In this document: one piece after another, positions 1-64,000 of the stretch
Layout: every line of letters starts with the position of its first letter
Position numbering within the stretch: position 1 is the stretch's first letter
IMG/VR virus record: IMGVR_UViG_3300011727_000001
Span: 19,900-83,899 of that record
DNA from: a virus
Lineage: Duplodnaviria; Heunggongvirae; Uroviricota; Caudoviricetes
Reading direction: 5' to 3' (one strand)
Length of the DNA: 64,000 nt
Made by a program: the position numbers and the translations under genes
Notes under the pieces: generated by a model
The model's database searches: none
Told to the model about the DNA's origin: nothing
The model's input: only the letters and a program-made list of their open reading frames with translations

Positions 1-516
1 CGCAGCCGAGCTTCACGGCATCTTTCAGTTCATCAAGAGCTTCAAAGGAAATCGCGGCACCGTTATCACCAGCCGCCAGAACCTGATCAGCCGGAGTCAG
101 CTTGCGGATACCATCGAATTCCTTCGTATTGGTGCCGCTATCGCCGATGATCAGAGTGCGACGGAACTTACGGCCGAGTGCTTTCGACTTAGCAGCAAGC
201 TGAATGGCAATCTGGTCATTGAGCGCGGACTGAACTTCGGTTGTGAAGTTGTCCATATCGACCTGACCAGCCAGAACCTTCAGACGAGTGTCCACTGGAA
301 TGAACTTAGCTGCACCTTCCGGCACATCTTCGTATTCCGACAGGAACTCACCTTCGCTCAGTTCGCCTTCGCGAACATACGAGTAGACCTTATCCTTGGC
401 CTGAGTGAATGGCAGAAGGGCGAAGAGTTCATCATTGTCGATGATTTCCTCGATAACGCCACGCTGCCGGTCTTCAATCGACAGCTTGTTGGCTTCTTCG
501 ACAAGCAGCGGCATTT
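1..516 (-). CDS. Probable major capsid protein, N-terminal ~172 codons; gene continues past the window start
   Basis: Open frame from ATG at 514-516 (SD AAGGAG 8 nt upstream) runs to position 1 with no stop. It sits directly downstream of the scaffold gene, in the terminase-portal-scaffold-capsid order. Assigned by position only. Confidence 0.45.
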
Positions 517-534
517 TAAAACTCCTTATGTTAG

Positions 535-584
535 TCAGTGCCGTCATGGTAAGTAACTGATTACTTATAATACCGTGACGGCAC
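535..584 (-). promoter_or_regulatory. Copy of the conserved promoter-like motif (GGTAAGTAACTGATTACTTATAATA) sitting in the loop of a 12-bp inverted repeat (TGCCGTCATGG / CCGTGACGGCA), upstream of the capsid gene
   Basis: Motif and inverted-repeat arms read directly from the sequence. Confidence 0.5.
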
Positions 585-605
585 AGGTTATTGCAAGCGA
601 ATTTT

Positions 606-637
606 CTTAGTAAGCGCTTACTTATCTGCTATAAAGC
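606..637 (-). promoter_or_regulatory. Conserved promoter-like motif (CTTAGTAAGCGCTTACTTATCTGCTATAAAGC); second copy upstream of the capsid gene
   Basis: Matches the TAAGTnnnTTACTTAT..TATAGC consensus seen 26 or more times in the window. Confidence 0.5.
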
Positions 638-650
638 AAAAATTATGCCT

Positions 651-1604
651 TTAATTACTCTTAGCGAGACCGGCTGCGATGCGAGAAGCGCCAAAAAGCT
701 GGTCACCCCGCTTAGCAATTTCCTGCTGAGACTGTGTGCCAGAGTTATTATGGCGTGAACCTGCACCCGGCGTCATCTTTGCCTTCATCAGGGAATCTTT
801 ATCCGGATCAGCCTCTACGATCTTGCGCAAAGCTGCATCAAAAGACAAAGGTTCGCCACCGGCGTCGACAAGAGGCGTGCGGCCGGATGCGCCAGCGGGC
901 TTGTCATAAGCGACCGTCTTACCGTCCTTCATCTCAAAGTGACTGCCGTAAAGAACGCGAGCTTTTGTAGGCGTCAGAACCAGATCTTCAGAAATGAATT
1001 TGGAGGTCGCAAAGTTTTGACCAACGGTGAGATTGTCGATGTCGCCAGAAAGGGTCTTGATCGTTCCCTGAAGCGTATTGCGTTCTTCATCCCATGCCTT
1101 GCGTTCAGCTTCGCGCTCTTCAGCGATACGCTGCTTCAGACGATCATATTCGCCTTTAGCTTCGAGATCCTTCTCTTCACGGGTCTTTTCCGCTTCGAGC
1201 AGAGCCTTCACCTTATCGAGATCGATGCCTTTGAACTTGGCCAGCTCGGTATTAGCCGTCAGCAGAGCTTCTTCAGTTTCCTTCAGTTTGCCCTTCTTTT
1301 CCATGACTTCGCGCAGGAGTTTGCTTTTCTCCTTTTCGCTTTCGCTCATGTTTTTTTCGGCTTCTTCCTGAGCTTTGCGGTCAGCTTCCGCTTTTTCCGC
1401 GGCAGCCTTTTCAGCAGCAGCTTTCTCGGCACTAGCCTTTTCTGCGGCCGCCTGCTCAGCGGCAGCTTTTTCCGCTTCACTTGGCTCAGTCGCGCCGCCG
1501 CCTGCTCCGGTTTCTGGAGCCAGGAATGGTTTAGGGCCGCGGCCTGACATAATGGTAGCGATACCACCGCCAGCAGCCAATGCACGTTTCAGGACAACAC
1601 TCAT
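651..1604 (-). CDS. Probable head scaffolding protein (Ala/Glu/Lys-rich coiled coil)
   Basis: 317 aa. Low-complexity AEKAAAEK repeats and heptad-like charged segments. Lies between the portal and capsid genes. Confidence 0.5.
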   Translation of the reverse strand: MSVVLKRALAAGGGIATIMSGRGPKPFLAPETGAGGGATEPSEAEKAAAEQAAAEKASAEKAAAEKAAAEKAEADRKAQEEAEKNMSESEKEKSKLLREVMEKKGKLKETEEALLTANTELAKFKGIDLDKVKALLEAEKTREEKDLEAKGEYDRLKQRIAEEREAERKAWDEERNTLQGTIKTLSGDIDNLTVGQNFATSKFISEDLVLTPTKARVLYGSHFEMKDGKTVAYDKPAGASGRTPLVDAGGEPLSFDAALRKIVEADPDKDSLMKAKMTPGAGSRHNNSGTQSQQEIAKRGDQLFGASRIAAGLAKSN

Positions 1605-1637
1605 ATTATCTCCTTTGACCAGTATCTCGGTCTATCT

Positions 1638-3278
1638 TCATTTTCGTCCGGTATCTTGGACTTCCTTTTGGCCTTTAGTAGCCGGTGATTTTTCATTCGG
1701 AGTATCCTTCGTGACCTGCCCCTGGCGGGACTGACCGGCGACCGGAGTTGAGCCGAATGAGGTTGGCGGCTGAAGGGAAATTTCCTCCCCCTCAAGCCAG
1801 TTGTTGATATCTTCTTGGATCTTCTGTTTGATGTCATTGCGCAGTTGCGGGAACAGCTTCTCAATCATAAGGCGCATATGCTCGCGACGGATTTCCGCTG
1901 GAGCCGTCAATTTCGCCAATGCCTCAGCTGTCACAAGATCATCAACCAGACGCATAACGTCGAAAGTGGTTGGATAGGTTACGAGGTTGTCCGTAGGCGT
2001 GGGAATACCCGCCCAACGACAAACCAGATCGACAATCTTATTTTCAGCGTTCTGACAGGACTGCGCTTTCGTCAGCAGGAGTGAATTCACACGCTCAAAG
2101 TCATATGCTTTGGCAACACCAGATGAGTTATCAATACCGACCGCGTTGTCCTGCTTGGTGCGTTCACCTGCCAAACCAATGGTGTGATAAATCTCGTTGA
2201 TGATTTTGTTAATCACCGCAAGAATAACGCCGGCCTGTTTCGGATCAGGCGACAGATACTCAGGCTTGGCACTTGAACCGGCGCCTGGATCATAAACAAA
2301 GACGCGCTTGGTGCCGAGTTCCAACACCTTGCTATACATATCATCACCGGCGGAAATAGCATTTGCCGGAATAGCCAACTGAGAGAAGGTCTGATCTTGA
2401 ATAATCGCATCAAGGTTTGACAAATAGTTGGTTACTGCGCGATCCAGATAAGCAATATCATCAATAAGCCCCTGAGCCTCATATGGCTGGGACTCGATAG
2501 TGTGATCATGCAAGATGACCGGGACAATACCGAGATCATGCGTCTGGCGATCAATCTCGCGCACCACGCGCTCAACTTTTCGGCCAGATTTAACCTCATA
2601 TTCTTCGAACAACACCCATTCATTGCGTGTCCAGAGGCGCATACGTTCGATAACTTCGCCTGAATCCTCGATTGGATCGGCATCGTTTCGTGTTAGTTCC
2701 CGAAGCTTGATCCACAGCAGACCACCGTCGCCATCTTCATCGTAAGCGTAATCAAGAATGTCCAGAGCATTGACCACGTAAGCATAGATACGAATATCTT
2801 GCTTTTTGGCTTCCGCAACAGAAATGGCTCGATTTGCTCCATTCTCGGTCTCTGTAACTCTCATGTTGTTATCGACCACGATAGCAACACGTCCAAAAAT
2901 GGAATTAGCGCCAGCCGACGAGCGCATGAATTGCGAGATGTCGTGACCATTCAAAGTGGTTCGTGACCAAAACTTTTTGACAATATCAGGCGCATCATCG
3001 AGCTTGCGAGCAATCGAGCCTTTAAAAAGGTATTTCTGAACGAGGTCGACCACCTCGCGAGTGTGGTTGAAGCGATAGGCGCGCTGCAGTCGCTTACCAA
3101 ACTCTTCCTCGCCTTCCTTGTGATAGCGAAAAATATTGTCCGTAAACCATGCCCGGCCGCCATTGTAGCAAGCTGAGAGAAAATGCCAGTGAGCCGCCAT
3201 AATATTATAGCGAGGATGACGCCGATCGTAGAAGGCGCGAAGTTTATTATTATGGTCTGCTTGTTTTACCGTTGCCAT
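1638..3278 (-). CDS. Portal protein
   Basis: 546 aa, immediately downstream of the large terminase gene. Size and position are typical of a portal, with an acidic/Gln-rich C-terminal tail. Confidence 0.55.
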   Translation of the reverse strand: MATVKQADHNNKLRAFYDRRHPRYNIMAAHWHFLSACYNGGRAWFTDNIFRYHKEGEEEFGKRLQRAYRFNHTREVVDLVQKYLFKGSIARKLDDAPDIVKKFWSRTTLNGHDISQFMRSSAGANSIFGRVAIVVDNNMRVTETENGANRAISVAEAKKQDIRIYAYVVNALDILDYAYDEDGDGGLLWIKLRELTRNDADPIEDSGEVIERMRLWTRNEWVLFEEYEVKSGRKVERVVREIDRQTHDLGIVPVILHDHTIESQPYEAQGLIDDIAYLDRAVTNYLSNLDAIIQDQTFSQLAIPANAISAGDDMYSKVLELGTKRVFVYDPGAGSSAKPEYLSPDPKQAGVILAVINKIINEIYHTIGLAGERTKQDNAVGIDNSSGVAKAYDFERVNSLLLTKAQSCQNAENKIVDLVCRWAGIPTPTDNLVTYPTTFDVMRLVDDLVTAEALAKLTAPAEIRREHMRLMIEKLFPQLRNDIKQKIQEDINNWLEGEEISLQPPTSFGSTPVAGQSRQGQVTKDTPNEKSPATKGQKEVQDTGRK

Positions 3279-3303
3279 ATCACAATCCCGATGTTCCTTA
3301 GAT

Positions 3304-3330
3304 ATTAAGTCAGCGCTTACTTATTTGCAA
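3304..3330 (-). promoter_or_regulatory. Conserved promoter-like motif upstream of the portal gene
   Basis: TAAGTCAGCGCTTACTTATTTGCAAGG, between the terminase stop codon and the portal start. Confidence 0.45.
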
Positions 3331-3332
3331 GG

Positions 3333-4601
3333 TTACAAAGAAATACCGAGAATTTTGATATCGCGAACCGGATATTCGAGATCAGCAAAGTAACCGAACG
3401 CATCCGCGGCGTGTTCGACGCCGGCAGATTTATCAACCTCACGAGTGCCAGGTTTGTAAATTGTCTGCTCCAGGGCGTTGATGAAGTGACGGCATTTGCG
3501 GTTCACGCGTAAACGAACCACTCCCTCCGCTGTCTTCAGAAGACGATTAACCGAGTTAACGCGATCAGCGACGGCCGGATGCTTGCGCTTGAATTTGATA
3601 TTGGTGAAACCAGCCTCTCGAAGAATGTCCAAATCGGACTCCCCTCGCCCATGGGATCGGTTGTTGCCAGCAGGGTCGGGGTAGATCCGGATCTGGTTCA
3701 TCTGGCGATAATAGCGTTTGGCTAATTCATCCGCGGTCTCCTGCGTATTCGAACCAAACAGAACACACTCATCCACGACCCAGATTTCGCCATTCGGTTG
3801 CTCTTGAATAATCACCGATGACATTGGATCGATGTTAAAATCCTGACCGATGTAAATTGGCAAATGTGGATTGAATTCGTAATCACCGACATGAATTTTT
3901 CGATCGAAGGAGTAATAGACGCGACCAGACATCGTTTCAAAGGACGCTTCAAACTCTTGACGGAAGGATTTTTCATCCATATCTCGCCGAGCCTGCTCGA
4001 TCTCCTTTTTAGGAATGAAAGGCGAAGTAATTGTCGGAAACTGCCATGATTTCCAGGCGTTGACGACATTTCGACCTTTCTCATCCTTATAAGTATCGCC
4101 GCGCTGGCCTTCCATGTATTTTTCATAGAGCCAGTTGAACGATTTAGGCGTGCCAATAAATATAACGCGACCACCGGTGGTCGCCAAAGTCGGACGAAGA
4201 ACGGTTTCCCAAGTTTCCTCTTTAACGTCCTGCGCTTCATCAATAACCAGGAAGTTAATACCAACACCGCGGAGTGAATCCGGTTTGTCGGCGCCCTTGA
4301 GCATGATCTTCGATCCATTGATGAGATGGATTGTCATTCGCGTTTCGTTTACGCGTTTAATCCATTTCGCCGGAATAGAGTTCTTCAGATCATCCCAAAG
4401 AATGTCGCGTGCCATCTGATATGTCGGTGCTACATACCAGACTAATTGGTTCTTCTTTTCTGAGGCCGCCTGAATAAGGGCGATCTTACAAACCTGAGTT
4501 TTACCCCAGCGGCGCCCAGCCACAATCACTCGGTATCGACGAGGATCGCGAAGAACACGTTTTTGACCGAGATGAACCTTAAGCTGACCAGGCGCAATCA
4601 T
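3333..4601 (-). CDS. Terminase large subunit
   Basis: 422 aa. Walker A VIVAGRRWGKT near the N-terminus, Walker B-like VIDEAQ, and a C-terminal RNase-H-like nuclease region (GQDFNIDPMS...DPAG). Confidence 0.85.
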   Translation of the reverse strand: MIAPGQLKVHLGQKRVLRDPRRYRVIVAGRRWGKTQVCKIALIQAASEKKNQLVWYVAPTYQMARDILWDDLKNSIPAKWIKRVNETRMTIHLINGSKIMLKGADKPDSLRGVGINFLVIDEAQDVKEETWETVLRPTLATTGGRVIFIGTPKSFNWLYEKYMEGQRGDTYKDEKGRNVVNAWKSWQFPTITSPFIPKKEIEQARRDMDEKSFRQEFEASFETMSGRVYYSFDRKIHVGDYEFNPHLPIYIGQDFNIDPMSSVIIQEQPNGEIWVVDECVLFGSNTQETADELAKRYYRQMNQIRIYPDPAGNNRSHGRGESDLDILREAGFTNIKFKRKHPAVADRVNSVNRLLKTAEGVVRLRVNRKCRHFINALEQTIYKPGTREVDKSAGVEHAADAFGYFADLEYPVRDIKILGISL

Positions 4602-5263
4602 GCTGAAACTCCGGTCAGATCCTGATCGACAGACTTCAGCAACTCCTCGATATCAGTATCTTCATCAAGAGCGCCAATATCGCGATGATGTTGAACGATA
4701 TCTTCCGCGGTAAGATCGATCAGTGGCAGTTCAGGCAGATCCGCGACGTCAACTTCTTCATCAGCTCGCAGAATTTTATGTAGGCGAGCTTCAACGCCTT
4801 CGATCATCGTAAGCTGAAACCGACGAATGGCTTTAAGATCATCATCAATAGCCGCCATAGCGCCGCCAGCTTTGATCTGATCCTGGACAATCTTGGCCGC
4901 GATAGCGGAAGCTTGCTTAATCAGCTGGTAGCCCTGCAGCCGCGTTTCTTCGATCCAGCCTGCCTTCTTAGCCGCAAATGTTTCAGAGCGTGCTGCGGCC
5001 GCCGCTGCTTGATTTAACGCCGCTTGTTGAACAGCACTCTGCACCTCATGAGCACGCGAGCCGCGTTTAATGCCGTGATTTTTAAAACGCTGGGATAGAT
5101 TTTGCCGAGAAACGCCAAATTCGTCAGCGAGTTCGCCAACGCCCTTCGTTCCCAGTTCGTAGCATTCTACGATTTGAGCCCATTCCGCATCTGAAAGACG
5201 GCGGGACTTTTTGTCATCTCCGGACGTGTCCTCATTCAAACCGGAGATATTTTCATCAGACAT
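4598..5263 (-). CDS. Putative terminase small subunit (N-terminal HTH DNA-binding protein)
   Basis: 221 aa. Overlaps the TerL start by 4 nt. HTH-like segment EWAQIVECYELGTKGVGELADEFGVSRQNLSQR. Confidence 0.5.
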   Translation of the reverse strand: MSDENISGLNEDTSGDDKKSRRLSDAEWAQIVECYELGTKGVGELADEFGVSRQNLSQRFKNHGIKRGSRAHEVQSAVQQAALNQAAAAAARSETFAAKKAGWIEETRLQGYQLIKQASAIAAKIVQDQIKAGGAMAAIDDDLKAIRRFQLTMIEGVEARLHKILRADEEVDVADLPELPLIDLTAEDIVQHHRDIGALDEDTDIEELLKSVDQDLTGVSA

Positions 5264-5273
5264 AAACCTATAA

Positions 5274-5304
5274 CCTTAACTAAGCGCTTACTTATAGACT
5301 AGCC
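5274..5304 (-). promoter_or_regulatory. Conserved promoter-like motif upstream of the TerS gene
   Basis: CCTTAACTAAGCGCTTACTTATAGACTAGCC, 11 nt upstream of the start codon. Confidence 0.45.
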
Positions 5305-5329
5305 GGAGAAGCATTCCCTGTCCACTTTC

Positions 5330-5360
5330 TTAATAAGTAATTAATTACTTAATATAATAA
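5330..5360. promoter_or_regulatory. Perfectly palindromic variant of the motif (TAAGTAATTAATTACTTA)
   Basis: 18-bp perfect palindrome read directly; AT-rich surroundings. Confidence 0.4.
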
Positions 5361-5407
5361 CTATAAGATTAGTAAGAGAAAGGATGAGGGAAACTCTCCG
5401 GATCGTC

Positions 5408-5665
5408 TCAAAGACCCCCTACCCTAAACCAGTCATACGCTTTTATTGTCGGTCGAACGATTTTACTCATTCCGGAACGCTCAAGCTCGACGATGCCGCG
5501 TTTTGACAAAAATCTTAATGACGTTCGTAGCGAGCCGTAGGCACATTTGTAAGGAAGCGCCTGATGCAGCTCTGTTATAGTGTAGAAAGATCCGACATCT
5601 GCGGCCTCCAATACCAGAAACATAATTTGGCGCTGTTTATCTGTTCGCTTTGGTTTATACGACAT
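5408..5665 (-). CDS. Small winged-helix DNA-binding protein
   Basis: 85 aa. wHTH-like TITELHQALPYKCAYGSLRTSLRFLSKRGIVE. Overlaps the upstream GNAT gene stop. Confidence 0.35.
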   Translation of the reverse strand: MSYKPKRTDKQRQIMFLVLEAADVGSFYTITELHQALPYKCAYGSLRTSLRFLSKRGIVELERSGMSKIVRPTIKAYDWFRVGGL

Positions 5666-6575
5666 TGAGTTTCAGCCTTTCATTTGGACGCTGAAGATCA
5701 AACTGCGTAATGGGTAAACAATCCGGCACACTGCCTTTAGGATCTGGACATTTCCAAATTCCATACATTGGAGATGCGAGGCTCATCTGCTGGATACCTT
5801 TGATTACCTCAACAGTGGTCATAGCCGCCACGCGCGCTGCGCCTCGCTCGCGATTAGCGCCAGTATTTTCAAGCGCCGAGTTCTTTAGGTAGAAATCCTT
5901 ACAAGCTTGCACCAGCTTTTCAGCCGCCGCCGGGCTTTTACTTTCGATCTCTGATACGATCGCCAAGTAATCCTGCGGTGATGCCTCAAAATGCGAGCGG
6001 AAAAATTTCAGACCGGCTTCAAACTTGTTTGCGTTTCTAGGCTCGACAAAACGAAAGCCGGCCTTCTGTCCGAACAGATTAAACTTGGACATCGACGATT
6101 GAATTTCCATGAAGGTATTACCCTCCATGCGCGATACCAAATTCATCATGCGATAACCGACGCCAATTCCGCGATACATCGTGTCCACGACAAAACGAGA
6201 GATGACGCGAAAATTGGCGTTGATGTAGTTATATCTGTTCGTGTTTGTCAGCCGCGTCTCGCCTGAGCCCGGCGCCAGATTAGGAAACACCATATGGCGC
6301 TCACGCAGCATACCTTTTGGCGAACCAGTGACAATCACGCCGATCGTTTCATCGAATAATCTCAAGCGCCAGTATCGCGGCCCAAACGGAAGAGCTTCGG
6401 CTTTGTAATGAAGATCATGGAGTAGATCCCAATCGGCTTTAGTTCCGCGCTCAACAACCATTTCACGGGCGAGTGCGAAATTCGCTCTAGGGCTGGCATT
6501 ACGCTGAATAAGCGTGTCTGTATCAAAAGCGCTCATAACGCTTACCCTCGCGCTTCTGCGCTCGTTTACGCGCAT
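5655..6575 (-). CDS. GNAT-family acetyltransferase domain protein; true start possibly ATG at 6536
   Basis: GNAT motif A-like VVDTMYRGIGVGYRMMNLV. An internal ATG at 6536 overlaps the stop of the upstream small ORF. Confidence 0.4.
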   Translation of the reverse strand: MRVNERRSARVSVMSAFDTDTLIQRNASPRANFALAREMVVERGTKADWDLLHDLHYKAEALPFGPRYWRLRLFDETIGVIVTGSPKGMLRERHMVFPNLAPGSGETRLTNTNRYNYINANFRVISRFVVDTMYRGIGVGYRMMNLVSRMEGNTFMEIQSSMSKFNLFGQKAGFRFVEPRNANKFEAGLKFFRSHFEASPQDYLAIVSEIESKSPAAAEKLVQACKDFYLKNSALENTGANRERGAARVAAMTTVEVIKGIQQMSLASPMYGIWKCPDPKGSVPDCLPITQFDLQRPNERLKLNVV

Positions 6576-6687
6576 ACCAGTAGACGTGTGCTTTAGTAAT
6601 CAGCAAATGAGTGACGTTCTTCAGCCCGATTGCTAACCAGATCAGTAAGAATACGGTTACGAGAATAGAAAAACCTGTAGGTGTCAT
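6517..6687 (-). CDS. Small membrane peptide (~57 aa, one TM)
   Basis: MTPTGFSILVTVFLLIWLAIGLKN.... Overlaps neighbouring genes at both ends. Below the 60-aa cutoff of the ORF track. Confidence 0.3.
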
Positions 6688-6800
6688 TCGTCATCTCCAT
6701 TTCGCTTCTTCAAAACTTTGAATTCGAGATAAGCGACGAAGAGAATTATACCGACGAACCAAATCGTCAGTTCCTGAATGGCGTAGCTAAAATCGGCCAT
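6684..6800 (-). CDS. Small membrane peptide (~38 aa, one TM)
   Basis: MADFSYAIQELTIWFVGIILFVAYLEFKVLKK. Its start overlaps the stop of the upstream ORF (ATGGCCGATTTTAG). Confidence 0.3.
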   Translation of the reverse strand: MADFSYAIQELTIWFVGIILFVAYLEFKVLKKRNGDDE

Positions 6801-7011
6801 TATATTCTCTCCACCATTTAAGCGTTTTATCGCAGTGGTTATGATCCAGCCGATCAAGAACGTGGCAGAGAACACAACCCCACCGCTTGCGATGACTTCG
6901 AGCCTGCGCGGCGCGATAAGAAACTGTTTCCGTAGGTCGCCCGCCCAAAAGAGAATTTATGAGGATCGACAAAGCGACGCCGATCGTATGTAGGTAGCTA
7001 ATTACGGACAT
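6787..7011 (-). CDS. Small membrane protein (~74 aa)
   Basis: MSVISYLHTIGVALSILINSLLGG..., with a C-terminal CVLCHVLDRLDHNHC segment. Confidence 0.3.
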   Translation of the reverse strand: MSVISYLHTIGVALSILINSLLGGRPTETVSYRAAQARSHRKRWGCVLCHVLDRLDHNHCDKTLKWWREYNGRF

Positions 7012-7105
7012 AGACCAGCTCCTGATGAGCGATAACAGGCGCAACGCCTGAGCAGGTCGAAAGAAATAGCGCAATAGCTAAAGCGCCAAATAGCTTTTTA
7101 GGCAT
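7001..7105 (-). CDS. Small signal-peptide / lipoprotein-like peptide (~34 aa)
   Basis: MPKKLFGALAIALFLSTCSG.... Its ATG overlaps the ABC ATPase stop codon (ATGCCTAA). Confidence 0.25.
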
Positions 7106-7742
7106 TGTGACCTCCGCGCTCAATGTCGACCTTCTCGCGAAATCGCTTTGTGATGGTCAAATCCGGGCCGAGTTCTTCCGCCAAATCTGTGTGAGTTGTG
7201 GCGACCATGAGTGTTTTACCAAGCCGCCGGGCGATCTTTTGGATATTAAAAGCAACGATTTTGGCTGTGACGCGATCCAGAACGGCGCCAAACTCGTCGG
7301 CGATCCAAACATCAGCATCTTGCTCCATGATCTTTGCGAGCTTCAGCCGGTAGCGCTGGCCGTCCGACAACTCGGAAGGCTTGCGAATATAGATCCAGGC
7401 ATCGGAGATACCGGCTTTCGCCAGGAGATCGGTCGCCTCGACGGTGGAATTGCCAACCAGGTCGATTACGGGCTTCTCTTCGAGGACGATTTCACCGAGA
7501 TCTGCAATCTTTTTACCTTCGCTCAGCATTTGGGCTTTTAAATCGCGCAACAATAGCGACTTGCCAGAGCCCGACTGACCGGTGATGTAAACAACGTCGC
7601 CTTGATCGATATTAACCTTCAGGTTGTCGTAAATAACGAACTCTTTATCCGACAAAGCCAAACCAAAGCTCTCACCGATCTCAAGCACGCGCGGTGAGCG
7701 CTCAACATTGGATTTGAATGCGCGAGAGATGGTGTATTCCAT
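7098..7742 (-). CDS. Stand-alone ABC-type ATPase (nucleotide-binding domain only, 214 aa)
   Basis: Walker A GQSGSGKS, signature LSDGQRYRL, Walker B DVWIADE, H-loop TTHTD. No transmembrane domain. Confidence 0.7.
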   Translation of the reverse strand: MEYTISRAFKSNVERSPRVLEIGESFGLALSDKEFVIYDNLKVNIDQGDVVYITGQSGSGKSLLLRDLKAQMLSEGKKIADLGEIVLEEKPVIDLVGNSTVEATDLLAKAGISDAWIYIRKPSELSDGQRYRLKLAKIMEQDADVWIADEFGAVLDRVTAKIVAFNIQKIARRLGKTLMVATTHTDLAEELGPDLTITKRFREKVDIERGGHNA

Positions 7743-8075
7743 TTATTCTTCCATTTGCTCTGTAGTGGCGATATCGGCTAACGCAAGTCTGACGGTCTCC
7801 AGGTATCCAAGCATCATCATCGCTGAAACATCCGGTCTGTCGTCCTCAGGTAGAATTAGCTCCGAGATGAATTTCATTTCTTTCGCGTCCCATCCGAGTA
7901 TTAGACATCCGGTGTAGCGCCCTTCCCTCGCCTCCTTCGCGAACTCCTGAAAGGCGAGGGCGGTATCGACGTCATAGTCGCCCCGCTCTTCTTCAACTGA
8001 CACATCCGGATTAGTCGCCGGCGAAATCTCCTCTCGTGTTGTGATTGAGATTACTTTTCCCGGCGCCTCTTCCAT
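7743..8075 (-). CDS. Hypothetical acidic protein
   Basis: 110 aa; abuts the ABC ATPase start. Confidence 0.35.
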   Translation of the reverse strand: MEEAPGKVISITTREEISPATNPDVSVEEERGDYDVDTALAFQEFAKEAREGRYTGCLILGWDAKEMKFISELILPEDDRPDVSAMMMLGYLETVRLALADIATTEQMEE

Positions 8076-8089
8076 AAGTCACCTCTTAC

Positions 8090-8779
8090 TTATGATCTTT
8101 GATCAATATATGCGACAAAGGCATCCGCACCTTTCTGCCCCGTCTCATCTTCAATACGGGACATGAAATCGCGAATGATGCGTGATTGAGAGATGGATAC
8201 ACGTTTGAAACCGAGCGCATCAGCGACCGGCGCCGCAGTATCATCAACCTCTTCAGTTTTTTGAATATTAGCCTGCTGCTGAGCCTCAACCGCCTCACTA
8301 ATATTTTCTACGAAGAAATCATCATTGATTTCACCGAGGTCTGCAGTTGAAAAATCCAGCTCTTTTTCATCAAAACCAAGCGTGGTCAGATCGATATCTG
8401 TTTCCGCCAACCGGCGCAGTTCGTCTTGAATGAGAGCCATATCGTAAGATTGGCCCGTCACTCGGTTATCTGCCAAACGAAGTGCGTCGGCTTGGTCTTT
8501 GGTTAGGTCAGAACGAACAATAACCGGCACACGTTTACGACCGAGTTTGATGGCGGCCAGACGACGGCCATGACCTGCGATGATCTCGCCGTTTGTCCAA
8601 ATGACAATAGGCTGTGTCCAGCCATAGGTCAGAATAGAGTTTGCCAGTTTCTCGACTTCACCTTCAGGGTGATTTTTCGCATTAAGCGCATATGGAACGA
8701 GCTTATCGACATCCCATAGCTCAATTTTGGGCTGATCACTCATCATAGGTCTTTCTATAAATATCCATAAGTTCTTCAC
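8090..8779 (-). CDS. ParB-like nuclease domain protein 1; start probably at MMSDQ near 8746
   Basis: ParB N-terminal box GHGRRLAA, plus conserved ParB/Srx-like surroundings. Confidence 0.6.
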   Translation of the reverse strand: MKNLWIFIERPMMSDQPKIELWDVDKLVPYALNAKNHPEGEVEKLANSILTYGWTQPIVIWTNGEIIAGHGRRLAAIKLGRKRVPVIVRSDLTKDQADALRLADNRVTGQSYDMALIQDELRRLAETDIDLTTLGFDEKELDFSTADLGEINDDFFVENISEAVEAQQQANIQKTEEVDDTAAPVADALGFKRVSISQSRIIRDFMSRIEDETGQKGADAFVAYIDQRS

Positions 8780-8905
8780 GAGAAGGTTGGCGATTACTTA
8801 TGCGCGGTTCGAAGAATTCCCCTGCCCCACATTCGTCGCACTCCTCGCGCGTAAACTTCGTGGAATAAAAGCGACATCCTGTGCATTCGGGAAACTTCGG
8901 CTCTT

Positions 8906-9634
8906 TCACTCGGCGATCTCCGCCAATGCCGCATCAAGTTCTTTGTCGGTGATCTGGTCTTGGAGCCCTTTCACATCGAACTGATCAATCAGAAGATGAA
9001 CCAAGGCGTCACCGGCGTTTGTAAGATCATCAGCATCAGTGAAGGATTGGGCTTTTTGCGTTCGAGCGATCAAAGCGGTCAGCCGCTCTGCGTCACGCAG
9101 GGATAGTTTAAAGCGCATTACCGTATGAGTTTTGGGCGCCTTGGCGGCCGGAGGTTCAGGCGCCTCCTCAATCTCCGACGTTTCGAAATTCCCGTCAATT
9201 TCCAGATCGTCGAGCGCTATATTAACACTTGAGAAGATTGTTGTGAGATCCTCGTCCCCATAAGGAAGGAAGCTTTGCAGTTCGTTTGCATCACCCATGC
9301 TTTTAAGAAGTTCGGCAAAGCTCAAGGTGTCATCGGCGCCGTAACGAGCATTATCGAGAACCGAAATCTCTTTGGCGCGCTTATCATCAATCGGCCCCAG
9401 ATTTACGACTGGAATTTCAGAAAGTCCGAGTTTAACGGCTGCCTGCCATCGATGCTCGCCGCCGATAATCTCCAGCACACCATCAACTTCTCGAACAACA
9501 ACAGGCTTGAATAGCCCGTTTCGTTTAATCGACTCCTCAAGTTTCGCTTCATTATCAGGCGACACGAAATTCGTGTTCCAGGAGTTAGCCTGAAGCTTTT
9601 GAGGGGCAATATTGAGCAATTGTGGTTGCGGCAA
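8906..9634 (-). CDS. ParB-like nuclease domain protein 2
   Basis: ParB box GGEHRWQAA. 242 aa. Acidic C-terminal half. Confidence 0.6.
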   Translation of the reverse strand: MPQPQLLNIAPQKLQANSWNTNFVSPDNEAKLEESIKRNGLFKPVVVREVDGVLEIIGGEHRWQAAVKLGLSEIPVVNLGPIDDKRAKEISVLDNARYGADDTLSFAELLKSMGDANELQSFLPYGDEDLTTIFSSVNIALDDLEIDGNFETSEIEEAPEPPAAKAPKTHTVMRFKLSLRDAERLTALIARTQKAQSFTDADDLTNAGDALVHLLIDQFDVKGLQDQITDKELDAALAEIAE

Positions 9635-9646
9635 AGCATTATCCTC

Positions 9647-9669
9647 TGTTAAGTAACTACTTACTTACC
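9647..9669. promoter_or_regulatory. Promoter-like motif in a divergent intergenic region (ParB2 gene on minus strand, helicase gene on plus strand)
   Basis: GTTAAGTAACTACTTACTTACC. Confidence 0.4.
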
Positions 9670-9703
9670 ACAAAAGCCACAATAGGCAATAAGGATTTTT
9701 TCT

Positions 9704-11299
9704 ATGGCTGTTATTCAGCTCGCGCATAACGCAGTCGCAGCAAAACTGGTAAACCCACCGGCCGACGTCGCTCAGATCACCGCAGATCTGCTGTCTTATG
9801 TCGTGGATGGCGCTGATCATTTGTGGTCGGTGAATAGCGGCCGCTGGGATGGAAAGTCCTCTTTTTACGATACGGTCAAACATACCTTCCCGGCTGGGTT
9901 CGTTTATCTTGTCCACGCGGAGCTGAAAAAACGCGGCCATACTGTGCATCTTATCCGCAAGCCTCATCACGAACCTTTGGGGCCGGAGAATCCTATCGTT
10001 GATCAGTTCGGAAATGATGATCCTCGATATGACTATCAGATGCGTGCGCTTAGGCAGGTTGAGAAACACGGCCGCGGAATTATTCAGGTAGCCACCGGTG
10101 GGGGTAAGTCCAAGATCGCAAAGCTGATCATGGCTCGATACCGCCGCATGTCCTTGTTTCTAACAACTCGCGGCATTCTTCTCTATCAAATGGATGATCA
10201 ACTGAAAGAGATCGGTCTTAACACCGGCCAGATTGGCGATGGCGAATTCAAGGTTGTGCGCGGTGTTAACCTTGGAATGGTGCAGACGTTGGTTCAGGCG
10301 TTGGAAGTGCCGGATCTTAATGCAGAGATACGAGCGGTCGTGAAATCAATTCATTTGTCGAAGAACAAGGATGAAAATTTACCGCGTGAACGAATTGTCG
10401 AAATAGCTAAAGAGCGATTTGACGAAAAGACGAAAAAGCGAAATCGCATTCTCAAAGTGCTTGAAATGATTGAGGTTGTAATAGGTGAGGAAGCACATGA
10501 GGCCGGCGGTGAAAGCTATTACAAGATCCTGCAGCACTGTAAGAACGCTTCTATTCGAGTTGCGCTGACCGCCACTCCGTTTATGCGCGATAGCGCCGAA
10601 GATAATATGAGACTGATGGCTGCTTTTGGGCCGAAGCTGATCGTCATCACCGAGGAAATGCTGATCAACCGCGGCATCCTTGCAAAACCGTATTTCAAGT
10701 TTGTTGACTGCGCCCCTCACCCAAAATTGCGACGCACAAGCCCTTGGGAGCGCGCCTATAAGCTCGGCTATATCGATAATGACTTTATGCTGCAGGACGC
10801 ATTGAAGGATGCGCTGAGGGCAAAAAATGTCGGCTTGCCGGTTATGACGCTCTGCGTGCGTAAAGAGCACGGTCAAAAGATCGAGGACTATTACAACGCT
10901 AACGGTTTGCGTGCGAAATTTATCTACGGCGAAAGCAAGATGGAAATTCGCCGGCGTTACATCGACATGCTCGCGACCGGCGAGATCGATGTCCTGATCG
11001 GCACCACTATTCTTGATGTGGGTGTTGACGTGCCAGCTGTCGGATTGGTTCAGCGCCTGGGCGGCTATAAAGCTGAAGTGCAATTGCGCCAACAGATTGG
11101 TCGTGGATTGCGAGCAAAGAAGAATATGCCAAACTATGCCTTCATCGCTGATTACTCCTGCAACATTAACACCACTCTCTCCGACCACGCTCGGCAGCGT
11201 CGATCCATTGTGGAAGCAACTCCGGGTTTCGTTGAAGGCATTCTTCCTAAAGGACAGGATTTTGATTGGTCTATCTTCGAGACAAAGGCGGCCGCATGA
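9704..11299 (+). CDS. SF2 DNA/RNA helicase (DEAH/type III restriction-res-like)
   Basis: Motif I ATGGGKSK, motif II GEEAHE, motif VI QQIGRGLR. 531 aa. Confidence 0.7.
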   Translation: MAVIQLAHNAVAAKLVNPPADVAQITADLLSYVVDGADHLWSVNSGRWDGKSSFYDTVKHTFPAGFVYLVHAELKKRGHTVHLIRKPHHEPLGPENPIVDQFGNDDPRYDYQMRALRQVEKHGRGIIQVATGGGKSKIAKLIMARYRRMSLFLTTRGILLYQMDDQLKEIGLNTGQIGDGEFKVVRGVNLGMVQTLVQALEVPDLNAEIRAVVKSIHLSKNKDENLPRERIVEIAKERFDEKTKKRNRILKVLEMIEVVIGEEAHEAGGESYYKILQHCKNASIRVALTATPFMRDSAEDNMRLMAAFGPKLIVITEEMLINRGILAKPYFKFVDCAPHPKLRRTSPWERAYKLGYIDNDFMLQDALKDALRAKNVGLPVMTLCVRKEHGQKIEDYYNANGLRAKFIYGESKMEIRRRYIDMLATGEIDVLIGTTILDVGVDVPAVGLVQRLGGYKAEVQLRQQIGRGLRAKKNMPNYAFIADYSCNINTTLSDHARQRRSIVEATPGFVEGILPKGQDFDWSIFETKAAA

Positions 11300-11493
11300 C
11301 GCCGGATGAGAAACGTCTAGCCATTCACTTCTTTGACGCCCGTGGGAAGTCCATGCTTACACGGGATCATCAGGAGGAGCTAATTAACAAGCTTGAGGCT
11401 GAAAACCTTGAATTAAGGCGCTTGCTGAAGAAAGCAAGTGCGGCGCTAAAGGTCGAAAGAGCTAAATCGGTAATTACCGAAACCCTGAATTAG
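11266..11493 (+). CDS. Small coiled-coil protein
   Basis: 75 aa, overlaps the helicase 3' end. Leucine-zipper-like LINKLEAENLELRRLLKK. Confidence 0.3.
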   Translation: MVYLRDKGGRMTPDEKRLAIHFFDARGKSMLTRDHQEELINKLEAENLELRRLLKKASAALKVERAKSVITETLN

Positions 11494-11510
11494 CGCATTA
11501 TCCCGTAACT

Positions 11511-11550
11511 GCCCTGCTATAAGTAAGTGATTAGTTACTATTAGCAGGGC
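11511..11550 (+). promoter_or_regulatory. Promoter-like motif (TAAGTAAGTGATTAGTTACTA) in the loop of a perfect 9-bp inverted repeat (GCCCTGCTA / TAGCAGGGC), upstream of the plus-strand kinase gene
   Basis: Read directly. Same core as the motif at 40308-40336. Confidence 0.5.
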
Positions 11551-11556
11551 AACGAC

Positions 11557-12126
11557 ATGCAATACATCCCCTACCCTCGTTTTATTGCGCTTTGCGGCAA
11601 TCCGACATCCGGTAAATCAACGGCGCAAGAGATCCTTTCGAAGGATCTTAATTATCTCCCAATCGACGACGGTCATGTGCTGCGTGAATTCGCGGTGAAT
11701 AAGCTTGGTCTTTCATGGGACGATGTTCAGACAATCGACGGTAAGCTCCGCGAAACCGAAATTCTCGGAAAGACATGGCAGAACCGAAAACTACTGGGCG
11801 AGCTGGGCAATGTGCTTGAAGGCATGTTCGGCGAGCACATCATGCCGTTCATCGCCACTCGTAATCTTTATCCTAATGCCTTTTATTCATTTGGCTCTGT
11901 TCGCAAGACCCAGGGGCAGTTCTTCCGTGCCAATGGCGGCGTTGTAATTGAGATCGTAAATCCCCTCGCTCCGCCGAGCGGAAATGCTTTCGATGAATAC
12001 GACCGCAGCTGCATCAGCGCAACCGTCATTAATGACGGTCAGGTTCGTTATGACGATCCGGCCCAAGCCAAAGAGGTGCTGCGTCAAGACTTGCTGGCGA
12101 CAGTCGAGAGATTGCGCCATGGATAA
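11557..12126 (+). CDS. P-loop kinase, deoxynucleoside-monophosphate-kinase-like
   Basis: Walker A GNPTSGKST. ~190 aa, a size typical of phage dNMP kinases. Family assignment is tentative. Confidence 0.45.
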   Translation: MQYIPYPRFIALCGNPTSGKSTAQEILSKDLNYLPIDDGHVLREFAVNKLGLSWDDVQTIDGKLRETEILGKTWQNRKLLGELGNVLEGMFGEHIMPFIATRNLYPNAFYSFGSVRKTQGQFFRANGGVVIEIVNPLAPPSGNAFDEYDRSCISATVINDGQVRYDDPAQAKEVLRQDLLATVERLRHG

Positions 12127-12646
12127 GCCTTTAACTGCAACATGGCTCTCTGGTGTCGGGATTAAGCGGCCAGAAGCGCTCACCCTCAATGTTAAAAGCT
12201 TCTCACTTGGCGGGGTCGTGTCCCGAACGCAACAAGAGCCGGGATATCAGGTCTTTTGTGAAGGCGATTTCATTGGCTGGTTCAATTATCAAGGAGCGTT
12301 TCAAGGCAACTCCTTGAGCATTCCTATTTTGGAAATGGATGATCTATCACAATTGACGAGAGGCGCGCCTCATCAGGCCATCAAATCGCCTGTAAGCAAT
12401 CGAACAATTCATCTCAAATGCGAAACCATGCATCGAAAGCTTGACGAACTTGAACTCGCGTTGGCTCAAGACAGAGAAGTCGTGCATTCTGCCTTTAAAC
12501 AAAAGCACAACATTCCAACAAGCGCTGAAATCTCACGGGAGCCGCGTGATAACAGTATTCTCTACCGCTGGCGCGTATTCGTGGTTTCCTTGGATGATTC
12601 AGAGCTTCTCTTCGATCTTCCCGGCTTTACTCCCTCCCCTGACTAG
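12117..12646 (+). CDS. Hypothetical protein
   Basis: ~176 aa. ATG at 12118 overlaps the kinase stop codon. Confidence 0.35.
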
Positions 12647-12668
12647 ACTTTCTTAACCATTATGGTCT

Positions 12669-12708
12669 ATCCGTTTTTAGCTAGAACACGAAATAGCTAA
12701 AAACGGAT
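12669..12708. promoter_or_regulatory. 15-bp perfect inverted repeat (ATCCGTTTTTAGCTA n10 TAGCTAAAAACGGAT) just upstream of the ParA gene; candidate operator or centromere-like site
   Basis: Read directly. Contains the TAGCTAAA element that recurs elsewhere in the window. Confidence 0.5.
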
Positions 12709-12715
12709 ATAGCCA

Positions 12716-13375
12716 ATGAGCGAATTAGTGATCGCGTGCCTATCCCAGAAGGGCGGCGTAGGTAAATCTACCCTCGCTCGTTTGATCGCCAGAACTTATG
12801 CTTCTGCCGGCTGGCGCGTAAAAATAGCTGACTTCAATACCAAACAGCTCACCTCTGTCGATTGGGTGGGCATGAGAATGTCTACCGATATGGTGCCGGA
12901 GATTGCGGCGGAGCCATATACCTCGGTCAAGGGTTTCAAGCGCGAGCCGTTTGATTTGATCGTTGCCGATGGCAAGCCTGATAGTGATAACTCCAGTCTG
13001 GATATCGCTAAGGCCGCGCAGCTGGTGATTATTCCAACCGGTTTGGCTTTGGACGATCTTAAACCCCAAATCCTATTCGCGAACGAACTGGTTTCAAAAG
13101 GCGTTGACCGCAAGCGGATCTTAATCGTCCTGAATAAAATCACCGAAAGCACAACTGCTGTTCAAGAGGCGCGCGAATATCTGCGGTCAGCTGGGTATCA
13201 GATCGCGGAAAACGACCTTACTGCAAAGACCGGCTATCAGATGGCGCAGAATATCGGCCGGTCGGTAGCTGAAACGAATTTCCAATCTCTGAACGAGCGC
13301 GCCGATGAACTGGCCGCAGAAATTGTCCAGAAGATGAACGAATTATCGGAGGCCGCAAATGAGCAAGGCAAGTAA
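12716..13375 (+). CDS. parA: ParA/MinD-family partition ATPase
   Basis: Deviant Walker A LSQKGGVGKST. 219 aa. Confidence 0.8.
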   Translation: MSELVIACLSQKGGVGKSTLARLIARTYASAGWRVKIADFNTKQLTSVDWVGMRMSTDMVPEIAAEPYTSVKGFKREPFDLIVADGKPDSDNSSLDIAKAAQLVIIPTGLALDDLKPQILFANELVSKGVDRKRILIVLNKITESTTAVQEAREYLRSAGYQIAENDLTAKTGYQMAQNIGRSVAETNFQSLNERADELAAEIVQKMNELSEAANEQGK

Positions 13376-13616
13376 TCCAACCAAAGCCCCTGTGCCAAAG
13401 CCAGCCCGTTCGCTCAAAATGAGCTTTATGGGAGCCGCTGTAGCCCCGACAACTCCTGCAAGCAATATGACCGAAAAGCTGAAGGATATGAGCTTTAAAG
13501 TCGATCCGGAGTTTCACCGTCGCTACAAATCAGCGGCGGCGCTTAATGGCGTTCAAATGAAGGATATCCTTGAACAAAGCTTTGAACTCTGGCTGGAAAA
13601 GCAGAATTCAAAATGA
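13359..13616 (+). CDS. ParG-like small DNA-binding partner (putative ribbon-helix-helix C-terminus)
   Basis: 85 aa. Overlaps the ParA stop. Disordered basic N-terminus and structured C-terminus, typical of ParG/RHH centromere-binding proteins. Confidence 0.4.
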   Translation: MSKASNPTKAPVPKPARSLKMSFMGAAVAPTTPASNMTEKLKDMSFKVDPEFHRRYKSAAALNGVQMKDILEQSFELWLEKQNSK

Positions 13617-13730
13617 GGAGGCGCCCGTTACAGGGCGCTTTCGCTTTTTAGCGATAAGGCTAAAGGCCGAAATCGCGAAAACAATCATGGCAATCGAGAA
13701 GATGGCGTGCGTTACAATAACTTCAGTCAT
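13608..13730 (-). CDS. Small TM peptide (~40 aa), translationally coupled to the HslV-like gene
   Basis: MTEVIVTHAIFSIAMIVFAISAFSLIAKKRKR.... Its ATG overlaps the HslV-like stop (TATGACTGA). Confidence 0.3.
   Translation of the reverse strand: MTEVIVTHAIFSIAMIVFAISAFSLIAKKRKRPVTGASSF
13619..13649 (+). terminator. Rho-independent terminator ending the ParA/ParG operon
   Basis: GCGCCC-gttaca-GGGCGC followed by TTTCGCTTTTT. Confidence 0.6.
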
Positions 13731-14193
13731 AGCTGACAGTCTCCACTTTACCGCCAGTCCACGGATCAAGCTGAATTGCCAGCTCAACCGCTTCAACGGC
13801 ACTCCTGCCCAGAACCATAGCGGCAAGTGCAGTCTGCTCACCGCTGCCAATTGCGTAGTAATCGGCCTTTAGAGGGCCGCTGAAAGCCTGTCCATCATCC
13901 CAGTAGTAGGCATCACCGGCTTTATCGACAACGAGCGCCTGGACGCCGTATTCGCGATCTGCATTAATTCTGGTCAGATCGCTACTTCCAGTCCCAAGAT
14001 GCTCAACAAGAAGGTGTAGGAAGCACGTTGGCTCGCCAACCTTACTGGACGAGATGCCGATGAGAAAATCACCGATCTTAAAGACTTTGCTTTTGGAGCC
14101 GATCGGATGTTTATCACCAGACCATGCTCGGCTGTCTCCAGCCATAATTCCATCACGATAAGCAATTGTGGTCATTGGAACGCTTTCTGACAT
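13723..14193 (-). CDS. HslV/proteasome-beta-like Ntn-hydrolase peptidase; mature N-terminus probably the MTTIAY start near 14175
   Basis: TTIAYRDGIMAGDSR matches the HslV TTIVSVRRNGHVVIAGDGQ region. KVFKIGDFLIGISS matches KVRRLYNDKVIAGFAG. YAIGSGEQTALAA matches IAIGSGGPYAQAA. Confidence 0.65.
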   Translation of the reverse strand: MSESVPMTTIAYRDGIMAGDSRAWSGDKHPIGSKSKVFKIGDFLIGISSSKVGEPTCFLHLLVEHLGTGSSDLTRINADREYGVQALVVDKAGDAYYWDDGQAFSGPLKADYYAIGSGEQTALAAMVLGRSAVEAVELAIQLDPWTGGKVETVSYD

Positions 14194-14399
14194 TCGCGAA
14201 CAGCAGTGGCGAAAAGAGCAATCGCAAGTGCGGGATCGACACCGGCGGTCAGAGCTTCCTGAGCTGATATCTCGATTTTAGCATTGGCAGCAGTCATAGC
14301 CTCAATAATCTCCGCTTTGTAAGCTTCGAGGCTTTCGGTGTAGCGGAGTAGGGCGCTTGCTTTCTGAAGCTCCGGATCATGATTATCGACGTGAGACAT
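14172..14399 (-). CDS. Hypothetical protein
   Basis: 75 aa, all-alpha. Overlaps the HslV-like gene start. Confidence 0.35.
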   Translation of the reverse strand: MSHVDNHDPELQKASALLRYTESLEAYKAEIIEAMTAANAKIEISAQEALTAGVDPALAIALFATAVRECQKAFQ

Positions 14400-14423
14400 G
14401 AAACCTCTCTTTCAGTCATAACC

Positions 14424-14445
14424 ATAAGTAAGCGCTTACCTACAG
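14424..14445 (-). promoter_or_regulatory. Promoter-like motif (ATAAGTAAGCGCTTACCTACAG)
   Basis: Consensus core, 25 nt upstream of the 14399 start. Confidence 0.4.
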
Positions 14446-14740
14446 TCAATCGGAAATAGCGGTTTAGCTAAAGGGCGATAAGGCTATGTAGCGAAATAGC
14501 AGGAGCGGTGGTTAGAGAGGATATTCGGGTTCTGGGATTTCCCGGATGTCAACTTAAGCCAATGTCCGTCTCGATAAGTCCAGTAGGAGAGGTGGTTAGG
14601 AGCCGGAAGTGTGGCGAGCGATGTATGTATCCCCTTGATTTCATTACGTTTTTTCTAAGACTTCGCTTGCATCATGTGCAGCATATGCTATTCTCTAATC
14701 ATCAGAGAGCGAGACAAACAAACAAGCAATCTGACAAAAC

Positions 14741-14768
14741 AAATAATAAGTAATCAGTTACTAAATTA
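14741..14768 (+). promoter_or_regulatory. Promoter-like motif in plus orientation (AAATAATAAGTAATCAGTTACTAAATT), followed by the GAGAGAGAAA ribosome-binding site and the ATG at 14784
   Basis: Same sequence as the reverse complement of the minus-strand copies, which shows the motif follows the orientation of the downstream gene. Confidence 0.55.
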
Positions 14769-14783
14769 AGAGAGAGAAATATT

Positions 14784-15362
14784 ATGACAACTTCTGAAAA
14801 TGCATTCTTCATCGCTGTATCTAATCGCGCAAAAGACGTGAAAAGCGAAAGCAACAAACAGCTTGCTATGAAGTTAGCAACAGCAATATCGCTTTCGAAA
14901 AACACAAACTTTCTTGAAAAGCTGAATGTTTCATCTGCTGATTTTGTTGATACGAAACACGCTGCTGACAAGCTTTGCTTGTATAGCATCAGACAGATAG
15001 TCAATGTTGTATCTGCTATCACAAAAGCGACAGAACGCGCTTCACTGCATGACATAAGCGAAACAGTCTTTGCAGCGCTTCGCACAATGATCAACTTTTC
15101 AAACGCTGATCGCGCTTTCACAAAAGCTGACTTATGCGCTTGTATTGATAGCGCTGCGAAGATCAGCGACGATAAAAAAGCGCTGATCTATCGTAAGAAA
15201 GCAATGCACGACGCTGCTTATGCAAATCGTCAAATGACAATCGCGCTCAACGTAATGCGCGTTCTGAAAATGATCAAAACAGAAAACAAGTTTGAATATA
15301 CTGTAGCGAAGAATAACAGCGCAGTTAAAGCACTCAATAAGCTGTTTGATGAACATAAGTAA
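14784..15362 (+). CDS. Hypothetical all-alpha protein in an AT-rich island with atypical codon usage
   Basis: 192 aa. Strong preference for A-ending codons (GCA/ACA/AAA), unlike the surrounding genes. Confidence 0.5.
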   Translation: MTTSENAFFIAVSNRAKDVKSESNKQLAMKLATAISLSKNTNFLEKLNVSSADFVDTKHAADKLCLYSIRQIVNVVSAITKATERASLHDISETVFAALRTMINFSNADRAFTKADLCACIDSAAKISDDKKALIYRKKAMHDAAYANRQMTIALNVMRVLKMIKTENKFEYTVAKNNSAVKALNKLFDEHK

Positions 15363-15365
15363 TCA

Positions 15366-15399
15366 CTGACTTAGCGCGCTGAAATATGCGCGCTAAGTC
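15366..15399 (+). terminator. 13-bp perfect inverted repeat (TGACTTAGCGCGC n8 GCGCGCTAAGTCA) directly after the 14784 gene; possible terminator without a clear T-run
   Basis: Read directly. Confidence 0.35.
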
Positions 15400-15430
15400 A
15401 CTCAGAACCCCTCGGCGCATCCCGCGCCAC

Positions 15431-15607
15431 ATGACGAGTAGTTCCATGACATTGATTATTCTCAGTTCCTTGGCGGCTCTAGTCGCACGACGCTCATACC
15501 TCGCATTCGATTATCCGTCCGAGCGAAACATATTCGCCTTGGTGATGTCACTCACTCTGCTGGCCGTAATCGCTGTTGGAAGCATGGAAGTTCCTACGCA
15601 TGTATAG
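15431..15607 (+). CDS. Small membrane protein (two predicted TM segments)
   Basis: MTSSSMTLIILSSLAALVARR...LVMSLTLLAVIAVG. Confidence 0.3.
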   Translation: MTSSSMTLIILSSLAALVARRSYLAFDYPSERNIFALVMSLTLLAVIAVGSMEVPTHV

Positions 15608-15788
15608 CGTGATGCTTTTGACAGTGATCGGAACCGGTGCCGGCTCAGTGACGGAAACTCAGATCATTGAGACGGTGCCGACGATTGATGAATGTCTCGA
15701 TTTCAGTGGCCGCTTTCAGCCTCGAAAGATCATTTTACCGACCGGCCAGATGCTGACGATTAAACTGGCGTGTGAGAAGCAAGCATGA
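15576..15788 (+). CDS. Small hypothetical protein with a hydrophobic N-terminus
   Basis: 70 aa; overlaps both neighbouring genes. Confidence 0.3.
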   Translation: MEAWKFLRMYSVMLLTVIGTGAGSVTETQIIETVPTIDECLDFSGRFQPRKIILPTGQMLTIKLACEKQA

Positions 15789-15967
15789 GCAGGAAACAGA
15801 AAGACGCGCCGGAGCTGTATGTGGCTCCGCACAAATACAAACGCGAAACCTTGGCCGCTAGAACGGCGGCCTGGGACACTCTGGATCTGGATGACCTTAA
15901 TCCGCTGGCAGAGATGAATATTCCGATTGGTGTCCTGATTAAGTCCAGCTTTGAAAGGGAGTATTGA
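15785..15967 (+). CDS. Small hypothetical protein
   Basis: 60 aa, start/stop overlaps with neighbours. Confidence 0.3.
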   Translation: MSRKQKDAPELYVAPHKYKRETLAARTAAWDTLDLDDLNPLAEMNIPIGVLIKSSFEREY

Positions 15968-16139
15968 TATGGCTATGACTAATGCAGAAAAGGTGCGCGC
16001 CTATCGCGAACGCCAAAAGATCGCCAAGGGAAGTCCGATCCGGATCAGCCTCACCAAAGGCGAACGCGAAACCCTAATGAGGGCGCTGGAAACCACGGGT
16101 ATGCAGGACAATCCCCTATATGAGCGCCTGAAAGCCTAA
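15951..16139 (+). CDS. Small basic hypothetical protein
   Basis: 62 aa; last gene of the plus-strand island. Confidence 0.3.
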   Translation: MKGSIDMAMTNAEKVRAYRERQKIAKGSPIRISLTKGERETLMRALETTGMQDNPLYERLKA

Positions 16140-16149
16140 CACCCAATTA

Positions 16150-16172
16150 CCCGCTTCGGCGGGTTTCTTTTT
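16150..16172 (+). terminator. Rho-independent terminator
   Basis: CCCGC-ttcg-GCGGG followed by TTTCTTTTT. Confidence 0.7.
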
Positions 16173-16186
16173 GGCTAATCACCACC

Positions 16187-16588
16187 CCATGGCCGCCCCA
16201 AATTTGGACTATAGCCGAGGGAAGGGCGTTCCTCCGCCGGCTCCCATGGCTACACCATGGCGCTTTAGCTAAATGGCTGTAACGCTAAGCCTATAAATAG
16301 CTAAATCGTTACCATGGACACCCTAGGCAACCCACGGGACACCATGGAAAGGGTAGGGGCTAAAATCCCCACAGAAGCCCGTAGACGCGCCCCATGGGGA
16401 AATATAGAACACACTCGCACCCATGGGCTTAAAGCGCCCCTATGCCCCGTTATGTCGATCTGGGGTGGGTTTCTGACCTGTATATGGCGCACCCCGGTTC
16501 CATCCGGCGCCCGCTCCCATGGAGCCCACCGGTTCCAGAAAACCCCATGGGCCGACGTCACCAGGGATCTCCCATGGCAAACCATGGG
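16187..16588. repeat. Array of ~11 irregularly spaced CCATGG iterons, extended consensus (C/A)CCATGG(G/C)
   Basis: Hexamer at about 16187, 16236, 16255, 16312, 16345, 16395, 16425, 16519, 16548, 16572 and 16583. About 0.1 copies expected by chance in 400 bp. Confidence 0.6.
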
Positions 16589-16655
16589 CTGAGACTGGCC
16601 AAAAACAAAGGGTGACCCGTCGATCACCCTTGGTTCATTGAGCTGGACTGATGCT

Positions 16656-17447
16656 TTACGCCGCCAGCACCTCTTCGAGACGACGGGTCTGTGGACTGTC
16701 GATCAGTTCATAGACCGGTGCACGGAACGATCCGGAGTTCTTGACGATGCCCATAGTCTGAAGCGCAGTCATGGTAGAGGATGTCTGCGTAGACATGGTG
16801 CCTGGGTCAACTGTGTGCCGGATCAGAATGGCTTGCATCGCCTTGGACACTTTCACTTTGTCACACACCGCAGCTTTAGCCATCTCCCCTGTGAAGCTTT
16901 CACCTGCTTTGCGGAACGAGAACAAGGATTTGCACACCGCGATATTGACCTTGTTCGTCATTGTCCCGTCGCGCAGGGCCTTCACAATGTCCGCCAGCTT
17001 CTCCACGGCATAGACGTTGTAGCGTGAACCTTCGGATACTGAGCGGTTCACGAATTCAGGCTCGACCTGTGAGGCGATCAGAATTGCCGCTGCAGAAGGC
17101 ATGACCAGTTTCGCCCGTGATTTGTCGAGGTTCTTCTGGATGCGATCATTGTTTGGGTTCTTGGTGCGCTCATAGGCAGCGCGGTCATCAAAACCCTTGG
17201 CAACTTTGTTCGCCATCGCCAAGCGCTCCGCATCCGTGTAACCATCAGCCAATTGGGTGAGGGACTGTTCCGGATCGGTGCTTGTCGGGGCAGGGCCGGC
17301 CGAGACTTGGACTGTTTCCGGTGATTTCGCAGTATCTCCGGTGTCATCTTCAAGTGCCTGAAGCATTGCCAAGTCGTGATCTGTAAGTTCCGCCGCGTTA
17401 ACGGTTACAGGCGTTACTAATGCTTTATTGTTATTCTTGCGAGCCAT
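16656..17447 (-). CDS. Hypothetical protein (263 aa) embedded in the repeat-rich region
   Basis: The only long ORF between 16.2 and 18.7 kb. No motif recognised. Confidence 0.45.
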   Translation of the reverse strand: MARKNNNKALVTPVTVNAAELTDHDLAMLQALEDDTGDTAKSPETVQVSAGPAPTSTDPEQSLTQLADGYTDAERLAMANKVAKGFDDRAAYERTKNPNNDRIQKNLDKSRAKLVMPSAAAILIASQVEPEFVNRSVSEGSRYNVYAVEKLADIVKALRDGTMTNKVNIAVCKSLFSFRKAGESFTGEMAKAAVCDKVKVSKAMQAILIRHTVDPGTMSTQTSSTMTALQTMGIVKNSGSFRAPVYELIDSPQTRRLEEVLAA

Positions 17448-17559
17448 GATTTTTAACTTTCTCTCTTTTATTCGTAAGCGTTATTGCTTTCGATAATTAG
17501 AGAATAGAACGCTAATTCGTGGTTGTCGGCTGGTAAAACGAGGTTTGTTGCTATGGTTA

Positions 17560-18130
17560 TATTATGCGGAACGGCATCGCCGCGTGTGGAGCCGGAAGGT
17601 TCTTTGGTCAGGCCGTGGATTTCCATGGGCGCGCCGCGGCGTTTACGAGCCGGAGAATTCTTACCCTAGGAGGCGCGAAAAACCTCTTTACGAACCGGAG
17701 GATTTTAGCTGACCCTTAATTCGCGTCTCCATACTATGTATATAGTTATTTAAATAACTAATAAGTTACTTACTAAGTTTGGAAAAAAATTAAGGGTCAG
17801 CGTTTTCAAGGGAACTCTCCGGCTCGTATAAAACGTGGCGCGAAAGTTGGTGGGATGTTATATCCGCGGAGGTGCCGTGGTTGTTCCGAGGTCAGACCAT
17901 GGATGCGCCGCGGTGTTTCCTTGGTTGCTCCATGGGTGGATGGGGAAATTTGCTGGGAGATCCCGTTGAACCATGGCGCGGCCCACAATCCACCGCACTT
18001 ACTTCTCACCAACTTCTCACCAGCTTCTCTTTCATTTCCCACGCATATCTCCTTCACTTCTCATCAGCTCTATAACTCACCACACCTACGCAGCTATCTT
18101 CTCTATGGTGCATACGTCTCTACGCCATGG
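17560..18130. repeat. Complex repeat region: direct repeats of TTTACGARCCGGAGRATT (two copies plus one inverted), of CATGG(G)CGCCGCGGYGTTT (two copies), further CCATGG copies, CTTCTCACCA repeated twice, and a ~140-nt pyrimidine-rich tract (17990-18130)
   Basis: All repeats read directly. Candidate origin or regulatory region. Confidence 0.45.
17705..17802 (-). promoter_or_regulatory. Promoter-like motif (CTAATAAGTTACTTACTAAG) plus palindrome TAGTTATTTAAATAACTA, inside a 14-bp inverted repeat (GCTGACCCTTAATT / AATTAAGGGTCAGC)
   Basis: Read directly. Confidence 0.4.
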
Positions 18131-18570
18131 CTCTCTTGCGCTACTGGTCTGTTAGTGTCTTCTATCGCCGGATCGTCATTTAGCTTATTCCGTAAATAGC
18201 TATTTATTGACGTCATAACCCTTATCAGGCCAGTGTTGTGCGTGATCTATGATTATATGATCGCTAATTCGCTCAGATTTGCTCACCTGATAGCGTTTAT
18301 ATGTATTTGCTTATCAGTAATCATCTGGAGAGTGTTTGCGCTCTGGTGAGCTTCTATGCGCTTTTCTATATTCAGCTGATTAGCCTTATAGCGGTTTACA
18401 TATTTCGCTTTTTAGCGATATGGCGGTTTTCATGTAAACTTGCTGCTAACTTAGCGCTAAGGAGTTTCTTATTTGCCATAAGAAGGTCTATATCAATTAG
18501 AACTGTCATTCCGGAACCGTAACGATATCGTTCCATGGGATCGGGCGACCGTGGCTTGACATAATGTAAA

Positions 18571-18606
18571 GGAAAAGCCGAGACGCTTTCAGGAACGTCC
18601 CGGCTT
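18571..18606 (-). terminator. Rho-independent terminator on the minus strand (11-bp stem with one mismatch, U-run on the minus strand)
   Basis: GGAAAAGCCGAGACG...CGTCCCGGCTT. Confidence 0.45.
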
Positions 18607-18721
18607 AGGTTGACGAAGGATAGTGTTTAAGAGCGCTACCTCTTCGTCATTATCGGTGTTGTTCCACTACGCCGAAGAGCAAGGCATAGTTTGCACGACC
18701 GCCGACTGCGCGCTTAACTGA

Positions 18722-19102
18722 TTAGATCGTGGTGAGCAGCATTACCTCTGTGATGCCTTTGACAGCATGTTCCAGCGATTTCGCTTGCAGCTGTAGATTA
18801 AGCGACCGTTTTGATCCGTCACTCAGACATGACAGATTATGAGCGTCCGGCTCATATGCGATATCCACGACGTAGATCTCTTCCGGTTCGTTATCGAATT
18901 CCATACGCAGAATTTCGACGAGCACGCCTTGGTTGATCAGAAAGCTTCCGGATTCTGTGAGCGCGTCGTATTCCTTTAGCGTTAAGTGCGCCGGAAGTGG
19001 CTCGAAGCGATTGATTAGAGCGCTGTAAATTACAGTGTGATGATGCTCCAGCTGCGCGCGATCCGGACGCGTTTGAATGAAGTCCTTGGCTAATACAGTC
19101 AT
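18722..19102 (-). CDS. Hypothetical protein
   Basis: 126 aa. Confidence 0.35.
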   Translation of the reverse strand: MTVLAKDFIQTRPDRAQLEHHHTVIYSALINRFEPLPAHLTLKEYDALTESGSFLINQGVLVEILRMEFDNEPEEIYVVDIAYEPDAHNLSCLSDGSKRSLNLQLQAKSLEHAVKGITEVMLLTTI

Positions 19103-19330
19103 TGCGCTTTCCCCTCAGCCTTGCATGTATTCGTTGATTGAATCCACAGCAGCGTCGATTGCTTCGCGACGTGTCATAGTTCCGGCGCCAAAACGCTCGT
19201 TCATTTCACGATAGACACTACGCGCAACTGATAAGATCCATGCTTTGCTCATTGTTCTTCTCTGCTCTGTTTGTTTCGATAATTAGTTATCGCATGAGCA
19301 GAGAAGGGGATCGGTTGGATTGTTTAGGTA

Positions 19331-19498
19331 TTAGTCTTCCGACTGTTGCTCCTGCTTGAGGCGATCGGTTAAATCGCAAAGAGAGTTTTCTTCCTCTTCG
19401 GTAAGATTCCATTCACCGGCGCCGATCTGCATCTGAAACTCCGTTGACAAAATAGCCTTTCGGAGAGCCGCCTTTTCTGCCTCATTAAGATTGTTCAT
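19331..19498 (-). CDS. Small acidic hypothetical protein (~55 aa)
   Basis: MNNLNEAEKAALRK.... RBS AAGGAA. Below the ORF-track cutoff. Confidence 0.3.
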   Translation of the reverse strand: MNNLNEAEKAALRKAILSTEFQMQIGAGEWNLTEEEENSLCDLTDRLKQEQQSED

Positions 19499-19504
19499 TT
19501 GTAA

Positions 19505-19545
19505 TTCCTTCTATTTATTTAGCTAAATAGCTTATTAGTTAATTA
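19505..19545 (-). promoter_or_regulatory. Second-class intergenic motif TTTAGCTAAATAGCTTATTAGTTAATTAGC
   Basis: GCTAAATAGC family. Related copies at 12669-12708, 14455-14492, 16262-16312, 18176-18215 and 20600-20640. Confidence 0.4.
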
Positions 19546-19603
19546 GCCCTCATCATCAAATAGACGCCGAGGATCATGAGCGCTACACCGACCCATGTCA
19601 TGG

Positions 19604-19861
19604 TCAGCTCACGGCGCGCTCGTTCATCATCTGACGGGTTTCAAACATCGGATGCTTAAGTTTGGGCTCGAAGTCCCGTCTCCATTCGCGATAGTTCACC
19701 GGATCGAATTCGATTTGCTTCCTGCAACTGGCGCAATACCAACTGTGTGATCCGTGGTTCCACCACTCTGCCGGGGCGGTCTGACAAAGTGTTCTGTTGC
19801 AGCTGCCGCCTTCCTTGCCCTTGTCAGGCTTATCCGGCCCCTTATAATCACCGTATGCCAT
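19604..19861 (-). CDS. Small Cys-rich (zinc-binding?) protein
   Basis: 85 aa with CNRTLC and CASC pairs. Confidence 0.35.
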   Translation of the reverse strand: MAYGDYKGPDKPDKGKEGGSCNRTLCQTAPAEWWNHGSHSWYCASCRKQIEFDPVNYREWRRDFEPKLKHPMFETRQMMNERAVS

Positions 19862-20112
19862 TATTCGTTCTCCGGAGTGAAAATCGGACTTTCAGTAAAA
19901 TTGGCATCCTGTTCCGCGATACCTGTCGGATCAAAGATGTCACAGAACAAACCAATGGCGTCTTGCACAAATTGAGGCGCTTTCTCCAGGTCGTGAGCCT
20001 GAACGAACCAATCTGTGAAGGCTTTAATTTGCGCAACATCCTCTTTTCCGATTAAGTCACGCACGGCTTTGTAGTGGTCGATCGTCGCCTGGGTTTCTGC
20101 CGATATAGCCAT
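19861..20112 (-). CDS. Hypothetical protein
   Basis: 83 aa, acidic. Confidence 0.35.
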   Translation of the reverse strand: MAISAETQATIDHYKAVRDLIGKEDVAQIKAFTDWFVQAHDLEKAPQFVQDAIGLFCDIFDPTGIAEQDANFTESPIFTPENE

Positions 20113-20117
20113 TTCAC

Positions 20118-20594
20118 TTACTCCGTCGCATTGTTTCGATAATCATTTATAGCATACGAGTTTGAGGCAGTCGGTTGGTTTGCTAAGGCGCCAGCGAGGA
20201 AAATGAAGAGCAATACGACTAGACTGATGATTGAAAGAGGCGAGCTTTCTGACTGCGGCTTACCGTGGCTCTGTTCGCTGCGAGGATCTTCGTCGTAGCT
20301 AATGCCACGTTCATGGAGAACATCATTGACGGCACATCCGGCGCGATAGTGAAGCTGTATTAATTCGATACATGGCGCACCCCAGCCCGTTGGTCGAACC
20401 AAATGAGCCGTCGTGTGCAGGATTTCGCGGAGATCAAGAAAATCGTTAGTCGTCAGTAACGACCCTTGACCGTATTGATGTCGGCGAATTTTGTCATGCA
20501 TGGCGTGATAGGCGCTATTGGAAGACAATTCGCAAATAGCAAAGATGCCATCGGCAATCTCTTTCATCTGCTCATTATTGGGTTGCCGAAACAT
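20118..20594 (-). CDS. Hypothetical protein with a C-terminal TM segment
   Basis: 158 aa. LSIISLVVLLFIFLAGALA near the C-terminus. Confidence 0.35.
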   Translation of the reverse strand: MFRQPNNEQMKEIADGIFAICELSSNSAYHAMHDKIRRHQYGQGSLLTTNDFLDLREILHTTAHLVRPTGWGAPCIELIQLHYRAGCAVNDVLHERGISYDEDPRSEQSHGKPQSESSPLSIISLVVLLFIFLAGALANQPTASNSYAINDYRNNATE

Positions 20595-20599
20595 AGCTT

Positions 20600-20640
20600 T
20601 CCTTTGTCGCTAAATAGCCTATTAGCTAAATACCTATTTC
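20600..20640 (-). promoter_or_regulatory. Second-class motif GCTAAATAGCCTATTAGCTAAATACC
   Basis: Two tandem half-sites immediately upstream of the 20594 start. Confidence 0.4.
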
Positions 20641-20951
20641 AGTTTTGGAATATGCCAGATTTGGTTATTCGCAAGGCCATAAACCTGCCCTTCAAAGGTG
20701 CGCGCAATTTTTAGAGCGAACGCTTTGAGCTTCTCGTGCGGAAATCCCGAAGAGAAGATTGACGGCAGTTTGGTTTCGGTTTGCTCTTCGTAAACCTGTT
20801 GGAGACGATTGATATAGTCTTGAAACGGCTTATCTGGATTGTTGGGGTAGGTCATATAATCCCAGCGACATTGATCAGCCGCGTGACTTCGATTTGTCGC
20901 CGCGTAATGGTGATAATATTCGAGGCGCAACTCTTTAAAGGTCGTGATCAT
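20634..20951 (-). CDS. Hypothetical protein
   Basis: 105 aa. Confidence 0.35.
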   Translation of the reverse strand: MITTFKELRLEYYHHYAATNRSHAADQCRWDYMTYPNNPDKPFQDYINRLQQVYEEQTETKLPSIFSSGFPHEKLKAFALKIARTFEGQVYGLANNQIWHIPKLK

Positions 20952-21421
20952 GGTCGGCTCACGTCGTAGCGAGGATCGACATCCTTATCGCCGGGGTATT
21001 TCCCGCTTTTGTCACAGATCATGACCTGAAGGACGTCATAGTTCTCGCGATTAAGGAATTGACCGCACTGGACGGTGTAGTGCTCTTTTGCGCGAGCGCC
21101 GCACTTCCGGATCTTGAAAGGGAAAGACCAGTCGAGGTCGAGAAAGCCTTCCTCTGGAGCCTTCTCGCTTTTCCGCATATGTTCGCCAACGACGTTGAGG
21201 ATCATGCAGCCGATATCGAGCGGTATATTACCGACGATGAGGAGCTCCGGGAGTCCTCGGAGCGCGTTCCCGATCGTGTAAAGATAACCTTCATCATCAG
21301 GACTGATCGGGAAGATTCCGAATACGTGCTGTCCCACTCGGTCGATATTGCTTTGAATTTGCTGTTGGAACATCGTCTGTCCTTTCGTGTTTCTTGTTTT
21401 CACAATCGCACGATGCAGCAA
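20948..21421 (-). CDS. Hypothetical protein
   Basis: 157 aa. Confidence 0.35.
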   Translation of the reverse strand: MLHRAIVKTRNTKGQTMFQQQIQSNIDRVGQHVFGIFPISPDDEGYLYTIGNALRGLPELLIVGNIPLDIGCMILNVVGEHMRKSEKAPEEGFLDLDWSFPFKIRKCGARAKEHYTVQCGQFLNRENYDVLQVMICDKSGKYPGDKDVDPRYDVSRP

Positions 21422-21890
21422 GGATATCGGCTGGGATTTCGAGGCGTTTGGAGGTATCTTTCTCCATTATAGCAAGCTCTACGTCGCATTGGCGCGCTCG
21501 GGACGCGCCGAGGGCTCGTATTCTGATCAGAGTATGATTATTTTACCGTGGAGTCGAGAAGCTCGAATTGCGAGGTTGAAGTCGGGGAAAATCTCGCTAT
21601 ATTATGAAGGTGGAGAGCAGGCGCGAACCTGCTCCCCGACTAGCTAGAAAATCAGTTTGACCCGGACATCGAGTGACCAGCTCGTCCGGGTCTTTCTAAT
21701 TTTAAAGCTGACGTGTAAGGGTATTAACCACATGACGTCACCTCCATTTGAGAGCAAGGCTGTTGCCACAGCCGGGGAGCCTTATCTCCACGGTTGCGCC
21801 GGCTGGTGCGGCGCTGCTGCTTCGCTCTCAAATCTGATCTGATTATTTAAACAGACATTGATTTTAAAACAATGAATGGATTGAAATAAT

Positions 21891-22130
21891 TTATCTTCCA
21901 CCCTCGGTGAGGTGTTCAAGCGTGTTCATAAACACAGCCGCTTCATGCATTGGGTCGTCGGCTTGGCCAATCTGATCTACTTCTTCAACGTCGATCCTAA
22001 ATACCTGATCGCGTAGGCGCAGATAGATATGTCCATTGCTTGAAAAGCCAACTGAGGAATACTGATCTAGCATTCCCTGCGCGATGATGACATTGACGAT
22101 CTGGTTGCGGAGCTCGTTTCTGCTGGTCAT
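21891..22130 (-). CDS. Hypothetical protein
   Basis: 79 aa. Confidence 0.3.
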   Translation of the reverse strand: MTSRNELRNQIVNVIIAQGMLDQYSSVGFSSNGHIYLRLRDQVFRIDVEEVDQIGQADDPMHEAAVFMNTLEHLTEGGR

Positions 22131-22200
22131 GATATCTCCTTTGCGAGTAAAGCGATATCATTGCCATATTTTGCGGACTAAAGAAGCACCAAGAATGGGG

Positions 22201-22494
22201 CTAAAATCGTCCGTAATTAGGATTTGAACGCATCAGCGCCTGTTCGGCGGATTTTTCCTCCAAATATTGTTGAGTTTTCAACTTTTGGGCCATTTTCTCC
22301 GCTCTTTCTTGTTTTCTGATAGCCCTTTCTCGATCTGCAATAATTTGCTGAACGGTGGTAGCGCTCGGCGGGGAGGCGGGCATTACGCAATCACACTGGA
22401 TAAGAAATCGCTGACCTACAAAAGAAGTCCACCAACTGCCTGGATCGCCGGTTCCGCCGCACTTTTTACACAAAGGGTCAAATTCGTCATTCAT
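22201..22494 (-). CDS. Small zinc-ribbon-like protein
   Basis: CKKCGG...CDC motifs. Confidence 0.35.
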   Translation of the reverse strand: MNDEFDPLCKKCGGTGDPGSWWTSFVGQRFLIQCDCVMPASPPSATTVQQIIADRERAIRKQERAEKMAQKLKTQQYLEEKSAEQALMRSNPNYGRF

Positions 22495-23186
22495 GCCGAG
22501 GTCTTCACGTTGAGGGCTGTATCAACTAACGCTGAAATTACAGAGGATGGAACCATTGAACCGACCGCGTTCTTATCAATCTCTTTTAGCGCCGCGATCA
22601 ACCTTTCATTCTCCGCATCCTTCACTGCAAGCATTCGCTCGTATTCCCGAATAGCGGGAAGACGATCTACTGGCAGATCAGGGCGCTGGCTCAAAACAGA
22701 ATTACGCTGCGCCATATTATCATGATTGGCTTTCCAGTGATTTCTGTCAGCTTCTGCGGCTTCGGCGCGGATAGTCGCCTCGATTTTTTCATCGATGACT
22801 TTATCCATAGCGCTTTCAGTGGCTTTTAATCGCTTGGTAAGGTGCGTAACAACCTTGGCGGCTTCGGAGTGAAGGACGTATTCGCCGTTAGGGGCTTGCG
22901 ACCAATCAGGTGCGCGAAATGTGGCGAAGTCGCCTATGTGTTCTGCACCCACGAAATCATACTGCACCAATCCCGCCAGCGGATCGGCGGAAGGCGTGGC
23001 GCGAATGGTCTTTGGTTCGAGCGCTTTCTTTTCTGCGCACGATTTACAAGACCACGCTCTCTTATCCCCGGTGAAGGAAGCTTTGCAGTGGCTGCACTTA
23101 CCGATATAGCCGCCGTCTGCATAGCCAAAGTTAGACAGGTCGTGCTTTAATTCATTTGTCATGCTGCTAAACTCCAAACGAGCCAC
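22491..23186 (-). CDS. Hypothetical protein with an N-terminal Cys4 zinc ribbon
   Basis: 231 aa. CSHCKAS...CKSC. Confidence 0.35.
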   Translation of the reverse strand: MARLEFSSMTNELKHDLSNFGYADGGYIGKCSHCKASFTGDKRAWSCKSCAEKKALEPKTIRATPSADPLAGLVQYDFVGAEHIGDFATFRAPDWSQAPNGEYVLHSEAAKVVTHLTKRLKATESAMDKVIDEKIEATIRAEAAEADRNHWKANHDNMAQRNSVLSQRPDLPVDRLPAIREYERMLAVKDAENERLIAALKEIDKNAVGSMVPSSVISALVDTALNVKTSA

Positions 23187-23362
23187 GCGATTAGTGCCGG
23201 AATGGTGGCGATAAAATACAAAAGCAGATTGCCTACGAGCCTTCCGGCTTCAGCATAGTCGCCGCCTGTCGATTTATCTTGTTTCAGGTATGCCCACAGA
23301 AATGCCAGTGCCGTGACTACCACCGGTGCGATCCACCAGCCAAATGAGATTTCAACTGTCAT
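23159..23362 (-). CDS. Small two-TM membrane protein
   Basis: 67 aa, two hydrophobic helices. Confidence 0.35.
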   Translation of the reverse strand: MTVEISFGWWIAPVVVTALAFLWAYLKQDKSTGGDYAEAGRLVGNLLLYFIATIPALIAWLVWSLAA

Positions 23363-23582
23363 TCTGCTGTCCTTTCAGAGCTTGCTCTATCATTGCCTTA
23401 TCTGCTTGGATTTTTGCGTGCCGCTCACGCTTTGAGGCGCAATGCTCGTCAGGAATGCAATGATTGCCGGTTAATCCGCAGCCGAAACCGGCCATCGACC
23501 ACGCTGTTGGTTTCGGAGATACGGAATACTGAACCGGACATGACGTGCCGAAACTTGGGTGATTAGGATTAATCATTCCCAT
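23352..23582 (-). CDS. Small Cys-rich hypothetical protein
   Basis: 76 aa. Confidence 0.3.
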   Translation of the reverse strand: MGMINPNHPSFGTSCPVQYSVSPKPTAWSMAGFGCGLTGNHCIPDEHCASKRERHAKIQADKAMIEQALKGQQNDS

Positions 23583-23799
23583 CTCCTTGCGCCAAGGTCG
23601 CGCGGCTCGCCGGTCGTTCTAATTTAAACCCATAAAACTCAAGCGCCCTTAAAACGTCACGCATCTGGCGGCGACAATTATTGCGATATTTTGAGGTTTG
23701 CTTCCCCCAGCTCAGCGTGTAATCGCAAGAGTGGTAGCTATGAATCCTTTGGGCTAAGCTATCAATTTGCTCTTGTGATAGGTCGAATGGCTCTTTCAT
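23569..23799 (-). CDS. Hypothetical protein
   Basis: 76 aa. Confidence 0.3.
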   Translation of the reverse strand: MKEPFDLSQEQIDSLAQRIHSYHSCDYTLSWGKQTSKYRNNCRRQMRDVLRALEFYGFKLERPASRATLAQGDGND

Positions 23800-24347
23800 T
23801 TGCCTGCCTCCTTGGCCGTGACTGCAGGGAAAAGAGCGCGGATGGCGGCAGCTCCATGCTTAAGCCCGCTTTCTTGTCCTTTTTCAAATGCCTTCCAATC
23901 TGCTAATCCAGCGCAGTCAGCGACGTGATAGGAAAGCACAGCATTCTCAACGACCTCGGCACACTCTTCACGCACCGCTACCAGATCAACAGGCTTGGTG
24001 ACTACGCAGGTGAGAATGCGGCGCTCAAAATCAGCTTGCGCGGCGGTTTCAGCCGCGATGTCATCTTGAAATTCAGAATGGTGATCCTCTTGATGGGGAA
24101 GATATAAACGCCAGACCCCATTTTCATTTTGGATCACATAATCACCGAATGCCGTTTTCGCCTCGCGATTAAGAGAGCGAGAACAGAAAATCCGCCAATT
24201 CAGTTTTGTTATCTCTACTGCGCAAGGCATAGAGAGATGGGGAATAATTGCGAGTAACGCCTTTTCCAACATAACTGCCGGGATGTTACCTTGCGTCGCG
24301 TCAAGCGCATCCTGCATAGCAATATCCGGTATTTGAATCGCCGTCAT
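23796..24347 (-). CDS. Hypothetical protein
   Basis: 183 aa. Confidence 0.35.
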   Translation of the reverse strand: MTAIQIPDIAMQDALDATQGNIPAVMLEKALLAIIPHLSMPCAVEITKLNWRIFCSRSLNREAKTAFGDYVIQNENGVWRLYLPHQEDHHSEFQDDIAAETAAQADFERRILTCVVTKPVDLVAVREECAEVVENAVLSYHVADCAGLADWKAFEKGQESGLKHGAAAIRALFPAVTAKEAGK

Positions 24348-24943
24348 ACCGCGACCCCTTTCGTATCCAAATCATAGAGATGGGTTTTGCAGATCGACAT
24401 CGCCTTGTTCCAGAGCGTCGTATCGGCGTCGAGTAGAGCGCGCTCCAGCAATTCCTTTTTCTCACGCAGATAAAGCGGGGCGAATTGCGGATCGTGCTGA
24501 ACGATGGTGGACGTGTTATCTATAAGGTCGGCGACCTTGACGGTCTGCACCCATGCCGGCGCCTGCTTGATACGCTCAAGGTTCAGCTCAAACCGGGCTT
24601 TGCGATTTCCCGCCGACAAATCCACATTGGTCAAAGCCTTTACACCTCTTCCAACCTGTGGCCCGAATACCTGTTCGATGTATTCCAGCGTGACTTTGGT
24701 ATCTTCTACCACATCATGCAGATATGCCGTGGCGACAGCTGTCCAGGGAATGTTCGGCACTTCTTCGACAAGGCGCGCGACAGCGGTTGGATGGACGATA
24801 TATGGCTCACCGGTATATTTGCGAGTTTGACCGACCGCCATATGTGCGACTGTGGCTAAAAACATCGCTTCACGGATAATGGATTGGCCAAGCATTCCGG
24901 CTCTTACCATAACTCTCTCCTGTTGAACCTGACCCAAGGTCAA
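24344..24943 (-). CDS. HD-domain small alarmone hydrolase, (p)ppGpp-hydrolase-like (SpoT/Mesh1 family)
   Basis: GEPYIVHPTAVARLV...AYLHDVVEDT matches the RelA/SpoT hydrolase motif GEPYI(T)HPL(A)VA...LLHDV(I)EDT. ~190 aa single domain. Confidence 0.65.
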   Translation of the reverse strand: MTLGQVQQERVMVRAGMLGQSIIREAMFLATVAHMAVGQTRKYTGEPYIVHPTAVARLVEEVPNIPWTAVATAYLHDVVEDTKVTLEYIEQVFGPQVGRGVKALTNVDLSAGNRKARFELNLERIKQAPAWVQTVKVADLIDNTSTIVQHDPQFAPLYLREKKELLERALLDADTTLWNKAMSICKTHLYDLDTKGVAV

Positions 24944-25588
24944 AACGCTCTAGCCGAATAGAGCTTCCTTGGGTTTTCGGGTATTGCTACTAAACCTGCT
25001 CATTCGTCAGGAGTTTGCGCACCGTCGGCGTAACTGAAACTGGCGTGTTTAACCGGAGTATCACCTCTCCGCAGTCGGCCCATTTGCGCGGTTGGTCTAC
25101 TGCTACGTCTTTCCACTTCGAGCTGATATGGCGCCATCTATGCCAATCCTATGGCGTCGAAACCCTCGCGGTATTCGATCAGCTTCTCGTTCGTCCATTC
25201 GGACAAATACAAAGTCGGATTCTACTGAGGGAGAGCCGATATCCCGGTGAAGTTTTCTTTAATGTCGTTATCACCCTGACCGCGTTTGCCGCTCGACACT
25301 TCTCCTGATTGATCAGATCAGGGGCTGAGACTTCAGCCAAAGAACTAATTAATTTCGTGCCGAGGTGAGGAGTTGAACCTCAAGTCTTTTCCTTCATGCG
25401 TCATGACTGCCCTCCAAAATCGACTTTCCTCTTTAAAGCCCACGCTTCTCAACTTGGCCCCATACCGCGAATACTGAACGGTCGAGTTAGGAACCCCGGC
25501 ATATGTGCGGATCTCTCTCCGCTTGTCACGATTTCACTCGTCGCCGGAGGCGCGACCTCCAGGTGCCTGCTTGGCTTACTGTGAAGCC

Positions 25589-25708
25589 TTATTTCACGAG
25601 CTTTTCATTCCGGAAGGGTTCGTAACCTCGTCCCCATGCGACGACATATGCAAAGGCGCCGAGGGTCAAAATCCCTGCAAGGGAGAGAAGAAAATAGGTT
25701 CCAAACAT
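25589..25708 (-). CDS. Small TM peptide (39 aa)
   Basis: MFGTYFLLSLAGILTLGAFAYVVAWGRGYEPF.... RBS GAGG. Promoter-like motif upstream. Confidence 0.3.
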   Translation of the reverse strand: MFGTYFLLSLAGILTLGAFAYVVAWGRGYEPFRNEKLVK

Positions 25709-25740
25709 TCACACCTCATTCGTTCGTTTACGAGAAATTA

Positions 25741-25772
25741 TTAACTCACTGCTTACTTATTGTTTATAGCAA
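25741..25772 (-). promoter_or_regulatory. Promoter-like motif
   Basis: TTAACTCACTGCTTACTTATTGTTTATAGCAA. Confidence 0.45.
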
Positions 25773-25805
25773 TGCGAACGGAGGGTTAAAATAGGTTTCT
25801 TTCAA

Positions 25806-26399
25806 TTAAGAATGGTATTTAGCTTTAAATCTATCAAAATCCGGATCGGTCTCTTTGAGGTGTGCATACAAAGCATAATTCACACGACAATGGGTTCCGG
25901 GCGTAAGTGCGCGGCGAGGGGTATAAGTTGCTGTTTCACGATTTTCAATATTGATAAGATTAGCGTCTAAGAGGGCGTGAAATTCAGGGTATTCATCGGT
26001 TAGTTCTGGGGAGAGAAATCTTCCGCTTGGCTTTACCACATACTCGCACATTAACCGCTTCGATCCATCGCTAAGACGATCTAAGTTTTCCAGTAGCATT
26101 TGAGAAACTAACTTATATTTTGTAGACTTTCTTTTCTTTTCCGCTCGCGCTTTGCTTACCTCTGCGAGCCATGCGTAGGTGTAAAAAAATATACCCCAAA
26201 TTATAAGCGCTGATGAAAATGCAAATACAATGTAAATGATAGGAAGAAAATAAGAACCAAACTCTTTCATATTTACAAAAGTAGAGTAGTCCAACAGTAT
26301 AAGTATTGCAGCCGAAACGGCGCCTATAAAACCATATTTAAATGGTTTTTCGACAATCTTATCGCTAGTATTTAGCAATTCATTGGGATTAATTATCAT
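25806..26399 (-). CDS. Membrane protein, paralogue A (N-terminal two TM segments plus cytoplasmic domain with a PSGRFLSPE motif)
   Basis: 197 aa. Shares the KPSGRFLSPELTDEYPEF block with the adjacent ORF. AT-rich DNA. Confidence 0.45.
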   Translation of the reverse strand: MIINPNELLNTSDKIVEKPFKYGFIGAVSAAILILLDYSTFVNMKEFGSYFLPIIYIVFAFSSALIIWGIFFYTYAWLAEVSKARAEKKRKSTKYKLVSQMLLENLDRLSDGSKRLMCEYVVKPSGRFLSPELTDEYPEFHALLDANLINIENRETATYTPRRALTPGTHCRVNYALYAHLKETDPDFDRFKAKYHS

Positions 26400-26411
26400 A
26401 GCGTTCCGCGC

Positions 26412-26963
26412 TCACTTCTTTTTATTATTGTAGTAAATGCGATTTACGCGGTATGGTTTTCCTGCAAAGGATGAGTGTATTGTATATATTCCATATGCTG
26501 AATCGCTTTCGCTTTCCTCACCTTCCACAAGATCAGCGGTGCATAATTCATCAAACGCATCACCCCATTCAGGTGAAAGAAATCTACCGCTTGGCTCCTT
26601 CATGTAAAGTTTAAGCATAGATTTTGCATTAGGGCTTAATCTATTAGCGTTTTCTATGAGGCGTTTAAGCTCCTCTTTATTCGCGGATCTGCTACTCCAC
26701 TTGGAGTAAATCCAAGTGAGCGATATTTTAAAAACGTCTCTTAGGGCGTATAAAATTCCAAAACCTATTAAAAAACACGACATTACGCCCAAAATACGCG
26801 CTAACGGCAGAACCCAACTGCCTATGTCATTGGCGTCTATTCCTCCGCTACTATGTAGGGTTTCCACGGTAAGTGCTAAAATAAATAAAACAAAGCCGTA
26901 TATGAGCGGTTTTGAAAGCATAGATTCGATTGTATTCAGCCAATCTTTAGGGTTCGCGCTCAT
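26412..26963 (-). CDS. Membrane protein, paralogue B
   Basis: 183 aa. EPSGRFLSPEWGDAFDEL block and the same TM topology as paralogue A. Confidence 0.45.
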   Translation of the reverse strand: MSANPKDWLNTIESMLSKPLIYGFVLFILALTVETLHSSGGIDANDIGSWVLPLARILGVMSCFLIGFGILYALRDVFKISLTWIYSKWSSRSANKEELKRLIENANRLSPNAKSMLKLYMKEPSGRFLSPEWGDAFDELCTADLVEGEESESDSAYGIYTIHSSFAGKPYRVNRIYYNNKKK

Positions 26964-27031
26964 ATCTGATCCATTATCGCCGATGTTCTATACTCATTAC
27001 CGATCAGCAACTTTTAAGTAAAGCCGCAGAT

Positions 27032-27379
27032 TTAGTAATCCGCGGCATAAAACACTGACATAATACGAACAGTTACATTAGGATCATCCGGATGCTCGGA
27101 GCCGGAGCGTTCATCAAGGGCGTAATAGTCAATCTTGAACATATAACGCTCGCCATCGACGGTAAAAACACCAAAGTCATGCTCATGATGCGGATCATCG
27201 CCATCTGGGAAGTCGTTAAAGGCTTTCATAGCGTCAACGATGGAAAAAAGCTTCTCAGCCGTTGGCATCTCGGTTGCGAGGGAGCCGGCGACCACGACAC
27301 GAGCGTTCAGACCAAATCCGGTCATGCGCAGTTGGTCGTTAAGCGCGCGGATGCGCAAGGTCTTTTCTTCGTCAGCCAT
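27032..27379 (-). CDS. Hypothetical acidic protein (start at MADEEK)
   Basis: ~115 aa. Confidence 0.35.
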   Translation of the reverse strand: MADEEKTLRIRALNDQLRMTGFGLNARVVVAGSLATEMPTAEKLFSIVDAMKAFNDFPDGDDPHHEHDFGVFTVDGERYMFKIDYYALDERSGSEHPDDPNVTVRIMSVFYAADY

Positions 27380-27602
27380 TATTCTGTTTCCTGTATGAGA
27401 TATAACATTGCTCTTCGGAAACCTGAGAGGACTCCACATCACGCATAGGCGCGCGATCAAGTTCGCCCGTTTTCGCCCAGTCCTTTAGAAGCCGCTTGTG
27501 GAGCTCAACAGCTTCCTCTTCCGATCTGGCAAAAACTTCATCAGTAAAAACCGCGACCACTCTGAATGCTTGACCTTCTGATTTATCAGTCACCACATAT
27601 CC
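27372..27602 (-). CDS. Hypothetical protein (~76 aa, probable GTG start)
   Basis: Only the C-terminal ~75 aa of the 187-aa track ORF look protein-like. GGAGGA RBS and a GTG start overlap the upstream stop. Confidence 0.3.
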   Translation of the reverse strand, partial: GYVVTDKSEGQAFRVVAVFTDEVFARSEEEAVELHKRLLKDWAKTGELDRAPMRDVESSQVSEEQCYISYRKQNNG

Positions 27603-27865
27603 TCCGAATATAACTCTGGTGTTGGTTTGTCTTTGATCTGTCCGGCGCGAATAGCGATGTAATAAGCTTCGACGCGGCCGACATATCGTCCGGTGTTGGT
27701 GAGAAAGCCTTGCAGCTGTGGGATAGCGCCTGTTCCCTCGATACCCATGGATAGATCCATCGCGGCGATGATCGTGTGATGTCGGGCAGGGGGAGGAAGT
27801 GAGATAATCGCCCCGTAATAGATAGCGGCTGCCACAATACGCTCTTCTGTGACGGGTTTCGTCAT
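27590..27865 (-). CDS. Hypothetical protein
   Basis: 91 aa. Confidence 0.35.
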   Translation of the reverse strand: MTKPVTEERIVAAAIYYGAIISLPPPARHHTIIAAMDLSMGIEGTGAIPQLQGFLTNTGRYVGRVEAYYIAIRAGQIKDKPTPELYSEDMW

Positions 27866-28131
27866 GCGTCACCAATATGTTCAAGGATGAGCAATCGTGC
27901 GCCGTCAACGCTTGGCGCCTCAGAGAAATCCTCATCTGTGTTATCGGTGAGCCAGGCTTGAAGCTGATCGGCGAGACGGCGCAGCTCCGTTTCGGGGCGA
28001 TGAAGCTCTATCTTTTCAAAAGCGGAATTGGACTGTGCGACGAATTCATGCGCCGCCGCTTCTGAACCTGCTACAAACAGGCAAAGATCGTTACACCACA
28101 CTTCATCGTCATGTTGGACATGATACCTCAT
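27862..28131 (-). CDS. Hypothetical protein
   Basis: 89 aa, acidic. Confidence 0.35.
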   Translation of the reverse strand: MRYHVQHDDEVWCNDLCLFVAGSEAAAHEFVAQSNSAFEKIELHRPETELRRLADQLQAWLTDNTDEDFSEAPSVDGARLLILEHIGDA

Positions 28132-28132
28132 A

Positions 28133-28330
28133 TCACCACCAATCCGGCGATAGCTTCATGCCATTGCCTTCGATTGCGCGACGGGCTGCGCCATCGATAT
28201 TCTTGATCTGCTCAAGATTGATCAGCTTAATAGGGTTAGCCTGCTTCTTACGCTCAAGATTACGTTTCGTAAGGAGACCGGCGATGTATCCGCGTTTGAA
28301 GGCGAATTTTGCACGTATATTAGTTTTCAT
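28133..28330 (-). CDS. Small basic hypothetical protein
   Basis: 65 aa. Confidence 0.3.
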   Translation of the reverse strand: MKTNIRAKFAFKRGYIAGLLTKRNLERKKQANPIKLINLEQIKNIDGAARRAIEGNGMKLSPDWW

Positions 28331-28761
28331 TAAAACCTCCCAAAATGAGGGGTGAGTTTGCGCTGATCATCAACCAAGCCTTTAATCAGACGGTCGTGCA
28401 TTGGCTTTGCGATTGCTTTAGCGATCGCCAGTGATGCGTATTCACCGCCAACAGACCGATCTCCTACCTTGATGGTGTAGAAGATCCGTAGCCCGGCTTT
28501 TGGGTTAGGATTGCGCGGATCGTGGCGCTCGCCTCTGATCTGGTAAATATCGACGTTGGCGGCCGGATAGCGTTCGTCCTTGTAGGAGAACTCTGGCGCC
28601 GCTCTTGGTATCGACAGAACAGGACTGAATAGTTCGTCCATAGTGAGAAGCGAGACAGGACGGCCGAGTGAGAAGGGCGGAGAGCTTTTTAAAATCTCCG
28701 TAATGAGAGATTTCCTGCTTTGTCTTCCCATCATCGCAGTTACAAGATCACTCAGAGCCAT
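28330..28761 (-). CDS. Hypothetical protein
   Basis: 143 aa. Confidence 0.35.
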   Translation of the reverse strand: MALSDLVTAMMGRQSRKSLITEILKSSPPFSLGRPVSLLTMDELFSPVLSIPRAAPEFSYKDERYPAANVDIYQIRGERHDPRNPNPKAGLRIFYTIKVGDRSVGGEYASLAIAKAIAKPMHDRLIKGLVDDQRKLTPHFGRF

Positions 28762-28982
28762 TTCGGCACCGCGTAAACGATTTTGTCATAGGAAATATAA
28801 AAAACTGTGCCGACGATAAATCCGGGAACAACCTTCGTAGTCTCAAGAGTGAGAAAGGTATTATGTTCGCAGTTTAAAACTTTACCAACGATTTCAACGC
28901 CGCTCGTTAGGCCAATAGATAGCGTATAGGAGCGTTTATCAGCCTTATTATGGATCGTTTTGATTGCCAGAAACATACTCAT
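28752..28982 (-). CDS. Hypothetical protein
   Basis: 76 aa. Confidence 0.3.
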   Translation of the reverse strand: MSMFLAIKTIHNKADKRSYTLSIGLTSGVEIVGKVLNCEHNTFLTLETTKVVPGFIVGTVFYISYDKIVYAVPKWL

Positions 28983-29188
28983 GCTAATACCTCGCGGCGC
29001 GCACGACGGATTTGCGCGATAATGTTTTTCATCGCCCGACGATTGCTATCAGTGCATCGAAAAGGAAGGATACCGGCCAACTGACCGGCTATTCTTATGT
29101 GAAAATGTCTTGTTCCGCGCTCGACGCTCCAGTCATCACCCTTATCGAGTTCCTCACGTAACTGAGCCGGTATGCGAAAGTTGCTCAT
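28979..29188 (-). CDS. Hypothetical protein
   Basis: 69 aa. Confidence 0.3.
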   Translation of the reverse strand: MSNFRIPAQLREELDKGDDWSVERGTRHFHIRIAGQLAGILPFRCTDSNRRAMKNIIAQIRRARREVLA

Positions 29189-29409
29189 TAAGCGGCACCC
29201 CCTGGGAAAGGCACAACTTGAGCGGAAGTCGAATTCTCCTTCGGCGCAACTTCGAGCGGCATATCCTCTGCTGAAAGCAGTTGCACCGCGGATAAAGTTA
29301 TCCGTGCGCCACCTATGTTTGCTTGCAGAGCAAAACTGTTATCGCCTTGCTGCTTTAGCCTAAGTTTGCCAGACGCAAAGGCTGCTTCTAATAGGGCGTC
29401 AATTAACAC
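29188..29409 (-). CDS. Hypothetical protein
   Basis: 73 aa. Confidence 0.3.
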   Translation of the reverse strand: MLIDALLEAAFASGKLRLKQQGDNSFALQANIGGARITLSAVQLLSAEDMPLEVAPKENSTSAQVVPFPGGAA

Positions 29410-29418
29410 TTCTTACTC

Positions 29419-29450
29419 CTTATAAGTCATCAATTACTTATTTATAGCAG
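29419..29450 (-). promoter_or_regulatory. Promoter-like motif
   Basis: CCTTATAAGTCATCAATTACTTATTTATAGCAG. Confidence 0.45.
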
Positions 29451-29475
29451 AAGCGAAGTTGGATAACTTATGGGT

Positions 29476-29718
29476 TTATTCTGAGGTCGCTAATCTCCGC
29501 TCTGACCAGTTGTTAAATGCTTGGTCTGAATTAGGTTGTGTCAGGTTTATAGCGGATTGAACGGCATTAATAAGCGCGCCTCTGTCAGCTTCGCTATACT
29601 CTGCAAGGCTGCTTTTAATAGGGCATTCACGATCCGGATAGCGAGCCACATAGGAACGACGCATAGAGCGAAGAAATCCCTCGGCGGCAAACTCAAGGCG
29701 CAGTCGGCTCAAGTTCAA
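29476..29718 (-). CDS. Hypothetical protein
   Basis: 80 aa. Confidence 0.3.
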   Translation of the reverse strand: MNLSRLRLEFAAEGFLRSMRRSYVARYPDRECPIKSSLAEYSEADRGALINAVQSAINLTQPNSDQAFNNWSERRLATSE

Positions 29719-30073
29719 TTTTCAACTCCTTCAGCAATCGGCGAACATCAACATAAGTCCACTCTTTGCGGTATTTTGCAGGGCCGTAGTCGGTTTTGTT
29801 TAGCTCTATAGCAATCTCATGACCGTTTGCGTCCGCTTTTAGTCTGCGAACATTGACGATCACCGGTAGCAGAGCCGCTATCATCTCCTCGTGATATTTT
29901 CGGCGCGCTGCGTTCATCGCCGGAACAGCGGCGGCACCGCGCTCCTTAGGGGTCATAGGGCGACGAATAAGCACCATTCCGGGCGCAAGGTGTTCAATCA
30001 GGGTGGGATCGGCCGCCAAGGCTTGCTTGACGACCATCAGTGCCTTTCGCAGATCAATGTCGGATTGCATCAT
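29693..30073 (-). CDS. Hypothetical protein
   Basis: 126 aa. Confidence 0.35.
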   Translation of the reverse strand: MMQSDIDLRKALMVVKQALAADPTLIEHLAPGMVLIRRPMTPKERGAAAVPAMNAARRKYHEEMIAALLPVIVNVRRLKADANGHEIAIELNKTDYGPAKYRKEWTYVDVRRLLKELKIELEPTAP

Positions 30074-30377
30074 GCGCCTGCTCAGCGTCGATTACGCCGT
30101 TTGCGACATCGTAAAGGATCGCCATGAGTTGTTCATTGTTGAGGGCGATTGAGATAGCCATAAGTTTCTTACCTATCTCAATTTGTTTCAGCTCACGCTC
30201 ACCCCACTGTTCCGGATCGTTTAGAAGAGGCGAGAGCCCGGTTGAGAAAATTTCCGCTGTTCCATCAGCTCGAAGCACCACTCCGCAGTCACCTTCGCTA
30301 ATCAATGGCTTGTTTGATTCCGATTTTGCGGTTAGTGTAGTGAACAAACTGGGAACATTTGCACAAGGCATACGCAT
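30054..30377 (-). CDS. Hypothetical protein
   Basis: 107 aa. Confidence 0.35.
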   Translation of the reverse strand: MRMPCANVPSLFTTLTAKSESNKPLISEGDCGVVLRADGTAEIFSTGLSPLLNDPEQWGERELKQIEIGKKLMAISIALNNEQLMAILYDVANGVIDAEQAHDAIRH

Positions 30378-30565
30378 AAACTCCTGATATTGCTGTATTT
30401 TAATAAGTGTTCTTATTTTATTATAGCAAATTAAAATCGGGTCTCTGCGGAGATAATAATCGCGGAATTTGCACTGTAAGAATTGATTTTCCGGTCAAAG
30501 ATTAACGTGTTTGAGTTTTAAACAAGTTTTTAAGCTCATGTAAAAGTTTGGAGGTCGCTAAGTAA

Positions 30566-30778
30566 ATGCAGGAGCAGAAATTTGAAGGCGAAGTTAGCGC
30601 GCTTTGGATTACTATTATTGATGCCGTTGAAGGACATTTTGCAAGTCGCGGAATGACATTTTCGCGAGAGGCTTATTTAAATCAAGCCTCCGCGGATCAT
30701 GAACAAATGTGCCGAGAATTGCTGTTCTTCGGCACAGATACGTTTCCAACAGTATCGGAAAATGTGTTAGCGGCTTAA
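30566..30778 (+). CDS. Small hypothetical protein on the plus strand
   Basis: 70 aa. AT-rich upstream region (30380-30560). Confidence 0.3.
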   Translation: MQEQKFEGEVSALWITIIDAVEGHFASRGMTFSREAYLNQASADHEQMCRELLFFGTDTFPTVSENVLAA

Positions 30779-31029
30779 TTCGGCTGCGCTTCTAGCTCTT
30801 TAAGTGCTTTTGTGAGTTCAAAGTCACCCACGGTTGAACATACACGGCGCTCGAAAAGAATAATTTTACCATCTTCAGTATGGCGTGGGGGCGTAATGGT
30901 TTCGTTTAGAGCTTTAGCACGCTCGTCACATACATCAATCGGGGTGATAGATAACACTTTCGCCTCGACCGTAGGCTCTGCTCCGCCTCCAAGCATTTGA
31001 ATTAAAATCATTACGCCCGCTAACTTCAT
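30775..31029 (-). CDS. Small secreted protein (signal peptide)
   Basis: MKLAGVMILIQMLGGGAEP. Confidence 0.35.
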   Translation of the reverse strand: MKLAGVMILIQMLGGGAEPTVEAKVLSITPIDVCDERAKALNETITPPRHTEDGKIILFERRVCSTVGDFELTKALKELEAQPN

Positions 31030-31048
31030 ACTCAGTCCGCTTCCATTG

Positions 31049-31345
31049 CTATGTGCCTCGTTTCGAGGCCCAGTTCCGTTTCAACTCTATTATACCTTTT
31101 AGCGCAGCGTGATGCTCATACTTGGGATGACGGCGCCAGAAGGCTAGTGATTTCTCACACTGAACCAGTTCTTTTTCCGCCTGTCTTTTATCTGCAACGG
31201 TAGAAAGAGGATTGTCGCGAACAAATATGAGGAAGAGCTGCTGATCGTAATGTTTGAGATAGTGCTTTGTGCCATCCCAATTCCAAGGATTCAAGGCCGG
31301 TCGTGCTGAACCCGCTGTTCTTGACGTGTTATAAAAGAAAGTCAT
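31049..31345 (-). CDS. Hypothetical protein
   Basis: 98 aa. Confidence 0.35.
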   Translation of the reverse strand: MTFFYNTSRTAGSARPALNPWNWDGTKHYLKHYDQQLFLIFVRDNPLSTVADKRQAEKELVQCEKSLAFWRRHPKYEHHAALKGIIELKRNWASKRGT

Positions 31346-31501
31346 TTCATGCCTCGCTATTTAGCTTTATCGCTATTTAGATAATAAGCTAACAAACGAC
31401 GGCAGACGGCTGGAGACTTAAGGCGCACCCATGGGACGCGCCGGCCAGCAAAAAGCCCAGAGCTTTAACTCTGGGCTTCTCGCTGCGTCTGGGAGGACGG
31501 C

Positions 31502-32365
31502 TTATCGGATATTCAGAAATGGAACGGTTGAGCCGGGAACGAACTGCTGCGGCAGAGCGCCATCCCATTTTTGAGCTTTCGTCAGTTCAACCAGATTAGG
31601 ACTATCACGCAAGGCGTCTGATTTTGCTTTAATAGCCGACGCCTCCGCTTCACCTTTTAGACGAGTGGATTCGGCTTCAGCGGCTGCTTCCGCAAGTTTA
31701 ACCTTCGCATTTGCTTCCGCTTCATTTACCCGGATCTGGTTGTCAACTTCGGCGCGTTTCAACTCTTCACGACGTGTATTTGTTGCCATTTCAGCTCTGG
31801 CGCGATCTTCGGCTGCTCGCTCGACGGTATCGGAAAAATTGATATTCTCGATATTGATACCTTCGATCTTAATCTGACGATCGCCGATAACAGCAACAGC
31901 TGAGGATAGCTCGGTATTCAAACGGCCACGTTCGCGAATAGCAGCTTCTGCATTGAATTTGCCAAATACGCTTTTGATATGCTCACGAACCTGACGTTTA
32001 AGAACGCGATCTTCAAATCCGGCAAGCGTCTGATATTCCCGGTAGACAGACATAATCACATCGTCGGTGGAAACCGGGGCGTAATTGATTGAGAAGGTTA
32101 CATTCGCTGTCTGGCGATCTGAGGTGTAAACCGGCTCATTCGGAAATTCGATAACCTGGGTGCGTGTGGAGATGTATTTCACATCGTCAATGAATGGCTT
32201 TTTAAGGTGAAAGCCTGGCTGGGCAACACCGGCGATTTTACCCTGACTGACGATAACACCGCGCTCACCTTCATCGACGGTGTAGAACGAACCACCGAGA
32301 AGTCCGATAGCGAAAATTGCGACAATGCCAGCTACAATAAGCTTTGCGATGGATGATGGTTTCAT
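31502..32365 (-). CDS. SPFH/band-7 (prohibitin/HflKC-like) membrane protein
   Basis: N-terminal TM, then YTVDEGERGVIVSQGK and an SPFH core, then a coiled-coil Ala/Glu-rich tail. Confidence 0.7.
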   Translation of the reverse strand: MKPSSIAKLIVAGIVAIFAIGLLGGSFYTVDEGERGVIVSQGKIAGVAQPGFHLKKPFIDDVKYISTRTQVIEFPNEPVYTSDRQTANVTFSINYAPVSTDDVIMSVYREYQTLAGFEDRVLKRQVREHIKSVFGKFNAEAAIRERGRLNTELSSAVAVIGDRQIKIEGINIENINFSDTVERAAEDRARAEMATNTRREELKRAEVDNQIRVNEAEANAKVKLAEAAAEAESTRLKGEAEASAIKAKSDALRDSPNLVELTKAQKWDGALPQQFVPGSTVPFLNIR

Positions 32366-32478
32366 TTCTTGCCTTTCTTGGCAGTTGATTTGGAGAAATA
32401 ATCGAGAATTACTTTGACGCCTGTGGCTACCAGCACGGCAACGACGATGGCGCCTAAGACGGTCAGGAAGAACATTGG
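32362..32478 (-). CDS. Small TM peptide (38 aa) coupled to the SPFH gene
   Basis: MFFLTVLGAIVVAVLVATGVKV.... Overlaps the SPFH start (ATGA). Confidence 0.3.
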   Translation of the reverse strand, partial: PMFFLTVLGAIVVAVLVATGVKVILDYFSKSTAKKGKK

Positions 32479-32485
32479 AGCCTCC

Positions 32486-32616
32486 TAGAAAATCAGCTTA
32501 ACGAGGCCGATACAGCCAATAAGCAAGGCGAAAGCGACGGCCAGAAACACCGGACCGTAATTACCGTTAAACGCGGTTCCGTTTTCGTTGATGGTGTTCA
32601 TATCTTCGGGTTTCAT
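32486..32616 (-). CDS. Small TM peptide (43 aa)
   Basis: MKPEDMNTINENGTAFNGNYGPVFLAVAFALLIGCIGLVKLIF. Confidence 0.3.
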
Positions 32617-32707
32617 GACGGGCTTTCCTGAACATCAAAGCGGCACTCATCACCAAGCCGAGTAGAAGAGTTCCAATCCAGATGGTGATGAGGCGCTCAA
32701 GCATTGA

Positions 32708-33109
32708 TTAACCCAGTGTTGGGCGGTGGCCGGCTTTAGCAGCTGCAACTGCCTGACCGATGATATCTGCGATCACATGAGCCGGATGGAGACCGTCACC
32801 GATGTCCATGATGCTGACTGAAACCACCGGCTCTTCGCATGTAGAGCAGCAACCGGCTTCCGCTTCTTCATCAGCGTCTTCCACACCAAGTTCTGTCAGT
32901 TCATCGCAAAGATCCTGCTCGGCGACACCGGCGTCGAAAGAGAGAAGCTTGGTGATTGTGGCGAGGGTTTCAGCTGTAACTGGAATAGCCAGACCGGGAT
33001 TTGCACGGGTCGAAACGATGATGCCGCTTTCCATATCTTTCAGAACGCGACGAGCGCCGGCGAGCTGGGTTTTAACTTTGACGGCTTTTTCCAAGTTATT
33101 GATGTGCAT
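32708..33109 (-). CDS. Hypothetical protein
   Basis: 133 aa, acidic, Cys cluster. Confidence 0.35.
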   Translation of the reverse strand: MHINNLEKAVKVKTQLAGARRVLKDMESGIIVSTRANPGLAIPVTAETLATITKLLSFDAGVAEQDLCDELTELGVEDADEEAEAGCCSTCEEPVVSVSIMDIGDGLHPAHVIADIIGQAVAAAKAGHRPTLG

Positions 33110-33156
33110 GTCGCACTCCTTTTGATTTATCAGGGTAAGTAGCTGAGCTAAATAAA

Positions 33157-33187
33157 TTAACTCAGCGCTTACTTATTTTATAGCAAA
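33157..33187 (-). promoter_or_regulatory. Promoter-like motif
   Basis: TTAACTCAGCGCTTACTTATTTTATAGCAAAC. Confidence 0.45.
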
Positions 33188-33221
33188 CAAAATTCAGGAA
33201 TACATGAGGTTAGTTCAGGTA

Positions 33222-34664
33222 TTATGCGACTTTTTGTTGGGTTGTTTCATTAAAGCCAAGGCGAAGATCCAGCGCGTAACCGGCCTCATCACTGCGTTTA
33301 CGAACGGCTTCGAAGCTTTCACCTTCATAGTGACCATTCATATAGATCACCTTCAGGGCGTTGGCGTCGATCTGCTCCGGCGTGGCTTCACTTTCTTTCA
33401 GAACCACACTGGTATTGCCATCGCGAAGAACGATCTGACGACCAGCCTTGGACGTCTTAGAGGGATCGGTCGCTGGCTTTTTCTGAATATCTTCCCAGCC
33501 TGCACCGGTAGAAATTGCGTTGGCTTTCATGGCGAAATTCAGATCGTTACGAGTATGGCTTTGCAGCAATCCGCCGCCCATACCAAATGCGATATTGTCG
33601 ATGGAGAAACCAGCTGCAGCCATTTCAACCATAAGATTAGCAATCGATTCCGCGTTCATACCGTCGCCTTGAATGACGCCGACTTTCGAGTTCAGAACGC
33701 GATGACCTTTGCTGTTCACGGTGCCGCCGAATTTATCCCAAAGGATTTGCAGCGTTTTGATTGGTGTAAGAACCGGGTCTCCCGAATCCGGACGCACAAT
33801 CAGTTTCCCGCCGATCTTCATGATCTTATCGCGCAGCTCGCCGCCGTAGATATTTTCCAGGGCGTTAAACAGATCATAGCTGTCTGAAACAACCGAGAAC
33901 ATACCGTCCCCAAAGGCGTCGATCATATTGCTATAAGCTTTCGCCTCGCCATCGCGACCCCAAGAGGTCATAGTCGAGTGCTCTGAGGCAGGGATCGAAT
34001 AACCGGCGCAGATATTCCGATCATTATAAATACGGCGAACCGCGAGAAGTCCTTCGATCGTATCTGTGCCTTGGAAGTTAATCAGGTGCGCCATTGCGCC
34101 CAGACCGGCAGATTCACCGCTCGATACACCGCGTCCGCCGAAGTCATGCAATTTGAACGGCAGACCGTCCAGGTTATCGCATGTAAGGCGCATCATTCCC
34201 CGGATCATCGCTTTGACGTGGAAAGAGGTTGTCGCAACAGAGGTAGGATACCAGATGGCGCGAAGCATTGCTGTTTCAACGAAGCTTGTCAGCCAAGGCA
34301 GATCAGGGTCAGTGTTGCGAACCTGAACCAGAGGCACGCTCTTTTCCACATAGCTGCCTTCTGGCAGCGATTGAATCTCCAACGGCAGGTAACCGTTGTG
34401 CTTCATCACAATGTGCTCCCAGCCAGCGCGATTGAACGGCAGACCGTGTGTCTTCATCAACGCTTCGGCTTCGTCAATCATTGATGGCGTGATCTGATGC
34501 ATCAGATAATCGCGAATGAAGGCGTGAATGCCGACAAACAGGACGCCGCCTGGCTGATCAGTTGGGCGGGATTCGATATACGAGGACATGAACTTTGTGT
34601 TCGGCGGCAGCTGGAGAAAATGCGAGTGCTTATAGCTATCACTCGCCAGAATGATATTCGTCAT
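33222..34664 (-). CDS. nadV: Nicotinamide phosphoribosyltransferase (NAMPT/NadV family)
   Basis: 480 aa. N-terminal NIILASDSYKHSHF...PPNT matches the NAMPT NILLATDSYK signature. Length fits. Confidence 0.8.
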   Translation of the reverse strand: MTNIILASDSYKHSHFLQLPPNTKFMSSYIESRPTDQPGGVLFVGIHAFIRDYLMHQITPSMIDEAEALMKTHGLPFNRAGWEHIVMKHNGYLPLEIQSLPEGSYVEKSVPLVQVRNTDPDLPWLTSFVETAMLRAIWYPTSVATTSFHVKAMIRGMMRLTCDNLDGLPFKLHDFGGRGVSSGESAGLGAMAHLINFQGTDTIEGLLAVRRIYNDRNICAGYSIPASEHSTMTSWGRDGEAKAYSNMIDAFGDGMFSVVSDSYDLFNALENIYGGELRDKIMKIGGKLIVRPDSGDPVLTPIKTLQILWDKFGGTVNSKGHRVLNSKVGVIQGDGMNAESIANLMVEMAAAGFSIDNIAFGMGGGLLQSHTRNDLNFAMKANAISTGAGWEDIQKKPATDPSKTSKAGRQIVLRDGNTSVVLKESEATPEQIDANALKVIYMNGHYEGESFEAVRKRSDEAGYALDLRLGFNETTQQKVA

Positions 34665-34673
34665 AGTAACCTC

Positions 34674-35702
34674 TTAGAGCAGGTTGGAGATGAGGGTGAA
34701 GTGATCTTCGAAGAACCGGTCTGAACCGAGATCATCGAAGTAATACCAATCCGCGTGAGCGGCATCGTCGCCGCCGGCGACAGCGGGAAGATCAATGTGG
34801 TTCGGGATGACAAACATATACATCATCGAAACCACACGACCGCGCAGTGACCGTGACGGATTATCGGCAAGCTCGTGGCTGGCCAGATTATGTTCGATGT
34901 TGGACAGATCGAGACCGGTTTCTTCCTTCAGCTCACGCTTAGCGGCTTCAAGAAAAGTTTCACCGCTTTCAACGAAACCGCCGGGTGTCGCGAGCAATCC
35001 GCGTCCAATTGCTTTACCGCGTGTCACAAGCAGGATCTTACCGCGATGAACAACGAGAGCGTCTGCGGCGAGAAATGGCCCTGTGCCGTATTCTTCACGG
35101 TTACGCTGATATGTATCGACCTCAGCCACAAGGTTTTTGAACGCATCGCTGAAAGTGAATGCTTTCATCCAAGGCAAGAGGCGAGCGGAGACTGCATCTT
35201 GCGGCAGGCGCGGCAGGCGGCGCAAATATTCGATCCGAATATCGGAAGCGTTAATGGTGCCATGCTGGGCTGTCAGCTGAACGGAGTTCCATTCGGGAAA
35301 CATATTCAGATAGTAGGACGAGGCATCTTTGCCGTATCCGGTTAACGCAATCGTTACGTCGCGCAGACCATGATTACGAAAACCACCGCCGTTGAGATGA
35401 TCCAAGACAGCTTCGTTAACGGTTTTGCGCAGTTCATTCGCCCAACGATAGTCCGGCTGGTAATCGCGAAGAGGGGCGATGATAATGCGGCCGGACATTA
35501 CTTCGTGACGGAACACGCTTTCGATCATTTCTTTTCGTTCATCAAAGGTGAACGGGTTGATCGGCGTGCGAGCCTGATAGGCAGAGCCGACAATCAGAAT
35601 GAGAGTTTCAACCTTGTTCAAGGCTTCGCGAATAACGTGCTCATGCCCGATATGCAGTGGCTGGAAGCGCCCAATGTAAACGCCGTAATTGTAGTCAGCC
35701 AT
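34674..35702 (-). CDS. Bifunctional NMN adenylyltransferase (NadM-type) with C-terminal Nudix hydrolase
   Basis: N-terminal GRFQPLHIGH nucleotidyltransferase motif. C-terminal Nudix box GGFVESGETFLEAAKRELKEETGL. Confidence 0.8.
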   Translation of the reverse strand: MADYNYGVYIGRFQPLHIGHEHVIREALNKVETLILIVGSAYQARTPINPFTFDERKEMIESVFRHEVMSGRIIIAPLRDYQPDYRWANELRKTVNEAVLDHLNGGGFRNHGLRDVTIALTGYGKDASSYYLNMFPEWNSVQLTAQHGTINASDIRIEYLRRLPRLPQDAVSARLLPWMKAFTFSDAFKNLVAEVDTYQRNREEYGTGPFLAADALVVHRGKILLVTRGKAIGRGLLATPGGFVESGETFLEAAKRELKEETGLDLSNIEHNLASHELADNPSRSLRGRVVSMMYMFVIPNHIDLPAVAGGDDAAHADWYYFDDLGSDRFFEDHFTLISNLL

Positions 35703-35898
35703 GAAAGATATTCCTTTTTATGTTGAAGATTTTATCGCCGCATCGCGCCACTTCCCCGTCGAAATCATCAATAGGATCAGAGTAGTAGGTGCTGCCGTCT
35801 TTCACGCCGGATATCTTGTGAGCTACACCGGCGACGATTATGCGATCGCTTCCAATGTTGAGAAATCTTGCGCTATGCAGAGTTGCTTCGGTTTTCAT
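35695..35898 (-). CDS. Hypothetical protein
   Basis: 67 aa. Confidence 0.3.
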   Translation of the reverse strand: MKTEATLHSARFLNIGSDRIIVAGVAHKISGVKDGSTYYSDPIDDFDGEVARCGDKIFNIKRNIFHG

Positions 35899-35905
35899 GA
35901 TTAGC

Positions 35906-35932
35906 CTATGAGTAATCAGTTACTTATTACGC
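35906..35932 (-). promoter_or_regulatory. Promoter-like motif
   Basis: CTATGAGTAATCAGTTACTTATTACGC. Confidence 0.45.
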
Positions 35933-35938
35933 GGCTGA

Positions 35939-36280
35939 TTAAAAATCACCGTTGCTCTGTCTGGTGCTTAGAAGGTCGAGACCAAACTTAATTGCCGAAC
36001 AATACGAAGGTTTGGCTAAGTGGCTTTCGGGAAATTCGCGATTGGATAGAAGAGGTGAGCCGTCGGATGTCTTACGAGCCGGTTTGTATTCGCGATTAAT
36101 CAGAATACACCGTGCTGTATGATCGCCGAGTCCATAACAGGGTAATTCAGCCATCTTCGGCACACTTTCGCCGACTGTAGAAAGAGCTGAATACGTGGTC
36201 GCTAATGCGGGATTGCTAATCATAGCGAGTGCGGCGGTTGTTGCGAAAAACTTGGTGATCTTCATGATTTTCACTTTCAT
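35939..36280 (-). CDS. Small secreted protein (signal peptide, Cys-containing)
   Basis: MKVKIMKITKFFATTAALAMISNPALA. Confidence 0.4.
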   Translation of the reverse strand: MKVKIMKITKFFATTAALAMISNPALATTYSALSTVGESVPKMAELPCYGLGDHTARCILINREYKPARKTSDGSPLLSNREFPESHLAKPSYCSAIKFGLDLLSTRQSNGDF

Positions 36281-36368
36281 TTATTGCGATGATTATTTTT
36301 CGCATGATCAGACGAGGGATGCGGGAGGATAGTGAAGGAACTTTCGCTCCTTCACTATTTTGAGAGGG

Positions 36369-36789
36369 TTATTCTTCGTCGAGGGCGGCCAGCTCCTTCA
36401 TAAGTTCTTCCTTGGATTTCGCTTTCAGGTCGCCTTCTTCGCGAACCGAGATAGCTTCGAGAATGCGTTGGCGCTGAGCGGCCTTTTCGCGTTTCTTCAA
36501 CACGGCCGATGCTTCTTCGGTCTTGACCGCATAAACACGCTTCACGATTTCCAGCTCGGCTTCGAGCAGAGTTTTTCGGTCGTTATCCTTTTTCAGGATC
36601 GCGCCACCCAGGATACTACCGGTTGAAAGTTTTTCGATTTCCGAATTGATCTGCTGCGCGATAGCTTCAAGATCAAAGCCATCTTTCGAGGAGACCGGAA
36701 CCTCCCAAAGCTGCTCGGTATTGATGAAGCCACGATTGGTCGGAAAACGCGATTTACTGCGCGAGGCGAGTTCGAAAATATTCATATCC
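36369..36789 (-). CDS. Hypothetical protein (start probably the internal MDMNIF)
   Basis: The N-terminal part of the track ORF overlaps the upstream 668-aa gene in another frame. Confidence 0.35.
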
Positions 36790-36831
36790 ATCTTCCTTAT
36801 GGATTCGAGTTGAGAGGGATGCGGCGCCGGA

Positions 36832-38838
36832 TCAGAACTTGATCCGGTAAGCCTTACTGCCGCGAGTTGTATCGACAACGACAACAGCTTCATCTTTACG
36901 GGTTGAGGAGAAGCCAACGCCTGAAAGCTGCTCAGTTGACGGCTGTGTTTTTGTTTTCGCACCCAGCACTTCAAAGACCTTCCGATGTTCTTCGAGGTCG
37001 CCGCGCAGAAATTCATTGTAAATTCCGCGTGCCTGGTCGGGATTCAGACAATCCTTGAGGATAAAGAACCAGTGCTTGTTGCCGATCTGCTGGCTATCCC
37101 AGTGATTAGGGGAGGCGAGCAGTGTATTTACCGGCACAAGGGTCTCGGTTGAGACGCCCCATTTTTCGATCGATCCGGATGTCGGTGACAGCTTTTCGCT
37201 AGGTTTGAAGTCCGTTACCGTGCCATTCTTCACAATGAAACTGGCAAGGGTGATGCGTTCACCTGGGGTGACAATTTTCGGATAACTGAATGTCTTAGTT
37301 TCGCCGTTGAAGTAGAACTCAACTTCAAAACCAACATCTTCACGCCGACGCTGACTGTATTGATGCACTTCGATGGTGTAAGCGCCATCGCGTGGCTTGC
37401 GCCAGCTAAGATTTTCAACCGGTGCTTTTGGATCGTGCTTATCCATACCGTTCATGTCCACGTCCAAGACGCCATGACGATTGCGATAATAAATATGACC
37501 TTCTGGGGCAATGGCGTGCAGATCGAGATCGTCGGCGTTATGCCATGAAAGCGAGACACGCAGCGGAACGTCGATATTACCACCGGCGCGCTTAACGCGC
37601 TCTTTGATGGAGTCGGTCACATCGCCATTATAAGACCAGGCGAAATCATTATCCCATTTAAACAGCTTACCGGTGTTTTCCTGCAGCGGTGCCGTCATGC
37701 TCATGAAATTACCGAGGTGTTGATTTTCAACCAGCAATTTAATGGAGCGCGCGGTCGGCACGATGTTTGCCAAGAAATCATCAATTGAGATATTTTCGGC
37801 CTTATCGATTTTAACCGCTGTTGGTTTAACCGCTTCCATCAGAAGGTCAGTCAAACCGCCCTTCATTTGACCGCGCACAGCGTTATCAACGAACAGAACA
37901 TTATTGACGGATACATCGGACAGTTTTGCAAAGCGACGATGGATAGCGCCTTCCAGACCCAGCACATGCAGTTTAGCAACCGCCTGTTCGATCATCTTTG
38001 GCGTAATCAAAGAGGAGGAGCGCTTGTAATTCTGCGGTGCAACCTTGCTTTCGTATTTAGCAACTGCCTTTTCCAGCTCAACACCATCAGACAGATCCAC
38101 AACCAATGTGCCGATCACTGTATTGCGGAAGAGAGCTACCGGATTGATACGGTTACCGCCCAATGTGTGAGCGAGATTTGACCAGGAAAAGGCTTCTTTA
38201 TTGTCGGACTTATCAAAATCCGCTTTCAACTTCCGGAAGGCTTTCACAGCATCTGCGAATTCAGCGCCGCGATAGATACTGTTGGATTTGATCAGATCAT
38301 CGACCGTTGTAAGAGCGTCATTGGTCAGCTCTGTAAGGCCGCGCCAGAAAACACCGTAATTTGTATTGATTGAGCCGCGATCAGCGTCCGGCTTCGGCGA
38401 GAAATGACGATTTTCGATCGGAACCAGAAAGTGATTGAAGGTATGGGATGTGCCGTCAATCAGCTCATAATTCTGTTTGTGACCGAACTGACGTTCGCGA
38501 GTGCGGAATACACCGTTGATCAGGTGCGCTTGAACCACTTCGTGCAGTTTCTTCGCAACCACGTCATATGGATAAGGAAGGTTTGGAATATCCCAGAGTG
38601 TTTCAAGTTTGCCGTTGATGATAGCGACAACATGACCGACATTACGAATGAAGGAACGATCGTAAGAACCGTCGTGAACAGTGCGAACACGGAAAATAGG
38701 ATCAGTGCCTTCAGGAAAGGTTTCGAGATAGGTCTCCCACAGCTGGTCACGCTCTACACCGACGGTATAAAGCTCATGCTTTGACAGCTGGGCGAAACGA
38801 TGCGCCACAAGATTGGCGAACTTAACAAATTCAGACAT
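36832..38838 (-). CDS. Large protein of unknown function (668 aa)
   Basis: Long uninterrupted ORF, RBS and promoter motif upstream. No recognisable motif. Confidence 0.5.
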   Translation of the reverse strand: MSEFVKFANLVAHRFAQLSKHELYTVGVERDQLWETYLETFPEGTDPIFRVRTVHDGSYDRSFIRNVGHVVAIINGKLETLWDIPNLPYPYDVVAKKLHEVVQAHLINGVFRTRERQFGHKQNYELIDGTSHTFNHFLVPIENRHFSPKPDADRGSINTNYGVFWRGLTELTNDALTTVDDLIKSNSIYRGAEFADAVKAFRKLKADFDKSDNKEAFSWSNLAHTLGGNRINPVALFRNTVIGTLVVDLSDGVELEKAVAKYESKVAPQNYKRSSSLITPKMIEQAVAKLHVLGLEGAIHRRFAKLSDVSVNNVLFVDNAVRGQMKGGLTDLLMEAVKPTAVKIDKAENISIDDFLANIVPTARSIKLLVENQHLGNFMSMTAPLQENTGKLFKWDNDFAWSYNGDVTDSIKERVKRAGGNIDVPLRVSLSWHNADDLDLHAIAPEGHIYYRNRHGVLDVDMNGMDKHDPKAPVENLSWRKPRDGAYTIEVHQYSQRRREDVGFEVEFYFNGETKTFSYPKIVTPGERITLASFIVKNGTVTDFKPSEKLSPTSGSIEKWGVSTETLVPVNTLLASPNHWDSQQIGNKHWFFILKDCLNPDQARGIYNEFLRGDLEEHRKVFEVLGAKTKTQPSTEQLSGVGFSSTRKDEAVVVVDTTRGSKAYRIKF

Positions 38839-38854
38839 CGGGTTTTTCTACTCC

Positions 38855-38888
38855 GTTAAGTAATCAGTTACTGATTATTGCAAATAAA
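38855..38888 (-). promoter_or_regulatory. Promoter-like motif
   Basis: CCGTTAAGTAATCAGTTACTGATTATTGCAAATAAA. Confidence 0.45.
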
Positions 38889-38925
38889 ATCTAGCAATCT
38901 CTTGAGTGGATTGCGGGAGGGTTGT

Positions 38926-39150
38926 TTAGAAACCGCCTGGTTTAAGGTGGTTGCAGTGAGTGCAAATTTTGTCGTCGGAATACACAACGGTAAAAACGTG
39001 TGGGCCGCCAAATCGAGCGATTTCAATTCCAATTGAACGCCATTTATGTCGATTAAGACGACATAGAAGCTTCCTTACGAGCTTTCGCACGGGCTTGCCT
39101 TTCTCTGTATTGAGTAAGGAGAACATCGGATTCAGCCCAATCATGAACAT
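38926..39150 (-). CDS. Small zinc-finger-like protein
   Basis: 74 aa, C-terminal CTHCNH. Confidence 0.3.
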   Translation of the reverse strand: MFMIGLNPMFSLLNTEKGKPVRKLVRKLLCRLNRHKWRSIGIEIARFGGPHVFTVVYSDDKICTHCNHLKPGGF

Positions 39151-39361
39151 TCGCGATGTGGGTTGCGCAGTTGCAGCGCCAGCATTTGGCTTTTAGACGG
39201 ACGTGGTGGGTGCCTAGATTATCAACCACCCCAGGCTCTGGTTGAAGATATGGTTCACCTCCCCACCATCCAGCGCACCAGATGTGTCCGAAGAGACGGC
39301 ACATAATACCAGTCTTCTCCCATTTATTGGCTTTCCAACGAAGAACAACGCGCTCCGTCAT
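39053..39361 (-). CDS. Small Cys/His/Trp-rich protein
   Basis: 102 aa. CWRCNC. Confidence 0.3.
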   Translation of the reverse strand: MTERVVLRWKANKWEKTGIMCRLFGHIWCAGWWGGEPYLQPEPGVVDNLGTHHVRLKAKCWRCNCATHIANVHDWAESDVLLTQYRERQARAKARKEASMSS

Positions 39362-39954
39362 TCTTCTTCCACCGTTTCATCATCGCCGCCTGGATCGAAA
39401 TCGATCAATACTCGCCGCGGTCGGCCGCCTTCACCATATTCGATGTAAACGGGGTATGAACCATCACCATAAAAGGTCGAGATCATCACACCCATACCAT
39501 CGTGTCCGCCATCATGCTGAAAAGATGCGAAACCTTTATCAACCGTAGTTGGTGTGAAGGGATTTGCTGCTTCAAATTCTTTATAAATACGGTCGATCAG
39601 ATCACGTTTGGCGATATTCTCTGGCGTATTCCATTTTTGATGTTCAGGCTGAACACCTTCGATGCGTGGGTTGGCCATCAACCAGTTTCGCCACTCTGTA
39701 TGTTCATGAAGGAAGTTGTCGCGATTGTTAGCCCAGCGCTGAAATTCACGACTGCGGTCATTATATCCGGAGCGCTTAAAGAAGCGATCACAAATGCCAT
39801 GCCAGTTATCGCCCAGATCTTTCGGACGAGCTTCGTTATTATCCTTCAGAACATAGCAGCCATCACCGATCCAGATAGAGCCGGCGTCAACATCAATGGA
39901 ACTTACTTCCAAGAAATTTGGAAATTTTGGATGAGAGTTTTGAACATCAGCCAT
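39358..39954 (-). CDS. Hypothetical protein
   Basis: ~198 aa from MADVQ. Confidence 0.35.
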   Translation of the reverse strand: MADVQNSHPKFPNFLEVSSIDVDAGSIWIGDGCYVLKDNNEARPKDLGDNWHGICDRFFKRSGYNDRSREFQRWANNRDNFLHEHTEWRNWLMANPRIEGVQPEHQKWNTPENIAKRDLIDRIYKEFEAANPFTPTTVDKGFASFQHDGGHDGMGVMISTFYGDGSYPVYIEYGEGGRPRRVLIDFDPGGDDETVEEE

Positions 39955-40304
39955 CACGCATACTCCTCCGCCCAAGTCTCTGCGAAACGGCAGTTCCCCG
40001 GCATGTCAGCAAACATCGGGCGAATTTCTTCGCGCTTATAACCGGCCAAACCACAGCCGATCGGCGTGACATAAAAGGTCATTTCCTGGTGGGATCGGGC
40101 GAAGGTTTTAAATTCTTCGACTGATTTGCGAATGCGTTCGAGTGGCAAGGTGCGGATCTGATGATCCTTGGTTGGAATGGCATAACTGCGCCCCTGCAAG
40201 CCTTCACCTTGAAACAGAATTGCTCCGTGTTTGCGCAGCGCGTCCAATGCAGCTCCGGCACCGTGTCGTCCAGCGAGGTTGGAGCCAAAAACAAAAATAT
40301 CCAT
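39954..40304 (-). CDS. Hypothetical protein, possible Rossmann-like nucleotide-binding fold (tentative)
   Basis: Pattern IFVFGSNLAGRHGAGAA...GRSYAIPTKD...VTPIGCGLAGY. No firm family assignment. Confidence 0.3.
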   Translation of the reverse strand: MDIFVFGSNLAGRHGAGAALDALRKHGAILFQGEGLQGRSYAIPTKDHQIRTLPLERIRKSVEEFKTFARSHQEMTFYVTPIGCGLAGYKREEIRPMFADMPGNCRFAETWAEEYA

Positions 40305-40307
40305 TTT

Positions 40308-40336
40308 CTTTCTCTCTATCAGTAAGTGATTAGTTA
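40308..40336 (-). promoter_or_regulatory. Promoter-like motif (variant AGTAAGTGATTAGTTACTATTA)
   Basis: Near-identical to the copy at 11521-11545. Confidence 0.45.
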
Positions 40337-40770
40337 CTATTATCGACGGAATTAATGCCTAATGTGGCCAAATAATCCGCTCTTTCATTTAGCGAATGAC
40401 CGGTATGACCTCGAATCCAGTTGAAGCTGACCTCATGCGCCTTGCAAAGCGCGTCAAGTTCCTTCCAGAGGTCGACGTTCTTGATGGCTTTACCTTTTGT
40501 TTTCCAGCCACGCTTTACCCAGCCATCGATCCATTTAGTCATACCATTCCGCACATATTGGCTATCGGTATAAACTTCGACGATCTGCCTTGGTCGCGTA
40601 ATAGCTTTCAATCCTTGAATTACAGCCATCAGCTCCATACGATTATTGGTCGTATCAATTTCCCCGCCATAAATTTCTTTTGAATGGCCTTTGTATCGAA
40701 GTATCGCCGCCCACCCGCCAACTCCCGGATTTGGTCTGCAGCCGCCATCTGTGTAAATTTCAATTGTCAT
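40330..40770 (-). CDS. rnhA: Ribonuclease HI
   Basis: IEIYTDGGCRPNPGVGGWAAIL, TNNRMEL, YTDSQYV and HTGHSLNERAD active-site motifs. Confidence 0.85.
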   Translation of the reverse strand: MTIEIYTDGGCRPNPGVGGWAAILRYKGHSKEIYGGEIDTTNNRMELMAVIQGLKAITRPRQIVEVYTDSQYVRNGMTKWIDGWVKRGWKTKGKAIKNVDLWKELDALCKAHEVSFNWIRGHTGHSLNERADYLATLGINSVDNSN

Positions 40771-41276
40771 TAAGGTTCAACCCTTTCAGCAAAAGCGACC
40801 ACTTGAACGCCCTTCGAGGTATTCCAATCGATGCAGCCACGAGCTGGCTCATCCGGAACGAGAAAGATCCGGAGCGTATGCTCGTCAGCGTTTTTAGGTT
40901 CTTCTGGGGAGAGAGTGGCTTCGAACGTATCTACCGCGTTCATTGTCTCCCAAAACTTACGCCACATATCGAACGCAACTTCGGGGTTTTCAGCGCGAAC
41001 AAACTGATCTGCGCTGTCGCCGTTGGCATCGTAGCCGGTGATGAAGTAGAGATTGAAGGCCGGAGTGATTTCAGCATCCTCGGCTTTCTCGGTTTCACCT
41101 TCCATAATAATCGTGTCGTCAAACGTGCGAATATCGTCCGTTTCGGCCCAATCCAACTTGGAGGCGTTTTCCCGAAGGGCGGCGAATTTCTCAGCGTCCT
41201 CGGCAGATTTTGCTTGAACAATAGCCTGTTCAATAAGGTAGGCGTCGCGACCGCGCTTAACCAAGTAATTCTGCAT
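40770..41276 (-). CDS. Hypothetical acidic protein
   Basis: 168 aa. Confidence 0.35.
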   Translation of the reverse strand: MQNYLVKRGRDAYLIEQAIVQAKSAEDAEKFAALRENASKLDWAETDDIRTFDDTIIMEGETEKAEDAEITPAFNLYFITGYDANGDSADQFVRAENPEVAFDMWRKFWETMNAVDTFEATLSPEEPKNADEHTLRIFLVPDEPARGCIDWNTSKGVQVVAFAERVEP

Positions 41277-41290
41277 TTTCTCTCTCCTGC

Positions 41291-41316
41291 ACTAAGTGCT
41301 TACTTATTTATAGCGG
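41291..41316 (-). promoter_or_regulatory. Promoter-like motif
   Basis: ACTAAGTGCTTACTTATTTATAGCGG. Confidence 0.45.
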
Positions 41317-41391
41317 ACTTAAAAAGGGTCGCATCGGGTTTCTTATTTGCGGCGTATTTATTTTCACGAATACGCCGCAAACTCTTCGATC

Positions 41392-42174
41392 TTAGGGTGC
41401 TGGATTGAGGATAGCTCGGAGTTTTACGGCTACTGCAGAGTTTGCATTCAGCTCAAGGGACTGTTTTGTGCGCGTGGCGATCTTCACAGTGTCGAACAGG
41501 TTCATAATCTGTCCGGCTTGACTACGAGCCGTTCCCTCGTTGTAACCTTCAGTATCAGATTTGGCACCGGCCATTTTATAAGCCGCAACAAGCTCGGTGG
41601 AGGACATCGTGCCGGTCTTTTCGAGCAGATTGAATGCCATCACGACGAATGTAGATGGCGCGCGGCCGGAGGCCAGTGACGTAAAGAGATTTTCAAACTT
41701 CTCCGCAACTTTCTTCTGTGTAGGGATGAGTTTAAGCGTATCAGCTTTGACTTGATCCAACGCCGCATCATCGAGCGGAACGCTGCTGACTTCGAGCAGA
41801 AAGTATTCCGAGGCGACACTGTTAAGGTCACGCGCTACGCGCGGCGCGGCTGGCGCACGGGGAGTTTTTGACGCCTTAACGACTGTCTGTGTCGTAGCGG
41901 GCGCGGCTGCGATAGCGCTCTCCTGTTCCGCATACGCCTCCTGGCGTTCGATTGTTGCCTCAACCTTGCGAAGATCGCTTTCGTCCAGCGTAAGATCATC
42001 CAGGCTTGTATCGATTTCCGGGTTTTCGACGACAACATCGGCAACAGCCTGATCAACGGCTTCGATTAATTCTTCCAGATCATCATCAGAGCCGCTAATT
42101 TCGAGATCGCCCAGAAGATTATCAATCTCCGACATATCAGTGGCGCTTACTGTTTTATTATTCGCATCCATCAT
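41392..42174 (-). CDS. Hypothetical protein with a strongly acidic N-terminal half
   Basis: 260 aa. First ~90 aa very rich in Asp/Glu. Confidence 0.35.
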   Translation of the reverse strand: MMDANNKTVSATDMSEIDNLLGDLEISGSDDDLEELIEAVDQAVADVVVENPEIDTSLDDLTLDESDLRKVEATIERQEAYAEQESAIAAAPATTQTVVKASKTPRAPAAPRVARDLNSVASEYFLLEVSSVPLDDAALDQVKADTLKLIPTQKKVAEKFENLFTSLASGRAPSTFVVMAFNLLEKTGTMSSTELVAAYKMAGAKSDTEGYNEGTARSQAGQIMNLFDTVKIATRTKQSLELNANSAVAVKLRAILNPAP

Positions 42175-42253
42175 ATTTCTCCGTTTCGCTCTGCGCTTTA
42201 TTGCGCTTGTTACTTTTTATAGATCAGAGCGAAACGGGGTGCGGCTGGGTTGT

Positions 42254-42505
42254 TTAGGAAGTTTTATTATCCTTTTCACGTTCAAGAAAAGCGTCAACAG
42301 CCTCGCTGATCAAGGTCGTGCCGATACCTTGCATATATGAGGGAATAAGGAATGGAACGATCGTTTTACGTCCATTACTGAAACTAAACATATATACCGT
42401 GGCGCAGCGACCACGGGTTAAACCGCTTGATACTTCCAAGGTTTCGCTATCAAGGCGTGTAACGGTGAGATCCTTGATGCTAGGCGGCATTTTTCTCATC
42501 CTCAA
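42254..42505 (-). CDS. Hypothetical protein
   Basis: 83 aa. Confidence 0.3.
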   Translation of the reverse strand: MRMRKMPPSIKDLTVTRLDSETLEVSSGLTRGRCATVYMFSFSNGRKTIVPFLIPSYMQGIGTTLISEAVDAFLEREKDNKTS

Positions 42506-43034
42506 GAGAGAACCAGTTCTGTTTGAAACCTTTGAAAAAGCACGCCATCATGCGGTCAACGTCATATGCCGCAGCGTGAGCCTTTGACGGGTCATATTCC
42601 TCATTCATCGCGAAACAAAGCTCTTGGAGAGTGGGTTTCTTACCATCCGGTGTAGCCCACACGCCTTTGAGCATTGTATCGATCATAGGACGGTCAGGAA
42701 GAGCCAGTCCTGCGCGTTTCAACTCGTAAGCGAGGAAAGGGCCGTCAAAGCTTTCGCCGTTGTGTGCGACGAAGTGTGTGGCTTTTGACAGCACCTTGTA
42801 GACAGCTGGCGCGACTGCTTCCCAGGTTGGCTTTCCAATAAGATCAGCCGATGAAATACCATGAACACGCTGTGCATCAACCGCAATTGAGCGCTCCGGA
42901 TCGATGCGTTGTTCAAAAGCGAAGACCTTTGTGCCATCTTCGCGCCATAGACCAATATAAACTTCAATCAAGCGATGATCCCCGATCTCAAGACCGGTGG
43001 TTTCGGTATCAAGCCCGGCAATTAGAGCGGCCAT
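42480..43034 (-). CDS. DnaQ-like 3'-5' exonuclease (DEDDh, DNA polymerase III epsilon family)
   Basis: Exo I GLDTETTGL, Exo II HNGESFDGPFL, Exo III HAAAYDVD. Confidence 0.8.
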   Translation of the reverse strand: MAALIAGLDTETTGLEIGDHRLIEVYIGLWREDGTKVFAFEQRIDPERSIAVDAQRVHGISSADLIGKPTWEAVAPAVYKVLSKATHFVAHNGESFDGPFLAYELKRAGLALPDRPMIDTMLKGVWATPDGKKPTLQELCFAMNEEYDPSKAHAAAYDVDRMMACFFKGFKQNWFSLEDEKNAA

Positions 43035-43044
43035 ATTATACTCC

Positions 43045-43587
43045 TCAGACGTGTTTCCACGTCGTGCGTTTAATGATGTTACTAAGGGTTGATCGAGCTA
43101 TCCCGAATTGATCCATAAGATCAGGCACACTCTTTGTTTCCGCCAACTTGCGAATTTCGATCACTTGATCGGCAGTAAGTTTGGCGTTTGAATTTTGGGA
43201 GCCTCGGCCGGTCTTAAGACCGTTGCGATGAGCATGGCGCTCGTTATCGCTTCCGGATGACCATTCGAGATTGGTTAGAGCGTTATTCTCTTTGTCGCCG
43301 TCGATATGGTTCACTTGCGGAAGATTACTCGGATTAGGCAGAAAGCGCAGAGCGACCGCTCGGTTCACAAGAACGGACTTTGTAAATCCCATCCAAGTCA
43401 TGTTGAAATAAACACGACCGGATTTCTTGTGAACGCGAACCTTGATTGGGTCATACTGATCTGAAACCAACTCGCCTTTATTCGTAGCCCTGCGGCAGCG
43501 TAAAATGGAGCCATCCTCTTTCGGAACGAGATAGCGATATTTGATCGCGTGAAGAATCCATTTGTCCTTATTAAAACGGCGCGTCAC
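43045..43587 (-). CDS. HNH homing-type endonuclease
   Basis: NHIDGDKENNALTNLEW...RHAHRNG HNH motif, plus a C-terminal HTH-like region. Confidence 0.65.
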   Translation of the reverse strand: MTRRFNKDKWILHAIKYRYLVPKEDGSILRCRRATNKGELVSDQYDPIKVRVHKKSGRVYFNMTWMGFTKSVLVNRAVALRFLPNPSNLPQVNHIDGDKENNALTNLEWSSGSDNERHAHRNGLKTGRGSQNSNAKLTADQVIEIRKLAETKSVPDLMDQFGIARSTLSNIIKRTTWKHV

Positions 43588-43895
43588 TTCTTACCCTTCT
43601 CGCGGATATCAGCGATGATCTGTTCGAGAATGCGAAGAAATTCTTCCTCACAAAGACCGGACATCGTATCCCAGAGCCCATCAGAGAGAATGAGTAATTC
43701 CCGGTCATTGATTTTTCCGGCTTCATAGGCCGTCACCCACTTATCGAGAGCAGCGCTACCTTTGCGCGTCAGCTCGGCTGCGAATGACGGCCAATTATCC
43801 GTGTCAGATTGCTTCACAGACATAGAGACCAACCAAATTTCCGTTTTCATCCTCTTGGCCGTCGAGGTAGTGTTTACCATCGGCGCAGCTGACAA
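43584..43895 (-). CDS. Hypothetical protein
   Basis: 103 aa. Confidence 0.3.
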   Translation of the reverse strand: MSAAPMVNTTSTAKRMKTEIWLVSMSVKQSDTDNWPSFAAELTRKGSAALDKWVTAYEAGKINDRELLILSDGLWDTMSGLCEEEFLRILEQIIADIREKGKK

Positions 43896-44010
43896 AAAGT
43901 CCCTCTTCGTCTTCCTGAACGACGACTTTGGTGTGGGGTTTTAAACACGTAAAACCTTCATCACATTTCAAGTGATCACCGGCTTTGACTTCATTGGCTT
44001 TAGCAAACAT
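43804..44010 (-). CDS. Small Cys-containing hypothetical protein
   Basis: 68 aa; overlaps the previous ORF in another frame. Confidence 0.3.
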   Translation of the reverse strand: MFAKANEVKAGDHLKCDEGFTCLKPHTKVVVQEDEEGLFVSCADGKHYLDGQEDENGNLVGLYVCEAI

Positions 44011-44021
44011 TTAGACCTCAT

Positions 44022-44050
44022 ATTAGCTAATTGATTACTTATTATAGCAA
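44022..44050 (-). promoter_or_regulatory. Promoter-like motif
   Basis: ATTAGCTAATTGATTACTTATTATAGCAA. Confidence 0.45.
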
Positions 44051-44055
44051 GCTGA

Positions 44056-44706
44056 TTAAAGGGTGTCGGGTGGGTTTGCGAAATGACGTCGCCGGTTCAT
44101 AGCGACTTCAAATGCGTCGAGAAAATACTCTTTGGCTTCGTAGGCGCTCAGCATTGCGATTTCGTATGGCGCGCAAAGTGTCTCTGCGTGTAGCATGTCT
44201 GATGGATCATCCGGCGAGTGCGGCACGATCTGTCGGAATTCTGCAGTGCAAACGGCCTTATCCGCGATCTTAATCTCAGGAGGGAAGGGGTTGGCCAAAT
44301 TGAAGCGCTTGGCGAATACCAAGTCCGCCCGATCTTCGATAGGCTTCATGATAGCGTGAACAGCCGGATGATGTTTCACTGGCTGGATCATATCGCCAGT
44401 CATGTATTCCGGAGCGTCATGCAGTAACGCCTCAAGCTCTAAATCCGGGCGATTAAGATACTCGACCATGAATTTAGCACAGAGAACAGAATGTTCGGCC
44501 ACGGAGAATGAAATACGGCTGCGAAACTGTTTGTGCTGCGTAGCGCCATTCCAGCGATTGGCGTTAGCCAAATGATGCGCCACGACTTCAATATCGATCT
44601 CCTCGGCACTTGGATGAAATGGGTAAATCTTACGCCCATTCGCTGTGTTCATGGACGGGCCGCGATCTGTGGGATGCGCCGGAGGTTGATAAAAAGGAGA
44701 CATCAT
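44056..44706 (-). CDS. HD-domain phosphohydrolase (YfbR-like 5'-deoxynucleotidase family)
   Basis: VAEHSV...LLHDAPEYMTGD, an HD motif with the YfbR-type H...HD...E...D spacing. Confidence 0.6.
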   Translation of the reverse strand: MMSPFYQPPAHPTDRGPSMNTANGRKIYPFHPSAEEIDIEVVAHHLANANRWNGATQHKQFRSRISFSVAEHSVLCAKFMVEYLNRPDLELEALLHDAPEYMTGDMIQPVKHHPAVHAIMKPIEDRADLVFAKRFNLANPFPPEIKIADKAVCTAEFRQIVPHSPDDPSDMLHAETLCAPYEIAMLSAYEAKEYFLDAFEVAMNRRRHFANPPDTL

Positions 44707-44758
44707 TGCTTTTCTTTCTTTGTGAAATGATCGTGGGGAAGATTGTCTAACCCACGAT

Positions 44759-44782
44759 CATAACTAAGTAATTACTTACCTT
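44759..44782 (-). promoter_or_regulatory. Promoter-like motif preceded by a 9-bp inverted repeat
   Basis: CATAACTAAGTAATTACTTACC. IR GATCGTGGG / CCCACGATC at 44730-44759. Confidence 0.45.
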
Positions 44783-46145
44783 CTCGCGCACGACGAAGGG
44801 CGCGAAGTTTCTTACCGCATACACCGTAGAGCTTTTCGGCCTGTCGTTGCGAGATTTCACCAGCTTCAACACGCGTGTAAGCCTCACGATACTTCTCCGG
44901 AATTTCAGTCGGATCAGACTTTGCTTTCGGAGCAGGAGTGGCCGCCTTTACTGGCTTCTTGGCTGGCTTTTTCTTTTTCACAACCGCCTGTTTAGCTTTC
45001 TTCTCAGCCACCGCTTCTGCGACAACCTTTTTCACCTCTTTTACCGAAACACTTTCTTCAGGTTTCTTGTCATCGAGCGCAGCAACAGGTTTCGCATCCT
45101 TCTTGATTTCAGCCACCTTCGGCAGGCTGTTGCCCACAACTTCAACCTTCGGGGTGATAGAAAGATCGGTGCCTTTAGGGCCGCCGATAATAACTGCCTC
45201 AATCACTCCGATATGATCACCAGCAATAACATTGGCGAGGATTTGGGCTGATGGGGCGTGAGACGTCATAGGTTTGTTATTAATCAGCAGCGAATATGCT
45301 TCTTGAGGAAGCTTAGCCACGATGTGATAAGCAGCGGCGCGCATCTTATCCGGCTCGTTATATGGAACCGCGATCACATCTTCCGGTGCAACTTTAATCA
45401 GCGTGACCAGATCGCCGCCAAATCCGCGAATATAGCCGCGGCGCGCGACGTGCAAACCGGTCGAGCACTCAACACGACGGCTATCATCAACCATCTTTTC
45501 TGCCATAGACACGCGAGAGCCAACGCGTTGTGGCACATTCCGACTGTGGCAATCGTGAAAGAGATCGGCGGCTTTGTCGCGATATTTCAGGATCTTGTAA
45601 GCAACGATCGAGCCATCATCGGCAATCGGCAAATCGCCGCGTTCCATGAAGTTCAAAAGTTCCTGCACAGAATGCTTGCGTTTATCGATAACTTTGGAGA
45701 GACGTTCCAGAAACTTCTCAAGACCTTTGGAGTTCTGAAACGCTGCATATTCAAGCTGTTTTTCGAGCTTTTCGACGCCGGGAATTTCAACACCATTCAC
45801 CACAGCGACAGTTGTTTCCGCTTCGGGATTGACCGTTGGAGCGACGTAATGACGATCCGTTTCCTGATTGCCATTACCGAGATTGAAGTGCGAGGCAAAA
45901 TCTTTGAATTTGCGTTTGATGAAGCGAATGAAACCGCCGGACTGTTTCTCGATTTTGCTTTCGAGCGAATAATTATCCAGGTCGATCTCAACGGTTTTGT
46001 GCTTGGCGAGTGGGCGCACGATGTCGTCCATGATCGACTTGGTGCGCCAGCCAGACGCCGGCAGATTAATCTCCTTGCCTTCAGAGGTGTAGAGGGTGAC
46101 GCCATCCTTACTTGTGATGGCGGATACAATGCGAACCTTACTCAT
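44772..46145 (-). CDS. rIIB: rIIB-like protein
   Basis: Block STGLHVARRGYIRGFGG...VAPEDVIAVPYNEPDKMRAAAYHIV aligns with T4 rIIB SRGLHVCSKSYIRHFGS...VHPRDVVSIPIDYNDAKMRTCQYEV. It lies directly downstream of the rIIA-like gene. Lys/Ala-rich C-terminal tail. Confidence 0.7.
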   Translation of the reverse strand: MSKVRIVSAITSKDGVTLYTSEGKEINLPASGWRTKSIMDDIVRPLAKHKTVEIDLDNYSLESKIEKQSGGFIRFIKRKFKDFASHFNLGNGNQETDRHYVAPTVNPEAETTVAVVNGVEIPGVEKLEKQLEYAAFQNSKGLEKFLERLSKVIDKRKHSVQELLNFMERGDLPIADDGSIVAYKILKYRDKAADLFHDCHSRNVPQRVGSRVSMAEKMVDDSRRVECSTGLHVARRGYIRGFGGDLVTLIKVAPEDVIAVPYNEPDKMRAAAYHIVAKLPQEAYSLLINNKPMTSHAPSAQILANVIAGDHIGVIEAVIIGGPKGTDLSITPKVEVVGNSLPKVAEIKKDAKPVAALDDKKPEESVSVKEVKKVVAEAVAEKKAKQAVVKKKKPAKKPVKAATPAPKAKSDPTEIPEKYREAYTRVEAGEISQRQAEKLYGVCGKKLRALRRAREGK

Positions 46146-48610
46146 GCTGCTTCCTTTTCAACTACTGCGATTTTGTTGATGGTGATTGGCGCAGGAGCCG
46201 GAACTGGCTCTGCGTCAGGAATTGCTTTGATTTTGGGAGTTTGGGCGGCAAGGGTTGCCGCTTTGGCTTCAGCTTTCGCTTGTGCCTGATATTTTCGTTG
46301 AAGAGCCTTCACAACGATCATAAAGTCGTCCAGCGATGCGGCGTCATCAACATTTGCGTAAGGAAATGACTTTGCAAAGACGCTCAGATAGGCAAATTTC
46401 CGGTTCGCCTCTCTACGCTCCAAACGCAAATATCCGTAAACACTTTGCGCGGCATTAATCACCGCCTCCAGCATTTCTGAAATCCGGGCGTGTTCGCCCT
46501 GATCTTGTTTTTTGCGCTGATATTGCCCGTGCAAGCGCTCTTTCAGCCTTTGAGTGCAAAACAATGCCTTTTCAAAAACTTCGGTAAGTTTAGTTTTAGG
46601 CGGGAAAAACCATTCAGCAGCCGATCGATGATGTATAACGGATTGAACGAGCTGCGACGGTTCGCGATATCCGACGTTCTCAGCGACAAATCCCTGAGCC
46701 ATCATGACCGCGTAAAGCACCTCTTTCTTCTTGATATTTTCATGAAGAAACTCCGCCATTGCGGCATAAAGATTAACCGAACCACGCGCCTTTAACGCCG
46801 CTTCATCTTTGACATCACATGCAATCGCGACATCGCCGAAATAATTTGTAACCGTCTTCGCATAGTTCGTAACCGGCCCCACGCCATAACTGTGATACCA
46901 GTCATTTACCTGGCGAAGATAATATCGTGCTGTGACGAGAGCTGGCTCGCCCTGCTCTTTTTTATTCGGTTTCAAATTCATCAAGCTGATGAAACGAGCG
47001 TCTTCCGGCGTTTTCTTTGCGCGTTTAGGCGGTGCGGTGATCGCAACCTCTTCAACGCTGATGCCATAGCGTTGAGCTTCCTGTTTGATTTTAGCAATCA
47101 TGCCGTGTTGGCTGCGCTTCAAAACAAATGTCATGTAGCTATGAGCGTTGCCATATTCCGGATCTTTAATTTTCGCGCGTTTCCGTTCATCCGCAATAGT
47201 CGAAATCACGTCCCGTTGATTAAAACTGATATAGAGCTTTGGCATCACCTCGGCATCGGATTGATCTACCGTATCGATGCGCTTCGGCTTCGCCAGTCCA
47301 GCCCAACTGCCGACTTCGAAAGAAAATAAATTTCTATGCAAAGCCAATTTATTTGCAATGCGAAGATACAGGCGGCTTTCGACTTTAAAATCATCAATTC
47401 CACGATCCCTCGCGCGGCGGAAAACGCGACGATAATCAGGGCGAAGTTTCGCAAACTCACGTCGAACGGCCTTAACTTGGTTGCGAACCAAACGCTCAAT
47501 ATGAAAAACGGCCAGTTTCGCTGCAATGTCCTCGATCCGAACAACTGCAGCTTTTGGGCTATCATCAACCTGACGCGTTATTTCGCGATAGTCCTGGTAG
47601 TTAATTCTGCGATTCCAAATTCGCTTCTCGTTGGTCGAGATCACCGCGGCGGTATCCTTGATAATCGTCTTGGCCACCGGCTTCATGCTTTGTTCGAGAA
47701 CGCGATGGGCGCGCTGCATCAAACCAAGCAGAGTATTTTTAGTCTTATCTGTATAAGACAGGGACTCACGAGAGGGTGTTACGCCGACCGAATTAGCGGC
47801 CGCCATTACAATTAAACGATATTGATGCGGAATAAGGTTTCCGATTTTAACCAGACTGTCATGAATCTCTTTATCTGTGGTGGAGACCGGATAAAGAACG
47901 GTGCCATAAAGACAATAAACATGGCTTTCATTCATTCCGGCTCTTGGTGCCAGAATGAAATTATGCGTGGCGTTCTCGTAGTCGAAACGGTTGATCAAAT
48001 CGCCATTCAGATTGGCGACCATTCCGCCCTGCATAACTACAGAGCGAATAATCTCCTCAAACTCGGCGCGATCTTTTTCGTTTTTCAACGGAATAGAGAC
48101 GGTGACGCCGGTTTCTTCACTCGGCACTTTTACCATCTGTCGGAAGTCAGGTTTACCATCCGTCTCAGCGCCGCCGCGCGAGATCGCAAACACATGACGA
48201 AAACCACCGTTACAAGATGTCACGGAGAAGTGGTCGGAATAAGCAAATGGGGCTTTCGAACCGAGGCCGAAACCGCCGGTCTGACTGGAGTCCTGGATCT
48301 TAGTGGTGCCACCGTAGCGACAATAGATCGTGCCGATCTTGTCAGCGGGAATACCTGGGCCAAAGTCCTTAATGACCAGCTCTGTGTCAGTTAGGGTGAT
48401 TTCTACCGGAATATCACGCTTATTGGACACGATGTGCGCGTCATAGGCGTTACATACAACCTCGCGCACAACGGCGCGCTTCTTATCACGGTAAAGAGTG
48501 TCAGAAAGAACGGTAAAGAATTCTGCGGATTCTGACATTGTGAATGCGTGGGCTTTGCCACCGCCAATAATGGCGTGAGTATCGAGCCCTGCTATCTGCG
48601 ATACTTCCAT
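46142..48610 (-). CDS. rIIA: rIIA-like protein (N-terminal GHKL/HATPase_c domain)
   Basis: N-box REVVCNAYDAH (ExxxNAxDA) and G1 box KDFGPGIP. 822 aa. Adjacent to the rIIB homologue. Confidence 0.7.
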   Translation of the reverse strand: MEVSQIAGLDTHAIIGGGKAHAFTMSESAEFFTVLSDTLYRDKKRAVVREVVCNAYDAHIVSNKRDIPVEITLTDTELVIKDFGPGIPADKIGTIYCRYGGTTKIQDSSQTGGFGLGSKAPFAYSDHFSVTSCNGGFRHVFAISRGGAETDGKPDFRQMVKVPSEETGVTVSIPLKNEKDRAEFEEIIRSVVMQGGMVANLNGDLINRFDYENATHNFILAPRAGMNESHVYCLYGTVLYPVSTTDKEIHDSLVKIGNLIPHQYRLIVMAAANSVGVTPSRESLSYTDKTKNTLLGLMQRAHRVLEQSMKPVAKTIIKDTAAVISTNEKRIWNRRINYQDYREITRQVDDSPKAAVVRIEDIAAKLAVFHIERLVRNQVKAVRREFAKLRPDYRRVFRRARDRGIDDFKVESRLYLRIANKLALHRNLFSFEVGSWAGLAKPKRIDTVDQSDAEVMPKLYISFNQRDVISTIADERKRAKIKDPEYGNAHSYMTFVLKRSQHGMIAKIKQEAQRYGISVEEVAITAPPKRAKKTPEDARFISLMNLKPNKKEQGEPALVTARYYLRQVNDWYHSYGVGPVTNYAKTVTNYFGDVAIACDVKDEAALKARGSVNLYAAMAEFLHENIKKKEVLYAVMMAQGFVAENVGYREPSQLVQSVIHHRSAAEWFFPPKTKLTEVFEKALFCTQRLKERLHGQYQRKKQDQGEHARISEMLEAVINAAQSVYGYLRLERREANRKFAYLSVFAKSFPYANVDDAASLDDFMIVVKALQRKYQAQAKAEAKAATLAAQTPKIKAIPDAEPVPAPAPITINKIAVVEKEAA

Positions 48611-48635
48611 TGTTTTCTCTCTCTCTCTCGATCTG

Positions 48636-48666
48636 TAACTAAGTGATTACTTATTGTTTATAGCAG
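48636..48666 (-). promoter_or_regulatory. Promoter-like motif upstream of rIIA, followed upstream by a 12-bp perfect hairpin (48676-48704)
   Basis: CTAAGTGATTACTTATTGTTTATAGCAGACG. Hairpin ATACTCGCGGAT / ATCCGCGAGTAT. Confidence 0.5.
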
Positions 48667-48709
48667 ACGTTGAGAGGGATACTCGCGGATTCTGCATCCG
48701 CGAGTATGG

Positions 48710-49330
48710 TTAGTTGAGGTATGTCGCGGAACGACGCTCTTTATGAATATCGTTGAGGCGACATACGATAGCGTCATGGACAAACTGTTCGCGAATGTCC
48801 CAAGCAGTTTCGAAGATCAATGAGGAATTGATACTATCGCGGAGCTGCTGAATACCGCCCAGCACGACAAGAGCGTGGTGTTGTTGATAGATGGGATTGT
48901 CCGCCGGTTTTCCATCTTCAACGACATAATCCGGAAGTGGCGCGAGATAATAAAGCGTGTCGTAGTAATGCCGTGTGGCGTTCAGACAGGTATCGATAAA
49001 CTGCGCGGCGCGCTGGAGAACTTCCGGACTGACACCACTCCCATTGCTCATGGTAAACTCGCAAGCGAGGTATCCCATAAAATCAAGCGGTGTTCGATCA
49101 GTGATCAGCGGTCGTGGAAGTTTGCTAATCTGATCGATATGATTTTCCAGAAGCTTTGTCTGAAGGTAAAGGCGATCCTCCAAAGGAAGATCGCCAACGG
49201 CATTATAGCCAAGCTCCTTGGCGATTTGAGAGGTTGAAGTCTCGTAGAACTCAATTCCCAAATCGTCAGCTACCGCGCGCGCCAACGTCGTTTTGCCCGA
49301 TCTGTGAGCGCCAGTAAGCCCAAAAAGCAT
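48710..49330 (-). CDS. P-loop nucleoside/nucleotide kinase family protein (exact specificity unclear)
   Basis: Walker A GLTGAHRSGKTT. 206 aa. Adjacent to the dUTPase and ThyX genes. Confidence 0.45.
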   Translation of the reverse strand: MLFGLTGAHRSGKTTLARAVADDLGIEFYETSTSQIAKELGYNAVGDLPLEDRLYLQTKLLENHIDQISKLPRPLITDRTPLDFMGYLACEFTMSNGSGVSPEVLQRAAQFIDTCLNATRHYYDTLYYLAPLPDYVVEDGKPADNPIYQQHHALVVLGGIQQLRDSINSSLIFETAWDIREQFVHDAIVCRLNDIHKERRSATYLN

Positions 49331-49824
49331 TAATTCACCCCTGTAGAGCCGAAGCCGCCTTCACCGCGTTCAGTTTCGGAGAAATCACCACCGGTAAATG
49401 CAAACTCACCCTTGGTAACAGGTGCGATAACCATCTGGGCAATGCGGTCGCCCGGATTGACGTAGAAGGTCTGATCGGAGGTGTTCAGCAGGATAACGCC
49501 GATCTCGCCACGATAATCGCTATCAATGGTTCCCGGAGTATTCAGAACCGTCACGCCATGTTTCAGCGCGAGACCGGAGCGAGGGCGAATTTGCGCTTCA
49601 AAGCCAGGCTGCAATTCAATGGCGATACCGGTTTTGATTAAACGGCGCTGACCTGGAAGGATTGGAAGGGCCTCATGACCTGGCTGTGGGCCGTGGCTGC
49701 CGTAATCCTCTGGATAAGTTACCGCAGAAAGATCGGCACCAGCAGCGCCATCGGTGCCATAAACAGGCGCTTTGGCGTTTGGGTGCAACTTTTTAACACC
49801 AACGAGAGTTTTAGACATGATCAT
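49330..49824 (-). CDS. dut: dUTP diphosphatase
   Basis: Motif 3 GTIDSDYRGEIGVILLN and motif 5 FxxTxRGxxGFGS-like C-terminus (TERGEGGFGSTG). Confidence 0.85.
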   Translation of the reverse strand: MIMSKTLVGVKKLHPNAKAPVYGTDGAAGADLSAVTYPEDYGSHGPQPGHEALPILPGQRRLIKTGIAIELQPGFEAQIRPRSGLALKHGVTVLNTPGTIDSDYRGEIGVILLNTSDQTFYVNPGDRIAQMVIAPVTKGEFAFTGGDFSETERGEGGFGSTGVN

Positions 49825-50030
49825 CCTTTCAGGATTGTTTCCGCAGCGGCGGCATATCCGGCTGCGAGGGATTCAACTGCTGCTGTTTTGGCAGCGTCGG
49901 GAGAGAGGTGAGGCCCAGACCAGAAACATTCATCTTCGGGGCCATCATCGAGCGTCCAGTAAAAGCCTGGCTTGAGATCGGGATGGCTCCCGATCTCCTT
50001 AATTCGAAGGCTCAGAGAGACTGTCGTCAT
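49821..50030 (-). CDS. Hypothetical protein
   Basis: 69 aa. Confidence 0.3.
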   Translation of the reverse strand: MTTVSLSLRIKEIGSHPDLKPGFYWTLDDGPEDECFWSGPHLSPDAAKTAAVESLAAGYAAAAETILKG

Positions 50031-51040
50031 CCCGGCACGTATTCGTTAGGGAGCGTTTTGCGATACTGAATCCAACCTTCGCCGAGGTTGCCGGCGAGTT
50101 CAGAATGTTTCCAAGTTTTAACGCCATCACGGGAGAAGCTATCCTCGATCATGTGTCCGAAATGATCGAAGACATCAGGTTTCGCTTGATGTTCGGCAGG
50201 GGAGGCATGAAGCGGCTCAGATCCGACAAGATCGTCATATCGTTGCAATTCACGCTCATATGAAGCATCGCCGTCGAACGGAGTGTAGGAGATACGCGCA
50301 CACCGTGCAGTGGAGAGTTTGAGCAGAAGCTCCCAGAACTTCTCTGTAGAACCGGCACGACTGCCAACACGAGCGCGCGCCTCTTCGCGATCTTCATTGG
50401 TGATGTATGGCAGATGCCACTGATCGCCTTCCAGCTCCTGATATACGGCATTATCGAGCGCCTCACCGACCAGAACGGCCAGATCGCGAATATGCGGCTC
50501 GGCGTCCTTATGATCGCGCAGATGTCGGAAGTTCGCCCACTGTGTTGAAGTAACCAGAACATCAATAAACATGAACGGCTCAAGCAAGCGATTGACGATT
50601 TGCTTGTGGTAATCAGCCTTCATGAAGGCTTCCGCAACCTCTACAGCCGCATCACGCGCCTTCAACCATGCTTCTTCTGGCGACACTGACTCCTTATAAC
50701 GCGACCAGACTTCAATTCCGTCGTAATCATCCGGATTCTCGGCGTTGGAACCAAAATTAAAGACATCAACAAGCGCGTTCCAATCTTCACCGGCTTGCAT
50801 ACCTGGCTGGTTTTTACCCCAATGCCAAGGAATAAACGGCGCTGTAGTGACTTCAAGCAGCATCTTATGAGCCGGCACGGCACGCGAGGAACGCGCATTG
50901 CGGCTAAATACACGGTGCGTCATAAGCTCGGAGTGAATGATCCGAGGATAGCGCAAGTGCATGGTGACGATCGGTGGTGCGCCATTGGTGGGTTTACTGG
51001 CAAGAATTACCTTAGCGAACATCAAATCCTTAGAGGACAT
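50027..51040 (-). CDS. thyX: Flavin-dependent thymidylate synthase ThyX
   Basis: ThyX signature RHRVFSRNARSSRAVP (RHRxxxxxxxSxR). Confidence 0.85.
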   Translation of the reverse strand: MSSKDLMFAKVILASKPTNGAPPIVTMHLRYPRIIHSELMTHRVFSRNARSSRAVPAHKMLLEVTTAPFIPWHWGKNQPGMQAGEDWNALVDVFNFGSNAENPDDYDGIEVWSRYKESVSPEEAWLKARDAAVEVAEAFMKADYHKQIVNRLLEPFMFIDVLVTSTQWANFRHLRDHKDAEPHIRDLAVLVGEALDNAVYQELEGDQWHLPYITNEDREEARARVGSRAGSTEKFWELLLKLSTARCARISYTPFDGDASYERELQRYDDLVGSEPLHASPAEHQAKPDVFDHFGHMIEDSFSRDGVKTWKHSELAGNLGEGWIQYRKTLPNEYVPG

Positions 51041-51042
51041 GA

Positions 51043-51270
51043 TTACCCTTTCAGAGTTTCATCGGACACTTCCAGAAGGATCTCAGGGATCTCTTTCGTG
51101 CCTTCGTTGATTTTGGAGTGAATTGCGTCGGAGAAGATTTTCATCTCCCGATAGGAGAGACCTTGAATAATGCCGGCGAGTTGCTTGAGCTTTGCATTGG
51201 GATCTGGCTGCTTTGGAGTCGCCTCGATGCGGCGTTGATCGCGCATGTAGTCATTTAGCGACATCTTCAC
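51043..51270 (-). CDS. Hypothetical protein
   Basis: 75 aa. Confidence 0.3.
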   Translation of the reverse strand: MKMSLNDYMRDQRRIEATPKQPDPNAKLKQLAGIIQGLSYREMKIFSDAIHSKINEGTKEIPEILLEVSDETLKG

Positions 51271-51541
51271 CCCGCGCCTTCATCACAGCGACAACGGTGC
51301 GCTTCTCAAGCTCACAGCCGCAATAGCCGGTGTGTTCAGAGTGATCGATCAACAGATTGTGGTTCTCAATCGCGCAGTGAGCTAGTTCCTTAATCAGAAC
51401 CCGTTGAGCGCGGTTTTCGTTCACCAGCTTGTTGTTATGTTCAAGCAGCTCGGTAACACGGCGATCATGTTCTGCCGAATTGTCGATTGTGGAGATAAAA
51501 TTAATGCTGAAATTCGGGCGACTGCGAAACCATCCAAACAT
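51251..51541 (-). CDS. Hypothetical protein
   Basis: 96 aa. Confidence 0.3.
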   Translation of the reverse strand: MFGWFRSRPNFSINFISTIDNSAEHDRRVTELLEHNNKLVNENRAQRVLIKELAHCAIENHNLLIDHSEHTGYCGCELEKRTVVAVMKARGEDVAK

Positions 51542-51558
51542 TTCTGACTCCTGATTAT

Positions 51559-51586
51559 ATCTAAGTGCTTACTTATTATATAGCGC
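51559..51586 (-). promoter_or_regulatory. Promoter-like motif abutting a 10-bp hairpin (51583-51612) that may terminate the upstream Grx/RNR transcript
   Basis: CTAAGTGCTTACTTATTATATAGCGCG. Hairpin GCGCGTGTGA / TCACACGCGC. Confidence 0.45.
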
Positions 51587-51629
51587 GTGTGAAATGGGTC
51601 ACACGCGCTATTTTCGCTTATTTCACGGA

Positions 51630-51878
51630 TTAAAAATCATCCGACATGGTGTCGAGATACGCGGCAAGATCGTCAGCGCCGCCCACAAGTTTGTCACCAT
51701 GGAATACTTGCGGGAATGAAGTATATCCTTCAGCTTTAAAAGCGGCTCGTTGTTCGTCGGTCACCCGATGATCAACACTGTAGCCAAGGCCGCGATCGTC
51801 CAGCATCTTTTTGGCGCGATCACAATGGCTACAGCCTGGGCGAGTAATGATGTGATACTCGTTCATCATGCCTCGCAA
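51630..51878 (-). CDS. Glutaredoxin/NrdH-like redoxin
   Basis: CSHC active site in a ~80-aa thioredoxin-fold-sized protein, adjacent to the RNR genes. Confidence 0.65.
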   Translation of the reverse strand: MRGMMNEYHIITRPGCSHCDRAKKMLDDRGLGYSVDHRVTDEQRAAFKAEGYTSFPQVFHGDKLVGGADDLAAYLDTMSDDF

Positions 51879-53647
51879 GCCACACAGGCATTTTCACGCG
51901 CCTTCTTTTGCGCCGCGTTTTCACCATTGCGATAGTAAAGCGATTTCAGACCGCCCCGCCATGCTGCGCGGATAATGTCGATATCGTCCTTCATGGTAGC
52001 TTCGTTGCGAAGAACGATGTTCATGGACTGTCCCTGATCGACATAAACGCCACGATCAATGCCCTGTCGGACAACTTCATGCTGATCAATGTCGATCCAC
52101 GGTTTGAAGACTTCCTTTTCCAGATCGGTCAGAAAATCGAGATGATCAACGCGACCGCCTTGCTTCATAACTGAACGCCAGACGTCGGCGGTATCTTTTC
52201 CGTGACGCTGGAGAACTTCGCGGAAGATTGGACAGTATTGCGTGAAGATAACCTTCGCAGCATCATTTTCAAAAACGACAGCCTCTTCCGGCTCAATCGA
52301 CTTCGAAACCTGTCCACAAATGACTGAGGAGGATTGCGTCGGCGCGATAGCGTTAACGGTCAGATTACGCATACCGTAACCCTTCATCCCCTCTGGCTCA
52401 CCAAATTTCTCCGCCAGCCAGCGGGACGCGGCGATGGATTCTTCGTGAATATACTTATGAACTTCGATGTTCAAAGCCCGTGCATCTTCACTTTCGAACG
52501 GGATCATCTTCGATTTAAGCAGTGAGTGATAACCCAGGGTGCCAAGACCGAGCGCACGCCAGCGAACGGCAAAACGATGAGCATCTGCCAGCAAACGATA
52601 CTTAGGATTTTTATCCGGCTCAATCTTGTCGATGTAATCCGACATCACAGCATCGAGGAAATAAATCATTTCACGAATGAATGGGGTATTTTTCCATTCA
52701 TCATAATAGAGAAGATTTGCCGATGAGAGATTGCACACAAAACTTTCATTCGGGCTGGAAGGCAGCATGATTTCGGTGCAGAGATTTGATGCGTGAATAT
52801 CGATTCCAAGGTCTTTCAGAACCTGTGGCTTTGCGCGATTAGCGTTGCCTGGGAAGAAGATAAACGGACGACCGGTTTCGCGGCGTTTATTACGAATTTT
52901 CGCCATCAAATTACGACGAGGAGAGCCTTTTGGATCTGTTTCAAGGGCTTCCATAAATTCGTCAGTGAGACCAACAGCGAAATCAAGATGCTGGATCTTA
53001 TGATGCACACCGCCAGCGATGGAGCGCATTTTCAGCCATTCTTCAATGTCCGGATGATCAACATTGAGATAAATGCAGCATGAGCCGCGACGAACGGACG
53101 ACTGCGAAACCACCTCGATATCCTCCTGAAGGAGGCGTGCGAAGTGAACCGGCCCGTTGGACTCGCCACCTTTGCTGATCGGTGTTCCAAACGGACGCAA
53201 TGCGCTCATGGCAACCGATGTGCCAGCACCGGCACCGGTCATAGCGCCAACTTCTGCAACCTTCCACAGAATGGAGTCGAGATTGTCGTCCATATAGGAG
53301 CCGTTACATGAAATTGGCAGCGCACGTCCGGCGCCAAAGTTTGACCAGACCGGCGAAGATGGCGAGAACCAGCCACGCTTGGCGCCATGGCGCAAGGTCG
53401 GAAGAGGAAAGCCGAGAATATTTTCGGCAGCTTCAATCATATCTTCCAAGCGATCCACAGCGGCGGCGAGGAGGGCGTCATGCGCCACTCCCGCTTTTAA
53501 ATAACCGCGTGAAAGCACCTGTAGAGAGATTTCATTGAGGTGGTGATAATCTGGACGGCTCATATGTTTCTTATCCTTAAAAGTCATCGTCTTCCGCGGC
53601 ATCTGCTTGCGTGTAGCTGGTTGGTTCGGAGTTGAAGAAATCGACAC
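51866..53647 (-). CDS. nrdA: Ribonucleotide reductase class I alpha subunit (no ATP cone); real start probably an internal Met (about 53587 or 53563), to avoid overlap with nrdB
   Basis: Active-site NLCTEI, a downstream active-site Cys region, and a C-terminal CVAC redox pair. Confidence 0.75.
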   Translation of the reverse strand: MSISSTPNQPATRKQMPRKTMTFKDKKHMSRPDYHHLNEISLQVLSRGYLKAGVAHDALLAAAVDRLEDMIEAAENILGFPLPTLRHGAKRGWFSPSSPVWSNFGAGRALPISCNGSYMDDNLDSILWKVAEVGAMTGAGAGTSVAMSALRPFGTPISKGGESNGPVHFARLLQEDIEVVSQSSVRRGSCCIYLNVDHPDIEEWLKMRSIAGGVHHKIQHLDFAVGLTDEFMEALETDPKGSPRRNLMAKIRNKRRETGRPFIFFPGNANRAKPQVLKDLGIDIHASNLCTEIMLPSSPNESFVCNLSSANLLYYDEWKNTPFIREMIYFLDAVMSDYIDKIEPDKNPKYRLLADAHRFAVRWRALGLGTLGYHSLLKSKMIPFESEDARALNIEVHKYIHEESIAASRWLAEKFGEPEGMKGYGMRNLTVNAIAPTQSSSVICGQVSKSIEPEEAVVFENDAAKVIFTQYCPIFREVLQRHGKDTADVWRSVMKQGGRVDHLDFLTDLEKEVFKPWIDIDQHEVVRQGIDRGVYVDQGQSMNIVLRNEATMKDDIDIIRAAWRGGLKSLYYRNGENAAQKKARENACVACEA

Positions 53648-54572
53648 GCGTTGGCGCCAGAAGACCCTCGGTCATCCAGAAGGTCGCCTGCTTCTGCTCC
53701 GGCGTGACGTCGAATGTTGGGGTGTAGCCAATATCCAAAAGGCTCTCATTGAGGCGCTCGCGCACATAGCCCTTAAGGATGTCGGCGTTTAAACCAGGGG
53801 CTTCATAACCATCGAGCATCCAATCAATCAGATTGCACTCTGCGGTGTATGTGACCTCAGTTTCTTCCTTAACGCGTTGCAACAGTTCATCATCGAAAAG
53901 CTCCGGATATTGCTCGCGAAGGGTATTGATGATTTTACTGCCGGCCTGACCGTGGAGCAGTTCTTCGTTACGGGTATATTTGACCTGCTGAGAGGTGTCC
54001 TTCAGGACGTTTTTGTTACGGTTGAGCCGCAAAATCACGTAGAAGGGAGCGAAAAGACTGACATTTTCCACGAAAAGCGTGAAAAGGATCAGGCTGTAAA
54101 TATACTGCTTACGCTGATTATGAGGATAGACACGCTCGGCGTGTTTGTTGAGATAGATTACTCGACCGGCGAGGGCCGGAACCTTCATAATTTCGCGGAA
54201 AATACCGAAAAGACCGAGCTTTTTGAGGAGCTTTTCATAAGCATTGTTATGAATGGTCTCCACATATGCCATGGTAATACCAAGGTCTTTAATCGATGGA
54301 TGCGGAAGATGGTCACCGAGACGCTTCCAGAATTCTTTTACGGAGATTTCAATCTGAGCGATTGCTGCCAAAACGCGCGTTACCACAAGGCGCTCGTGGT
54401 CGGTCAGTTTGAGCTTAAAGTCCACCACATCGCTATCGAAGGTAAACTTCTTCGCAGTCCAGAAGCCATCTTGCATGGCTTCGATGAATGTCTGCGCCCA
54501 CGGATAGTAATCAGGCATCCGCTCGATCTGCGGATCGAACAGCTTAACGATCTGGGTATCAGTCGCTTTCAT
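53577..54572 (-). CDS. nrdB: Ribonucleotide reductase class I beta subunit
   Basis: Ferritin-like di-iron ligand spacing (EISVKEFW...E..H) and the acidic C-terminal tail EDDDF used for alpha binding. Confidence 0.75.
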   Translation of the reverse strand: MKATDTQIVKLFDPQIERMPDYYPWAQTFIEAMQDGFWTAKKFTFDSDVVDFKLKLTDHERLVVTRVLAAIAQIEISVKEFWKRLGDHLPHPSIKDLGITMAYVETIHNNAYEKLLKKLGLFGIFREIMKVPALAGRVIYLNKHAERVYPHNQRKQYIYSLILFTLFVENVSLFAPFYVILRLNRNKNVLKDTSQQVKYTRNEELLHGQAGSKIINTLREQYPELFDDELLQRVKEETEVTYTAECNLIDWMLDGYEAPGLNADILKGYVRERLNESLLDIGYTPTFDVTPEQKQATFWMTEGLLAPTRVDFFNSEPTSYTQADAAEDDDF

Positions 54573-54603
54573 ATTTTCACCTTATAAGGAAACAAGATTT
54601 AGA

Positions 54604-54634
54604 TAATAACTAATTGCTTACTTATTATCTAGGG
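54604..54634 (-). promoter_or_regulatory. Promoter-like motif upstream of nrdB
   Basis: ATAATAACTAATTGCTTACTTATTATCTAGG. Confidence 0.45.
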
Positions 54635-54645
54635 TAAATAAAAAA

Positions 54646-55212
54646 TCAGGCTACTCGCTGAGCCAAAATTGCCTGAACCTGCTTGAAAGCAGGTGTCTGA
54701 ATACCGGCGTGACAGATAGCGGCCGCGTCAGCCAAGTGCTCATTCTTCAAAGTAGGAACCATCACACCGCCGCGTTTAGTCGTCAGCCATGGCGCGTTTG
54801 GGTAGGTCTCGTTCGCCCACTCAATCATCTCCTGCTTGCTTGCAGTCCGGGTGCCTACGGTAGTTTTCTTCGTTTCAACCGGTGCTACTTCGAGAAGCGG
54901 AATTTTGATGCTGGCGTAAATACCAATGGTAATGCCGAAACCCAGAACGGCGTTGTAATCTTGTCCGCCAGATGGCACCTCTGCAAAGCAAACAGTAACG
55001 TCGGAAAGAAAGTCGCTAACACCCTTGGCGATTTCTTGTGCGCGTAAAAGATTGTCCGAGGACGAGCGAACGGACTTATTTTTGTTTTTCTGGGTCTCGA
55101 TAAGCCTCATGCCGATAACATCAAGCTCTTCGGTGCCGAGGTCGTAGCTCATTTTGGTCATACCGAAATTGCGCAGACTCCCATCGAGGCCGCAGATGAT
55201 AATCTTAGCCAT
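54646..55212 (-). CDS. RuvC-like Holliday junction resolvase (RNase-H fold)
   Basis: N-terminal KIIICGLDGSLRNFGM resembles the RuvC motif IILGIDPGSRVTGY. 188 aa. Confidence 0.5.
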   Translation of the reverse strand: MAKIIICGLDGSLRNFGMTKMSYDLGTEELDVIGMRLIETQKNKNKSVRSSSDNLLRAQEIAKGVSDFLSDVTVCFAEVPSGGQDYNAVLGFGITIGIYASIKIPLLEVAPVETKKTTVGTRTASKQEMIEWANETYPNAPWLTTKRGGVMVPTLKNEHLADAAAICHAGIQTPAFKQVQAILAQRVA

Positions 55213-55685
55213 TAAAATCTTCCGAATTTTTCATTGTTTGCGTAAACCTCGGCCGCATTTCGCTTTTCAGCTTCCGCATCCGAGATGATCTTTTGTTCGG
55301 TTTTCTCGATGAAATCCGTAACAAGAGTTGGAAGATGTTCACCTTCCAAATTGAGTTTTTCGGCAAAAACGCCGCCAAAGAGAGGGACAGCCTGATCGAG
55401 TTTTACAGCATCCCATTCGCATTGCTTCCAAGGCATGTCGTCTACAGGAGTGAAAGAGAAAATAATCTTCCCGCTCTTACCGATCCGAACGTCCTTAAAG
55501 AACAGCTCTTGGTCGCCAAACACCGGCTTCGTTTTATAAGTGCCATCATTCTGTAGTAGCGACGCTTGCGGCGCACCTTCAACAACGTGAACCGTGTCTT
55601 TCATGGATGTGTTGATCTGCTCAACCACTCGTTCGAACAGCTTATCGCGGTCGATCTTGGTTTCAGTTAAATGAACATTGGCCAT
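55212..55685 (-). CDS. Hypothetical protein
   Basis: 157 aa. Confidence 0.35.
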   Translation of the reverse strand: MANVHLTETKIDRDKLFERVVEQINTSMKDTVHVVEGAPQASLLQNDGTYKTKPVFGDQELFFKDVRIGKSGKIIFSFTPVDDMPWKQCEWDAVKLDQAVPLFGGVFAEKLNLEGEHLPTLVTDFIEKTEQKIISDAEAEKRNAAEVYANNEKFGRF

Positions 55686-55696
55686 TGTGTTACCTA

Positions 55697-55726
55697 TCTA
55701 AGTGATTACTTATTAAATTATAGCAA
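55697..55726 (-). promoter_or_regulatory. Promoter-like motif
   Basis: TCTAAGTGATTACTTATTAAATTATAGCAA. Confidence 0.45.
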
Positions 55727-55854
55727 TCGGGTAGCGCGATGCGCTTATAATTTACTGAGCGGGATGAGCCGCTGGAGTGTGTTAAAAAGCCGGCCGAGCA
55801 TAACCCGGCCGGACATAACCTTCATATTTGCCCATAACGCGATATGTTATGAAG

Positions 55855-56151
55855 TCAGTCACTAAGCGCGCCCTGACTTCTGGCATATTCGAGAAACTTC
55901 TCAATCTTTTGGCGCTTTTCCTCCATAGCTGGAAGGTCTGCCTCATTAACCCGCTCGATCGCGCCTGTTTCAACCAGCAACATCATAACGGTTAGAAGAT
56001 CCACGAATTCGACGCGAATACGCTCTGCATTGGTCAGTTCCTGACCGGGCTGTATCTCACCCAATCCGAAGCGAAGCGCTTTTGAAACGCGTTGTCCGAC
56101 CTCACAGCATTCTTCCGCAAGGCAGCTCAAAAGATGTTCTTGGCGGTTCAT
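55855..56151 (-). CDS. MazG-like nucleotide pyrophosphohydrolase (small all-alpha)
   Basis: LAEECCEVGQRVSKAL resembles the MazG EExxE..K motif. 98 aa. Confidence 0.45.
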   Translation of the reverse strand: MNRQEHLLSCLAEECCEVGQRVSKALRFGLGEIQPGQELTNAERIRVEFVDLLTVMMLLVETGAIERVNEADLPAMEEKRQKIEKFLEYARSQGALSD

Positions 56152-58085
56152 ACTGTGATCTCCGAAACGATGGTTTTATTGTTCTTGGACTCAACCTGAA
56201 TGATATTGGAGATCCAGTCTTTGAGGTTGTTATGGGAGATAACGAACACGGAGCCGCGCTCTTTTGCTTTATCTTCCAAAATCTGCATCAGGCGCTCAAG
56301 TCCGGCAGGGTCAAGCGCGTCGTCAATCTCGTCACCAATGAACAATTCAATTGGCTTGGTTGCGCGTGTCGCGACCAGATCCTGCAGCGCGAGTGCCGCG
56401 GAGATACGAACCTTTCGTTTTTCACCGCCTGACAAACCGGCAAAAGACTTCGAACGATCCTTTTTCTCCACTTCAATGGAGAACTTCTCACGCAATTCGC
56501 CTTTGGCGTTCTTTACCAAGGTCGTCCAATTTGCCTGAATGTTATTATCCGACAATGTAGCCAGATATTTCGACGTTTGCTGATTAAGAAACGGCGTAAC
56601 TTCATCAAGAATATGGGCGCGAACACCGGCTGGAGAGAACACCTTGGATACGCTTTCGGCGATTTTCAATTCGGTATCGACTTGCTTGAGCTTATCGAGG
56701 AGATCTTGCCCCGCGCCGTCGGCTTCCTGCAGTTTCTTTCGATGCTTATCGAGCGTAGCCTCATGCGGATTAAGCTCTGCTGTAATCGCTTTAACGCGCT
56801 CACCAGTCGCTTTTGCAGTGCTTGCGAGTTGCGCACGTTGAGACTTCAAGCGCTCACCGGCGTTGATCTGTGACTGAATCTGAGCGCGTTCCTGAGTGAC
56901 TTTCGATGTATCAGTCATTGTGGCCTGAAAATCAGAGACTGCTTTCTGAGCATCAGCTATTTTCCGCTGCTCTTTAATCAACTCAGCCTTCGCCTCATCG
57001 CGGATTTTGGTCGAGTGCTCAATCTTTTCATTGACGGATTTCTTGGCCGCGCCCAACTCATTTTCGGTCATTGGGCGACCGCACTCATTGCACGGACAGC
57101 CAACTTTGTGCTGTATCCCGGTAAGTTCCGCGGTGAGACGCTGCAAGTCGCGCTCACTGGACTGGATTGTCTGCTGAACAATCTGCGCGGCGTGCTGCGC
57201 AGATACAACCGCGGAGTTCAGCTGTTGCAGCTTTACACCTTCCTGACTAACAGCCGCAATTCGTGTATCACAATCAGCAACGGAGGCGGCGAGAGCGACG
57301 AAATCAACTTTGGCAATCTGCGCGTCCAGCTCTTTAATATCCCGAACCAGATTGGTGACTTCAACCTTACCAGCATCAATGCGCGTCTTTTGGTTATTTT
57401 GCCACTGAACCGACAAAGCGGTCTCGTTCGTGATCTGGTCTTGAATCCACGTCTTCTGCTGTTCGGTCTGGGCGATAACCGCTGATACTTGATCACGTTC
57501 TGCTTTTTTCGCCGCCATGCGCTTATTGGCTTCTTTGTAAGCCTCTTCGAGCAGGGTCACGCCGGACGCCTCCTCAAGCAGCAGTTTGAGTTGCTTGTCG
57601 GTCATTGCCGGAAGATCGGGCATCTTTTCCTGACCGGCGTAGATCGCACCGGTAAACACGTCGAGGGACGCGCCGAGGATCTTCGTGAGAATTTCCTGCG
57701 TGAGCTTATCAGTGCCTTTGGTCAGATCGTTGATTGTGCCGTCAGACTTCAAATGTTGGACATTAAGACCGTTCTTACCCTTCGAATGCTTGCGATAGCG
57801 TGTGACGCGGTAAATCTCACCAGCATCGTCAATATCGACCTGACCCATCGTGCCTTTACCGGCGGTGAAATTGATAACATCGTCGCCGGACACGCCGCGC
57901 GCTGTCACGCCATATAAAGTCCAGCAAAGACCGTCAGCCAATGATGATTTGCCGGCGCCGTTGGAATCTGACGATGTATCGTCGCTGTTAATTCCTTGAA
58001 TAAGAACCAAACCGCGATCATCAAACTTAACTTCCGCATCCGTGAGTGTGAGGAAGTTTTCAAGCTTCATTTTGGTGAATTTCAT
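56148..58085 (-). CDS. sbcC: SbcC/Rad50-family ATPase (start at MKFTKMK)
   Basis: Walker A GAGKSS, coiled coil with zinc hook CPCNECGRP, signature LSGGEKRK, Walker B IGDEIDDALD. Confidence 0.8.
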   Translation of the reverse strand: MKFTKMKLENFLTLTDAEVKFDDRGLVLIQGINSDDTSSDSNGAGKSSLADGLCWTLYGVTARGVSGDDVINFTAGKGTMGQVDIDDAGEIYRVTRYRKHSKGKNGLNVQHLKSDGTINDLTKGTDKLTQEILTKILGASLDVFTGAIYAGQEKMPDLPAMTDKQLKLLLEEASGVTLLEEAYKEANKRMAAKKAERDQVSAVIAQTEQQKTWIQDQITNETALSVQWQNNQKTRIDAGKVEVTNLVRDIKELDAQIAKVDFVALAASVADCDTRIAAVSQEGVKLQQLNSAVVSAQHAAQIVQQTIQSSERDLQRLTAELTGIQHKVGCPCNECGRPMTENELGAAKKSVNEKIEHSTKIRDEAKAELIKEQRKIADAQKAVSDFQATMTDTSKVTQERAQIQSQINAGERLKSQRAQLASTAKATGERVKAITAELNPHEATLDKHRKKLQEADGAGQDLLDKLKQVDTELKIAESVSKVFSPAGVRAHILDEVTPFLNQQTSKYLATLSDNNIQANWTTLVKNAKGELREKFSIEVEKKDRSKSFAGLSGGEKRKVRISAALALQDLVATRATKPIELFIGDEIDDALDPAGLERLMQILEDKAKERGSVFVISHNNLKDWISNIIQVESKNNKTIVSEITV

Positions 58086-58101
58086 GTTCTTCTCTCTTTC
58101 A

Positions 58102-58575
58102 TCAGGAACGAAATTCATCGTGTGACAGATGAGTAATCGCCTTCAGGGACAGCACCTTGGTTCTGCAACCGGTAGGCATATCGTAGCTAAATTTATCCAG
58201 AAGACTGTCCATATCGGATGTGACTGCTTTGATATAAAGCTTAATATACCCAGAGTGAGACAGGTTATTCTCCAGCTCTCTCAATAAGGCAGAGCCAATT
58301 CCAATCTTTCTGAAAGCTGGTTTTAGATAGATAAAGGTAACAGTTGCCTCGATCGCTGACCCGTAATTGTCATAGGTCGCCATCCCCACAATCTCGTCAT
58401 TTATTTCGACAAAAATACCTTTTGAAGGTAATGAGTTTGAGCGTTGGGGAATAATTTTCTCGTAAAACATATTTTCGAGAAAGCTTTTAGCCGCCGCGGC
58501 ATATCGGCCGCGGCAGGAAGCTTTGATAAAGCAAATATTATTTTGCATATTGATTGTCCTAGATATGACAATCAA
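58102..58575 (-). CDS. GNAT-family N-acetyltransferase (AT-rich insert)
   Basis: Motif A FRKIGIGSALLRELE. 157 aa. Local AT content higher than neighbours. Confidence 0.55.
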   Translation of the reverse strand: MIVISRTINMQNNICFIKASCRGRYAAAAKSFLENMFYEKIIPQRSNSLPSKGIFVEINDEIVGMATYDNYGSAIEATVTFIYLKPAFRKIGIGSALLRELENNLSHSGYIKLYIKAVTSDMDSLLDKFSYDMPTGCRTKVLSLKAITHLSHDEFRS

Positions 58576-59410
58576 CGATGGAAATCAGAGCGTCTTCGGG
58601 GAGCGCATCGAGGAATTTACCGATACGTTCGTTCCATTCGTCTGCATCGGTCTCATTACTGACGATGCCGAACCAACCCATGCTGCCGCGTTCGGCCCAT
58701 TTACGATCGGTTACGATTGCAAGGGTGGAGATTGCACGATCACGGGCGGCCTGAATGTATTTTTCACGACCCACAAGCAAAGCATCTTTGTCGAAAAAGA
58801 AGCCATCGCTACCAAGATTTTCAGCAATTTTTACGATTTGCGGCTGAGAGTGATATTGCTCGCGCGCCTTCTGATGATCTTTTGAGTTTTCATCAAAAAC
58901 CTGCTGCCAGCTCTTCCAAGCTTCTTCAACGCCGGTCATCGCTTTATCGTATGCTTCACCAGCCTGCTTACCGGCTTCATCACGCATACCATCGATATCG
59001 ATTTCGCACTTTTTCAGACTGTCGTGGCGCTTGCCGTCTTTACCGAGCAAGAAGCCGCTCCAGCGACCACCAACAGTGTAATAATCCCACTTTTTATCTG
59101 GGTTGGTGCGATTGATCGCTTTTACCAGTTCACCAGCCTCATCAACGGTATGATAGCCGTATTTATGCTCGTCATCTGTATCCGGTTCGCTGCCGAATTC
59201 GACCTTTTTCAGACCGTAATAGTCTGTCGCGAAAGCGGAGATCGTTGGATAATCCGGATCGTCTTTGCGACCTTCGTAATCGGCGCGGATCTCTTCGGTT
59301 TGATCGACATCCTGAATGAATTCATCGTCGTGACCGGTGCATTCAAATTCATGGAAAGGCGCGAGGTTGTGATCTACGTCACCAATGACCATTGCTGCAA
59401 AATGTGACAT
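58559..59410 (-). CDS. Hypothetical protein (283 aa) between sbcC and sbcD
   Basis: No motif recognised. Trp/Asp-rich. Confidence 0.4.
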   Translation of the reverse strand: MSHFAAMVIGDVDHNLAPFHEFECTGHDDEFIQDVDQTEEIRADYEGRKDDPDYPTISAFATDYYGLKKVEFGSEPDTDDEHKYGYHTVDEAGELVKAINRTNPDKKWDYYTVGGRWSGFLLGKDGKRHDSLKKCEIDIDGMRDEAGKQAGEAYDKAMTGVEEAWKSWQQVFDENSKDHQKAREQYHSQPQIVKIAENLGSDGFFFDKDALLVGREKYIQAARDRAISTLAIVTDRKWAERGSMGWFGIVSNETDADEWNERIGKFLDALPEDALISIVDCHI

Positions 59411-59412
59411 GC

Positions 59413-59769
59413 TTATTCTCCTTGATTAATCGCAGCCGACAGATCGCCGGACATTGCTGCGCGTTGAATATTGGTCTCGCGTGCGGGACGAGCCGTTGGT
59501 TTCTTTTGTGTGGATGTGACGTTGGCCGAAGAATGCTTCGCACTGCGCGTGGAGATATTGGCGCGAGGATTACGATCACCGGTCTGCTCGGTTTGTTTGA
59601 TTACCGTGCAGCGATCGCCGTCTTTGTTTTTATACATTTGGGCGGTCGGGTAGGGCAGATCGCGAATGACCTGCTCAACAATGGTGGTCTTTTCGCCAGT
59701 TTTCTTACCCTTTGCATCGAAAACCGATACAATGTGCTGGTTTGCGAGTTTGACGGTATAGAGTTGCAC
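59413..59769 (-). CDS. Hypothetical protein (GTG start)
   Basis: 118 aa, basic C-terminal half. Confidence 0.35.
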   Translation of the reverse strand: MQLYTVKLANQHIVSVFDAKGKKTGEKTTIVEQVIRDLPYPTAQMYKNKDGDRCTVIKQTEQTGDRNPRANISTRSAKHSSANVTSTQKKPTARPARETNIQRAAMSGDLSAAINQGE

Positions 59770-59778
59770 TTTTCTCTC

Positions 59779-59806
59779 CTAAGTATTTGATTACTTACTG
59801 TAACAA
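59779..59806 (-). promoter_or_regulatory. Promoter-like motif
   Basis: CCTAAGTATTTGATTACTTACTGTAACA. Confidence 0.45.
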
Positions 59807-59834
59807 ATACAAAAATGGCGCGCGGTTGGGTTTG

Positions 59835-60926
59835 TTAGGATTCTTCGTAAACTGATCGGGCAGCTTTCAGCACGTCATTGGCGGCTTTTTTAACCGCATC
59901 GCGATCAACATCAGGCTCAAGATCGACCTTATCCACGTAAGCGGTAACGGACTGATCCAGTGTCTGGCCGGACTTAGCTGGTGTCGCGCCTTGACGTTGG
60001 GAGGTCTGAGCCGGCGGTGCCTGAATTGAAGTGCCGAGCGCGCCGTGCGTTTCAAAGAACCGTTTCAACTCGGCCATATCTTCGGACGTCATTTGACTGC
60101 CACGAAAGCGAACATAATTCCCATCGCAAATGAGTTTAATTTCATCCTCGTCACGACCAGATACGTCGATGAATTTCGGCGCATGGGTATCCATGAAACG
60201 AACAGATTCATCATTCACCAACAGAAAGCCTGCTTTTGAACCAATATCGCCCCAGGTTTGATGCGTCGTGGCGCCGATTGAGTAAACTCCACCCTGCATG
60301 ACTTTATGATTGTGATAGTCACCGGCCATTACACGGCGAAACCCGAACTTGGACAATGCGACATCAGTCAGTCCGTGATCAGGCATACCCGGAATAACTC
60401 CGTCGATACCGGCGTGAATGAAAACGTCTGTTTGGTCGATAAGACCGGTAGCAGTGGCGATGCTCTGCAAATCTCGCAGAAGTTCGTCGCGCGACGAGCG
60501 CCAAGGCACAAAGCCGAGATAGTAATCATCTTCGGTATGCACGAGCTGAGGCTCATTGATCACGATAAAGCGGCCTTTATCGGATTGTGTTTGCGCCAAT
60601 GTTTGAATTGCTGAGGACAGCTCACTGGTATCTTTGGATTTAAGATCGTGATTTCCTGGAATGGCATAAATCGTAACGCCCATATCCAAGATTTCTTTGA
60701 TCGTCGCTTGTGTAGGATTAAGAACCTCTGGATCGATCGAGCCTCGAACGTGAAACACGTCTCCGGCGATTACCATCACCTTACCATCGAGCTTGGTTAA
60801 CTCAGTGGCAGCGCGCTTCATTTCATCCAAAATAATGCGCAAGCGGTTATTCACGCCATCCGGATTGATGCGTGAGAACATTGACCAGTTATGGCAGTGA
60901 ATGTCTGATAGAACGGCGTAAGTCAT
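59835..60926 (-). CDS. sbcD: SbcD/Mre11-family nuclease (calcineurin-like phosphoesterase)
   Basis: Motif I LSDIHCH, II AGDVFH, III GNHD, and later H/GD motifs. Confidence 0.8.
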   Translation of the reverse strand: MTYAVLSDIHCHNWSMFSRINPDGVNNRLRIILDEMKRAATELTKLDGKVMVIAGDVFHVRGSIDPEVLNPTQATIKEILDMGVTIYAIPGNHDLKSKDTSELSSAIQTLAQTQSDKGRFIVINEPQLVHTEDDYYLGFVPWRSSRDELLRDLQSIATATGLIDQTDVFIHAGIDGVIPGMPDHGLTDVALSKFGFRRVMAGDYHNHKVMQGGVYSIGATTHQTWGDIGSKAGFLLVNDESVRFMDTHAPKFIDVSGRDEDEIKLICDGNYVRFRGSQMTSEDMAELKRFFETHGALGTSIQAPPAQTSQRQGATPAKSGQTLDQSVTAYVDKVDLEPDVDRDAVKKAANDVLKAARSVYEES

Positions 60927-61210
60927 AACGCGGGAACTTCCACTTTAATAGGCTCAGGAAACCAAAAACCTTGACGATGATAAGTGTCTTGTTTGATGAG
61001 AAATATTTGAGCGTCGTGAAGGTCGAACTTTTGCTCGACCAGCTTCTCCAACACGCACATTCTTCGAGATTTTTGGCGACCGGTAACACACTCTGACCCT
61101 GCAAACGCAGTCTCAAAGAACATTGATCCAACCACGAATTCGTTGGTTGCGCGTTTAGCTGCGGAATACATCATATAAACGCCACGTATATGGGGAGTTG
61201 GAACAATCAT
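60923..61210 (-). CDS. Hypothetical protein
   Basis: 95 aa. Confidence 0.3.
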   Translation of the reverse strand: MIVPTPHIRGVYMMYSAAKRATNEFVVGSMFFETAFAGSECVTGRQKSRRMCVLEKLVEQKFDLHDAQIFLIKQDTYHRQGFWFPEPIKVEVPAL

Positions 61211-61226
61211 CTTTCTCTCTCGTGTT

Positions 61227-61255
61227 CACTAAGTGATTACTTATTATTTATAGCG
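61227..61255 (-). promoter_or_regulatory. Promoter-like motif (closest to consensus)
   Basis: CTAAGTGATTACTTATTATTTATAGCGC. The reverse complement is followed by GAGAGAGAAAG and the ATG. Confidence 0.5.
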
Positions 61256-61278
61256 CTTTTTATGAGGAATGACTGTGG

Positions 61279-62235
61279 TTATTTCACAGAGTTTTTGAAA
61301 TTATCCAGGTTGATCAATTTAGGCCGGCAACTGAGTGTTGCGTTTCCATTTTTAACCGCTTTAAGCATGTAAGTGATGATCTTGTGCATGGCTCGTTGAG
61401 CATCACCATTCCCGGTTCCAAACTTACCGTTCCAGGTTTTTGTATCATCTTCATCTCCATTAACTCCGCACTGAAGATAAGAGTTGAGATAATAATGCGC
61501 ATTACCCTGGCCATTCATCAAAACAGCGCCGGTTTTATCATTGTAGGCTTCAAGCATCATAAGGGTAGAAGAACCCGAATCCCGCCGAAGCATCAGGAGC
61601 GCGCTTGCCAAGAATGGAACTTTAAATCGAGAACTAACAGGGTTAATTTGATCCAAAATCTCTAGCTCGGTTTGGAAAAATTTAAGCTGAGAGTCGCGGT
61701 CATTCTTGCCAGGCGCGCTTTTTACGTAGGAGCTCGCAAGTGTTAACGCTTCTCCAAAACTTCCTTTCGCCAACCAGCTGGTTTTTAAATTCATACCGGC
61801 GGCGCTCATGAAACCCTGAATCGCATCAGGAGAGGTTTTGACTGAACGGCGACTGTCGTAACTGTTATAAAGTCTTTCCGATTCAGCTTTTAAACTAATT
61901 TTAGGATCAAGAATGTCATAAACAATAACAAGCAATTCATCGAGGAAGCTAGCCTTACGATCAATCAAATACGAGCGCGTATGACCATCGACTTTGACGC
62001 AATTTCCATATGTATCTCGCGCCATAAATGCAACAGCATGTTCAGGCTGAAGGGTTTTAAGGTGCAAAGCTGCGCGTAAAGTCTCATTTCTCTGAATTGA
62101 GTTGCGTGGAATTTTCACCCATTCAGTAGCTTTCATAACCTCAGCGGAAACTCGAATATTGTTAACTACAATAGAGGTCGCCGGTGTAACCGGCGACACG
62201 ATTTTAGGTGATGCTGCGCGAAGTGCTTGTGCCAT
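61279..62235 (-). CDS. Hypothetical protein with a DGHTR motif; possible DUF262/ParB-like nuclease superfamily (tentative)
   Basis: GNCVKVDGHTRSY resembles the DGQHR/DGQQR motif of ParB-superfamily DUF262/DndB proteins. Confidence 0.3.
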   Translation of the reverse strand: MAQALRAASPKIVSPVTPATSIVVNNIRVSAEVMKATEWVKIPRNSIQRNETLRAALHLKTLQPEHAVAFMARDTYGNCVKVDGHTRSYLIDRKASFLDELLVIVYDILDPKISLKAESERLYNSYDSRRSVKTSPDAIQGFMSAAGMNLKTSWLAKGSFGEALTLASSYVKSAPGKNDRDSQLKFFQTELEILDQINPVSSRFKVPFLASALLMLRRDSGSSTLMMLEAYNDKTGAVLMNGQGNAHYYLNSYLQCGVNGDEDDTKTWNGKFGTGNGDAQRAMHKIITYMLKAVKNGNATLSCRPKLINLDNFKNSVK

Positions 62236-62249
62236 TTCTATCTCGCTTT

Positions 62250-62277
62250 CTAAGTAAACAATGACTTATTCATAAAG
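62250..62277 (-). promoter_or_regulatory. Promoter-like motif
   Basis: CTAAGTAAACAATGACTTATTCATAAAG. Confidence 0.4.
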
Positions 62278-62305
62278 CGAAATAAAAAGGCAGTCGGTTG
62301 GATAA

Positions 62306-62692
62306 TTAAGGCCGAGCGATGGAAGTTTTTCGCTTGAATTCTTTCAACGGTAAATACCTTTGCAATGCGCCGCCGCGGCTCTCATAGTTCATAATTCGCG
62401 CATGATTTGTGTCGAAGAACCGCTCGATAGGCGCCAGCCAAATATCATCACTCTCCTTACAAAGAACGCCGACAACTTTAATACCTTCGAGGCGGCGTTC
62501 TCGTAGCGTTTCCTCATCGATAGCCCACGCGGCAACACCTTCCCGAATAGCTTCGGAAAGGTTGCGCTTGCCCGACCTGAAAATCTCACCGAGCTTTCGA
62601 TAAGCCAGATACACATTTGTCCCGTTAGGCAATGTATAAACGGCTCCGTAAAGTCTCCGGCCTCTCTTGATTACCCGTTTGGGCAACTTGTC
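62306..62692 (-). CDS. Hypothetical basic protein (start probably the internal MDKLPKR)
   Basis: The track ORF N-terminus overlaps the ASCH gene. ~129 aa from the internal Met. Confidence 0.3.
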   Translation of the reverse strand, partial: DKLPKRVIKRGRRLYGAVYTLPNGTNVYLAYRKLGEIFRSGKRNLSEAIREGVAAWAIDEETLRERRLEGIKVVGVLCKESDDIWLAPIERFFDTNHARIMNYESRGGALQRYLPLKEFKRKTSIARP

Positions 62693-63155
62693 CATTTGCT
62701 TGCGCAGCGAGGGAGGTTTGCGCGCCACTTTCAAAGCCTTTCCATTCGTATAAGCCTTGTTTTCCCTGAATAGGGATCGGATGTTCCAAAATTTCCGGAT
62801 AACGCATCCGCCAGGCATAATTACCAAGATCATACCAGCCGTAAGATTGCTCTTCCTCGGTGATATCATTGAGAAATTCTTCGGTGACAGGCTCGAAACT
62901 ATGCAGCAATGCTGTGCCAATGAGATATCCTCGCGGCAGCTCCTCCAATGGCGGTAACCCGGTCTGAGCGTAATACTTCTGCATAAGCGGATCGGCGAAC
63001 GCGCCTCTTTGATCCGGCGTTATGTTCTTTGTAGCTGCTATTCCAATACGCTGACCTATTGCCGATTTTGGCGGAGCCCAAGTTCGCGTCTCGAAGAATT
63101 TAAAGCCGTGGACAACAAGTGATGCCCACGGCTGCCATATTGAAATAACCTTCAT
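62625..63155 (-). CDS. ASCH-domain (PUA-like) protein
   Basis: N-terminal MKVISIWQPWASLVVHGFKFFETRTW is a typical ASCH signature. Confidence 0.55.
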   Translation of the reverse strand: MKVISIWQPWASLVVHGFKFFETRTWAPPKSAIGQRIGIAATKNITPDQRGAFADPLMQKYYAQTGLPPLEELPRGYLIGTALLHSFEPVTEEFLNDITEEEQSYGWYDLGNYAWRMRYPEILEHPIPIQGKQGLYEWKGFESGAQTSLAAQANGQVAQTGNQERPETLRSRLYIA

Positions 63156-63226
63156 TCCCGCTCCGTCATGCTAAAATCTAATGTATAGCAATAAAGGAGC
63201 TGAAAATTCAGGGAAATGGATTTTCC

Positions 63227-63439
63227 TTATTCGGATAGCTCAGCGAGAACTTCCACTTCACCAGCTTTTAATTCGCGATTTGGCAGGTCTTTAATCGCTT
63301 CCGACCATTCAAGCTGATCATAGGGGGTTTGAAGCGCAAGTGATCGCGCTTCTTCTTCCGTGACAGCTTCAACATTGACCGTGGCGCGCTGCACCTGTTC
63401 GACACGCCGGATCAGGACGACCTCGTAGAGTTTCTTCAT
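63227..63439 (-). CDS. Hypothetical protein
   Basis: 70 aa. Confidence 0.3.
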   Translation of the reverse strand: MKKLYEVVLIRRVEQVQRATVNVEAVTEEEARSLALQTPYDQLEWSEAIKDLPNRELKAGEVEVLAELSE

Positions 63440-64000
63440 GCGGCGTCCTTTTCTTCCGGATCGTCAGTAGAAATATCTACCTCAGCAACAACCGGCGGTG
63501 TGTATTCTGGAGGAAGCAGTTTAACGAGACTGGCAAAACCTGTATCGCCTTCCTCTTCGATCAAACGAGCCAGAGCTTCACGGCTGACCTGCTTACCAGC
63601 CCAAAGAACGTGTCCCTTTTTAACCGACTTCTCTTCACCTTTTTCATTGGTGTATTTTGTGCCTTCGCCGTCGAGAAGATTTTGATCATTCAAAAACTCG
63701 ACCAGTGAGCGCTCACGGTCAAAACGACCTGTTCCGTCTTGCTGGAACATGAACCGCCATTTTGCAGTCTGAAACGGACGGTTGACTTTGTTCTTACGGA
63801 ACCCGCCGGTGACTTCCATACCGATAACATCAGTGCCGAGTTTGATTTGAGCGGCGGACAGCCAGAGACGTTGTGAGAAGTAAAACTCTGGAGCATCTCC
63901 ACCGGTAGTTTTGCGCGGATCGCCGAACATAACGCCAATCTTGTTACGCATCTGATTGAGGAAGATTGAGCACACGCCGTAATCTTCGGAGATCTGCGCA
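63436..64000 (-). CDS. recA: RecA-family recombinase, C-terminal part; gene continues beyond the window end
   Basis: [31 protein letters not shown] aligns with E. coli RecA [53 protein letters not shown] aligns with [22 protein letters not shown]. Confidence 0.75.
   Translation of the reverse strand, partial: [187 protein letters not shown]

Follow-up and report, generated by a model that had tools for sequence, protein, structure and literature searches.

Is the repeat-rich stretch at 17560-18130 of this phage DNA a replication origin, a set of structured RNAs or some other kind of control element? The original prediction, made for the window (the whole 64,000-nucleotide stretch that was analysed), proposed a regulatory DNA region with initiator-type repeats and, alternatively, structured RNAs. 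Every repeat motif it listed is present where it was placed, and a cis-acting element built of repeated protein-binding sites and conserved in relatives is well supported by the analysis described below. The flagged stretch forms the centre of a conserved DNA control region that contains no genes. Judged from sequence, its most likely role is that of a replication origin or a comparable maintenance site, and not that of an RNA gene. For the specific reading that we prefer, a RepC-independent replication origin accompanied by its binding protein and control array, we estimate a probability of roughly 35%.

A gene-free region conserved among phage-plasmids

The window belongs to a phage-plasmid of the pLM21S1/RHEph10 type. 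This placement is based on the portal protein, which is 63% identical to that of the Rhizobium phages RHEph10 and B1VFA, and on homologous circular plasmids of 115-119 kb in Shinella, Methylobacterium, Sinorhizobium, Rhizobium and Pararhizobium. The group has been termed phage-plasmids in the literature (PMC4447125, PMC12509600). The flagged interval lies within a non-coding gap of 1.27 kb (17448-18721), upstream of a minus-strand gene (16656-17447) for an orphan protein of 263 aa, predicted to bind DNA through a winged helix and hereafter called WH. A nucleotide search with 16100-18700 against the phage collection gave no match, and relatives were gathered via protein similarity instead. A gene-free gap of 1.15-1.9 kb precedes the WH gene in each of the 12 relatives for which genes were called or annotated. 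Down to about 35-40% protein identity, the relatives keep this gap together with its AT-rich palindromic core, inward-facing CCGGAG repeats, hexamer arrays that flank the gene and a G-poor/purine-rich tract. The resulting 2.6-kb module was found in cultured Rhizobium phages, in Shinella, Methylobacterium and Agrobacterium plasmids and in uncultured relatives, and is located at the end of a 107-kb co-directional gene array. Lack of conservation in related phages, which the original prediction had named as grounds against itself, is thus clearly not what is seen.

A coding role of the gap was rejected, as tblastn matches to relatives were obtained in all six frames. The open reading frames called at 17806-18199 are probably spurious, as had been suspected, because translated similarity to the relatives is even across the six frames. 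A tRNA scan found none. The original prediction counted a switch of transcription direction among the features of its ~2.5-kb regulatory region; the switch is at 16140-16655, behind the 263-aa gene and outside the flagged interval.

CCNNGG hexamers at one-helical-turn spacing

Our principal new finding concerns the CCATGG-type sites, which prove to be CCNNGG hexamers spaced by one helical turn. Array B (17864-17935) consists of seven hexamers at exact 11-bp steps, namely CCGCGG (17864), CCGTGG (17875), CCGAGG (17886), CCATGG (17897), CCGCGG (17908), CCTTGG (17919) and CCATGG (17930), with an extra site beyond it at 17971. Array A (17613-17639) has three hexamers, CCGTGG, CCATGG and CCGCGG, at 10- and 11-bp steps, and is followed by CCTAGG at 17665. 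The third array, downstream and behind the WH gene (16187-16587), comprises 11 CCATGG together with CCTAGG and CCACGG, and includes phased runs at 16312/16322/16332/16342 (4 x 10 bp), 16244/16255 and 16572/16582. The two CATGG-motif copies noted originally do exist, as CCATGG-GCGCCGCGGYGTTT at 17623-17644 and 17897-17918 (86% identical), but they are fragments of these strictly periodic arrays, which had been overlooked.

CCATGG occurs 25 times in the whole window against 11.6 expected, a number reached in none of 100 shuffles, and 17 of the 25 sites fall in 16187-18538. Across 16 lineages, the distances between hexamers peak at 10 bp (49 observed versus 3.0 expected), with further peaks at 11 bp (20), 20-22 bp (41) and 30-31 bp (22). 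In each of the seven genomic stretches examined (12.6-64 kb), the two densest 500-bp windows of hexamers adjoin the WH gene, one on its upstream and the other on its downstream side. The central dinucleotide of the hexamer is variable. We also considered a cluster of methylation sites in analogy to GATC in oriC and P1 and rejected it, on account of this variability and because no methyltransferase gene is known in pLM21S1 (PMC5537653).

Inward CCGGAG repeats around an AT-rich palindromic core

Arrays A and B flank the inward CCGGAG repeats and the AT-rich palindrome. Direct copies of TTTACGAGCCGGAG are found at 17642-17660 and 17687-17705. Their core ACGAGCCGGAG is directed toward the palindromic core on the plus strand (exact at 17645-17655, with one mismatch at 17690-17700), and an exact inverted copy lies on the minus strand on the other side of the palindromic core (17817-17827). 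A degenerate fourth copy of this repeat, GAGCCGGAAGG, is located at 17589-17604. Within the 64-kb window, exact ACGAGCCGGAG copies are confined to this region. Inward CCGGAR pairs surround the AT-rich core in 14 of the 16 rhizobial-clade loci, as compared with a mean of 0.02 loci in mononucleotide shuffles and one locus for outward-facing pairs.

The core itself spans about 95 bp (17708-17801). Its outer arms form a perfect 14-bp inverted repeat, GCTGACCCTTAATT (17708-17721 and 17788-17801), within which the perfect 18-bp palindrome TAGTTATTTAAATAACTA is nested (17744-17761); the inner arms, CCAWACTWAGTA and TACATAGTATGG, are imperfect. The segment 17731-17790 is the second least stable 60-bp duplex of the 64 kb (-60.8 kcal/mol versus a mean of -84.8, sd 5.0). 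When the flagged interval was compared with shuffled sequences, only the palindrome folded better, and it did so on both strands (z -6.0 and -4.4). The arms of the core are unchanged on both sides with no compensatory change, and the covariation term is unfavourable (+2). An RNA hairpin reading of the central palindrome was thus rejected for its lack of covariation. Invariant, non-covarying arms are as expected for symmetric protein sites. Because the gap has no coding signal and no Rfam match, and no covariation was detected in its centre, we regard the element as acting at the DNA level.

A purine-rich repeat tract in the distal part of the gap

The tract at 17990-18130 had been described as about 140 nt of pyrimidine only with almost no G. 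These 141 nt contain 55 C, 44 T, 29 A and 13 G, so that the tract is 70% pyrimidine, while its G-poverty is confirmed: the G-poorest 140 nt of the window start at 17982, with 10 G versus a window mean of 33.8 (sd 5.3). Read on the minus strand, 17985-18160, beyond array B as seen from the palindromic core, is a purine-rich, C-poor, degenerate direct-repeat array with the cores TAGAG, GAGAG and GAGAA, in which TGGTGAGAAGT is repeated 2.6 times at an 11-bp period. The corresponding 11-bp unit CTTCTCACCA has 2.6 tandem copies at 18001-18029, and a third copy is found at 18056. The composition of the tract is conserved in relatives down to 39% identity, but its sequence is not; the repeat cores total 147 versus 85 expected.

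At the 3' end of the tract, a conserved minus-strand element, GCGGTGGA-N6-GGCCGCGCCATGGTT (17969-17996), has the family consensus GGTGG-N4-8-(G)CCGCGCC-RY-GGTT. On the other side of the tract, the palindrome AAATAGCTATTT is located at 18194-18205, and the zone 18268-18487 is A-rich and T-poor on the minus strand and conserved at the nucleotide level in close relatives. This zone contains the dyad motifs TTCTTAT-N5-ATAAGAA (18466-18484) and TTAGCGCTAA (18451-18460), as well as GCTCACC...GGTGAGC within 18343-18358 and 18279-18296. The motifs TTAGCTAA and TAATYATCGAAAS are only mildly enriched. Toward the start of the gap, an intrinsic terminator on the minus strand (18575-18606) ends the long upstream minus-strand gene array.

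An orphan gene for a predicted winged-helix protein

The model of the WH protein has a disordered N terminus (residues 1-60), a helical domain and a clear C-terminal winged helix, whose predicted recognition helix hardly varies within the family. Searches against Pfam, PHROGs and PDB sequences gave no match, Rep families included. Structure searches returned generic winged helix-turn-helix matches, with MarR/ArsR-type proteins on top and no Rep among the top matches. The gene has no neighbour between its own promoter region and an intrinsic terminator (16608-16631, minus strand), and no NTPase shares an operon with it. Conserved blocks and the rhizobial sigma-70 consensus point to a candidate proximal promoter at 17502-17530 on the minus strand, GCCGAC (17530-17525), N17 and CTATTC (17507-17502). 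A 5'-UTR hairpin, TCGAAAGC...GCTTACGA (17472-17493, minus strand), lies just upstream of the ribosome-binding site, and the sequences of one relative, L001, read directly, show compensatory changes at two stem positions.

A proposed replication origin independent of RepC

Which function could unite these parts? The genes for the initiators of P1 and mini-F encode winged-helix DNA-binding proteins of about 250-290 aa, with a control array directly behind. P1 oriR-repA-incA and mini-F ori2-repE-incC resemble the module in their order of array, AT-rich region, promoter, winged-helix gene and second array, and P1, which is also a phage-plasmid, has separate plasmid and lytic origins. Two features looked for in an origin are present here: an AT-rich unwinding element adjoining the repeats (17731-17790) and a second repeat array behind the gene (16187-16587). 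We propose that the WH protein would place a recognition helix in each major groove to bind the hexamers and, on either side of the core, would polymerise along a single face of the DNA. Such a coating might wrap or strain the DNA so that the AT-rich core opens. The core would then be an origin independent of the distant RepC replicon, probably a lytic-cycle origin, comparable to the pair of oriR and oriL in P1. The array behind the WH gene could titrate the initiator or pair with it, and the proximal promoter would be autoregulated. The purine-rich tract may provide strand asymmetry for priming or helicase loading, or may form a stable purine-RNA:DNA hybrid.

The likeness to P1 and mini-F has limits. 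Iterons there are asymmetric, 19-22 bp long and set at about two-turn steps, whereas the module has 6-bp palindromic cores at 10-11-bp steps. The hexamers are therefore not iterons in the sense of 17-22-bp direct repeats at about two-turn spacing, and the 11-bp unit of the purine tract (2.6 copies) also falls short of them. Unlike P1 and mini-F, the module has no DnaA boxes and its WH protein has no detectable similarity to Rep_3/RepA, and it adds the inward CCGGAG repeats, the nested palindrome and the purine-rich repeat tract. Neither DnaA boxes (TTATCCACA or TGATCCACA, at most one mismatch) nor IHF consensus sites were found in the window; the relatives have at most isolated one-mismatch DnaA boxes (L008, L011). 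GANTC sites are few, and a near-CtrA box, TTAAGGGnnnnCTAA, is found in close relatives only. The ori/crr system of the phage-plasmid P4 is similar to the module in having short (8-bp) initiator sites in both orientations, in two separated cis clusters bound by a winged helix. In contrast, P4 alpha is a large primase-helicase, and the P4 clusters are 4.5 kb apart and do not flank the gene for the binding protein. We know of no description of one-turn periodic arrays in P4.

The same elements carry RepC, which is encoded by pLM21S1, RHEph10, B1VFA and the Shinella plasmid (PMC4447125). In the Shinella plasmid, repC is at 52406-53488 and the module at 116.2-117.4/0-1.1 kb, a separation of 53-64 kb; in pLM21S1, repC (1-1110) and the module (about 62.4-64.8 kb) are about 64 kb apart. 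Since RepC and repABC origins sit inside repC, the module at such a distance is not the RepC origin. GC skew, one of the checks originally suggested, gave no origin signal, being monotonic in the window and, cumulatively, in the complete 117-kb Shinella plasmid. It is uninformative here because nearly all genes are on one strand. An apparent skew minimum inside the gap was rejected as an artefact of the record start position.

Further considerations weigh against an origin. The family already has an initiator in RepC; one-turn phasing is a trait more of plasmid centromeres, R1 parC and tubC being examples; and the distance between core and gene, together with a degenerate phage-wide palindrome in the core, fits a regulated promoter equally well. 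A stronger version of our preferred reading, which we advance only as a speculation, would be that a WH polymer on phased CCNNGG arrays around an AT-rich, cruciform-prone core, with a purine tract for a stable RNA:DNA hybrid or strand-specific loading, represents a kind of lytic origin not described before. Such an origin would require neither DnaA nor RepC, and would be shared by phage-plasmids of Alphaproteobacteria and by their relatives from the environment.

A possible centromere-like element

The first alternative is a centromere-like (segrosome) or incompatibility element, in which the WH protein or an 85-aa RHH-like protein acting as ParB would form a filament on the arrays and ParA would segregate the plasmid prophage. 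In R1, parC consists of two sets of five 11-bp repeats around a promoter, and the 12-bp repeats of tubC are bound by the winged-helix protein TubR. Both parC/ParR of R1 and tubC/TubR of pBtoxis share with the module short repeats at about one turn (11-12 bp), which form two blocks around a core and lie directly upstream of the gene for a small coating DNA-binding protein. TubR is among the weak Foldseek matches of the WH protein. A ParA operon encoding the RHH-like partner is located 3.3 kb from the WH gene on the other strand and is syntenic in relatives, and basic, disordered N termini are found in both the WH and the RHH-like proteins. Moreover, AAATAGCTA, which is half of AAATAGCTATTT, is found in the gap, again at 16295 in the downstream array, and at 12691 in the inverted repeat that precedes parA, with five exact copies against 0.37 expected.

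Unlike in parC and tubC, however, the operon of the WH gene contains no ParM or TubZ motor or other NTPase partner. The only NTPase nearby is the type-I ParA, which has a partner protein and an upstream inverted repeat of its own. The core of the module also differs from these centromeres in being a 95-bp AT-rich nested palindrome with 1 kb of further conserved non-coding DNA. A centromere could do without this palindrome, the CCGGAG pairs and the purine-rich repeat tract. We consider a centromere-like or incompatibility element a serious but rather unlikely reading of the module.

A possible autoregulated promoter or switch

The AT-rich core could instead be a promoter for the host or a phage sigma factor, repressed by WH protein coating the arrays and controlling WH and downstream early or maintenance genes, possibly in a lysis-lysogeny decision. 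The core holds TAAGTAACTTATTAGTTA, a degenerate copy of the phage-wide 18-bp palindrome TAAGTAAGC.GCTTACTTA, which is found 20-40 nt upstream of many genes (34 matches versus 6.3 expected), and a sigma factor is encoded by one of the relatives. In most lineages the core is set off from the start of the WH gene by a fairly constant 280-350 bp, the MarR/ArsR-type winged helices that top the structure searches are in keeping with such a role, and a sigma-70-like TGGAGA-N18-TAAAAT is present at 17731-17702 on the sense strand of WH. Nevertheless, the proximal candidate about 75 nt upstream of the start codon is better conserved, so the core is not needed for WH expression. The CTATAAA element that precedes the other palindrome copies is absent from the core. 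The sigma-70 promoter scan gave a number of sites not above that in shuffles. Plain autoregulation would also leave the 1.3-kb gap, the second array and the purine tract, kept down to 39% identity, without explanation. This reading is rather unlikely.

A possible transcribed RNA

The structured RNAs that had been proposed for the flagged interval found no support: neither an Rfam match nor covariation was obtained there, and the palindrome folds on both strands. An RNA function might still take the form of a long purine-rich leader or non-coding RNA from the minus strand, or of a core antisense transcript stopped by Rho at the plus-strand tract. As RNA, the plus strand of 17985-18130 has 39% C and 9% G and folds with -8.7 kcal/mol over 146 nt; it is thus C-rich, G-poor and essentially unstructured, like a rut site. 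Strand-asymmetric composition blocks are conserved in all relatives, and both flanks have covarying RNA elements, the 5'-UTR hairpin on one side and, at the gap start and outside the flagged interval, an RNA-like element on the minus strand (18654-18713) with nine pairs showing compensatory changes. The latter consists of GCGCGCAGYCGGCGGUCGUGCAA, a variable hairpin and then GGAAYAACACCG, and has no Rfam match.

Against an RNA speak the Rfam scan of 15000-20000 on both strands, in which nothing relevant appeared at E<=1, the palindrome as the sole segment folding above shuffles, and the absence of covariation from the centre. The conserved motifs CCATGG, AAATAGCTATTT and TTAGCGCTAA are palindromes without loops and cannot form RNA hairpins. 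Upstream of the tract there is no sign of a conserved promoter, and inspection of the core by eye revealed no convincing plus-strand promoter. The strand asymmetry of the tract is accounted for by direct repeats of an asymmetric motif. Pairing between the GA-rich and C-rich tracts was rejected on composition, as there is too little U for A. A transcribed RNA as the function of the region is thus very unlikely.

A possible genome end or telomere

The module might also lie in, or border, the direct terminal repeat (DTR) of the virion genome, with its repeats as terminase or early-promoter signals. P1 pac is built of palindromic hexamers flanking the cleavage site. Like the module, it has hexamer clusters (TGATCA/G in P1) around a central site, but it measures 162 bp, lies inside a gene and uses Dam methylation sites as hexamers, whereas the centre of the module hexamers is free. 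The module is located where the 107-kb co-directional gene array stops, and in B1VFA it spans, with two small genes, about 3.7 kb between strand switches. B1VFA and V1VFA-S have DTRs of 3.6 and 3.9 kb, the coordinates of which are unpublished (PMC12509600). The V1VFA-S record, a non-rotated linear contig with high coverage of its 'terminal regions', starts about 17.7 kb upstream of the module, however, and the module is kept in stably maintained circular plasmids. Of seven short metagenomic contigs, four begin no more than about 220 nt from the gap start, but the right ends are scattered and miss the module borders on that side; a collapsed DTR gives no graph branch, and contig ends and record starts argue only weakly against this reading. 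We regard a genome end or packaging region as highly improbable. A telomere-resolution site was rejected, as the related replicons are circular, the complete Shinella plasmid has no annotated protelomerase and the palindrome centre varies among close relatives.

Implications for the pLM21S1/RHEph10 group

Rhizobia and related soil bacteria commonly carry phage-plasmids of the pLM21S1/RHEph10 group. To our knowledge, the group is known only from genome announcements, and what is known of its replication, segregation and lifestyle amounts to a RepC homologue and ParA. What emerges from the analysis is a cis-acting module of 2.6 kb that has an orphan protein of its own, predicted to bind DNA, and a precise, testable architecture: hexamers phased at 10-11 bp, CCGGAG pairs that point inward, an AT-rich core and a repeat tract rich in purines. 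Should the module prove to be a second origin or a centromere, it would offer a way to construct vectors, cure these elements and understand their incompatibility, as well as a sequence signature by which the family could be spotted in metagenomes.

Results

A conserved gene-free gap in a family of plasmid-like prophages

PHROG and Pfam scans of the window identified portal, large terminase, rIIA/rIIB, ribonucleotide reductase, NAD-salvage enzymes, an SbcC-like nuclease, a DEAD-box helicase, ParB-N-domain proteins and a small ParA. The portal shares 63% identity with its counterparts in the Rhizobium phages B1VFA, V1VFA-S, RHEph10 and the RHph series. These phages also carry homologues of the 263-aa orphan winged-helix protein encoded at 16656-17447 on the minus strand, as do 115-119-kb circular plasmids of Shinella, Methylobacterium, Sinorhizobium (pLM21S1), Rhizobium (pRlX6) and Pararhizobium. 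The group comprises plasmid-like prophages with a RepC-like replicon and ParA (PMC4447125, PMC12509600, PMC7969092); we found no mention of the non-coding region 5' of the winged-helix gene in the searchable literature on the group.

On the minus strand, the sense strand of the adjacent genes, a long upstream gene array ends at 18722 and is followed by an intrinsic terminator (18606-18575). A 1.27-kb gene-free gap extends to the start codon of the 263-aa gene at 17447. The gene has its own intrinsic terminator (16631-16608), behind which a CCATGG array (16587-16187) extends to the terminator of a convergent plus-strand block (16149-16172, plus strand). The interval singled out in the original prediction, 17560-18130, makes up the half of the gap nearer the promoter. 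All the repeats listed for it are present where they were described; transcription direction switches at 16140-16655, behind the gene and outside the interval.

Conservation of the repeats in related phages had been proposed as a check. Among homologous loci drawn from IMG/VR, GenBank phages, plasmids, Logan/ENA/NCBI assemblies and JGI metagenomes, the gap and its architecture do recur, in distant lineages without shared sequence. The gap 5' of the homologous gene measures 1.15-1.9 kb in 12 of 12 relatives with called or annotated genes. Within it, nucleotide blocks are common to six close lineages (64-97% protein identity), whereas in more distant ones the layout is retained and the sequence is not. 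Read in the direction of the gene, nearly all the relatives examined, metagenomic ones at 39-53% protein identity among them, show the following order ahead of it: an A-rich T-poor zone, a G+A-rich C-poor tract, a C-rich zone, the AT-rich core and a second C-rich zone. The region is non-coding, since its translated similarity to relatives is equal across all six frames.

The Shinella zoogloeoides plasmid CP132310 (117457 bp, circular, clinical isolate) is a complete close relative encoding repC, dnaE, a sigma factor, a DnaB-like helicase and at least two HTH regulators; its genes are co-directional over about 107 kb, and this array stops at the module, by which we mean the arrays, the core and their gene surroundings. 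The 370-kb conjugative Agrobacterium vitis megaplasmid pAvCG78b carries a full non-coding copy (locus L053, 3632-5435) with GTTGACA repeats, A-rich zone, GA tract, CCATGG array and a perfect palindrome around the AT-rich core, followed by a truncated winged-helix gene of 143 aa, likewise in two other A. vitis plasmids.

Helically phased hexamers and the winged-helix protein

The main new finding is the helical phasing of hexamers in the module. Seventeen of the 25 CCATGG sites in the window fall within 16187-18538, and no shuffle of the window reached 25. The sites belong to a CCNNGG class whose central dinucleotide is lineage-dependent: CCATGG and CCACGG occur in the window, and CCTAGG, CCAAGG and CCGCGG in B1VFA and pLM21S1. 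Because the arrays of B1VFA, V1VFA-S and pLM21S1 use the latter three, the central dinucleotide is free to change. CCATGG itself is nearly absent from the stretches of these three genomes that were sampled (three sites in B1VFA 1-50000, none in V1VFA-S 1-26000 or pLM21S1 52207-76749), a scarcity that suggests avoidance of an NcoI-type restriction system.

When 16 lineages were pooled, site-to-site distances peaked at 10 bp (49 observed, 3.0 expected from random placement), with further peaks at 11 bp (20), 20-22 bp (41) and 30-31 bp (22). Array B contains seven hexamers in exact 11-bp steps (17864, 17875, 17886, 17897, 17908, 17919 and 17930), array A three (17613, 17623 and 17634), and the downstream array a four-hexamer run in 10-bp steps (16312-16347) plus two doublets. 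The two copies of CATGG-GCGCCGCGGYGTTT reported earlier are present, not as isolated copies but as fragments of arrays A and B. The two densest 500-bp hexamer windows flank the 263-aa gene, one on each side, in all seven genomic stretches tested (12.6-64 kb), and distant metagenomic relatives have CCATGG runs with 10-11-bp steps 5' of the gene.

Alone or across 20 homologues, the 263-aa protein matched no Pfam family and gave a single marginal PHROG match (E 0.0045) to a family of unknown function; it has no sequence relative among solved structures. Its AlphaFold model (pLDDT 81) begins with a disordered N-terminus (1-60) that has a basic tip, followed by a helical domain and, at the C-terminus, a winged helix. 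The array period fits a winged-helix dimer, whose two recognition helices touch consecutive major grooves at a spacing of about 10-11 bp. Across the family the predicted recognition helix hardly varies, and neither does the CC..GG frame of the hexamers. We infer that the protein binds the hexamer arrays.

A nested palindrome between the arrays

A nested imperfect palindrome occupies the space between arrays B and A. The ACGAGCCGGAG copies of the original prediction, pointing inward, form its outer elements. Such inward CCGGAR pairs surround the AT-rich core in 14 of 16 rhizobial-clade loci, against 0.02 in shuffles and 1 for the outward-facing control; the motif is absent from the distant metagenomic clade. 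Further inward follow CCCTTAA/TTAAGGG arms, CCAWACTWAGTA/TACATAGTATGG arms and a centre of about 45 bp with 85% A+T. Only one other 60-bp duplex in the 64-kb window is less stable than the core, which is also the sole segment with a fold better than that of shuffled sequence, and this on either strand (z -6.0 and -4.4). Alignment of six lineages showed no variation at the paired positions of either arm, with an unfavourable covariation term; the arms therefore resemble symmetric protein-binding sites rather than an evolving RNA helix. Many conserved motifs (CCATGG, AAATAGCTATTT, TTAGCGCTAA) are loop-less palindromes, which rules out reading them as RNA hairpins. Elsewhere, the palindrome TTAGCTAA stands in short tandem (3.6 copies) at 19519-19547, intergenic and just 5' of a small minus-strand gene.

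A conserved candidate promoter, GCCGAC-N17-CTATTC (17530-17502, minus strand), lies just 5' of the 263-aa gene, so the AT-rich core is not needed as its promoter. A 5'-UTR hairpin, also just 5' of the gene, shows compensatory changes.

A G-poor tract and a candidate RNA

The tract at 17990-18130, described as pyrimidine-only, has 29 A and 13 G beside 55 C and 44 T, yet it is strongly G-poor: the 140 nt from 17982 hold 10 G, the window minimum (mean 33.8, s.d. 5.3). On the sense strand it is purine-rich and C-poor. Its sequence cannot be aligned even among close relatives, whereas its composition is conserved. Degenerate direct repeats make it up; their cores, TAGAG, GAGAG and GAGAA, number 147 over 23 lineages against 85 expected from dinucleotide-preserving shuffles, with about half of the lineages individually significant. 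The window tract contains TGGTGAGAAGT with an 11-bp period, and tracts always terminate in a conserved GGTGG-N4-8-(G)CCGCGCC-RY-GGTT (here 17996-17969). A direct-repeat array of an asymmetric motif accounts for the strand asymmetry without any need for transcription. If transcribed, the plus strand (39% C, 9% G, -8.7 kcal/mol over 146 nt) would match the textbook description of a Rho-loading site, and the minus strand would give a purine-rich RNA that might form a stable template hybrid.

Clear tandem units occur inside some purine tracts (11 nt x2.6 at window 18001-18029; 27 nt x4 at 1689-1843 of the relative's locus L031), with a TGGTG(A/T)GA-like core in common. Purines, and A in particular, are scarcest in the window at 1270-1420 (10 A per 140 nt); since this stretch lies inside a DUF6651 gene (651-1604, minus strand), it probably encodes a low-complexity segment.

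At the gap start, 18654-18713 (minus strand, running to the terminator at 18575) is a candidate small structured RNA. It comprises GCGCGCAGYCGGCGGUCGUGCAA, a variable hairpin and then GGAAYAACACCG. Across six lineages nine of its pairs show compensatory changes, among them an outer-stem replacement of U-A by C-G. It has no Rfam match. A phage promoter motif stands immediately ahead of it in two relatives (L001 and L048).

The par locus and a phage-wide palindrome

At 12671-13616, ParA (12716-13375) overlaps an 85-aa gene (13359-13616) whose product looks like a ribbon-helix-helix ParG/omega-type partner. Just 5' of the ParA gene is a 13-bp perfect inverted repeat, CCGTTTTTAGCTA...TAGCTAAAAACGG. 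Its half AAATAGCTA is also found at 16295 and 18194-18205; the window contains five exact occurrences, where 0.37 would be expected.

A phage-wide 18-bp palindrome, TAAGTAAGC.GCTTACTTA, has about 17 window sites (34 matches, 6.3 expected), for example at 3315-3323, 5286-5351, 9650-9667, 11520, 25751, 33167, 41298, 51567 and 54616. It stands 20-40 nt 5' of start codons, often with CTATAAA ahead of it, which then reads TATAAATA in the manner of a T4 late promoter. The intergenic motif of B1VFA differs (TAGCTAnCCAGCTA), and the Shinella plasmid encodes its sigma factor at 59004-59660. Duplex stability over 60 bp is lowest in the window at the AT-rich intergenic stretch 5286-5351, which is crowded with three or four TAAGTAA palindrome copies in both orientations, 5' of a 221-aa gene preceding terminase.

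Discussion

We tentatively favour a RepC-independent origin, at a probability of roughly one in three, because arrays, AT-rich core, promoter, winged-helix gene and second array follow the same order as in iteron replicons, among them P1 oriR-repA-incA and mini-F ori2-repE-incC, and because P1 is a precedent for a phage-plasmid with separate plasmid and lytic origins. We found no DnaA boxes, and the 263-aa protein lacks Rep homology, both of which count against an origin, and the case for one is far from closed. GC skew, another check proposed originally, was uninformative on this point. A centromere is a rival reading: one-turn-phased short repeats in two blocks around a core are the signature of R1 parC and tubC, and the nearby, syntenic ParA operon with its RHH-like partner has an operator carrying AAATAGCTA, also present in the module. 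A repressible promoter is possible, as the core holds a degenerate copy of the promoter-associated palindrome. That the module marks a genome end is weakly disfavoured, because the non-rotated V1VFA-S contig begins 17.7 kb from it; the first position of the B1VFA record seems to fall shortly downstream of the expected repC position, according to the gene order it has in common with pLM21S1, and repC itself was not located in B1VFA. The RepC origin is ruled out, as the complete Shinella plasmid has RepC 53-64 kb from the module.

The module may act as an origin, a centromere or a switch. The architecture is new in detail, with known principles underneath, and the module is real and conserved: a DNA-level element for maintenance or control, with an orphan binding protein dedicated to it.

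What the first reader, a model, noticed from the sequence alone, without database searches (positions are those of the whole stretch)
24344..24943. Stand-alone (p)ppGpp-hydrolase-like HD protein
The motifs GEPYIVHP...LHDVVEDT are the hallmark of RelA/SpoT-type hydrolase domains (Mesh1/SAH family). The protein is single-domain, ~190 aa. A phage small alarmone hydrolase could blunt the stringent response. It could also degrade alarmone or cyclic-nucleotide-like defence signals during infection. The gene sits in the block of small early-type genes.
Basis: partly seen in the sequence, partly recalled or inferred. Interest (0 to 1): 0.55.

Follow-up and report, generated by a model that had tools for sequence, protein, structure and literature searches.

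The report
Phage small alarmone hydrolase (PaSpo-type)
This is a real, intact phage gene for a small enzyme that strips the 3'-pyrophosphate from bacterial alarm nucleotides, but it belongs to a phage enzyme family that was already described and tested in 2020, so it is an ordinary new member.

Summary
On the minus strand, 24344..24910 encodes a 188-aa single-domain RelA/SpoT-type HD hydrolase. Every catalytic residue of the RSH hydrolase site is present and invariant in 33 homologues. The AlphaFold model (pLDDT 95) superposes over its full length on MESH1 and bacterial small alarmone hydrolases (SAHs). dN/dS against a 94%-identical relative is 0.075.

The window is a large phage related to the RHEph10/B1VFA/RHph_X66 Rhizobium phages and, more distantly, to Salmonella phage SSU5. 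All ten of those Rhizobium-phage records carry the orthologue. The protein is 46% identical (E 2e-37) to SSU5_099, the only RSH-type HD protein found in SSU5. I therefore take SSU5_099 to be the PaSpo SAH that Jimmy et al. 2020 showed neutralises all five toxic alarmone synthetases tested.

Most likely function: a 3'-pyrophosphohydrolase that erases (p)ppGpp, (pp)pApp and possibly tRNA-3'-pyrophosphate during infection. This would counter toxSAS defences, the stringent response, or both. Verdict: new member of a known kind, low interest.

In passing: the 680-nt non-coding stretch just upstream holds a covarying 56-nt motif absent from Rfam, followed by a tRNA-like domain.

The parts
24344..24910 (-). 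SAH coding sequence: 188 aa plus the TGA stop. PaSpo-type small alarmone hydrolase with a single HD_4 domain.
   Evidence: ORF. Pfam, NCBIfam, PHROG and PDB matches. 46% identity to SSU5_099, E 2e-37. AF2 pLDDT 95.2 and Foldseek TM 0.78-0.80 to MESH1 and bacterial SAHs. dN/dS 0.075.
24911..24943 (-). Probably not translated. It contains the Shine-Dalgarno-like AGGAGAGAG (about 24915..24923).
   Evidence: Sequence. Homologues start at the ATG. The GGAGAGAG-N5-ATG arrangement is conserved in L004.
24788..24811 (-). Motif GEPYIVHP. It contains H40, the metal-ligand histidine equivalent to RelSeq H53. R30 (RelSeq R44) lies just upstream.
   Evidence: Alignment to 1vj7. Invariant columns R30, K31, Y37, H40, P41. 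Coordinates.
24698..24721 (-). Motif LHDVVEDT. It contains the HD dyad H65-D66 (RelSeq H77-D78) and the ED pair E69-D70 (RelSeq E81-D82).
24512..24538 (-). Motif KVADLIDNT. It contains D128 and N132 (RelSeq D144 and N148), which complete the metal and substrate site.
23796..24347 (-). Downstream 183-aa gene of unknown function. Its ATG overlaps the SAH stop (ATGA). It is not a conserved partner.
   Evidence: ORF. No Pfam or PADLOC hit; weak PHROG 20840 hit. The gene in the same slot in SSU5, RHph_X66, L004 and L007 differs in size or sequence.
24911..25588 (-). 678-nt stretch upstream of the SAH with no convincing ORF. It is the best-conserved stretch of the neighbourhood. The SAH promoter or leader probably lies here.
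   Evidence: ORF list. Identity to L004 is 93-99% per 100 nt over 25522..25023, versus 83-94% across most of the SAH gene. Part of it is conserved in L007 at a different position.

Best explanation
The gene encodes an active small alarmone hydrolase of the PaSpo subfamily. This is a single HD-domain, metal-dependent (Mn2+ in characterised relatives) 3'-pyrophosphohydrolase. It removes the 3'-diphosphate from (p)ppGpp and (pp)pApp and, if it behaves like other SAHs, from the pyrophosphorylated 3'-CCA end of tRNA. Expressed from the phage's accessory-gene block, it would erase the products of RelA/SpoT-family synthetases in the infected cell. My preferred selective role is counter-defence against toxic small alarmone synthetases: CapRel/PhRel/FaRel2, which pyrophosphorylate tRNA; FaRel/Tas1, which make (pp)pApp; and GRel/PANGU, which makes pppGpp. 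The same chemistry would also blunt the host stringent response. Shown here: the fold, an intact and conserved catalytic site, purifying selection, orthology to the SSU5 SAH, and conservation across the phage lineage. Inferred: the catalytic activity, the substrate range and the in-infection role.
For: Domain and family: HD_4 E 3.2e-11; spoT_relA hydrolase region E 1.1e-19; PHROG 990 E 7.3e-38. PDB sequence hits are to Rel/RelA/SpoT hydrolase domains, MESH1 and bacterial SAHs. Catalytic residues R30, H40, H65, D66, E69, D70, D128 and N132 align with RelSeq R44, H53, H77, D78, E81, D82, D144 and N148, and are invariant in 33-35 homologues. The AF2 model has pLDDT 95.2 and pTM 0.91. Foldseek top hits are human MESH1 (TM 0.80, rmsd 2.1 A over 178 columns), P. 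aeruginosa SAH, L. levettii SAH and C. glutamicum RelH. The protein is 46% identical, E 2e-37, to SSU5_099, the only RSH-type HD protein found in the 100 kb of SSU5 that was fetched. I take SSU5_099 to be the SSU5 PaSpo SAH. That SAH neutralised CapRel, PhRel2, FaRel2, PhRel and FaRel in toxicity assays (PMC7229694). [quoted passage not shown] Orthologues at 47-59% identity occur in all ten RHEph10-like Rhizobium-phage records that share the window's portal. dN/dS is 0.075 with dS 0.54 against L004. A pppGpp-making toxSAS defence (PANGU) has recently been reported (bioRxiv 10.64898/2026.04.06.716658).
Against: No biochemical or genetic data exist for this protein or for any Rhizobium-phage orthologue. 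At 46% identity to PaSpo-SSU5, substrate range could differ. tRNA-PP hydrolysis was shown in vitro for MESH1 and ATfaRel, not directly for this subfamily in the texts I read. I did not show that hosts of this phage carry toxSAS systems; only the broad capRel distribution in alpha-proteobacteria is documented (PMC3153485). No published experiment that I found shows a phage SAH rescuing a phage from a toxSAS defence during a real infection. Counter-defence and stringent-response suppression cannot be separated from sequence.
Confidence: 0.78

Rival explanations
1. Host take-over rather than counter-defence. The main role would be to keep (p)ppGpp low in slow-growing or starved soil hosts, so that rRNA, ribosome and nucleotide synthesis stay on for phage production. 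The enzyme and chemistry are the same; only the selective reason differs.
For: The hydrolase site is that of SpoT/Rel (p)ppGpp hydrolases. The gene is a core gene of the whole RHEph10-like lineage and of SSU5, not a patchy accessory gene; that fits a general physiological role better than a response to a sporadic defence. The phage also carries nucleotide- and NAD-supply genes (RNR, NAMPT, NMNAT/Nudix). Phage infection has been linked to alarmone accumulation (discussion in PMC7229694).
Against: The hosts already have SpoT/Rel hydrolases. The only experimental data for the subfamily concern toxSAS neutralisation. The two roles are not mutually exclusive.
Confidence: 0.35
2. Mesh1-like metabolic phosphatase. 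The physiological substrate would be NADPH or another 2'/3'-phosphorylated nucleotide such as PAPS, adjusting the NAD(P) pool together with the phage's NAD salvage genes.
For: The best structural matches include human MESH1 bound to NADPH and to PAPS (5vxa, 9chy). NAMPT and NMNAT/Nudix genes lie about 9 kb away. An orphan bacterial SAH is reported to be metabolically promiscuous (PMC9765508 abstract).
Against: Sequence similarity to MESH1 (E about 1e-10 to 1e-11 by phmmer against the PDB) is much weaker than to PaSpo-SSU5 (pairwise BLASTP E 2e-37); the two statistics are not strictly comparable. There is no operon link with the NAD genes. Structural similarity reflects the fold shared by all SAHs.
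Confidence: 0.06
3. Hydrolase of cyclic-nucleotide or other non-alarmone immune signals (CBASS, Pycsar or Thoeris-type messengers).
For: None specific. It rests only on the fact that some other HD-superfamily enzymes cleave cyclic dinucleotides (general knowledge).
Against: All profile, sequence and fold matches are to RSH-type 3'-pyrophosphohydrolases. There is no PADLOC hit. To my knowledge, known phage signal-degrading enzymes have other folds.
Confidence: 0.03
4. Catalytically dead or purely binding protein, for example an alarmone sponge.
For: None.
Against: All metal-binding and catalytic residues are intact and invariant across homologues. There is strong purifying selection.
Confidence: 0.02

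Closest known systems
PaSpo small alarmone hydrolase of Salmonella phage SSU5 (taken here to be SSU5_099, YP_006906731)
   Same: Single HD_4 domain, similar size (213 vs 188 aa) and identical catalytic motifs, with 46% identity over 155 aa, E 2e-37. It is encoded by a phage whose portal is also related to the window's: SSU5-like elements are 51% identical and two Salmonella-phage records matched. In both phages the gene sits among small accessory genes and is followed by a gene that overlaps it by 4 nt.
   Different: Different host clade (Enterobacteria vs probably Rhizobiales). SSU5 has a C-terminal insertion and extension that is absent here. The downstream gene is unrelated. PaSpo-SSU5 has experimental support; this protein has none.
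Orthologues in Rhizobium phages RHph_X66, V1VFA-S, B1VFA, RHph_N1_10/N1_15/N2_6, RHph_Y2_11/Y2_17_1 and RHEph10
   Same: Same phage lineage (portal 63-64% identical). Same gene at 47-59% identity. Same kind of neighbourhood, including a DUF3768 gene a few genes upstream.
   Different: Only moderately similar, and no near-identical deposited phage was found. They are annotated only as 'metal-dependent phosphohydrolase', or mis-annotated as 'bifunctional (p)ppGpp synthetase/hydrolase'. None has been studied.
PbcSpo SAHs: C. marina ATfaRel (type IV antitoxin) and the Salmonella phage PVP-SE1 SAH
   Same: Stand-alone RSH hydrolases that neutralise all tested toxSAS. ATfaRel restores aminoacylation of pyrophosphorylated tRNA.
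   Different: A different SAH subfamily. ATfaRel is encoded in a toxin-antitoxin operon next to its toxSAS, whereas no synthetase gene was seen next to this gene.
MESH1 (HDDC3) and bacterial SAHs with solved structures (P. aeruginosa SAH, L. levettii SAH, C. glutamicum RelH)
   Same: Same fold over the full length, TM 0.74-0.80, with the same metal site.
   Different: 22-27% identity in the Foldseek alignments. These are cellular housekeeping or orphan enzymes. MESH1's proposed physiological substrate is NADPH.
Hydrolase domain of long RSH enzymes (SpoT, Rel)
   Same: Highest-scoring PDB sequence matches (M. tuberculosis Rel E 4.4e-13, RelSeq E 4.8e-12), with the catalytic residues aligned one to one.
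   Different: It lacks the synthetase, TGS and ACT/RRM regulatory domains. It matches only about positions 7-123 of the 687-position TIGR00691 model and scores far below that model's cut-off.

Membership tests
Small alarmone hydrolase (SAH; single-domain RSH hydrolase) | Architecture: an RSH-type HD hydrolase domain only, with no SYNTH, TGS or ACT domains. | tested here: met
   188 aa. The only Pfam hits are HD_4 and a weak HD match. The TIGR00691 match is confined to the N-terminal hydrolase region. The AF2 model is a single all-helical domain that covers MESH1 and SAH structures end to end.
Small alarmone hydrolase (SAH; single-domain RSH hydrolase) | Complete RSH hydrolase active site (RelSeq R44, H53, H77-D78, E81-D82, D144, N148). 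| tested here: met
   R30, H40, H65-D66, E69-D70, D128 and N132 are aligned in the phmmer alignment to 1vj7. They are invariant in alignments A1 and A2.
Small alarmone hydrolase (SAH; single-domain RSH hydrolase) | Mn2+-dependent hydrolysis of the 3'-pyrophosphate of (p)ppGpp or (pp)pApp. | not testable with these tools
   Needs enzyme assays. It is inferred from the conserved site and from the tested homologue.
PaSpo subfamily (Atkinson 2011; Jimmy 2020) | Classified with PaSpo rather than PbcSpo, Mesh1 or other SAH subfamilies. | tested here: inconclusive
   Tested by proxy only. The pairwise BLASTP E-value to the SSU5 SAH is 2e-37 at 46% identity. phmmer E-values against PDB sequences are 7e-11 for MESH1, 8.5e-7 for the L. 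levettii SAH, 3.5e-5 for the P. aeruginosa SAH, 1.1e-4 for RelH and 1.5e-3 for Aph1. The two statistics are not strictly comparable, and the authors' subfamily HMMs were not available to run. paSpo is reported from alpha-, beta-, gamma- and delta-proteobacteria, which is compatible. I file the protein as PaSpo-type on this basis.
PaSpo subfamily (Atkinson 2011; Jimmy 2020) | Neutralises toxSAS toxicity (CapRel, PhRel, PhRel2, FaRel, FaRel2) when co-expressed. | not testable with these tools
   Shown for the SSU5 and PVP-SE1 SAHs (PMC7229694). Not known for this protein.
Type IV antitoxin of a toxSAS toxin-antitoxin operon (ATfaRel-like) | Encoded adjacent to a toxic small alarmone synthetase gene. 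| tested here: not met
   The flanking genes on both sides have no RelA_SpoT/SYNTH, Pfam or PADLOC match. The neighbours vary between relatives. It is a stand-alone phage SAH.
Long RSH (SpoT/Rel/RelA) | HD plus SYNTH catalytic domains with C-terminal regulatory domains, about 700 aa. | tested here: not met
   188 aa. The TIGR00691 score is 70 bits against a cut-off of 499, and the NF008303 score is 53 against 947.

The most novel reading that the evidence does not exclude
The SAH may be functionally coupled to the conserved non-coding element immediately upstream of it: a 56-nt covarying motif followed by a 143-nt tRNA-like domain with an acceptor-like stem and a T-arm. For example, the phage might make a tRNA-like RNA that acts as a decoy or sensor for tRNA-pyrophosphorylating toxSAS enzymes, with the SAH recycling it and the host tRNAs. 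That would be an RNA-plus-enzyme counter-defence module. The evidence does not exclude this, but it supports only proximity. In relative L007 three genes separate the element from the SAH, and the 56-nt motif occurs in many phages where no SAH was detected in the fetched flanks.
Probability: 0.04. Interest if true: 0.7.

Novelty: new member of a known kind. Interest (0 to 1): 0.2.

Why it matters
Phage-encoded alarmone hydrolases are a plausible general answer to defences and stress responses built on RelA/SpoT-type synthetases. This example extends the experimentally tested SSU5 PaSpo type to a lineage of roughly 110-120 kb phages of Rhizobiales, where the gene is present in all ten related Rhizobium-phage records examined. 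That makes these phages and their agriculturally relevant hosts a reasonable system for an experiment I did not find in the literature I searched: testing whether a phage SAH matters during a real infection. The finding adds no new principle.

Tried and rejected
1. A conserved partner protein. In the window, RHph_X66 and SSU5, the SAH is followed by a 4-nt-overlapping gene of 180-183 aa. The three proteins show no similarity. In closer relatives the slot holds a 163-aa or a 71-aa gene. Rejected.

2. A near-identical deposited phage. Megablast of 2.5 kb found nothing.

3. A defence-system identity for the SAH or its neighbours. No PADLOC hits.

4. Rfam identity for the upstream non-coding stretch and for the 56-nt motif. 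No hit at E<=1 in the window or in five other loci, apart from ordinary tRNAs and one sub-threshold sRNA match.

5. tRNA or tmRNA in the stretch. ARAGORN at default settings finds none in the window, L004 or L007. At relaxed thresholds it returns only mutually inconsistent low-score calls, which I disregard.

6. Thermodynamic signal. The z-score is 0.04 for the 236-nt core and -1.83 for the whole stretch, neither convincing.

7. More homologues of the tRNA-like core by 17- and 24-mer scans. The viral scan gave 0-2 hits and the genome scan gave 50. BLAST showed that all of them are chance matches.

8. A consistent neighbouring gene for the 56-nt motif across 12 loci. None found.

9. A literature search for the motif sequence. 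No paper.

10. A literature link between toxSAS and rhizobia. None found.

Full report
**1. The observation.** An ORF spans 24344..24943 on the minus strand. Its translation contains GEPYIVHP (residues 34-41 of the 188-aa form) and LHDVVEDT (residues 64-71). The 24943 boundary is only the first in-frame TTG. The ATG at 24910 is the more likely start, for two reasons. It lies 5 nt downstream of AGGAGAGAG, and the closest homologues start there (MVGAGMLGQS in P0001, MISYLGHS in P0002). The TGA stop overlaps the ATG of the next gene in an ATGA.

**2. What the protein is.**
- Profile matches: Pfam HD_4 (PF13328) E 3.2e-11, above its curated cut-off. The N-terminal hydrolase region of TIGR00691 spoT_relA, E 1.1e-19. 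PHROG 990 'metal-dependent phosphohydrolase', E 7.3e-38.
- PDB sequence matches: the best hits are the hydrolase domains of M. tuberculosis Rel, RelSeq, RelA and SpoT. MESH1 and stand-alone bacterial SAHs follow.
- Catalytic site: the phmmer alignment to RelSeq (1vj7) pairs R30, H40, H65-D66, E69-D70, D128 and N132 with RelSeq R44, H53, H77-D78, E81-D82, D144 and N148. All of these are invariant in alignments of 33-35 homologues.
- Structure: an AlphaFold2 model built on that alignment is very confident (mean pLDDT 95.2, pTM 0.91) and forms one helical domain. Foldseek against the PDB returns only RSH hydrolases. Full-length matches are human MESH1 (TM 0.80, rmsd 2.1 A), P. aeruginosa SAH, L. 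levettii SAH and C. glutamicum RelH.
- Selection: against the 94%-identical relative on a 110-kb metagenomic contig (L004), dS is 0.54 and dN is 0.041, so dN/dS is 0.075. The gene is under strong purifying selection.

**3. The genome it sits in.** The window encodes a portal, rIIA and rIIB, ribonucleotide reductase, SbcC/SbcD, a helicase, and NAMPT plus NMNAT/Nudix. It has no tRNA genes and a G+C content of about 49%.
- The portal is 63-64% identical to those of Rhizobium phages B1VFA, V1VFA-S, RHph_N1_10, RHph_Y2_11, RHEph10 and RHph_X66 (115-122 kb). It is about 51% identical to SSU5-like phage-plasmids of Enterobacteria.
- No near-identical deposited phage was found. Metagenomic contigs of 110-113 kb carry 94% and 75% identical SAHs in a syntenic block.
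- All ten Rhizobium-phage records that share the portal also carry the SAH orthologue, at 47-59% identity, and so does SSU5. The gene is thus a stable component of this lineage.

**4. Link to experimental knowledge.** The protein is 46% identical (E 2e-37) to SSU5_099. SSU5_099 is an HD_4 protein and the only RSH-type HD gene found in the 100 kb of SSU5 that I fetched. I therefore take it to be the SSU5 'PaSpo' SAH of the literature.
- Jimmy et al. 2020 (PMC7229694) tested the stand-alone phage SAHs of SSU5 (PaSpo) and PVP-SE1 (PbcSpo). Both neutralised CapRel, PhRel2, FaRel2, PhRel and FaRel. The authors proposed that incoming phages could bypass alarmone-mediated defence by encoding such hydrolases.
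- SAHs (MESH1 and ATfaRel) restore aminoacylation of tRNA whose CCA end was pyrophosphorylated by FaRel2 (bioRxiv 10.1101/2021.04.30.441581).
- PaSpo-SSU5 is described as removing that modification and is used to detoxify FaRel2, PhRel2 and CapRel during expression.
- A 2026 preprint reports a defence system (PANGU) whose GRel toxSAS effector makes pppGpp. That widens the set of defences such an enzyme could counter.

**5. Mechanism.** The best explanation is an active 3'-pyrophosphohydrolase (Mn2+-dependent in characterised relatives) that erases (p)ppGpp, (pp)pApp and possibly tRNA-3'-PP in the infected cell.
- Shown here: fold, active site, selection, orthology and lineage conservation.
- Inferred: activity, substrate range and role.
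- Counter-defence against toxSAS systems and suppression of the host stringent response use the same chemistry, so sequence cannot separate them. I lean to counter-defence because that is what the homologue has been shown to do. The gene's presence throughout the lineage fits a general physiological role at least as well.
- A Mesh1-like NADPH phosphatase role and cyclic-nucleotide degradation are much less likely.

**6. Context and partners.** The gene lies in a long co-directional run of small genes, mostly of unknown function. A DUF3768 gene lies upstream, as it does in RHph_X66, L004 and L007. The 183-aa gene that overlaps the SAH stop has no detectable counterpart in SSU5 or RHph_X66 and is replaced or truncated in close relatives. 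No synthetase or defence-type gene is adjacent. It is a stand-alone SAH, not an antitoxin of a local operon.

**7. The non-coding stretch upstream.** This was noticed while checking the promoter side. The 678 nt between the SAH start and a 39-aa membrane-peptide ORF (24911..25588) have no convincing ORF.
- Conservation: against L004, 25522..25023 is 93-99% identical per 100 nt. The SAH gene is 83-94% over most of its length, and the 12-kb neighbourhood ranges from 58% to 100%. A few other 100-nt windows are equally conserved, so recent recombination is an alternative explanation.
- Independent support: in the more distant L007, a 202-nt piece is 78% identical but lies in a different gap, three genes upstream of the SAH.
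- The motif: the 5' part is a 56-nt element (25562..25507) made of a 7-bp hairpin, the invariant ACGA-GUGAAA-UCGU, and GCGGR-GAGAGA-YCCGC. An exact 21-mer from it retrieved 13 distinct sequences from phage and metagenome contigs, counting the window and its two relatives.
- Covariation: on these sequences 96.6% of cells pair, six pairs show changes on both sides, and 0 of 500 shuffles reach the observed score. Slid controls collapse. The middle helix is invariant by construction of the search.
- Known families: the motif is absent from Rfam and from the searchable literature. It is single-copy in the window.
- Neighbours: it has no constant neighbouring gene, but it often abuts tRNA genes. B1VFA has tRNA-Cys 2 nt downstream of it, L019 has tRNA-Met just upstream, and L022 has tRNA-Leu about 160 nt downstream.
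- tRNA-like domain: in the window, L004 and L007 the motif is followed by a 143-nt domain (25500..25358). It is closed by a 7-bp acceptor-like stem next to a T-arm (TGAGG-TTCAACT-CCTCA). Both stems change compensatorily in L007. ARAGORN calls neither a tRNA nor a tmRNA.
- Link to the SAH: no SAH was detected in the fetched parts of the other motif-bearing loci, so the motif is not SAH-specific. I record it as an unexplained candidate structured RNA.

**8. Verdict.** The finding is real and correctly interpreted, but it is a new member of a known and experimentally characterised kind of phage gene. Interest is low (0.2).

Noticed in passing
window 25507..25562 (minus strand); also L007 4099-4175, L013 (Rhizobium phage B1VFA) 300-341, and L008-L012, L016, L017, L019, L020, L022, L024: A 56-nt structured motif: a covarying 7-bp hairpin, the invariant ACGA-GUGAAA-UCGU, and GCGGR-GAGAGA-YCCGC. 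It was found in 13 distinct phage and metagenome sequences, often beside tRNA genes or just after a stop codon. It is not in Rfam or the searchable literature, and it is single-copy in the window. 96.6% of cells pair, six pairs have changes on both sides, and 0 of 500 shuffles reach the score. Function unknown.
   Followed up: partly
window 25358..25500 (minus strand); L004 about 5411-5553; L007 about 4176-4317: A 143-nt tRNA-like domain directly after the motif. It has an acceptor-like 7-bp stem (GCCGGGG/CCTCGGC), a T-arm (TGAGG-TTCAACT-CCTCA) and a roughly 110-nt conserved insert. Both stems are replaced compensatorily in L007 (CCTGGAG/CTCCGGG and TAGGG-TTCGACT-CCCTG). ARAGORN calls neither a tRNA nor a tmRNA, and there are only three sequences.
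   Followed up: partly
window 24911..25588: The whole non-coding stretch upstream of the SAH is better conserved against L004 (93-99% per 100 nt over 25522..25023) than most of the SAH gene (83-94%), although dS of the SAH gene is 0.54. The cause is either strong non-coding constraint or recent recombination.
   Followed up: partly
window 33222..34664 and 34674..35702 (minus strand): Adjacent genes for nicotinamide phosphoribosyltransferase (PHROG 448, E 2e-151) and a cytidylyltransferase-family/Nudix fusion with a weaker NMNAT match. Together they form a phage NAD+ salvage pair of the kind proposed to counter NAD-depleting defences (my own knowledge; also mentioned in PMC12846349).
   Followed up: no
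window 44772..48610 (minus strand): rIIB-like (457 aa) and rIIA-like (822 aa) genes in tandem. The phage's portal is otherwise related to SSU5-type elements.
   Followed up: no
window 1638..3278; P0005 and P0011: The portal is 63-64% identical to RHEph10-like Rhizobium phages and 51% identical to SSU5-like phage-plasmids of Enterobacteria. SAH homologues labelled as Shinella zoogloeoides and Ensifer proteins sit on contigs of 117 and 119 kb, the size of these phage genomes. Those contigs may be phage or phage-plasmid genomes inside bacterial assemblies.
   Followed up: no
window 23796..24347 (minus strand): A 183-aa gene overlaps the SAH stop by 4 nt. SSU5 (183 aa) and RHph_X66 (180 aa) have a same-sized gene in the same overlapping position, but with no detectable sequence similarity. 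L004 has 163 aa there and L007 has 71 aa.
   Followed up: yes
window 25589..25708, 25806..26399 and 26412..26963 (minus strand): A 39-aa hydrophobic peptide ORF and two genes of 183-197 aa with apparently hydrophobic N-terminal halves lie upstream of the non-coding stretch. The L004 counterpart of one of them has a weak SieB (superinfection exclusion) Pfam hit. These two genes are the most divergent part of the block versus L004, at 58-77% nucleotide identity.
   Followed up: no

Follow-up and report, generated by a model that had tools for sequence, protein, structure and literature searches.

Two adjacent genes of an uncultured phage, up183 and dn197 (the upstream and downstream paralogues), encode predicted inner-membrane proteins whose family is placed by profile comparison as a remote branch of the SieB superfamily, but which score too low for membership of Pfam SieB itself. 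On the SieB analogy, the pair is best read as a divergent SieB-like cassette that would exclude rival phages, probably through abortive infection, a reading to which we give an about even chance. The two genes form the most AT-rich and most variable locus in their region, and their relatives are found in varied settings in phages and bacteria.

The window, the whole stretch of 64,000 nucleotides analysed, encodes a portal protein, large terminase, DNA helicase, rIIA, rIIB, ribonucleotide reductase (RNR), SbcCD-like nucleases, NAMPT together with a NadR/Nudix-like enzyme, an SPFH/Band-7 protein and an HD phosphohydrolase, and also carries ParA- and ParB_N-like genes. No cultured phage is closely related; the nearest, Rhizobium phages of 115–122 kb such as B1VFA and RHEph10, have rIIA proteins with 35–40% amino-acid identity to that of the window. 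A 110,579-bp JGI contig encodes a protein identical to dn197, and the phage is an uncultured one of about 110 kb whose host is probably rhizobial. By megablast, the pair locus matched nothing among INPHARED phages or complete E. coli genomes. The neighbours of the pair are genes for a DUF3768 protein, a T4_Y16D-like protein and the HD phosphohydrolase, and the pair is co-oriented with the flanking early-type genes of this large phage bearing rIIA/rIIB, RNR and SbcCD. The lifestyle of the phage may be virulent. The features of the locus are collected in Table 1.

Table 1. Coordinates in the window of the pair, its parts and the adjoining elements
Feature	Position	Strand	Description
up183, upstream paralogue	26412–26963	minus	ORF, 183 aa; N-terminal NPxDW motif
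up183 TM1	~26850–26906 (aa ~20–38)	minus	hydrophobic segment
up183 TM2	~26730–26804 (aa 54–78)	minus	hydrophobic segment
up183 cytoplasmic domain	26415–26675	minus	PSGRF at 26580–26594
dn197, downstream paralogue	25806–26399	minus	ORF, 197 aa
dn197 TM1	26274–26330 (aa 24–42)	minus	hydrophobic segment
dn197 TM2	26184–26240 (aa 54–72)	minus	hydrophobic segment; basic linker helix, then cytoplasmic domain
dn197 predicted winged-helix-like cytoplasmic domain	25809–26102	minus	PSGRF at 26016–26030
Left boundary	27023–27046	minus	terminator-like GC-rich hairpin with T-rich tail; overlaps DUF3768 stop codon
Right boundary	25709–25805	minus	conserved intergenic segment, nearly invariant in five phages, L002 included
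Promoter-like motif TATAAACAATAAGTAA	25753–25768	minus	before the 39-aa peptide gene
Longer promoter-like motif TATAAACAATAAGTAAGCAGTGAGTTAAT	25740–25768	minus	inside the conserved intergenic segment
39-aa peptide gene	25589–25708	minus	ORF, single-helix membrane peptide; hydrophobic segment

The two proteins and their relation to SieB

An earlier note on this DNA had described two adjacent genes of 197 and 183 aa with a shared architecture and a conserved (K/E)PSGRFLSPE block, and each part of that description holds. Both open reading frames lie on the minus strand, and each product combines a transmembrane hairpin with a cytoplasmic domain. BLASTP aligns the two proteins over their full length at 30% identity (E 7e-23), marking them by sequence as true paralogues. 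The block reads EPSGRFLSPE in up183 and KPSGRFLSPE in dn197, and its DNA forms a 29-nt repeat whose copies are 86% identical. Only dn197 has an additional helix, DPDFxxFxAKYxS, at its C-terminus. The start of up183 at 26963 is supported because its N-terminal motif is conserved across the family; the JGI gene call places the start 14 codons later.

By hydropathy, each protein contains two segments long enough to span the membrane. In dn197 the second segment is followed by a strongly basic stretch (8 K/R against 2 D/E in 25 aa), so that the C-terminus would lie inside under the positive-inside rule; with two membrane helices, the N-terminus would then be cytoplasmic too. The genes share a strand and are separated here by 12 nt, and in three relatives they overlap, by 4 nt in L001 and L003 and by 1 nt in L002. 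Overlaps of 1–4 nt hint at translational coupling of the upstream and downstream genes (hereafter up and dn), and the shared strand with its short spacer or overlap suggests that they are co-transcribed.

Structure prediction with AlphaFold2 gave a full-length model of dn197 (6-sequence alignment; mean pLDDT 80.2) in which a helical hairpin, residues 5–38 and 51–107, precedes a compact domain. Folded alone, the C-terminal 102 residues formed a compact and confidently predicted fold (pLDDT 91.5, pTM 0.83) with the element order helix-helix-strand-helix-strand-wing-strand-helix-helix. In the model, this order is typical of winged-helix-like domains. Compared with the BFVD viral models, the domain reached a best E of 0.11, which is not significant, with no SieB in the top 50; the named weak matches, all at E 0.11 or worse, were mostly HTH or winged-HTH proteins. 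Whole-chain structure searches were dominated by the helical hairpin, and a profile search against PDB sequences found no related solved structure.

The earlier view that the shared domain matches nothing recognisable has to be revised, as profile comparison of the conserved domain finds SieB. Against Pfam SieB (PF14163), whose gathering score is 26 bits, dn197 scores 14.5 bits (E 0.027) and up183 13.5 bits (E 0.056), both below that threshold, and no family member is annotated PF14163. No other Pfam family recurs; SieB appears in 9 of the 10 close members and in 14 of the 30 sequences of the family, with a best E of 1.9e-5. For direct comparison by hhalign, a SieB profile was assembled from 18 curated PF14163 proteins seeded with lambda SieB and Rac-type SieB, after frameshifted entries and spurious N-terminal extensions had been dropped.

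The 30-sequence family aligned with this profile at 94.3% probability (E 1e-7, score 52.9; family positions 79–176 to SieB 70–162), over 93 columns that span the linker and cytoplasmic domain, with the membrane helices outside the alignment. As controls, 20 column-shuffled SieB profiles scored 10–16 (E 0.11–0.69) and the reversed profile 14.4. A 10-sequence core reached 90% (E 1.6e-6; 82–191 to SieB 74–174). The dn paralogues alone reached 91.8% (E 7.5e-7), over positions 103–158 only and leaving out the basic linker, and the up paralogues alone gave a weak 14% (E 0.002; 82–151 to SieB 74–143). Alignment of the 10-sequence family with the single lambda SieB sequence was too weak (probability 1.8%).

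Rankings in a common pool point the same way. The pool held 1,640 sequences, comprising ORF segments of at least 60 aa from the window and related loci together with family members, and included 1,611 decoy ORFs. The SieB HMM listed about 20 family members immediately below the true SieBs, with every decoy further down; in the ranking by the family HMM, 7 SieBs preceded the top decoy. Canonical SieBs stayed out of reach of an exhaustive HMMER search across 1.84 billion representatives. PHROGs returned weak matches only, to families of unknown function (best E 6.5e-4), and NCBIfam scattered membrane-helix noise with nothing above threshold.

SieB of lambda and P22 resembles the paired proteins in size (179–192 against 183–197 aa) and in layout: a membrane region at the N-terminus leads through a strongly basic linker to a cytoplasmic domain of about 100 aa. 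Both share the cytoplasmic pattern L[ST]xxxxxxLxxxLxxGx(n)PxxxxLxxxxL, and both are accessory genes of mobile phage genomes. The differences are also clear. At the same hydropathy threshold, lambda-type SieB has one segment only, plus the basic linker, whereas each protein of the pair has two. SieB is enterobacterial, whereas the family of the pair is apparently rhizobial and the pair itself is a tandem of two full-length genes that point the same way as their neighbours in a non-lambdoid phage of about 110 kb. Canonical sieB is expressed from the prophage in lambdoid phages and lies on the strand opposite to its neighbours, whereas the pair runs with them. Canonical sieB also has a dedicated promoter, the Esc product and the antisense RNA sas, whereas no promoter belonging to the pair was identified.

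Composition, history and distribution of the pair

The genes dn197 and up183 have GC contents of 0.384 and 0.402, against 0.502 ± 0.022 for the 48 other genes of the window (z -5.4 and -4.5), and are the two lowest among the 50 window genes. Their GC3 values, 0.34 and 0.38 against 0.52 ± 0.05 (z -3.9 and -3.0), are low too, and the AT bias therefore exceeds a mere by-product of amino-acid content. Across the pair, GC drops from about 0.50 to 0.365–0.40, and the 1158-bp pair region is essentially the lowest-GC stretch of its size in the 64 kb. The contrast in composition with the neighbouring genes that the earlier note had drawn is thus borne out for both GC and GC3. Its description of the region as an AT-rich insert fits less well, since the pair is syntenic in five related phages and AT-rich in every relative. 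Orthologous pairs in four related phages show the same GC dip, and distant homologues in other replicons lie 6–9 GC points under their flanks.

The history of the locus was read from the window and four related phages of about 110 kb (L001, L002, L003 and L006). In these four genomes the tandem pair occupies the same slot, between the DUF3768 gene and the HD_4 gene, so that the pair is not a recent arrival. Recent horizontal insertion of the pair was rejected in view of this shared slot and of the AT-richness throughout. In a neighbour-joining tree the up and dn clades are sisters, which implies a single duplication predating the divergence of the five phages. By these comparisons, the pair is an old tandem duplicate fixed at one slot in the phage clade.

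No other locus in the region varies as much as the pair. The flanking proteins are 72–100% identical among the five phages, mostly above 85%; between the window and the four relatives, the DUF3768 protein is 86–98%, the HD protein 93–100% and the Band-7 protein 92–93% identical. The corresponding values are 39–88% for up and 46–65% for dn. Between the window and L006, the flanking DUF3768 and HD genes have dN 0.000–0.007, dS 0.03–0.13 and omega 0.00–0.06. The up gene (dN 0.062, dS 0.115, omega 0.54) has a flank-like dS and a much higher omega, and therefore appears to have undergone faster protein change in place. The dn gene differs (dN 0.46, dS 2.4, omega 0.20) to a degree that indicates substitution of a long-diverged allele in the slot. 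The window shares its up allele with L006, its dn allele is nearest to that of L001, and the up and dn trees are discordant, which points to recombination. Such raised omega and allele exchange would be expected of genes in conflict with other phages. On direct reading of the alignment, many of the differences between the window and L006 fall in the membrane region.

Close relatives of the pair are few. A word-indexed search of 5.8 billion proteins returned only four relatives for one protein and two for the other, all on contigs of 65–110 kb and mostly of about 110 kb. An HMMER profile search of 1.84 billion cluster representatives found 25 proteins at E up to 0.001, all of 169–222 aa and of common layout. 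Conserved across the family are a near-invariant GRF..P loop (PSGRF in most members) and an ENxxRLS helix. By tblastn, both paralogues and the distant members P0012 and P0018 had no match in phages, and P0018 had none in PLSDB plasmids; a related-locus search of IMG/VR and GTDB species genomes found none.

Members of known source come from Rhizobium and Shinella, and their settings vary. A single copy lies on a 119-kb contig of a bacterial isolate assembly (L010) with a gene style like that of the window phage. In a related 76-kb phage (L015), a single member lies about 6 kb from the DUF3768–HD slot, which is filled by unrelated small ORFs. Another member is on a 41-kb Rhizobium rhizoryzae replicon (L013) with CI-like and Cro-like repressors, an integrase and ParA, of temperate phage-plasmid-like character. 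One is at a prophage edge adjoining host genes (L016), on the strand opposite to the terminase and tail genes, and a lone copy sits among LysR-regulated metabolic genes on the chromosome of Rhizobium sp. BK377 (L011). A Shinella metagenome-assembled genome also has a family member. This is the distribution of a mobile accessory gene rather than of a core phage function. In L015, the family member has a weak Acb2/Tad1-like Pfam match about 6 kb away.

Candidate functions

The earlier note had proposed that the pair is superinfection-exclusion, abortive-infection or anti-defence cargo. Exclusion and abortive infection draw support from the remote SieB homology and the conflict-type evolution described above; for anti-defence nothing specific emerged, and PADLOC found no defence model match to either protein at E up to 1. 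If the pair is a divergent SieB-like exclusion cassette, each product would form an inner-membrane hairpin with both ends cytoplasmic, from whose second membrane helix a basic helix would lead into a winged-helix-like cytoplasmic domain of about 100 aa. The pair would block the development of a rival phage in an occupied cell, whether that cell is undergoing lytic infection or possibly carries the resident phage in a plasmid-like state. On the analogy with SieB, the cytoplasmic domain may recognise a product of the rival phage through its GRF..P loop and ENxxRLS helix; the hairpin would then arrest those steps of macromolecular synthesis that depend on the membrane. The second copy could add recognition specificity, or could temper the first as Esc tempers SieB in P22. 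The accessory contexts of the family, namely a prophage edge, the L013 replicon, a lone chromosomal copy and a different slot, fit exclusion genes.

When P22-like phages superinfect, SieB halts macromolecular synthesis in the cell partway through their lytic cycle but leaves P22 itself unaffected; it has been known for about 50 years, yet its mode of action is still poorly understood (PMC10883804), and the mechanistic analogy is therefore thinly based. The sieB gene yields SieB and its inhibitor Esc, with an antisense RNA toggling between the products, and this locus with its two related polypeptides offers a precedent for one member of the pair moderating the other or conferring self-immunity to it (PMC10002423, PMC12197685). 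Esc is reportedly an in-frame product of the sieB gene, shortened at its N-terminus, a result ascribed to Ranade and Poteete (1993). The pair differs in consisting of two genes, each of which retains the hairpin and every motif conserved in the family. In a tentative and unlikely elaboration, one paralogue would be a SieB-like abortive effector and the other a full-length, membrane-anchored, Esc-like partner for self-immunity or trigger specificity; recombination of strongly diverged alleles among phages that are otherwise almost the same would set the outcome between co-infection and exclusion, as a form of phage kin discrimination.

If the pair does act as a SieB-like exclusion cassette, the SieB superfamily would reach large rhizobial phages, past the lambdoid enterobacterial prophages. 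An exclusion gene would then exist as a hypervariable, recombining cassette in an rIIA/rIIB phage, with a bearing on competition between soil and rhizosphere phages within cells. This branch offers a confidently predicted cytoplasmic domain and sharp motifs (PSGRF and ENxxRLS) to mutate, and the natural allelic series in nearly isogenic phages provides material for mapping sensor recognition.

Exclusion might instead operate at DNA entry. T4 Imm and Sp, which exemplify exclusion genes in virulent phages, and P22 SieA are phage inner-membrane exclusion proteins, as is proposed for the pair, and they block the entry of DNA. Hairpins of this kind would stop the translocation of rival DNA, with the cytoplasmic domain as an accessory. 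The inner-membrane hairpin architecture of both proteins agrees with such a role, and hypervariability with many membrane-region differences relative to L006 would be expected of proteins in contact with fast-evolving ejection proteins. However, Imm, Sp and SieA lack a winged-helix-like cytoplasmic domain, and neither Pfam nor PHROGs shows similarity of the pair to these families. SieB, a protein that acts after entry, gave the only homology that could be detected, and the best-conserved part is the cytoplasmic domain, with PSGRF and ENxxRLS, rather than the short periplasmic loop. We consider an entry block unlikely.

The predicted fold could also suit membrane-tethered nucleic-acid-binding or regulatory proteins of the phage's own cycle, which would anchor DNA or regulate transcription from the membrane; p16.7 of phi29, for example, anchors phage DNA to the membrane. 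The confident winged-helix-like model of the C-terminal domain (pLDDT 91.5), the predominance of HTH and winged-HTH proteins among its named weak BFVD matches, and the position of the genes among early-type genes on the same strand are in keeping with this role. All of those structure matches are non-significant, however (E 0.11 or worse). A core function should match the conservation of its neighbours, whereas the pair is the most variable locus in its region, and the gene is gone from the slot in the related 76-kb phage and occurs singly at a prophage edge and on a chromosome. A role in the phage's own cycle is accordingly improbable.

Low probability also attaches to an anti-defence or host-takeover module that would counter a membrane-based abortive system of the host, as T4 rII counters RexAB, or alter membrane physiology. 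Such a role could suit a mobile, hypervariable, AT-rich cassette situated in an accessory region of a phage with rIIA/rIIB and NAD-salvage genes, and one whose L015 homologue is near a weak Acb2/Tad1-like match. Neither protein resembles known anti-defence proteins, however; the prophage-edge, phage-plasmid-like and chromosomal homologues suit host-protecting genes better, and the SieB homology argues the opposite way.

A holin/antiholin-type lysis-timing module, which two similar two-TM proteins sharing the topology of class II holins (both ends inside) and a small membrane peptide gene next to them might suggest, is highly improbable and was rejected: class II holins are about 65–100 aa, with a short charged C-terminus and an adjacent endolysin gene, whereas the 183- and 197-aa proteins of the pair carry a folded cytoplasmic domain of about 100 aa that is alien to holins, no endolysin or spanin occurs among the neighbours scanned, no holin family matches in Pfam or PHROGs, and the detectable homology is to SieB.

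Boundaries and adjoining elements

The pair is sharply bounded. The hairpin at its left boundary is nearly invariant in the five phages, and conservation collapses directly 3' of it; on the right, conservation returns from the last dn codons and continues through the intergenic segment. Rfam gave no match on the window or on the conserved gap, and the RNA fold of the gap was no better than that of shuffled sequence (z 0.13). Plus-strand promoter-like and terminator-like sites within the AT-rich DNA of the pair were not meaningfully above chance.

The earlier note had called the two genes morons. A moron, in the sense attributed to Hendrix, is said to be an extra gene of atypical composition that brings a promoter and a terminator of its own. 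The pair resembles the morons of tailed phages in its AT-rich, atypical composition, its sharp boundaries and its slot among conserved genes, and members of its family, like morons, are placed differently in different phages. It differs in that no dedicated promoter was identified for it and in being an old cassette fixed in its clade. The sole terminator-like hairpin is found upstream of the two genes and the promoter-like motif downstream, neither being clearly the pair's own.

The small membrane peptide gene reported beyond the pair is real. The promoter-like motif before it recurs at 48647–48662 (before rIIA), at 61237–61252 and near 33156–33182, and it is found upstream of other minus-strand genes; with up to 3 mismatches allowed it occurs 9 times, where 0.6 would be expected. 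With this promoter-like motif of its own, the 39-aa peptide gene is probably a unit separate from the cassette. The peptide has no match in PHROGs. Its gene is absent from L002 and follows the pair in the three other relatives (L001, L003 and L006), where it is 90–100% identical, with dN/dS of 0–0.10.

Surroundings of the SieB-like gene pair

The two tandem SieB-like genes (upstream, 183 aa; downstream, 197 aa) are joined in different ways among related phages that carry the pair in the same slot. They overlap by 4 nt in loci L001 and L003 (6001-6004 in each) and by 1 nt in L002 (6001), whereas the window (26400-26411) and L006 have a 12-13-nt spacer between them, with a small GC hairpin (AGCGTTCCGCGCT) inside it. 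How the two genes meet is therefore itself variable, a pattern consistent with recombination at that point. L002 is also missing, around 6592-6700, the gene for the 39-aa membrane peptide that adjoins the pair, but retains the promoter-like motif 5′ and the conserved non-coding sequence 3′ of its place. This absence indicates that the peptide can be dispensed with and that the pair does not require it as a partner.

The non-coding stretch beside the peptide gene (see table) shows 96-99.8% DNA identity across L001, L003 and L006; even in the more distant relative L004, roughly the first 360 nt hardly differ. It is thus more conserved than the adjoining coding genes. The stretch contains no conserved ORF and has no Rfam match, and the stability of its predicted RNA fold is not above that of shuffled sequence (z 0.13).

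Candidate regulatory sites

Intergenic DNA just 5′ of genes in the window repeatedly carries the motif TATAAAYAATAAGTAA(G/T)CA, with nine copies found at up to three mismatches against 0.6 expected. This motif probably serves as a promoter or regulatory site specific to the phage. The window also features a second AT-rich dip (30200-30800; GC about 0.40), with strongly positive GC skew, surrounding a ~190-nt gap (30378-30565). Because this gap divides a plus-strand ORF from a minus-strand gene, it is a candidate for a divergent promoter region.

Coordinates of features in the window
Feature	Position	Strand	Remark
Motif	25753-25768	minus	
Motif	48647-48662	minus	directly before rIIA
Motif	61237-61252	minus	
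Motif	33156-33182		
Motif, weaker copies	554, 14738, 17753, 51569, 54598, 54618		
Conserved non-coding stretch, 645 nt	24944-25588	minus	between 39-aa peptide and HD phosphohydrolase genes
rIIA (822 aa) and rIIB (457 aa)	44772-48610	minus	clear homologues
NAD-salvage pair: nicotinamide phosphoribosyltransferase (480 aa) and cytidylyltransferase/Nudix (NadR-like) protein (342 aa)	33222-35702	minus	
ParA/MinD-like ATPase	12716-13375	plus	
ParB_N-domain protein	8090-8779	minus	
ParB_N-domain protein	8906-9634	minus	
Lone 70-aa ORF	30566-30778	plus	one side of gap
Gene	30054-30377	minus	other side of gap

ParA/ParB-like, rII and NAD-salvage genes

A prophage state or a plasmid-like carrier state is hinted at by the ParA/MinD-like ATPase and the two ParB_N-domain proteins, taken together with L010, a distantly related, 119-kb phage-like contig that belongs to the assembly of a bacterial isolate (GCA_007679885.1). 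Such a state, if true, would bear on when the SieB-like genes act.

In T4, rIIA and rIIB counter RexAB, the abortive system of lambda. With homologues of both, the phage therefore has a putative counter-exclusion module in addition to a putative exclusion module. It also encodes an NAD-salvage pair; modules of this kind have been reported to offset NAD-depleting defences. A related 76-kb phage (L015) carries a gene (13316-13669) with a weak match to the Pfam family Acb2_Tad1_hairpin, an anti-defence sponge, ~6 kb downstream of its single SieB-like family member.
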